Below the pieces are notes generated by a model that saw only the letters and a list, made by a program, of their open reading frames with translations, ran no database searches and was not told where the DNA came from. Both the position numbers and the translations under genes were made by a program. From assembly GCA_011364975.1 (NCBI GenBank), contig RDOE01000057.1, forward strand, positions 1 through 20,263: a DNA stretch of 20,263 nucleotides. The letters are read 5' to 3'. The stretch is from Promethearchaeota archaeon (GTDB lineage Archaea > Asgardarchaeota > Lokiarchaeia > Sigyniarchaeales > SOKP01). This document shows, one piece after another, positions 1 through 20,263 of this stretch; within the stretch, counting starts at the first letter, position 1, and each line of letters starts with the position of its first letter.

Positions 1-215
1 TTATAATCGCGTACAAATTAAGTAGATTTTTAGAAATGTAATATTTAATTAAGCATATCTTAATGTTTCTAATTTAATCATAACGGCATTTTTTCTTTAG
101 AACCTTATGTTTATATACTAGAAAACAAAATAAACTTAATTTTGCCTACAAATGTTCTTGGGAATATGTTTTTGCTTACTTAATTATTTTTAATAATAAA
201 AGCAATCTAAAATCT

Positions 216-404
216 CTATTTTTCGCGCCATTCAGTAGCACATTTTCCACAGCGATACTTTTTACCATAAACTCGCGGATAATCGAGGATGATATTACTT
301 TTATCAGTAGACTCATGGATCATTAGTTTATTCTCCTCCCCACATGAAGGACATTTTCTACGGCCTTCAGATTTCTCAATGGTTAATAGATTATTTTCTC
401 CCAT
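216..404 (-). CDS. Small zinc-ribbon protein (62 aa)
   Basis: ATG start. Two CxxC pairs (CPSC and CGKC) about 30 aa apart, ending in EW, fit a Zn-ribbon. Confidence 0.8.
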   Translation of the reverse strand: MGENNLLTIEKSEGRRKCPSCGEENKLMIHESTDKSNIILDYPRVYGKKYRCGKCATEWREK

Positions 405-539
405 TAAATTTCAACTCTAAGCTTAATTATTAATAACTTTCCGTTTGAATAAATATTAAAAATTGAACTTATTAAACTTTAGTAGAAAGAAAGATCAAAT
501 TTTGGGTAAATTAATCCTAAGTTAGAATCATCATTCTGA

Positions 540-1133
540 TTATAATTTGAGCTTTTGTAATTCTTTACCATAATTTTTTGCTTTTTCAAATAATTCAGGA
601 TTAAGAATACTGAATTTTAAGGAGATATCTTTAAAAATGCTATTATAAAGTAAAATGAGATCTTTCGGAGTATCTTTTACTTCAAAACAATATATAAAAT
701 TAAGTTCTTGAGTTTTTTGTATTAAGGAAAATTCATTAATATGGACTTCATTTTTATTGTTTTTCTCCAAGATATGATTTAAATCAACCCCCACCAATGC
801 AGAAATCCCTTTAAACTTGAATATATTACAAAAATCTGTATAATTATCATAATTCAAGTTATTAATAGAATTAATATCATTGATATTTAAAACATATATT
901 AAAATACTTAACTTTTTGATTTGATCATAATTATTTATCATTTCATGAAATGTTAATGCTACAAACACTTTAAGTTTTACTGGAATGTCGTTCTGTATAA
1001 AGAACCTCTCTCCTTCGCTCTCAATCGTTTGAGAGTTTAAAGAAATTTGATCTAAATAATCTAAAAAAATCTCATTACATTTCGTGTCAGTCCCAATAAT
1101 GGCTAGATTAATCTTATAACTAAATTCTTTCAA
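540..1133 (-). CDS. Degenerate small-GTPase-fold protein (pseudo-GTPase)
   Basis: TTG start. Segment order matches Ras/Rab: KINLAIIG (beta1), VKLKVFVA (like VKLQIWDT), ILIYVLNINDINSINNL (like LLVFDITN.SF.NL), ALVGVDLN (like LVGNKxD), YCFEV (like YFETS). The G1 GKT, G3 DxxG and G4 NKxD motifs are absent. Confidence 0.65.
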   Translation of the reverse strand: MKEFSYKINLAIIGTDTKCNEIFLDYLDQISLNSQTIESEGERFFIQNDIPVKLKVFVALTFHEMINNYDQIKKLSILIYVLNINDINSINNLNYDNYTDFCNIFKFKGISALVGVDLNHILEKNNKNEVHINEFSLIQKTQELNFIYCFEVKDTPKDLILLYNSIFKDISLKFSILNPELFEKAKNYGKELQKLKL

Positions 1134-1230
1134 GTTTAACTATTTCAAAAAGAATAATTAATGTTTTTAATTTATATAATAAAAATTAATGATACAACAT
1201 TAAAATATTGCATATGTAATTTTTTCGGAA

Positions 1231-2157
1231 ATGATAGTAATCTATTTATTACTCACGTTTATGGTAATAATTTGGAGTTTTTCATTTGTTTTAGTTGATA
1301 TTGCTATTGAGATCGTCCCACCACTATCAATTGCGTTATATCGTTTTATAATTGCCTCAGTAGCCTTTTTATTTCTTGACTTATATAAAGTCTTCTCAAA
1401 ACACAATCGCGTAAAAAACATAAATTGTGAACCTGAAAATGAAAAATACACCAAAAATGAATGGATTATGGTATTATTATCAAGCTTATGTGGAGTGTCA
1501 TTATTTTTTTTTGCTCAATATTATGCAATTCAAAGAATTGGGCCCTCCTTACCAGCGCTTTTTGTATGTTTGTTAGCTCCTGTATTAATCTCGATGCTAG
1601 CATTGACATTTTTTAAGGAAAAATTAAATAAACTAAAAATATTAGGATTTATTATCTCAAGCATCGGAGGATTCTTTTTAATAACGGGCAATAATATTCG
1701 TAATTTAACACCAGAGTCTCCGGACTTTTTAGGATATATTGCTGCACTAGCAACCCCTATATTATGGGCGCTTTATTCAACCTTCACCAAAAAAATAGCA
1801 CGAAGGAAATCAAGTATGAAATTGAATAAATTAGTTGCATATTTTGGGACAATAGAGTTGTTGATTTTTGCAGCAATTGGAAATCAACTTCTTATATTAT
1901 TTGAAAATATTTTTAACTTTCCCTTATTTCTATGTGGTATTTATTTAGGAATAGGTTGCTACATCTTAGGATATTATATATGGCAAAAATCGCAAGTTAC
2001 TCTTAAGTCTTTTAAAGTTAGTTCTTTTTTGTATATAGAACCATTCATTACACTATTGTTTTCGATTATGTTGAATCGAAGTGAAATTGTTGTATTTTGG
2101 AATATTTTTGGTGGTTTTATTGTTTTATTCGGAGTTCTTGTAATTAATTATAAATGA
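1231..2157 (+). CDS. EamA/DMT family transporter
   Basis: About 10 hydrophobic segments in two repeats. Family motifs IWSFSF, PPLSIALYRFIIA, FFKEKL, WALYST and YIEPF are present. Confidence 0.9.
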   Translation: MIVIYLLLTFMVIIWSFSFVLVDIAIEIVPPLSIALYRFIIASVAFLFLDLYKVFSKHNRVKNINCEPENEKYTKNEWIMVLLSSLCGVSLFFFAQYYAIQRIGPSLPALFVCLLAPVLISMLALTFFKEKLNKLKILGFIISSIGGFFLITGNNIRNLTPESPDFLGYIAALATPILWALYSTFTKKIARRKSSMKLNKLVAYFGTIELLIFAAIGNQLLILFENIFNFPLFLCGIYLGIGCYILGYYIWQKSQVTLKSFKVSSFLYIEPFITLLFSIMLNRSEIVVFWNIFGGFIVLFGVLVINYK

Positions 2158-3591
2158 TTATATTGCTTTTAAATACATAGTCGCCAGATTATCTAATTCC
2201 AGAGAGAGACCCGTTTCTATTGGTTTTAGGGGAGGAGTATTGATTAATTTAATTATTTCACTTCTTGCTCTTTTTCTAATTGATTTCGATCCTTGATTCT
2301 TCCAGCTATCCCTAGTTAACCTATCAATGATAGGACTTACTATAAAGAATTCTTTTCTAAATAACTTAAGCGTTGTAGAATGAGAAAGCAGTTCTTCTCT
2401 CTCCCCGTAATCCTTCAGAATGTTCATAGCAAAAGGCTCTCCATAATTCTTTATCCCACAAATGAGTCTTTTTACCATTCCTACAATTTCATTATCAATA
2501 ATTAATTTTTCAATGCTCTGGGTTGACTCAAAATCTAACATACCTGGTCCAGAGATCATATTAACACCCGCAAGACCTCCAAGTAAAGCACCCATACCTG
2601 CTTCTAAACCGGATTGAGCATCAGGAATTTTTGAATCACTTAAACTCATATAAGCATGAGTCGGTAGCTTTAAGAGTTTACCCATTTCAATGTCTCCTAA
2701 ATTAATCATCATAGTTTCGATAGCCCCCATGGGTGTTGTACCTTGTTTCATGTCCAATATTGAAGGGGAACCGCCCCATATTATTGGTGCTCCAGATCTT
2801 GCTAATTGAGTTATTACGACTCCAGCAAGAGATTCTGCACAATGTTGTGTAATAGATCCTATTAAACTGATTGGAGCACTTGCTCCTGCTAATGGCATAG
2901 ATACAAATTCGGAAGGGATCATGCTTTTAGCAGCATCAATAACAGATTGAGTAGTTAAATCTGACCATTTTAATGGCGGACTTGGACATGCGTCAAAAAT
3001 AGCAAGAGGTTTTTTGGCTAAATCATTTTCCGATAATCTACAAGTTAGTAAGAATTCTTTCATTATCGAAAAACTTTCTTTTCTGAATGTGCCTGTTATA
3101 ACCGGCTTATAACAATTTTTAAGCGCTAAGTAGAGTCTATGCCAATCCTGAGCCAATTTTGGCACATCCTGATATACAATTGCGGTACTTTGAGCTTCAA
3201 TATATTTTAAGTGTTCTGTTATTTTAGAAAACCTAACATAGTCATTAGATAATGGACTTCTAATCTCTCCAGAAGCCTCATCAAGATATAAAATTGCTGC
3301 TGAACCAGGGTCAAAGTGCACCTCATCTTTACTTAATGAAAGGTGTTCCTTTCCCTCCCTATCAAATAGTTTAATCTCGGAAGGAACTGTTTTTAATGCT
3401 TTTTCAACTAAATCACTTGGTATAAAGTATCGATTTTCATCATGATTTATACCTTCCTTTCCAAATAACTCTTTAGCCTCGTGATTTTCTATAAAAATAC
3501 CTAAGGTTTCGAGAATAGTTTTAGCTTCATTAAAAATCTTCTCTTTATGTTCTTCGTCTAAAATTTGTATTTTTGGTCTTAAAATTTCCAT
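2158..3591 (-). CDS. mttB: Trimethylamine methyltransferase (MttB/MtgB) superfamily protein, non-pyrrolysine
   Basis: Motifs SPPLKW, PLAGASAPISLIG, GAPIIWGG, DMKQG, SDSKIPDAQSGLE, GMLDFE and EKLIIDNEI. Leu (TTA, 2641-2643) sits at the position occupied by Pyl in methanogen MttB. The substrate cannot be determined from sequence. Confidence 0.9.
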   Translation of the reverse strand: MEILRPKIQILDEEHKEKIFNEAKTILETLGIFIENHEAKELFGKEGINHDENRYFIPSDLVEKALKTVPSEIKLFDREGKEHLSLSKDEVHFDPGSAAILYLDEASGEIRSPLSNDYVRFSKITEHLKYIEAQSTAIVYQDVPKLAQDWHRLYLALKNCYKPVITGTFRKESFSIMKEFLLTCRLSENDLAKKPLAIFDACPSPPLKWSDLTTQSVIDAAKSMIPSEFVSMPLAGASAPISLIGSITQHCAESLAGVVITQLARSGAPIIWGGSPSILDMKQGTTPMGAIETMMINLGDIEMGKLLKLPTHAYMSLSDSKIPDAQSGLEAGMGALLGGLAGVNMISGPGMLDFESTQSIEKLIIDNEIVGMVKRLICGIKNYGEPFAMNILKDYGEREELLSHSTTLKLFRKEFFIVSPIIDRLTRDSWKNQGSKSIRKRARSEIIKLINTPPLKPIETGLSLELDNLATMYLKAI

Positions 3592-3614
3592 CCTTTCTAC
3601 CTCATAACTTTTAA

Positions 3615-4502
3615 TTATCTTTTTAAAGAGGTTAACAACCTACGAATTTCTTTGATTGTTTCTGGAGATGTTCCACAACAACCGCCTACTATTTTTGCTC
3701 CCCATGATATCATTTCTTTAATATGCTTTACAAAATCAGCTATGGGTTGATCATAATGAACTATTTGATTTTCATCAAGTCTTGGCTTTCCCGCGTTAGG
3801 TTTCACAGAAAAGGGAAGATCAGTTAACTTTACCAACTCTTTCGCCAAATCTACCATTTCGTCAGAACCTATAGTACAGTTAGCACCAATTACACTAACA
3901 TTTGCTTCTTCTAATACATTTACGCATTTTTCTATTGAATGACCCATTATAGTATAATATCCTCTTTTTGTCTTTTTATACGTCATAGAACTAATTATTG
4001 GTTTTTTTGATACTTCTTGAATCGCCTTTATAGCAGCTAACATTTCATCTATGTCAGAGATAGTTTCTATATGCCAAAGATCTACTCCTAATTCAAGATA
4101 TTTTGCTTGTTCTTTATAGCTTGATTTCCAATCTTCAAATGTTGCCTTACCTACAGGAGGTTTAAATACTCCTGATGGACCGATATCACCTACTATCAAT
4201 TTATTAGGAAAACAAACGCCTTCAATGATTGCTAAAGCATTTTCATTTATTTCTTGAATTTTATTGTCAACTTTATAGTTTCTAAGATTTAATAAACTAG
4301 CACCAAAAGTGTTCGTTTGACACATATCTGCCCCTGCAGTGTAATAAGCGCGATGAATATCAGCAATTGTGTCAGGAGCCTCTAAATTAATGAGATCTGG
4401 AAGTTTTCCAGGTTTAATTCCACGCTTAAATATTTCAGTTCCCATTCCACCATCAAACAATATGATTTTAGAATCATCTTTTAACCAATCTTGAAAAATC
4501 AT
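3615..4502 (-). CDS. Homocysteine S-methyltransferase family protein (stand-alone MetH Hcy-binding domain, Bmt-like)
   Basis: Motifs FDGGMGT, IHRAYYTAGAD, TNTFGA, GDIGPSG, IETISD and PNAG, with Zn ligands in GANC and GGCCGT. Confidence 0.93.
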   Translation of the reverse strand: MIFQDWLKDDSKIILFDGGMGTEIFKRGIKPGKLPDLINLEAPDTIADIHRAYYTAGADMCQTNTFGASLLNLRNYKVDNKIQEINENALAIIEGVCFPNKLIVGDIGPSGVFKPPVGKATFEDWKSSYKEQAKYLELGVDLWHIETISDIDEMLAAIKAIQEVSKKPIISSMTYKKTKRGYYTIMGHSIEKCVNVLEEANVSVIGANCTIGSDEMVDLAKELVKLTDLPFSVKPNAGKPRLDENQIVHYDQPIADFVKHIKEMISWGAKIVGGCCGTSPETIKEIRRLLTSLKR

Positions 4503-4522
4503 CTTACATTCCTTAATTATTT

Positions 4523-5173
4523 TTATTTAGATAATAATTTCTTTACAAGTTTAATAGAGTCTATTGCATTTTCTGCATATCCATCAGCTTCGCATTCTTT
4601 TGTCCAAGCTTCAGTGACGGGAGCTCCTCCTAAGATAACCTTAAATTTATTCCGTATTCCTTGCTTTTTTAATAAACTAATAACTTTTTTTTGCCCGATC
4701 ATCGTTGTAGTTAATAAAGCAGAGATACCAATAATATCCGCTTCCTTCTCAATAGCAACATCTATTATTTTTTCTGCAGGAACATCCGCTCCTAAATCAT
4801 ATACTTCAAATCCATTAGCATTTAGCAAAGTAGCGACGATAGTTTTTCCGATGGAGTGAATATCTCCTTCGATGGTTGCAATAACAATAGATCCGGGGGA
4901 GTAACTTTTATTTTTAGATTTTAAATGAGGTAATAGTAACCCCATACATTCTTGCATTATATTCCCTCCCAACATTAGTTCTGGTAAAAAAATATCTCCA
5001 TCTTCCCATAAGTTCCCAATTCTGCGGATTCCCTCTCCAAATCCTCTTTCAATTACTTTAAGAAGGTCTAAACCCTCATTAATAGAACGAATTGCTAATT
5101 CTCTAGCTCTATCTTCATTCAATTCCACAATAGCTAAAGCAATTTGATTGTAAAAATCTTCCAATGACTCCAT
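4523..5173 (-). CDS. Methyltransferase cognate corrinoid protein (MttC/MtbC-like)
   Basis: N-terminal cap (IGNLWEDGDIFLPELM), B12-binding DxHxxG (GDIHSIGK), SALLTTT and GGAP..GADGY-like motifs. Confidence 0.93.
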   Translation of the reverse strand: MESLEDFYNQIALAIVELNEDRARELAIRSINEGLDLLKVIERGFGEGIRRIGNLWEDGDIFLPELMLGGNIMQECMGLLLPHLKSKNKSYSPGSIVIATIEGDIHSIGKTIVATLLNANGFEVYDLGADVPAEKIIDVAIEKEADIIGISALLTTTMIGQKKVISLLKKQGIRNKFKVILGGAPVTEAWTKECEADGYAENAIDSIKLVKKLLSK

Positions 5174-5224
5174 GATCTTCTTTATAACTATTTATTCTAT
5201 AATTCTAAATTTATCTTAGTTTCC

Positions 5225-5238
5225 TATTTAAAATTTCG
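5225..5238 (-). promoter_or_regulatory. Archaeal BRE + TATA promoter for the corrinoid/methyltransferase operon
   Basis: Minus strand reads CGAAA-T-TTTAAATA, about 50 nt upstream of the ATG at 5173. Confidence 0.55.
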
Positions 5239-5310
5239 ATAATAATTTTAATACTTAAGTAAAATTTAGAACTTTGCTTTATTATCCCCTTATTAGCAGT
5301 TTTTTTATTA

Positions 5311-5326
5311 AAACGAAGCTATATAA
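5311..5326 (+). promoter_or_regulatory. Possible BRE + TATA for the C2-like gene
   Basis: AAACGAAG-CTATATAA lies upstream of the 5389/5500 ORF. Confidence 0.4.
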
Positions 5327-5388
5327 CTGCAATATATACGAATCAATAAAAACTCAAAAAAAGTAAAATTTTTAATGGTGAGTATAAA

Positions 5389-5877
5389 ATTCCAAGACGT
5401 TATTATGCTAAATCGAAGAAAACTTACGCCAAGGATCAATCCTTCACACAAGATCAAGTAGGAGAGGAAAAAGAGCGCTATCTAATTAGCATAGAGCTTA
5501 TGAGCTTGAAAACTCTTAAAGATTATGATATACTCGGTTGGCGAGGTGAGTTTTATTTCAAGTGTGATGGAGAAAAATTGTTTAAAGCTCGGTGGCCCAA
5601 TAAGGGAGTAATTAAATTACAAAGAAATCAAGAATTTACATCAAAAGCTGAAATGTCTCTTTGGACTCAATTCAAAACAGTTCGGGCTGATCAAAGCATT
5701 ATTTTACCTATCAAAGTCATTCTAAGAGAAAAAGATCCTCTTAAGAAAGATTTTACTGTTGCTGAGCAGGAATTTGAAATACGATTACCTCAACCTACTG
5801 AATATGTAATCCTTCAGGACGATAAAGAAAAAACAAAGGCCAAACTTCGAATTCAAGCCACAAGAACTAGGTATTAA
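5389..5877 (+). CDS. Hypothetical protein with a C2-domain-like beta-sandwich; probable start upstream of the ORF-track ATG at 5500
   Basis: The frame is open back to TAA at 5347. GGTGA at 5377-5381 lies 7 nt before an in-frame ATT at 5389. YLISIELMSLKTLKDYDILG..GEFYF and IKVILREKDPLKKDFTVA resemble C2 strands and loops. The CDS is solid; the start and fold are tentative. Confidence 0.65.
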   Translation: MPRRYYAKSKKTYAKDQSFTQDQVGEEKERYLISIELMSLKTLKDYDILGWRGEFYFKCDGEKLFKARWPNKGVIKLQRNQEFTSKAEMSLWTQFKTVRADQSIILPIKVILREKDPLKKDFTVAEQEFEIRLPQPTEYVILQDDKEKTKAKLRIQATRTRY

Positions 5878-5893
5878 TTAATATAGTTAACCT

Positions 5894-5911
5894 ATTTTCT
5901 TTAATTTTTTT
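5894..5911 (+). terminator. Oligo-T archaeal terminator candidate
   Basis: T-rich tract (ttttctttaattttttt) just after the stop at 5877, between convergent genes. Confidence 0.35.
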
Positions 5912-6007
5912 AATCTTATAAGAATAGAAATTAATTTGGATCCTTTCATCTTTAAGATGTAATATTAAAATGAAATAATAAGAAATTTAAAAATTCTTGA
6001 ACTTAAA

Positions 6008-6697
6008 CTATTCTTCTTGTTCTGGTCTAACTTTAAGAGTGTCAATAATTTTCAGAATATCTCCCGCGAGTTCATATCGTTGATCTCGATACTTTTCACG
6101 AGTTAAACGTTTCTCAATTTTTAATGGGGTACCAATGTTAACTCGAATTCCTCGTCCATCGAATAAATTCAGTATTCTCGCCTTTTCTGTAAAAATTGCC
6201 ATGGGAATAATAGGAGCTTCTCCAGCAACAGCAAATTTGATAATTCCCGCCATTGCTTTTACTTGGGTTTCTGGATCAAGTCTCGATTCTGGAGTCATTG
6301 CTACAAGATCCCCTACCTCATTTAAATATTTAAACACCATGTCAATAGGTTCCGTATCTTCTTTATCTATAGTACTTCGAAACATGCCTAAAGTCTTAAG
6401 AACTGGGCCATAAATTTGATGTTTCATTAGTTTATGATGAACCATAAAATGAATTCTTCGAGCCGAAACTTGACTAATTATTGCCATATCTCTTAATGCA
6501 TTATCGCTGATAGTAGTTAAAATAGCTTTACCGCGGATAGGAATATTTTCTTTACCCTCAATTTTCAAATCAGTAAGGTTTATTAAACCGAATCCACTAA
6601 ATCCTTTTACAGCAGCATAAAGAATATCTTCCATTAAATCCTTGCTAACTATTTTATCCTTTCCTTTCGTTTCTGGTTCTTGAGTAGTTTCTACCAA
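6008..6697 (-). CDS. PlsC/LPLAT-fold protein with degenerate catalytic motifs
   Basis: TTG start with AGGTGA 7 nt upstream. IEGKENIP, IHFM, APIIPMAI and IRVNIGTP match PlsC. The NHxSxxD position reads TTISDNALRD and the FPEGTRS position reads TPESRLD. Confidence 0.8.
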   Translation of the reverse strand: MVETTQEPETKGKDKIVSKDLMEDILYAAVKGFSGFGLINLTDLKIEGKENIPIRGKAILTTISDNALRDMAIISQVSARRIHFMVHHKLMKHQIYGPVLKTLGMFRSTIDKEDTEPIDMVFKYLNEVGDLVAMTPESRLDPETQVKAMAGIIKFAVAGEAPIIPMAIFTEKARILNLFDGRGIRVNIGTPLKIEKRLTREKYRDQRYELAGDILKIIDTLKVRPEQEE

Positions 6698-6753
6698 TCT
6701 TTTATCACCTTTTAATTTGGTTTTATTCTTTAAAGTAATTCTATATAACTCAT

Positions 6754-8415
6754 TTAGATGTCTGGAGTATCATAAAATAACAACTTTTTTAATTGAGCCA
6801 TCATATTATTAGTGAGACGTTTCAGTTCCTCATATTCTGGCATAGGCTTACCCCAATATTGTTTATGTTCCATGAAGGGGGGTCCTGCTTTGTATATCGT
6901 TCCTTTATAGAAATTTAGCATTTTCGCATGCTTTGGATATACTTTTTCGGTGCCAGTAATTCCAATTAGAAGTATAGGTACTTGTTTTTCAATAGCTAAT
7001 CGCATAGCTCCGGTATGACCTTCCAATAACTGACCATCTCCGAGGTTTGTGGTTCCTTCGGGATAAATCATAACAATTTGTCCTTTGTCAAGAAGATATT
7101 TAGCGTAGTTATATGAATCAACATCATGTTGCCCTCGCTTTAAAGGGAACGCGTGATGATTCCTAATCCATGCATTGACTATGGGTGGTTTAAATAATGT
7201 TTGTTTTGCCATTTGATAGATAACTCTCTTTCGATAATATATCATGGTTTGCGCAGTCATAATTACGTCCCATTCTGAATTATGATTAGTACATAAAACA
7301 GCAGCACCACTATCTGGAATATATTTATCGTAATCAATTACTTTAGAAGGTAGCATCAAATCACACCATTGTTGAACAAGCCAACCCGAAAAATTCTGCA
7401 CCGTTTCTTTAAATTTATCACCAACTCCTATATCTTCTAAAGCCTTAACAAATCCATACCATATGTCGTCAACTGTTTGTAAGATTGAAATTCCCTGATC
7501 TTTTAAGTATCGTTTGAAACTGAATTTCATCTTTTTTTCTATATCATCTGGACCTTCTTCAAGAAGTTGCTGTTCTGTTTTTCCGTAGGTACCATTTTTT
7601 AATTTAGTAATATCCTCCCTTAGTTCATCAGTCAGCCTTCGAACTTCATCATATGAGATGTTATTAATATCATAGTCGTGATAATACCTGGGATCTCCAA
7701 CTCTAACTAAAATTTGTGTAGGTTTCATGACTAATCTTCCTTTGGGAAGTGCATTTTGTGAACCAATTATTGCCATTGGCACGATTGGGCATCCCATTTC
7801 TATAGCAAGCCTTACAGCACCTGTTCTAAACTCCCCCAACTCTCCATCAGCACTGCGAGTTCCTTCTGGAAAAAGACCGACAACTTCACCTTCTCGAATT
7901 AATTGCCTTGCTCTTTCCCAACCGGCTTCTGGATTTTCTCGATCTACCTTAAATGCACCAAGATTAGTAAAAAGGGTTCGCACAATAGGAGTTTTAAAAT
8001 TCTCGAGTTTACTCATAAAGCGAATCCTTCGATGACACGCAGCACCCACGAGAAAAGGATCTATGTGTGATTGATGATTGCTAATCACAACTAAGGGACC
8101 GAACTCCGGAAACATATTCCTATTTGGGTATTCTGCCTTGAAGTTCCAAAGCGTTCGGACGAGTAACTTTACATAAAATGTAGCTGCCCACCATTGTAAT
8201 TTTCCTTCTAAATCCTCTAAATTGAGTTCACGAATAGCTTTACGGTACATGTCATTTAGTATATCTATCGGGTTGTATTTGAGCATTTTATACAAAACGC
8301 TCTGATGTGTCTTATCGTACTCGAGATCACCCTTAAGCTTTTCAGCTTCGGATTCAGAAAGCTGTTCGTAATCAATCTTTTGAGTGATTTGTATTTTATC
8401 CTCTTCAAGTTCCAT
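6754..8415 (-). CDS. plsC: Tandem two-domain 1-acyl-glycerol-phosphate acyltransferase (PlsC/LPLAT family)
   Basis: Domain 1 has NHQSHID, FMSK, GAFKVDR, FPEGTRS and PIVP. Domain 2 has NHNSEWD, MAK, AFPLKRG, YPEGTT and VPIL. Confidence 0.92.
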   Translation of the reverse strand: MELEEDKIQITQKIDYEQLSESEAEKLKGDLEYDKTHQSVLYKMLKYNPIDILNDMYRKAIRELNLEDLEGKLQWWAATFYVKLLVRTLWNFKAEYPNRNMFPEFGPLVVISNHQSHIDPFLVGAACHRRIRFMSKLENFKTPIVRTLFTNLGAFKVDRENPEAGWERARQLIREGEVVGLFPEGTRSADGELGEFRTGAVRLAIEMGCPIVPMAIIGSQNALPKGRLVMKPTQILVRVGDPRYYHDYDINNISYDEVRRLTDELREDITKLKNGTYGKTEQQLLEEGPDDIEKKMKFSFKRYLKDQGISILQTVDDIWYGFVKALEDIGVGDKFKETVQNFSGWLVQQWCDLMLPSKVIDYDKYIPDSGAAVLCTNHNSEWDVIMTAQTMIYYRKRVIYQMAKQTLFKPPIVNAWIRNHHAFPLKRGQHDVDSYNYAKYLLDKGQIVMIYPEGTTNLGDGQLLEGHTGAMRLAIEKQVPILLIGITGTEKVYPKHAKMLNFYKGTIYKAGPPFMEHKQYWGKPMPEYEELKRLTNNMMAQLKKLLFYDTPDI

Positions 8416-8428
8416 AATAATTCATCCT

Positions 8429-9214
8429 CTACGGATTAATTTTTATACTTTTTTGATTTTTTGAATTAGTTATATTTTTGTTTTCTATTAAATTGATTAA
8501 TTCTTGGAAAGAATCGATTAATAAAGATGGCTTAGCTTCAAAAAGGATTTCTCGATTGCTTACCCCACTAGCAATTGCAATAGTCCAAACTCCAGCTTCG
8601 TTTCCTGCGATAATATCGGAAGGCATATCTCCTATCATTACAAATTCACTAAGTTTACATGATTTGTACGATTTAAAAACAATAGATAAGGAATTAGGGT
8701 CTGGCTTAAGAGCTGGAATCAGATCTGCTCCATAAATGCCCTTGAAAAAGCTTTTAACTCTTTGCTCTTCTAAATGAGGTAAAATATTTTTTGTTTGGTT
8801 ATGCGAAACTATAAAAAAATCGAAATTTTTTTTGTACTTTTTAATAAATTCATAAGCATCAGGATAAAAGGGAGCATCTTTTGCATAAGTTAAATATTTT
8901 GAAAAGATCTTAATCGCAATTCGTAATTTCTTAAGATACGTGATATTTTGTAAAGATGAAATATATTTGAACATTTCATAGGACTCTAATAGTATCTTAG
9001 GTAATGGATAGCTTTGGATTGTCTCCATAAGAGCTCCTATTTCTTGGATTGTAATATCAGTATCCGCAATTATCTTTTTTTCTTGATACACCTCTTCTAC
9101 AGAATTACGTAGAGATTCTCTGATATCTAATATTGTTCCATCGAAATCAAATATAATTCCACGTATATTTCCATTTTGAAGCTGTTTTATTAATTGATTG
9201 TTCTCAAGCGTCAT
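8429..9214 (-). CDS. HAD-superfamily phosphatase (subfamily IA, Gph/PpaX-like)
   Basis: Motif I FDFDGT, motif II IVSHN, motif III KPDP and motif IV GDMPSD..AG..AG. A 13-nt gap to the acyltransferase suggests an operon. Confidence 0.9.
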   Translation of the reverse strand: MTLENNQLIKQLQNGNIRGIIFDFDGTILDIRESLRNSVEEVYQEKKIIADTDITIQEIGALMETIQSYPLPKILLESYEMFKYISSLQNITYLKKLRIAIKIFSKYLTYAKDAPFYPDAYEFIKKYKKNFDFFIVSHNQTKNILPHLEEQRVKSFFKGIYGADLIPALKPDPNSLSIVFKSYKSCKLSEFVMIGDMPSDIIAGNEAGVWTIAIASGVSNREILFEAKPSLLIDSFQELINLIENKNITNSKNQKSIKINP

Positions 9215-9338
9215 TATTAATGTCGTAAAAATATAACTTCTCTCAACTAAAGTTGAATTATCTTTACTTAAGTTTCTGTTTATTTAAAAAATTAATCTTT
9301 AAAATAATACGCTAATAAGTATGAAATAAAACTGAACT

Positions 9339-9359
9339 TTCAAGATTTAGGATCTTGAA
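9339..9359. promoter_or_regulatory. Inverted repeat, candidate operator or hairpin in a divergent intergenic region
   Basis: TTCAAGAT-ttagg-ATCTTGAA with perfect 8-bp arms. Confidence 0.4.
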
Positions 9360-9561
9360 CCTCTCAGATCCTATACCTCAAAAATATAACAAAAGGGATA
9401 ACTCTAAAAATATTTAATTTTGAATTAAATTAAGAAGTATTTCAAATAATTCTGAATATTAAGGATTTTATTTTTTTAATTAAAATTCATGAACCTTTTT
9501 AGTTGACATAAATAATAGTTAGGTAGAAATATCCCTTTAAAATTTAATCTAAGGATACTAG

Positions 9562-10500
9562 ATGATTATGGTGGAATCTATTTCTTATCAAGGTGTTAAA
9601 ACTTATCGCAAAATTCTACTTGTAATAATTATCCTTCTACTCTCAATTCCTTTGTTTCATCAAAATAATAATGTTGTAGCTCAAGCAGAAGAAAATCTAG
9701 AAGGTATAGAAGTAAGAGTGTATAATGGTGGTATTGATCCGAAAAATGTAGCAAGTGAAACAGCTTTATTTCATATGTTTCAATGGATGAATGCGAATGT
9801 AGATTGGATTAACGCTCAAGATATTCTTAATGGGGAACTTAAAAACGTAAATTTACTTGCTATGCCCGCAATCTCTCCCTATACAATCAATGATGAATCA
9901 GTGGCTGCTGGGGGAGATCTTTACGAAGTAAGAACTATGATTCAAGAATTCATAACAAACGGTGGAGCTTATTTTGGAATATATGGTGGCTCCTATTTTG
10001 AATGGAGTGGATACCCACTTTTCGATGTACGACTTACTTTTCCAAACCCAAATATATCAAGTGCAGAATATATCGCTGAAATTAACCTAAATCGAGTATC
10101 TGGAATTCCCAATATATCAAATAAGAATGATACTATGTCAATGCTCACATGGAATCCTGGTTATTTCAACTCGTTTGGTGAAACAAAAATAATTGTAATA
10201 GCTACATATCCAGAAAATGGATTACCAGCTATGGTTTGTTTTAATCATGGAAGCGGAAGAGTTTTTATTTCAAGTCCTCATCCTGAACATGAAGAAAATA
10301 GTGAAAGAGATGGAACTACTTTTTATGATTACTTAGATGACCCTGATTCAGAATGGGGCTTACTCCTCACCATTTCAAATTGGTTAGTAGATAAAACAGA
10401 TGTAATTATATTTTGGTCGACTGTAGGTATTTTTGGTAGCGCTTTTATTCTTGGATTAGGTTATTACATGTTAAAGCAAAAGAAAGCGAGAAAAAGTTAA
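9562..10500 (+). CDS. Membrane-anchored BPL_N / class I glutamine amidotransferase-like domain protein
   Basis: N-terminal signal (RKILLVIIILLLS), VRVYNG, IQEFITNGGAYFGIYGGSY, GSGRVFISSPHPEH, and a C-terminal TM helix with a basic tail. Confidence 0.8.
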   Translation: MIMVESISYQGVKTYRKILLVIIILLLSIPLFHQNNNVVAQAEENLEGIEVRVYNGGIDPKNVASETALFHMFQWMNANVDWINAQDILNGELKNVNLLAMPAISPYTINDESVAAGGDLYEVRTMIQEFITNGGAYFGIYGGSYFEWSGYPLFDVRLTFPNPNISSAEYIAEINLNRVSGIPNISNKNDTMSMLTWNPGYFNSFGETKIIVIATYPENGLPAMVCFNHGSGRVFISSPHPEHEENSERDGTTFYDYLDDPDSEWGLLLTISNWLVDKTDVIIFWSTVGIFGSAFILGLGYYMLKQKKARKS

Positions 10501-10612
10501 ATTTTTAAATTTCATTATTTTTCTTTTTTCTTATTCATCCCATATTATTCCATTAATATGTGAATTTTATAAATTATTTGAGCAAAAGATCAATATAGAG
10601 GTTGATCGAATT

Positions 10613-10756
10613 ATGATCGAACAGATCCATTGGGAACAATATCGCCATTCTGAATTTCTTAAAACGCTTCAGGATATGAATTTGAATTATATTAATCTAT
10701 TTTTAAAAAAATCTACTTCTTTAGCTTCCGTAAATCAACATTCCAAGGAAGATTAA
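10613..10756 (+). CDS. Possible unannotated small ORF (47 aa) or gene remnant
   Basis: Reads MIEQIHWEQYRHSEFLKTLQDMNLNYINLFLKKSTSLASVNQHSKED. GAGGT lies 10 nt upstream, and the stretch is less AT-rich than its flanks. Confidence 0.3.
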   Translation: MIEQIHWEQYRHSEFLKTLQDMNLNYINLFLKKSTSLASVNQHSKED

Positions 10757-10770
10757 GACGAACATTATAT

Positions 10771-10800
10771 TTTACATAAATGTAAAGAAAGCTTTATATC
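10771..10800 (+). promoter_or_regulatory. Palindromic site plus BRE/TATA upstream of the SCP2-like gene
   Basis: TTTACAT-aa-ATGTAAA (10771-10786) runs into AAAGAAAG-C-TTTATATC, about 50 nt before the ATG at 10851. Confidence 0.55.
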
Positions 10801-10850
10801 CTTTTAAAATAAATTATTTTAAATAAATACAAAACGTTGATCAAAGAAAA

Positions 10851-11258
10851 ATGAATAGTGAAAGTGCGAATAACATTAAGCAAGGATCTTTTGCGGCTTC
10901 AATTGCAGAGTTATATGAACCTTTAAATGCTAATCTTAAATTTAAAGAAAAATTTAAGGATGATGTATTTAAAATTTTACTGAATCCTAAGGATGGAGAA
11001 ACTGCAGCATTAATTCAAGTCGATAGAGGTTCATTAACTGTCAAGAGTATAGATAATTCAAATAAGAAAAATATTGACCAAAAAACACTTGATTGGGACG
11101 CATTAATGCAAACAACGATTGAAATTTTTAGCGATATAGGCTCTGGTAAGCTTTCTAGCAGTGAAATTGTGAAAAAAGTAGTTACTCGAAAAATTAAAGT
11201 AAAAAATCCTAACTTTTTAACAAAATTAACTGAAATGGGTAATTTGTTAAGAGAATAG
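10851..11258 (+). CDS. SCP2 sterol/lipid-carrier-like domain protein
   Basis: ALIQVDRGSLTV and DALMQTTIEIFSDIGSGKLS...RKIKVKN match the SCP2 pattern (D.tl...f..i..Gkl.......gklkv.G). Confidence 0.7.
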   Translation: MNSESANNIKQGSFAASIAELYEPLNANLKFKEKFKDDVFKILLNPKDGETAALIQVDRGSLTVKSIDNSNKKNIDQKTLDWDALMQTTIEIFSDIGSGKLSSSEIVKKVVTRKIKVKNPNFLTKLTEMGNLLRE

Positions 11259-11499
11259 TTCTAATAAATTTTCTTCTATAAAACTTTTATTTAATCTTAT
11301 TTAGTCTTTTCTGACTATAACCTAATTTTTATTCTCTTTCAATTAAAAAAATCGAATAAAAGTAATTTCATTCTCTCAATAACTTATAATAAATTCTATA
11401 AATTTTTAAATAAATGTACAAATTGATTCAATTCATTTTTAAGAAAGTTTAACTGTAAAAAATCACTTCTGTTATCATTCTAAAGCACTATATTATTTA

Positions 11500-12699
11500 A
11501 TGTTAATGAAACAAAATAAGTTTAAAACATTTCCGATACATATCTTAGCGTTTTTGCGAGTTGCTATTGGAGTTGCCATAGGATTAGCTAATCCGTTATA
11601 TTTCGTTAAAGAGAATTTAGATCCGAATCTTATCGGTATAATAACTTCTGGAACTGCTATGGCTTATCTGTTTTCTCCTTTTATTTTCAGAAATATTCAT
11701 AAAAAGATAGGAATAAAGGCAACGGTCATTATTGCTTCGATTGGGTTTTTAGCGATTCAAGTAGTTCTACAAATTACCAAACATCCCCTTATTGTATATC
11801 TTTTATTAATTCTTGATGGAGTGTTTTTAGGGCTATTTTGGCCTGTCCTAATGGCTGCTATATCAAACATTTCTAACCGAGATGAATACAAGGACAATGA
11901 TCGATTGAAAGACAAATTAATGAAAACCTATAGTTTATCATGGAATTTAGGTGGTATCTTTTGTTATTTATTAGGTGCAGGGATCCTCTTTTTAATTGAG
12001 GAAATTGAATTAATGTATATTTTTGCCCTAATTTTTGCTGTAATAGGATTCCTCATTTCATTATTTATTCAAGAACCATCAATTCAGTTTGATAAAAAAA
12101 TTATTATTCCGATTGATGAAAGAATCAAAGCTTTACCAAAAAGAGAACAAATTCAATTTCCCCTCTTTATACCGCTTTTTATGATAATAATCTATGGGTT
12201 TTTAATTGGGGGCGTAGGGTTAATATATCCTATCAAATCTGAATTATTAGTTTTTCCACTATTCTCAAATTATCTATTTTTCTTTTTTAGAATGATAACA
12301 CAAACTATTATTATCTCGAAATCCATGGATTTTTCGATTAAAATTATAAAACGCCTTATGCCGATTTCCAATTTAGTGGTTGTAATTACATTATTGATGA
12401 TGGGACTAAATCAAAACATTGTTCTTTTTGGCGTTTTATTTGGTTTATTTGGGATTTTCAACTCATTATATTATACATTGGCATTCAAGCTTTTAGTGTT
12501 CCGCAATATTGCAGAAAATACATCAAAATATAGTATATATTTTGAAACAATGATAGGAATAGGTTTTTTCTTTTCACCAATAATCACAGGTATTATTGCT
12601 ACGAATGATGTTAATATATCATTTTACTTGTTAACATTGATATCTTTTATAGGACTTATATTCTTCCTCGTATTAAATAAGAAAATAAAAAGTGAATAA
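11500..12699 (+). CDS. MFS transporter (divergent)
   Basis: About 12 TM segments in a 6+6 arrangement with a central hydrophilic loop. Contains DGVFLGLFWP, YSLSWNLG and GIGFFFSPII. Confidence 0.85.
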   Translation: MLMKQNKFKTFPIHILAFLRVAIGVAIGLANPLYFVKENLDPNLIGIITSGTAMAYLFSPFIFRNIHKKIGIKATVIIASIGFLAIQVVLQITKHPLIVYLLLILDGVFLGLFWPVLMAAISNISNRDEYKDNDRLKDKLMKTYSLSWNLGGIFCYLLGAGILFLIEEIELMYIFALIFAVIGFLISLFIQEPSIQFDKKIIIPIDERIKALPKREQIQFPLFIPLFMIIIYGFLIGGVGLIYPIKSELLVFPLFSNYLFFFFRMITQTIIISKSMDFSIKIIKRLMPISNLVVVITLLMMGLNQNIVLFGVLFGLFGIFNSLYYTLAFKLLVFRNIAENTSKYSIYFETMIGIGFFFSPIITGIIATNDVNISFYLLTLISFIGLIFFLVLNKKIKSE

Positions 12700-12769
12700 T
12701 TGATTTTTCAATAATTTAAAATTATCCTAGATATTTTATATTGCAAATTAATACCAATCACATCTTTAC

Positions 12770-14176
12770 ATGAAAAAAAACAATTCCATAGGCTATAATC
12801 GGATATTTTGGCCAGTTTATTTTTTAAATGGATTCCAAAGTATCGCTTGGGGCGGAATTATTTTCTTAATTGTTCCATTATCAAGATTAATGTGGCCGAA
12901 TGAGCCTTCACATGCATTAGAAATGGGAATTTTAATAACAGCTCTTTCTTGGTCTGCCTCTATTTCTGGACTAGTTTTCGGACACTTTATTGATAAATAT
13001 TCGCGAAAGATGATTATAACAATAATATCAATATTCCGGGGATTAGCTATAATAATGTTGGGATTCGCTTTAGAAGGTGGTGGTTTTACAACTTGGATTT
13101 ATTTTTTAATCTTTGTAAGTCTATTTGGAAGTTTTGCAGGATTGAGTTGGCCAACGGTAATTTCATTATCAAATGATATTGTTCCAAAGGAGTCTCGCTC
13201 GCGTTTTTTTGGTATTTATGAAATCATTAGGTCAATAACCCAGATTCTTGGATTTTTAATTGGGGCTCTTTTGGTGCAAATTGGATTTTGGAGGCAGTAC
13301 TTTTGGGGAACTGGAATTGGTATACTCGTGTTTGGGTTTATCTTCTTTATAAATACTGATGATCCAAAAAGAGGTGCACAACAGGAAGAATTAATGGATA
13401 TTCTCAATCAAAATGATATTGATTATGACTTTCAAATTAATCGTGAGACATTGAAACATACAATGTTAAGTAAAACAAATATTGTTGCTTTAATCGAAGG
13501 TATATTTACTTGGATTCTAATGGGCTCAATAAATTTTCTAATATTAAATTTAATCCAAAATGCCCCTCATAATATCTCAGAATTTTCAACCAGTGTATTT
13601 ATGATTACCTTTGGTTTAACGGGGGGTTTAGTAGGGCAACTAGCGCTTGCTAGATTGAGTGATAAATTAGCTAAAAAACATCCTACTGTAAGGATACCTA
13701 TAATTATTATTGCAATATTAGGAGGGATAATAACATTTGCTCTATTTTTCTTCATTCCATGGCCATATTTAACAGTCGAACAAGGAAAAGATGTAGGCTA
13801 CTTAATGACACTGCCTACAATTTGGCTTATGGGTATTATGTTCTTTTTCTCAAGGTCTATTTTCTCACTGTATATCGTCAATCAAAGCCCAGTTTTACAA
13901 GAAATAAATCTACCAGAAGCCCAAGGAAAAATAGTGTCTTGGAATCAATTCTTAGAAAATTTAGGTAGGGGAATAGGTCCATCATTAAGTGGCTTACTTT
14001 TAGTAGTTACTAACCTGAATTATCAGCTAACTATTTTATTTTTAACATTATGTATCCTTCCAGGAGTAATTTTATGGTTGTTAGCAATTAATTGGTATCC
14101 AAAAGACACTTTTAGAATTAGGAATATACTTTCTGAAAGGGCAGAAATTTTGAAATCTAGAACCGATGGTTTCTAA
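12770..14176 (+). CDS. MFS transporter with Spinster-like features
   Basis: Motif A GHFIDKYSRK, SNDIVPKESRSRFFG, WRQYF, DPKRGAQ after TM6, RLSDKL, and PEAQG..GRGIGP. Confidence 0.9.
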   Translation: MKKNNSIGYNRIFWPVYFLNGFQSIAWGGIIFLIVPLSRLMWPNEPSHALEMGILITALSWSASISGLVFGHFIDKYSRKMIITIISIFRGLAIIMLGFALEGGGFTTWIYFLIFVSLFGSFAGLSWPTVISLSNDIVPKESRSRFFGIYEIIRSITQILGFLIGALLVQIGFWRQYFWGTGIGILVFGFIFFINTDDPKRGAQQEELMDILNQNDIDYDFQINRETLKHTMLSKTNIVALIEGIFTWILMGSINFLILNLIQNAPHNISEFSTSVFMITFGLTGGLVGQLALARLSDKLAKKHPTVRIPIIIIAILGGIITFALFFFIPWPYLTVEQGKDVGYLMTLPTIWLMGIMFFFSRSIFSLYIVNQSPVLQEINLPEAQGKIVSWNQFLENLGRGIGPSLSGLLLVVTNLNYQLTILFLTLCILPGVILWLLAINWYPKDTFRIRNILSERAEILKSRTDGF

Positions 14177-14343
14177 TCATTTTAAAAGAGTTTATATGTT
14201 AGATATGAACTTATATTAAAGGATTTCTCTCTGTGGTAATTTATTTATAAATTTTTGCAATTACTATGTATTATTATTAAGAAAATTCATGTTATATCTA
14301 ATAAATTAAATTTTATTAGAATGATCCAAATTATTATCGGGAA

Positions 14344-14883
14344 ATGAACATTCAAGAAGATTATAAAAGATATAAAGTATGTATTTTTGGAGATGGAGGG
14401 GTTGGAAAAACCTCATTAACTCATCGATTTCTTGAAGGTGTGTTTAAAGAGACTTATCAATTAACTATTGGTATGGATTTTTATATTAAGAAACTCGATA
14501 TTGATGGAAAAAAAATTTCATTACAAATCTGGGATTTTGCTGGTGAAGAAAAGTTTCGCTTTTTGCTCCCAGGCGCAGTCTCAGGGGCTGATGGCTGCAT
14601 TTTTATGTTTGATCTAACGAGATACAATACTTTCAAAAATTTAATTAATTGGCTATCCATTTTTAATGAAGTTAATGAAAAAGAAAAACAAAATCCCTCT
14701 ACCATATTAGTTGGTAATAAATTAGACCTTGATGGATTAAGATCTATAAATGTTGATGAAGCAAATAAATTTGCCAAACATAGTAAATTTCAAGCTTATA
14801 TTGAAAGTTCCTCTAAAACTGGTAAAAATATTGATGAAATATTCAATCAATTAAGCAAAATGATGTTAAAAAATCCAAATTAA
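14344..14883 (+). CDS. Rab/Ras-like small GTPase
   Basis: G1 GDGGVGKT, G2 LTIGMDF, G3 WDFAGE, G4 NKLD and G5 SSK. No C-terminal Cys prenylation motif. Confidence 0.95.
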   Translation: MNIQEDYKRYKVCIFGDGGVGKTSLTHRFLEGVFKETYQLTIGMDFYIKKLDIDGKKISLQIWDFAGEEKFRFLLPGAVSGADGCIFMFDLTRYNTFKNLINWLSIFNEVNEKEKQNPSTILVGNKLDLDGLRSINVDEANKFAKHSKFQAYIESSSKTGKNIDEIFNQLSKMMLKNPN

Positions 14884-14888
14884 TAAAA

Positions 14889-17249
14889 TTAAATTATGCA
14901 ATGTTCAGTTCGTCTTATTATTTCATCTTGTAAATCCTTCCCTAAATTATTGAAATAATCACTGTAACCTGCCACTCGTACTATTAAATTTTGATACTGT
15001 TCTGGATGGAGTTGGGCATCACGTAAGGTACTTGCTGATACTACATTAAATTGAATGTGATGACCATCCATTTTAAAGTATGAGCGAATTAGATGAGTCA
15101 AATTATCAATCCCTTCTTGAGTGGAAAAAAATTTTGGTGAAAATTTTTGATTTAATAATGTGCCACCAGTACGTAGATGATCTATTTTACCTGCTGATTT
15201 GATAACTGCGGTAGGGCCCTTGATATCCATTCCTTGAACGGGAGAGATTCCTTCTGACAATGGACTAAATGCTTTTCTCCCATCGGGGGTAGCTCCAGTT
15301 ACCTTACCAAAATACACATGAACAGTAGTTGGTAAGAGATTAATCCGATGCAATCCACCTCTTGTGTTAGGGCGTCCATTTATCGCATCATGGACAATAT
15401 CAAAAACTTGTTGGGTTATTGAGTCCGCATAATCGTCATCATTACCATATTTAGGAGTTTTATTAAGTAATTTTTGCCTTAATTCTTCGTATCCATTGAA
15501 ATCATTCTTTAAAGCATGTAAAATTGTATTCATAGAATAAAGCGCTTTATCATATACATTATATTTTAAGGAAGTTAAACAATCTGTAATACTTCCCATT
15601 CCTACGATCTGAATATATGATGTATTATATTTTGCTCCTCCATCATTATAATCTTTTGCTTTCTCAATACAATTATCAATTATAATAGATAAAAAAGGAC
15701 TAGGGTTTTCTGCCCATATTCGTTCGATAATCTGATTTCCTTTTATTTTAATATTAACGAAATAATTGATTTGTTTTTGGAAAGCATCCATAAGTTCTGA
15801 GAAATTCTTAAAATTCGAGGGATCCTCAGTTGATAACCCTATTTGTTTTCTCGTTAAAGGATCCATTCCCTTATTAAGCGTAATTTCAAGAATTTTTACT
15901 AAATTAAAATATCCCGTTAAAATGTATGCCTCTTTACCAAAAGCTCCCGCTTCAACACATCCACTTGCTCCGGCATTTCTTGCATCAATTAATGATTTCC
16001 CTTGCCGTGTAAGTTCTTGAATAATCGCATCAGCATTAAAAATTGATGGTTGTCCAAAACCTGTTTTTATAATTTCAATAGCACGTTTTAAAAATTCATT
16101 AGGAGTTATTTTACTTAATTGTACATTACTACTTGGTTGGACTATGCGCATCTCTTCAATAACATCCAATATCACATAGGATAATTCGTTTACCCCATCA
16201 GTTCCATCTTGCTTTAATCCTCCAAGATTAATATTGCAAAAATCAGTATAAGTACCACTCTCCTCAGCAGTTACTCCCACTTTTGGAGGAGCTGGTTGAT
16301 TATTGAACTTAATCCAAAATGCTTGAAGTAATTCGATTGCCTCATCTCTTGTTAATACTCCATTTGAGATATCCTCTTTATAGAATGGATATAAATGTTG
16401 ATCAAGACGACCAGGATTGAATGAATCCCAGGTATTATATTCGGTTATAACTCCAAGATGGATAAACCAATAATGTTGTAATGCCTCCCAAAACGTTCTG
16501 GGAGCATTAGCAGGGACATAATAACAAATCGCAGCAATTTTTTCTAATTCTCTCTTCCTTTGAGGGTCTTTTTCAATTTTAGCTTGTTCATGGGCAAAAT
16601 CTGCATACCTTTTAGCATACGTTATAATAGCACCAGCAGCAATTTCCATGGCTCTTAATTGTTCTCTTTTAATGAAAGCATCAGGATCGTTATAGAAATC
16701 TAATTTATCTATTGAATCTTTAATTAATCTCTTAAAATCTATAAATCCCATTTTCCAAATATTTACTCCAGCAACAGTATGTCCAGGAGCTCTCTGTTCC
16801 ATGAACTCAGTAAATATTCCTGCTTCATATGCATCAATCCACTCTTGATCTACCTGAGAAAAAATTTTTTCCCTTATAGTTTTGCCTTTCCAGAAAGGAA
16901 TAATAATTTCTTGAGATTGTTTCTTAGTTTGTTCCTTAACTTTATAAGAAATTTTCTCCCGAGAATTTAATATATCCAGATCTTCCAACGTATGACAACA
17001 GACTTCCGGATAGGTAGGGGTAGCTTTTGGTTCTGGCCCTCTCTCACCAACTATCAATTCTCCCTCATCAATAGAAATTTTTTTATTTTCTAAGATATAT
17101 TGAAAAACTTTAGCTCTAGTTACAGCAGGAGAATACTTCTGGGCTGCCCCCTCCTTATAAAAATCTGTAATCAATAAAGCACGTTCTAATGAAAGATGTG
17201 GAACTGATTTAAGACTCTGAGATCTCAATTTTGCTATTCTTTCATTCAT
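14889..17249 (-). CDS. hypD: Glycyl radical enzyme, trans-4-hydroxy-L-proline dehydratase (HypD/PflD) type
   Basis: Gly-radical loop RVAGY and Cys loop SGCVE. HypD-type segments include PTYPEVCCH, FTEFMEQRAPGH, WDSFNPGRLDQ, NNQPAPPKVG, ESGTYTDF, LTGY and LLPTT. Confidence 0.88.
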   Translation of the reverse strand: MNERIAKLRSQSLKSVPHLSLERALLITDFYKEGAAQKYSPAVTRAKVFQYILENKKISIDEGELIVGERGPEPKATPTYPEVCCHTLEDLDILNSREKISYKVKEQTKKQSQEIIIPFWKGKTIREKIFSQVDQEWIDAYEAGIFTEFMEQRAPGHTVAGVNIWKMGFIDFKRLIKDSIDKLDFYNDPDAFIKREQLRAMEIAAGAIITYAKRYADFAHEQAKIEKDPQRKRELEKIAAICYYVPANAPRTFWEALQHYWFIHLGVITEYNTWDSFNPGRLDQHLYPFYKEDISNGVLTRDEAIELLQAFWIKFNNQPAPPKVGVTAEESGTYTDFCNINLGGLKQDGTDGVNELSYVILDVIEEMRIVQPSSNVQLSKITPNEFLKRAIEIIKTGFGQPSIFNADAIIQELTRQGKSLIDARNAGASGCVEAGAFGKEAYILTGYFNLVKILEITLNKGMDPLTRKQIGLSTEDPSNFKNFSELMDAFQKQINYFVNIKIKGNQIIERIWAENPSPFLSIIIDNCIEKAKDYNDGGAKYNTSYIQIVGMGSITDCLTSLKYNVYDKALYSMNTILHALKNDFNGYEELRQKLLNKTPKYGNDDDYADSITQQVFDIVHDAINGRPNTRGGLHRINLLPTTVHVYFGKVTGATPDGRKAFSPLSEGISPVQGMDIKGPTAVIKSAGKIDHLRTGGTLLNQKFSPKFFSTQEGIDNLTHLIRSYFKMDGHHIQFNVVSASTLRDAQLHPEQYQNLIVRVAGYSDYFNNLGKDLQDEIIRRTEHCII

Positions 17250-17380
17250 AATTATCCTTAGCGCAATCCTTCGAAGATTATTGATATCTTAAATTATATC
17301 TCATAGGTATTAATATAAATACAATTTCTATAGGTTTAAAAAATATGGTTTTATAAAAAAAATTATCTCACATTAAAATT

Positions 17381-18538
17381 TTAATAAAAATCAATTATAA
17401 ACTGTGTCCTTTTCATTCGTTTGGAAGAATAAAGGTCATAAATAAGGAAAATAATACTCAATATTCCACACGAAACAAACATGAATAAAAATAGACTAGG
17501 TAATATAATACTTTGGAAGGATATTCTCGAAAATTGACCCAAAACCGTATTATCCAAAATTAAAAGATGTGGGGCACCTGCGATATAGATTTTATTTTTA
17601 TGAACCTCTACTCCATTGAAAACTGAGTAAGTATGATATGTATATCTATCAAAAAGTATAGGATCATAAGGATTAGAAATATCATATACTATTAAACCCA
17701 TTGTAGGAGATGTACAATATAGGAAATTAGATTCCACCCATATATTAACAATATCTTCTGAATCTATCTTCCACATCAACTCTGGAGATGTTGGATCAGA
17801 TACATTAATAGCATACAAATCATGTCTCCGCAATTCACTTGGGATACTCCTGTAATTAGTTATATATGCGATATTATTATGAATTTGCAGGTTCTGACCC
17901 GAATAACTGCTGATATTTGTCTCATAGTATCTAGATACAATTTTCACATCTAAAATATCACTTAAATTAACTATGGTCATTAAATCTTCACCGCCTATAA
18001 TGTATCCATAATCCCCTTTGATCTTGAAATCTCTCGCTCCACGGTTAGCCCAACTTCTTTCTGAAATTAATGTTAGATGTTCCGGGTTAGAAAAATTATA
18101 TACACAAAATCTTCTCGATCCAATCAAATCAGCTGATCTTATCGAATAGAGAAAATTCCCTTGAGATACAGCGATTCCACCATCTTCTAGTACTTCTATA
18201 ATGCTAGCATTATATGGGTTTGAAACATCAATTATAGTTAAATCATGATCTCCTCCTTCTAAGAAAATAAATTTATCTTGCAAAGAGATCCATTGAGGAT
18301 TTATATTGCTTATATTTCCAATTATTTGAGGATGGGAAGGATCAGATGTATCTACAATTAATAATCCCTTAAATGCAAGATAAGTAAAATCCTCTCCAAC
18401 CTCTAGATCCTGAACCTGTGAACTTGCTGGAATGCATCCAATAATCGGAGAATAATTAATAGGTAATGAAAATAATATGATTCCAAAAATAGATATAATG
18501 GTAGTGATAAGTATTCTTTTTGAAATATGTAAATGCAT
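17381..18538 (-). CDS. LVIVD-repeat beta-propeller surface protein
   Basis: About 7 repeats (GLLIVDTSDPSHP, LTIIDVSNP, FCVYNFSNP, MTIVNLSD, LYAINVSDPTSP, GLIVYDISNPYDP, LLILD), with an N-terminal signal and a C-terminal TM helix. Confidence 0.85.
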   Translation of the reverse strand: MHLHISKRILITTIISIFGIILFSLPINYSPIIGCIPASSQVQDLEVGEDFTYLAFKGLLIVDTSDPSHPQIIGNISNINPQWISLQDKFIFLEGGDHDLTIIDVSNPYNASIIEVLEDGGIAVSQGNFLYSIRSADLIGSRRFCVYNFSNPEHLTLISERSWANRGARDFKIKGDYGYIIGGEDLMTIVNLSDILDVKIVSRYYETNISSYSGQNLQIHNNIAYITNYRSIPSELRRHDLYAINVSDPTSPELMWKIDSEDIVNIWVESNFLYCTSPTMGLIVYDISNPYDPILFDRYTYHTYSVFNGVEVHKNKIYIAGAPHLLILDNTVLGQFSRISFQSIILPSLFLFMFVSCGILSIIFLIYDLYSSKRMKRTQFIIDFY

Positions 18539-18663
18539 TTTAATATCTTTTTACATGAATGTCTAATCAAAGATTGATTTATTATAGATTTAAATTCTTC
18601 TTACATAAAGACATGAATTATTTATAAAAAAAGATTAATTTTTTTAATAAAGAGCTTTAGGCC

Positions 18664-20262
18664 CTATTTTTCCTCTTTGTCTCGGATAACTCTCCTTAAA
18701 ATTTTGCCGACAGCAGATTTTGGTAGACTTCTTACGAATTTTACTATTCTAGGGTACTTATAGGCGGCCATATTTTCTTTAGCCCAATTGATAATATCTT
18801 CTTCGGTTACCTTTTCTTTATATTCTGGCTTTAGGATTATATGAGCAATAATCTCTTCACCTTTAATTGGATCACTAACACCTATTACTGCACATTCCAA
18901 AACAGCAGGATGTTCATAAAGAATTTCTTCTATCTCTCTTGGATATACTGAATGTCCCTTATACTTAATCATATCTTTAACCCTGTCCAAAAGGAAGATA
19001 TAGCCTTCTTCATCTACTTTAGCATAATCACCGGTTCTTAGCCACCGCATCCCTCCAGTCTCAAAAAGTACCTTCTTGTTTTCTTCTTCCCTATTATGAT
19101 AACCTAACATTACTTGTGGTGCTGAAACAACTAATTCGCCAGCTTCCCCTATAGGCAAGAATTCTAAATTATCATTTACGATTGCAACATAAGTATTTGC
19201 AACAGGGTGTCCACAACTTCCTAATTTTTGCTTAGACCAAGGAGGAGCACTAGTTACACCGGTACTAGTCTCGCTTAGTCCGTATCCTTCCGCCATAGGA
19301 AAGCCCGTCCTTTTCTGCCATTCTCTAGCAACTTCCGCAGGTAATGCACCAGCTCCTACATTTGCATACTTTAAGCAAGTCATATCAACTTCTGTTAAGT
19401 GAGGTGAATTTAACATATTAATAAACATAGTAGGTACACCTAACACTAAATTCGGACGATATTGCTTAATTACTTCTGCAATTCTCTGCAAATCGAATGT
19501 TGGAATCAAGATACCTCTCCCTCCTGCAGTACAATTTGCAATGAGTTCACATGCTTGACCATATATATGATACCATGGTAGAATCGAGAGTGTGATAAGG
19601 TCTCCTTTAATATAATTTTCCTTCATATAATCTGTAATTTGTTTTATCTCTAGAGTCATGGATACCACATTATAATGCGATAAACATGCACCTTTGGGTA
19701 AACCTGTAGTACCACCAGTATATTGTATTATAGCTATATCTTCTTTAGGATTTATACTTATATCTATATCTTCTAATGGTGTTGGATGATTTTCCATAAT
19801 TGAATTATAATGTTTAACGATATTATCTTCTGGAATCTCTGGGATTTTACCTTCAATATTGATAATAATTACATTTTTTAAATCAAGATTTTTTTCAGCT
19901 CGTTTATACTCCTTAAAAAATCGGTCTAATAATATTACGACTTTTGCGCCTGAATCTTTCACTTGATATTCAAATTCTCTTGAAACGAAGAGTGGACTTA
20001 TTGCAGTTAGGGTTGCTCCGATTAAAATGGTGGCAAAATAACTAATAGCAAATTGTGGGCAATTCGGCAACCAGAGAGCTATAACATCTCCTTTTTTTAT
20101 ACCTAAATCTAATAATCCCGCAGCAAATCTTCTCGTGAGTATATCCAGGGCATTAAACGTATATTCTCTCCCATAAAAGTCAAGTGAGACCTTATCTTTG
20201 AACTTTTTCGCTCCATTTTTAAAAATATCAATCAAAGTTATGTTTTCAGGGATTTCTAATTC
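18664..20262 (-). CDS. fadD: Long-chain-fatty-acid--CoA ligase (FadD/LcfB-like); 5' end probably beyond the window
   Basis: Motifs YTGGTTGLPKG, LPWYHIYG, GYGLSE, RTGD, DRVKDMI and PKSAVGKILRR. The frame stays open past TTG at 20235 to the window edge (ELEIPENITLIDIF). Confidence 0.92.
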   Translation of the reverse strand, partial: ELEIPENITLIDIFKNGAKKFKDKVSLDFYGREYTFNALDILTRRFAAGLLDLGIKKGDVIALWLPNCPQFAISYFATILIGATLTAISPLFVSREFEYQVKDSGAKVVILLDRFFKEYKRAEKNLDLKNVIIINIEGKIPEIPEDNIVKHYNSIMENHPTPLEDIDISINPKEDIAIIQYTGGTTGLPKGACLSHYNVVSMTLEIKQITDYMKENYIKGDLITLSILPWYHIYGQACELIANCTAGGRGILIPTFDLQRIAEVIKQYRPNLVLGVPTMFINMLNSPHLTEVDMTCLKYANVGAGALPAEVAREWQKRTGFPMAEGYGLSETSTGVTSAPPWSKQKLGSCGHPVANTYVAIVNDNLEFLPIGEAGELVVSAPQVMLGYHNREEENKKVLFETGGMRWLRTGDYAKVDEEGYIFLLDRVKDMIKYKGHSVYPREIEEILYEHPAVLECAVIGVSDPIKGEEIIAHIILKPEYKEKVTEEDIINWAKENMAAYKYPRIVKFVRSLPKSAVGKILRRVIRDKEEK

Positions 20263-20263
20263 T

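What the first reader, a model, noticed from the sequence alone, without database searches (positions are those of the whole stretch)
6008..9214. HAD phosphatase + double-PlsC + dead-PlsC operon: candidate ester-lipid synthesis or remodelling system in an archaeon
Seen: three co-oriented, closely spaced genes (gaps of 13 and 56 nt) carry three PlsC-fold domains and one HAD phosphatase. Established: archaeal membranes are isoprenoid ethers, PlsC enzymes make fatty-acyl esters on glycerol phosphate, and PlsC homologues have been noted in Lokiarchaeota. HAD + acyltransferase fusions occur in actinobacterial PlsC and plant GPAT4/6/8, where acylation is coupled to dephosphorylation. Inference: the operon acylates a glycerophosphate or ether-lysolipid and dephosphorylates it, giving MAG/DAG-like or hybrid ether-ester lipids. 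This would bear on the lipid divide in eukaryogenesis. I do not know of a characterised operon with this architecture.
Basis: partly seen in the sequence, partly recalled or inferred. Interest (0 to 1): 0.85.

Follow-up and report, generated by a model that had tools for sequence, protein, structure and literature searches.

The report
Asgard fatty-acyl transferase operon, reductase lost
An Asgard archaeon keeps three bacterial-type genes for attaching fatty acids to glycerol and removing a phosphate, left over from a larger gene cluster that in its relatives also carries an ester-to-ether lipid reductase, which makes testable whether these relatives of eukaryotes make bacterial-style lipids.

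Summary
On the minus strand lie a HAD-IA phosphatase (8429-9214), a fused double PlsC with two intact HX4D sites (6754-8415) and a His-less PlsC paralogue, PlsC3 (6008-6697). The gaps are 13 and 56 nt, each with a Shine-Dalgarno-like motif. These are the only PF01553 domains in the genome. The trio is not the ancestral layout. In related Promethearchaeota the cluster reads HAD - double PlsC - X - Y - Z - PlsC3. X and Y carry DUF2229 and HGD-D, and Z is a BcrAD_BadFG ATPase, the Pfam set reported for the bacterial ester-to-ether reductase Ger. This genome has no X or Y anywhere. A separate clade of the same genus also lacks X next to the double PlsC. PlsC3 never carries the catalytic His (0 of 25 orthologues). 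A complex model docks it on the C-terminal PlsC domain (ipSAE 0.71, best control 0.01). In another family it forms the third domain of a triple-PlsC protein. Best reading: an acyl-CoA-dependent glycerolipid acyltransferase-phosphatase assembly that here makes esters only. Substrates and products are untested. PlsC and Ger homologues in Lokiarchaeota are published. I found no paper describing the operon, the fusion or the pseudo-subunit.

The parts
8429..9214 (-). HAD-IA type phosphatase, 261 aa, first gene of the unit
   Evidence: PF13419 HAD_2 3.5e-23. The motif I Asp pair (FDFDGT), the motif II Ser, the motif III Lys and the motif IV GDxxxD are conserved across 44 orthologues. No NCBIfam equivalog cut-off is reached. 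PDB gives only generic HAD relatives.
8416..8428 (-). 13-nt gap between the HAD stop and the double-PlsC start, with a GAGG Shine-Dalgarno-like motif
   Evidence: Read directly from the sequence.
6754..8415 (-). Fused double PlsC, 553 aa, with two catalytic PF01553 domains
   Evidence: PF01553 in 2 stretches, 5.5e-56. TIGR00530 162.4 bits against a cut-off of 102.95. The N-domain aligns to T. maritima PlsC 5KYM at 9.3e-18. There are 316 homologues; every organism label given is Asgard, apart from one marine sediment metagenome.
7768..8130 (-). N-terminal PlsC domain core with HX4D (H114/D119), PEGTR and PIVP
   Evidence: One search gives the place. H114, D119, E184, T186, R187 and P210-I211 are invariant in 53 of 53 orthologues.
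6964..7326 (-). C-terminal PlsC domain core with HX4D (H378/D383). Motif III reads PEGTT, so the canonical Arg is Thr.
   Evidence: One search gives the place. H378, D383 and P452-T455 are invariant in 53 of 53. Position 456 is T in 52 and S in 1.
6698..6753 (-). 56-nt gap with an AGGTGA Shine-Dalgarno-like motif before the TTG start of PlsC3. In relatives the X-Y-Z genes (about 3.8 kb) sit at this place.
   Evidence: Sequence. Comparison with L004, L012, L015, L028 and others. A DNA contig of run X11 covers 6423-7006 and bridges the junction.
6008..6697 (-). PlsC3, a 229-aa PlsC-fold paralogue without the catalytic His; probable non-catalytic subunit
   Evidence: PF01553 3.7e-7. The His position is D/K/N/E/P in 25 orthologues. 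The AlphaFold2 model (pLDDT 78.4) has 5KYM as best PDB match (E 3.2e-7, TM 0.56-0.60). Predicted to bind the double PlsC.

Best explanation
The three genes are one translationally coupled unit. They encode a cytoplasmic or peripheral-membrane acyl-CoA-dependent glycerolipid acyltransferase-phosphatase assembly.

The 553-aa protein carries two active PlsC-type sites. The N-terminal site has the full canonical motif set and most likely acylates a glycerol phosphate or lysophosphatidate-type acceptor. The C-terminal site lacks the motif III arginine and may take a different, possibly dephosphorylated, acceptor.

PlsC3 is a His-less PlsC paralogue. It most likely docks on the C-terminal domain as a non-catalytic, substrate-binding or scaffolding subunit. 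The HAD-IA enzyme removes a phosphate from a precursor, intermediate or product.

The unit is the acylation half of a six-gene Lokiarchaeial cluster. The other half (X, Y, Z) is a split ATP-driven Ger/PlsA-like ester-to-ether reductase, and this lineage has deleted it. This organism would therefore stop at fatty-acyl esters, where its relatives could go on to 1-alkyl or alkenyl ethers.

Shown: domain content, catalytic-residue conservation, synteny, loss of X and Y, the fusion in another family, and a controlled complex model.
Inferred: the acyl donor, the acceptors, the order of steps, the products and any membrane role.
For: - Domains and motifs.
- These are the only PF01553 genes in the genome.
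- X follows the double PlsC within 500 nt in 39 of 44 loci. It is near in 1, absent in 2 and not assessable in 2.
- Of 20 loci with at least 4.5 kb downstream, 10 hold X, Y, Z and PlsC3. The same six-gene order is seen in L057, L058, L062, L063, L064 and L065.
- X and Y carry DUF2229 plus HGD-D, and Z is BcrAD_BadFG. This is the Pfam set that Sahonero-Canavesi et al. 2022 give for Ger (passage read). X matches bacterial proteins of about 1400 aa with PF01869 and PF09989, with or without PF06050, at 25-31% identity.
- Two closed genomes of another family of the same order have PlsC - PlsC - X - Y - Z (L072, L073).
- In family f7 one 876-aa protein has 3 PF01553 stretches and is followed by a HAD-containing gene, X and Y. 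Its third domain best matches PlsC3 (32% identity, 2e-23).
- Complex model of double PlsC with PlsC3: ipSAE 0.71 in the median of 3 runs, best of 3 controls 0.01, partner pLDDT 80, runs agreeing in at least 90% of contacts. The mark was reached by 58 of 80 solved complexes and 2 of 110 mismatched pairs. My own alignments were used, so these counts hold only roughly.
- G000 has no PF09989 match and no tblastn match to X or Y, at 99.25% estimated completeness.
- Other genomes of the genus with the double PlsC and PlsC3 but no X include G254, G267 and G270, the last two rated 100% complete.
- No PP-binding/ACP, PlsX or CTP_transf_1 match in G000. This points to acyl-CoA as donor and away from a CDP-DAG route.
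- An AMP-binding ligase gene lies in the window at 18664-20235.
Against: - No lipid data exist for this organism.
- By the passages read, the one cultured Lokiarchaeon analysed showed only isoprenoid lipids. The 2026 paper notes that the method might have missed ester lipids.
- Coleman et al. 2019 judged a membrane role of archaeal PlsC and PlsY unlikely.
- The HAD is a generic IA member, a class that usually acts on small soluble phosphates (recalled). It is not assigned to any lipid phosphatase family.
- At least four family genomes (G188, G201, G203, G204) have PlsC3 with no double PlsC or X found; three keep Y and Z, while G188 has only a Z fragment. PlsC3 therefore may partner the reductase rather than, or as well as, the double PlsC.
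- Interface residues are conserved on the PlsC3 side (11 of 18 at 90% or more) but not on the double-PlsC side (5 of 20), by my count.
- A G3P or G1P source was not settled, because only weak family hits were found.
- Transcription is not shown. Four RNA-library contigs lie on the HAD and double-PlsC genes, but DNA carry-over is possible.
Confidence: 0.5

Rival explanations
1. Hybrid-lipid reading. The PlsC domains acylate archaeal ether lysolipids such as geranylgeranylglyceryl phosphate, giving mixed ether-ester lipids on the archaeal backbone. The HAD trims the phosphate.
For: The genome has a canonical GGGPS and no CTP_transf_1 match. This idea is in print for Lokiarchaeota (passage quoting Villanueva 2017). 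Bacterial PlsY and PlsC accept both glycerol phosphate stereoisomers, by the title of the 2026 EMBO Rep paper and a Discussion passage on PlsY.
Against: Two catalytic acyltransferase sites are kept (53 of 53), although a mono-ether lysolipid offers one free hydroxyl. The conserved partner in relatives is a Ger/PlsA-like module, whose known substrates are sn-1 acyl esters. No prenyltransferase gene lies in the cluster.
Confidence: 0.15
2. Scavenging or remodelling reading. The unit re-acylates lysophospholipids or glycerol derivatives taken up from bacterial partners (Lands-cycle-like), using activated exogenous fatty acids, rather than building lipids de novo.
For: The second-best NCBIfam family is the acyl-[ACP]--phospholipid O-acyltransferase (Aas type, 3.1e-33, far below its cut-off). 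No ACP or PlsX was found in G000. An AMP-binding ligase gene is in the window.
Against: There is no uptake or lysophospholipase gene in the conserved cluster. A phosphatase has no obvious place in a re-acylation cycle. The two MFS transporter genes at 11500-14176 were not shown to be syntenic.
Confidence: 0.15
3. Non-lipid reading. The PlsC-fold proteins transfer acyl groups to a soluble phosphorylated metabolite. X, Y and Z act as a 2-hydroxyacyl-CoA-dehydratase-type enzyme of a fermentation pathway, and the HAD acts on a soluble intermediate.
For: HGD-D and BcrAD_BadFG are the families of 2-hydroxyacyl-CoA dehydratases and their activases. A LarA-like gene sits in the f7 version of the cluster. 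The HAD looks like a small-molecule phosphatase.
Against: DUF2229 scores 2e-45 in X, and its long relatives have the Ger-type architecture. The double PlsC passes the curated cut-off of the 1-acylglycerol-3-phosphate acyltransferase domain model.
Confidence: 0.1
4. Relic reading. After the loss of X, Y and Z the trio has no function here and merely has not decayed yet.
For: The reductase module is gone. A separate clade has a toxin-deaminase-like ORF at the former place of X-Y-Z.
Against: All three frames are intact, with every catalytic residue kept. X is missing next to the double PlsC in at least three separate places on the tree, and the flanking genes stay intact in each (L033, L066-L068). 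PlsC3 is 73-82% identical to orthologues of the genus. The Shine-Dalgarno-like motifs are kept.
Confidence: 0.05

Closest known systems
[quoted passage not shown]
   Same: Same Pfam family. The N-domain aligns at 9.3e-18 with matching NHQSxxD and FPEGTRS motifs. The PlsC3 model has 5KYM as best structural match.
   Different: Here two catalytic domains are fused in one chain and a third, His-less copy is encoded separately. The C-domain has Thr in place of the motif III Arg. The host is an archaeon without ACP.
Ger (glycerol ester reductase, Tmari_0479) and PlsA/PlsR anaerobic plasmalogen synthase
   Same: In relatives, the genes between the double PlsC and PlsC3 carry the same three Pfam domain types: PF01869, PF09989 and PF06050. 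Ger homologues in Lokiarchaeota are reported.
   Different: The archaeal version is split into three genes and embedded in an acyltransferase-phosphatase operon. In this window's genome the X and Y subunits are absent, and only distant paralogues of the Z ATPase remain on other contigs.
Plant GPAT4/6/8 and actinobacterial HAD-PlsC fusion proteins
   Same: A HAD phosphatase is paired with a PF01553 acyltransferase, phosphatase first.
   Different: Here they are separate genes 13 nt apart, and I saw no fusion of the two in any locus. The HAD is of the IA type with no equivalog assignment.
Aas-type acyl-[ACP]--phospholipid O-acyltransferase (NCBIfam NF006386)
   Same: Second-best NCBIfam match of both the double PlsC (3.1e-33) and PlsC3 (4.9e-7).
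   Different: The scores (114.6 and 27.8 bits) are far below the cut-off of 1221. There is no fused acyl-ACP synthetase domain.

Membership tests
PlsC / LPLAT acyltransferases (PF01553, TIGR00530) | Profile match above the curated cut-off | tested here: met
   Double PlsC: PF01553 188.4 bits against 23, and TIGR00530 162.4 against 102.95. PlsC3: PF01553 30.5 against 23, but TIGR00530 only 37.1 against 102.95.
PlsC / LPLAT acyltransferases (PF01553, TIGR00530) | Motif I catalytic dyad HX4D | tested here: met
   Met for both domains of the double PlsC: H114/D119 and H378/D383 in 53 of 53 orthologues.
PlsC / LPLAT acyltransferases, applied to PlsC3 | Motif I catalytic His | tested here: not met
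   0 of 25 distinct orthologues have His. The position is D, K, N, E or P, and the Asp five residues on is kept. PlsC3 has the fold but is not filed as an active member.
PlsC / LPLAT acyltransferases (PF01553, TIGR00530) | Motif III EGTR | tested here: inconclusive
   The N-domain has PEGTR in 53 of 53 for E, T and R. The C-domain has PEGTT (T in 52, S in 1). PlsC3 has TPE(S/A)K. The role of the Arg in phosphate binding is recalled, not tested.
PlsC / LPLAT acyltransferases (PF01553, TIGR00530) | Acyl transfer to lysophosphatidate | not testable with these tools
   Needs an enzyme assay or complementation.
HAD superfamily phosphatase, subfamily IA | Profile match and the four catalytic motifs (DxDxT, S/T, K, DD-type) | tested here: met
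   HAD_2 83.1 bits against 23.8. The motif I Asp pair, motif II Ser, motif III Lys and motif IV GDxxxD are conserved in 44 orthologues.
Named HAD equivalogs (phosphoglycolate phosphatase, PpaX and others) | Score above the equivalog cut-off | tested here: not met
   The best scores are 78.5 against 218 and 76.3 against 225.
Ger / PlsA-PlsR ester-to-ether reductase system | Presence of DUF2229 (PF09989), HGD-D (PF06050) and BcrAD_BadFG (PF01869) components beside the acyltransferases | tested here: not met
   Not met in this genome: PF09989 gives 0 matches, and tblastn with X and Y finds nothing. Only two BcrAD_BadFG paralogues 31-36% identical to Z lie on other contigs. Met in relatives.

The most novel reading that the evidence does not exclude
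Lokiarchaeia of this family build fatty-acid glycerolipids with a dedicated heteromeric machine. It has two catalytic PlsC domains and one pseudo-PlsC subunit, works with a HAD phosphatase, runs on acyl-CoA without ACP and bypasses CDP-DAG, so that it yields neutral acylglycerols. Where the split Ger-like reductase is present these become 1-alkyl ether glycerolipids. This genome is a natural reductase-minus form that makes esters only. Close archaeal relatives of eukaryotes would then carry a working, modular route to bacterial or eukaryote-type lipids alongside their isoprenoid ethers. A bolder side idea, without evidence here, is that the HAD acts as a phosphomutase that turns G1P into G3P.
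Probability: 0.3. Interest if true: 0.85.

Novelty: new variant of a known kind. Interest (0 to 1): 0.62.

Why it matters
Whether Asgard archaea can make fatty-acyl lipids bears on how eukaryotes came to have bacterial-type membranes. A 2022 review states that the function of the Lokiarchaeial PlsY and PlsC homologues remains to be elucidated.

This locus turns scattered homologues into a defined set of genes that can be expressed:
- two active acyltransferase sites in one chain;
- a predicted pseudo-enzyme partner;
- a phosphatase;
- in relatives, a Ger-like reductase.

Nature has also supplied matched reductase-plus and reductase-minus versions within one genus. This gives a direct comparison for heterologous lipid-product assays.

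Tried and rejected
- Earlier notes by place and by words returned nothing.
- Fe-ADH_2 and NAD_Gly3P_dh_N searches of G000 gave only weak hits of 22-36 bits in proteins of other sizes. I therefore draw no conclusion on G1P or G3P dehydrogenases.
- The sequence search of the HAD against PDB gave only generic HAD entries at E 2e-8 or weaker, so no substrate can be read from it.
- The 125-aa and 135-aa neighbours have no Pfam or NCBIfam match at the E <= 0.01 used, and nothing better than E 0.06 at a laxer Pfam threshold.
- The AlphaFold2 model of the 135-aa protein, from a 5-row alignment, reached only pLDDT 55.5. I ran no fold search on it.
- Run X2 laid no contig. Stretches without RNA-library contigs say nothing.
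- The careful tree did not finish in 300 s, so the quick IQ-TREE with SH-aLRT support was used.
- I considered an assembly artefact as the cause of the missing X-Y-Z and rejected it. A contig of another run bridges the junction, and the same compact layout, with a roughly 200-aa ORF in between, occurs in L033 and L066-L068.
- I considered that PlsC3 might be an active enzyme with Asp as the base. This is unlikely because the position varies (D/K/N/E/P).
- No evidence was found for or against the idea that the HAD is a G1P/G3P mutase.
- Papers: searches found none that describes the operon, the fused double PlsC or PlsC3. Supplementary files, including the lists of Ger homologues in the 2022 Science Advances paper, could not be seen and may name these genes.
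Full report
**What is there**

The window (GC about 0.25-0.37) carries three co-oriented minus-strand ORFs:
- 8429-9214, 261 aa;
- 6754-8415, 553 aa;
- 6008-6697, 229 aa, with a TTG start.

The gaps are 13 and 56 nt. Each contains a Shine-Dalgarno-like motif shortly before the next start. This fits one translationally coupled unit.

Pfam assigns HAD_2 (3.5e-23) to the first ORF, two PF01553 stretches (5.5e-56) to the second and one weak but above-threshold PF01553 match (3.7e-7) to the third. The double PlsC also passes the NCBIfam cut-off of the 1-acylglycerol-3-phosphate acyltransferase domain model (162.4 against 102.95 bits). The third protein does not (37.1 bits). The HAD reaches no equivalog cut-off.

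A search of the whole assembly (3.74 Mb, 200 contigs, estimated 99.25% complete) finds exactly these three PF01553 domains. None of the three proteins has a 19-residue window with a mean Kyte-Doolittle value above 1.6, so no transmembrane helix is evident.

**Catalytic residues**

I took 53 distinct double-PlsC orthologues from the fetched loci.
- In the N-domain, H114, D119, E184, T186, R187 and P210-I211 are invariant.
- In the C-domain, H378, D383 and P452-T455 are invariant.
- The residue that is Arg in the canonical EGTR motif is Thr in 52 and Ser in 1.
- The N-domain aligns to T. maritima PlsC (5KYM) at 9.3e-18.

In 25 distinct PlsC3 orthologues the position of the catalytic His is D, K, N, E or P and never H. 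The Asp five residues on and blocks such as GMFRST, MTPE(S/A)K and APIIP are kept. An AlphaFold2 model of PlsC3 (24-row alignment, pLDDT 78.4) has 5KYM as its best PDB match (E 3.2e-7, TM 0.56-0.60), followed by LpxM, PatA and GPAT. PlsC3 is therefore a PlsC-fold protein without the canonical base: a probable pseudo-enzyme that may still bind substrate.

The HAD keeps its motif I Asp pair, motif II Ser, motif III Lys and motif IV GDxxxD across 44 orthologues.

**Who has it**

The double PlsC has 316 homologues at E <= 0.001. The best 120 are 56-98% identical, and every organism label given is Asgard (Promethearchaeota, Lokiarchaeota and others), apart from one marine sediment metagenome. PlsC3 has 321 homologues, with the same kinds of labels apart from one MAG named as a bacterium and one subsurface metagenome.

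In a survey of 400 genomes of the phylum, 138 match the double PlsC at E <= 1e-20.
- The window's own family has it in 111 of 134 genomes.
- Other families of the order mostly show two or three separate single-domain matches.
- Only 3 of 239 genomes in the remaining 55 genera match.

Within the family, PlsC3 is found in 113 of 134 genomes and gene X in 107 of 134.

**The wider cluster**

In the 44 loci returned for the double PlsC, the counts are as follows.
- The HAD gene lies within 400 nt upstream in 32, elsewhere in the 5-kb flank in 7, is absent in 3 and is not assessable in 2.
- A 350-365-aa gene, X, follows within 500 nt in 39, is near in 1, absent in 2 and not assessable in 2.
- Of 20 loci with at least 4.5 kb downstream, 10 contain X, Y, Z and PlsC3.

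The order HAD - double PlsC - X - Y - Z - PlsC3 is also seen in regions of six further genomes from five genera (L057, L058, L062-L065). X and Y carry DUF2229 and the end of HGD-D. Z is a BcrAD_BadFG ATPase that passes the acyl-CoA dehydratase activase model.

Sahonero-Canavesi et al. [quoted passage not shown] They show that it turns sn-1 esters into alkyl ethers in E. coli, and they report Ger homologues in Lokiarchaeota (passages read). The longer relatives of X are bacterial proteins of about 1400 aa with just that domain set, at 25-31% identity.

The link reaches beyond the family.
- Two closed genomes of another family of the order have PlsC - PlsC - X - Y - Z (L072, L073).
- A genome of a third family has one 876-aa protein with three PF01553 stretches, followed by a LarA-like gene, a HAD-containing gene, X and Y.
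- The third domain of that protein matches PlsC3 best (32% identity, 2e-23). This is a fusion that ties PlsC3 to the other two domains.

**What happened in this genome**

Between the double PlsC and PlsC3 the window has 56 nt where relatives have about 3.8 kb. G000 has no PF09989 match and no tblastn match to X or Y. Z finds only two paralogues 31-36% identical on other contigs.

The nearest relative in the tree, L004 (74-75% identical, sister with SH-aLRT 99), has the full six genes. A separate clade (L033, L066, L067, L068; support 100) also lacks X next to the double PlsC and has a toxin-deaminase-like ORF of about 200 aa there instead. The tree needs at least three changes of this state. 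This is a quick tree, because the careful search did not finish.

Genomes G254, G267 and G270 of that clade have no X at E <= 1e-25. G271 (L033/L069) keeps X and Y 7.5 kb away. A DNA contig of run X11 covers 6423-7006 and bridges the junction. The compact trio is thus a real, derived deletion form in which the flanking genes stayed intact.

**Does PlsC3 bind the double PlsC?**

A controlled complex prediction with my own alignments (33 and 24 rows) gave these results:
- ipSAE 0.71, 0.71 and 0.72 in three runs, against 0.00, 0.00 and 0.01 for the three controls;
- partner pLDDT 80-81, with the runs agreeing in at least 90% of contacts;
- the mark was reached by 58 of 80 solved complexes and 2 of 110 mismatched pairs, although these counts hold only roughly for self-made alignments.

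The interface joins the C-terminal domain (residues 351-358, 487-488, 499-507, 547-553) to PlsC3 residues 21-32, 53-57, 78-81, 130, 162 and 191. By my count, 11 of the 18 PlsC3 interface residues are at least 90% conserved, but only 5 of 20 on the other side.

Against an obligate pair: G201, G203 and G204 have Y - Z - PlsC3, and G188 has a Z fragment plus PlsC3, with no double PlsC or X found. PlsC3 lies directly after Z in nearly all genomes, so it may serve the reductase as well.

**How it most likely works**

No ACP-type PP-binding domain, PlsX or CTP_transf_1 was found in G000. The acyl donor is therefore probably acyl-CoA, and an AMP-binding ligase gene lies at 18664-20235. A CDP-DAG route to phospholipids is unlikely. 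That gives the operon's phosphatase a plausible role in producing neutral acylglycerols.

The N-domain has every canonical motif. The C-domain lacks the motif III Arg, which from memory of the PlsC/GPAT literature contacts the acceptor's phosphate. That would fit acylation after dephosphorylation.

Three tandem PlsY-like genes on contig C176 could supply or compete for the first acylation.

All of this paragraph is inference.

**Expression**

Four contigs from two RNA libraries of one study lie on the double PlsC (6749-7002) and the HAD (8531-8848, 8804-9031, 9013-9242). DNA carry-over cannot be excluded, so this is only a weak hint.

**Known and new**

PlsC and PlsY homologues in Lokiarchaeota are published, with their function called unresolved or doubted. 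Ger homologues in Lokiarchaeota are published too. Five full-text searches found no paper describing the operon that joins them, the fused double PlsC, the His-less third copy or the reductase-minus form. Supplements were closed and may list some of these genes.

Three earlier notes of this scan on other genomes reached the PlsC plus PlsA/Ger-like operon reading. They are not independent evidence, and I re-derived their claims here.

**Verdict**

- This is a new variant of known kinds.
- Interest is moderate to high because it makes an open question about Asgard lipids directly testable.

Noticed in passing
window 10851-11258 (+): A 135-aa ORF with no Pfam match, conserved at 51-53% identity upstream of the HAD gene in L022, L028, L032 and L042. 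The protein-atlas feature search lists an SCP-2 sterol-transfer cluster at rank 7 (score 0.92, 182 shared features, PF02036 on 46% of members). This makes it a possible small lipid-carrier protein near the operon. The structure model was too poor to test the idea (pLDDT 55.5).
   Followed up: partly
window 5500-5877 (+): A 125-aa ORF with no family match that lies tail-to-tail with PlsC3. It is kept beside PlsC3 at 65-90% identity in many related loci, including L058, L059, L061, L063, L065-L067 and L069-L071.
   Followed up: partly
G000:C176:1356-6401: Three tandem PlsY-like genes (1356-2579, 2880-4085, 5178-6401) of about 400 aa each. The two scanned with Pfam have PF02660 in the first half and about 200 residues of unknown C-terminal extension. 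No PlsX was found in the genome.
   Followed up: partly
L066:6066-6680, L033:6822-7367 (also L067, L068): In the other clade without X, an ORF of about 200 aa with a Toxin-deaminase (PF14424) match sits where X-Y-Z lie in relatives.
   Followed up: no
L070:9781-19335, L071:6207-11001, L080:50-3713, L081:11269-15409: Some genomes of the genus carry a second, paralogous reductase-like set inside the cluster: an 837-aa FAD_binding_4 + DUF2229 + HGD-D protein and second copies of Z and Y. L070 alone also shows a 977-aa protein (BcrAD_BadFG twice plus DUF2229) and a 469-aa protein of no family.
   Followed up: no
L072:8882-9691, L073:6244-7035: In two closed genomes of another family of the order, the second of the two separate PlsC genes has no HX4D or HX4E motif. 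Only one of their PlsC copies may therefore be catalytic.
   Followed up: no
window 2158-5173 (-) and 14889-17249 (-): An MttB-family methyltransferase, an S-methyltransferase and a B12-binding protein form a methyl-transfer set just downstream. The B12-binding gene also lies downstream of PlsC3 in L066, L067, L071, L080 and L081. A glycyl-radical enzyme (PFL-like, 786 aa) and a Ras-family small GTPase lie further on.
   Followed up: no
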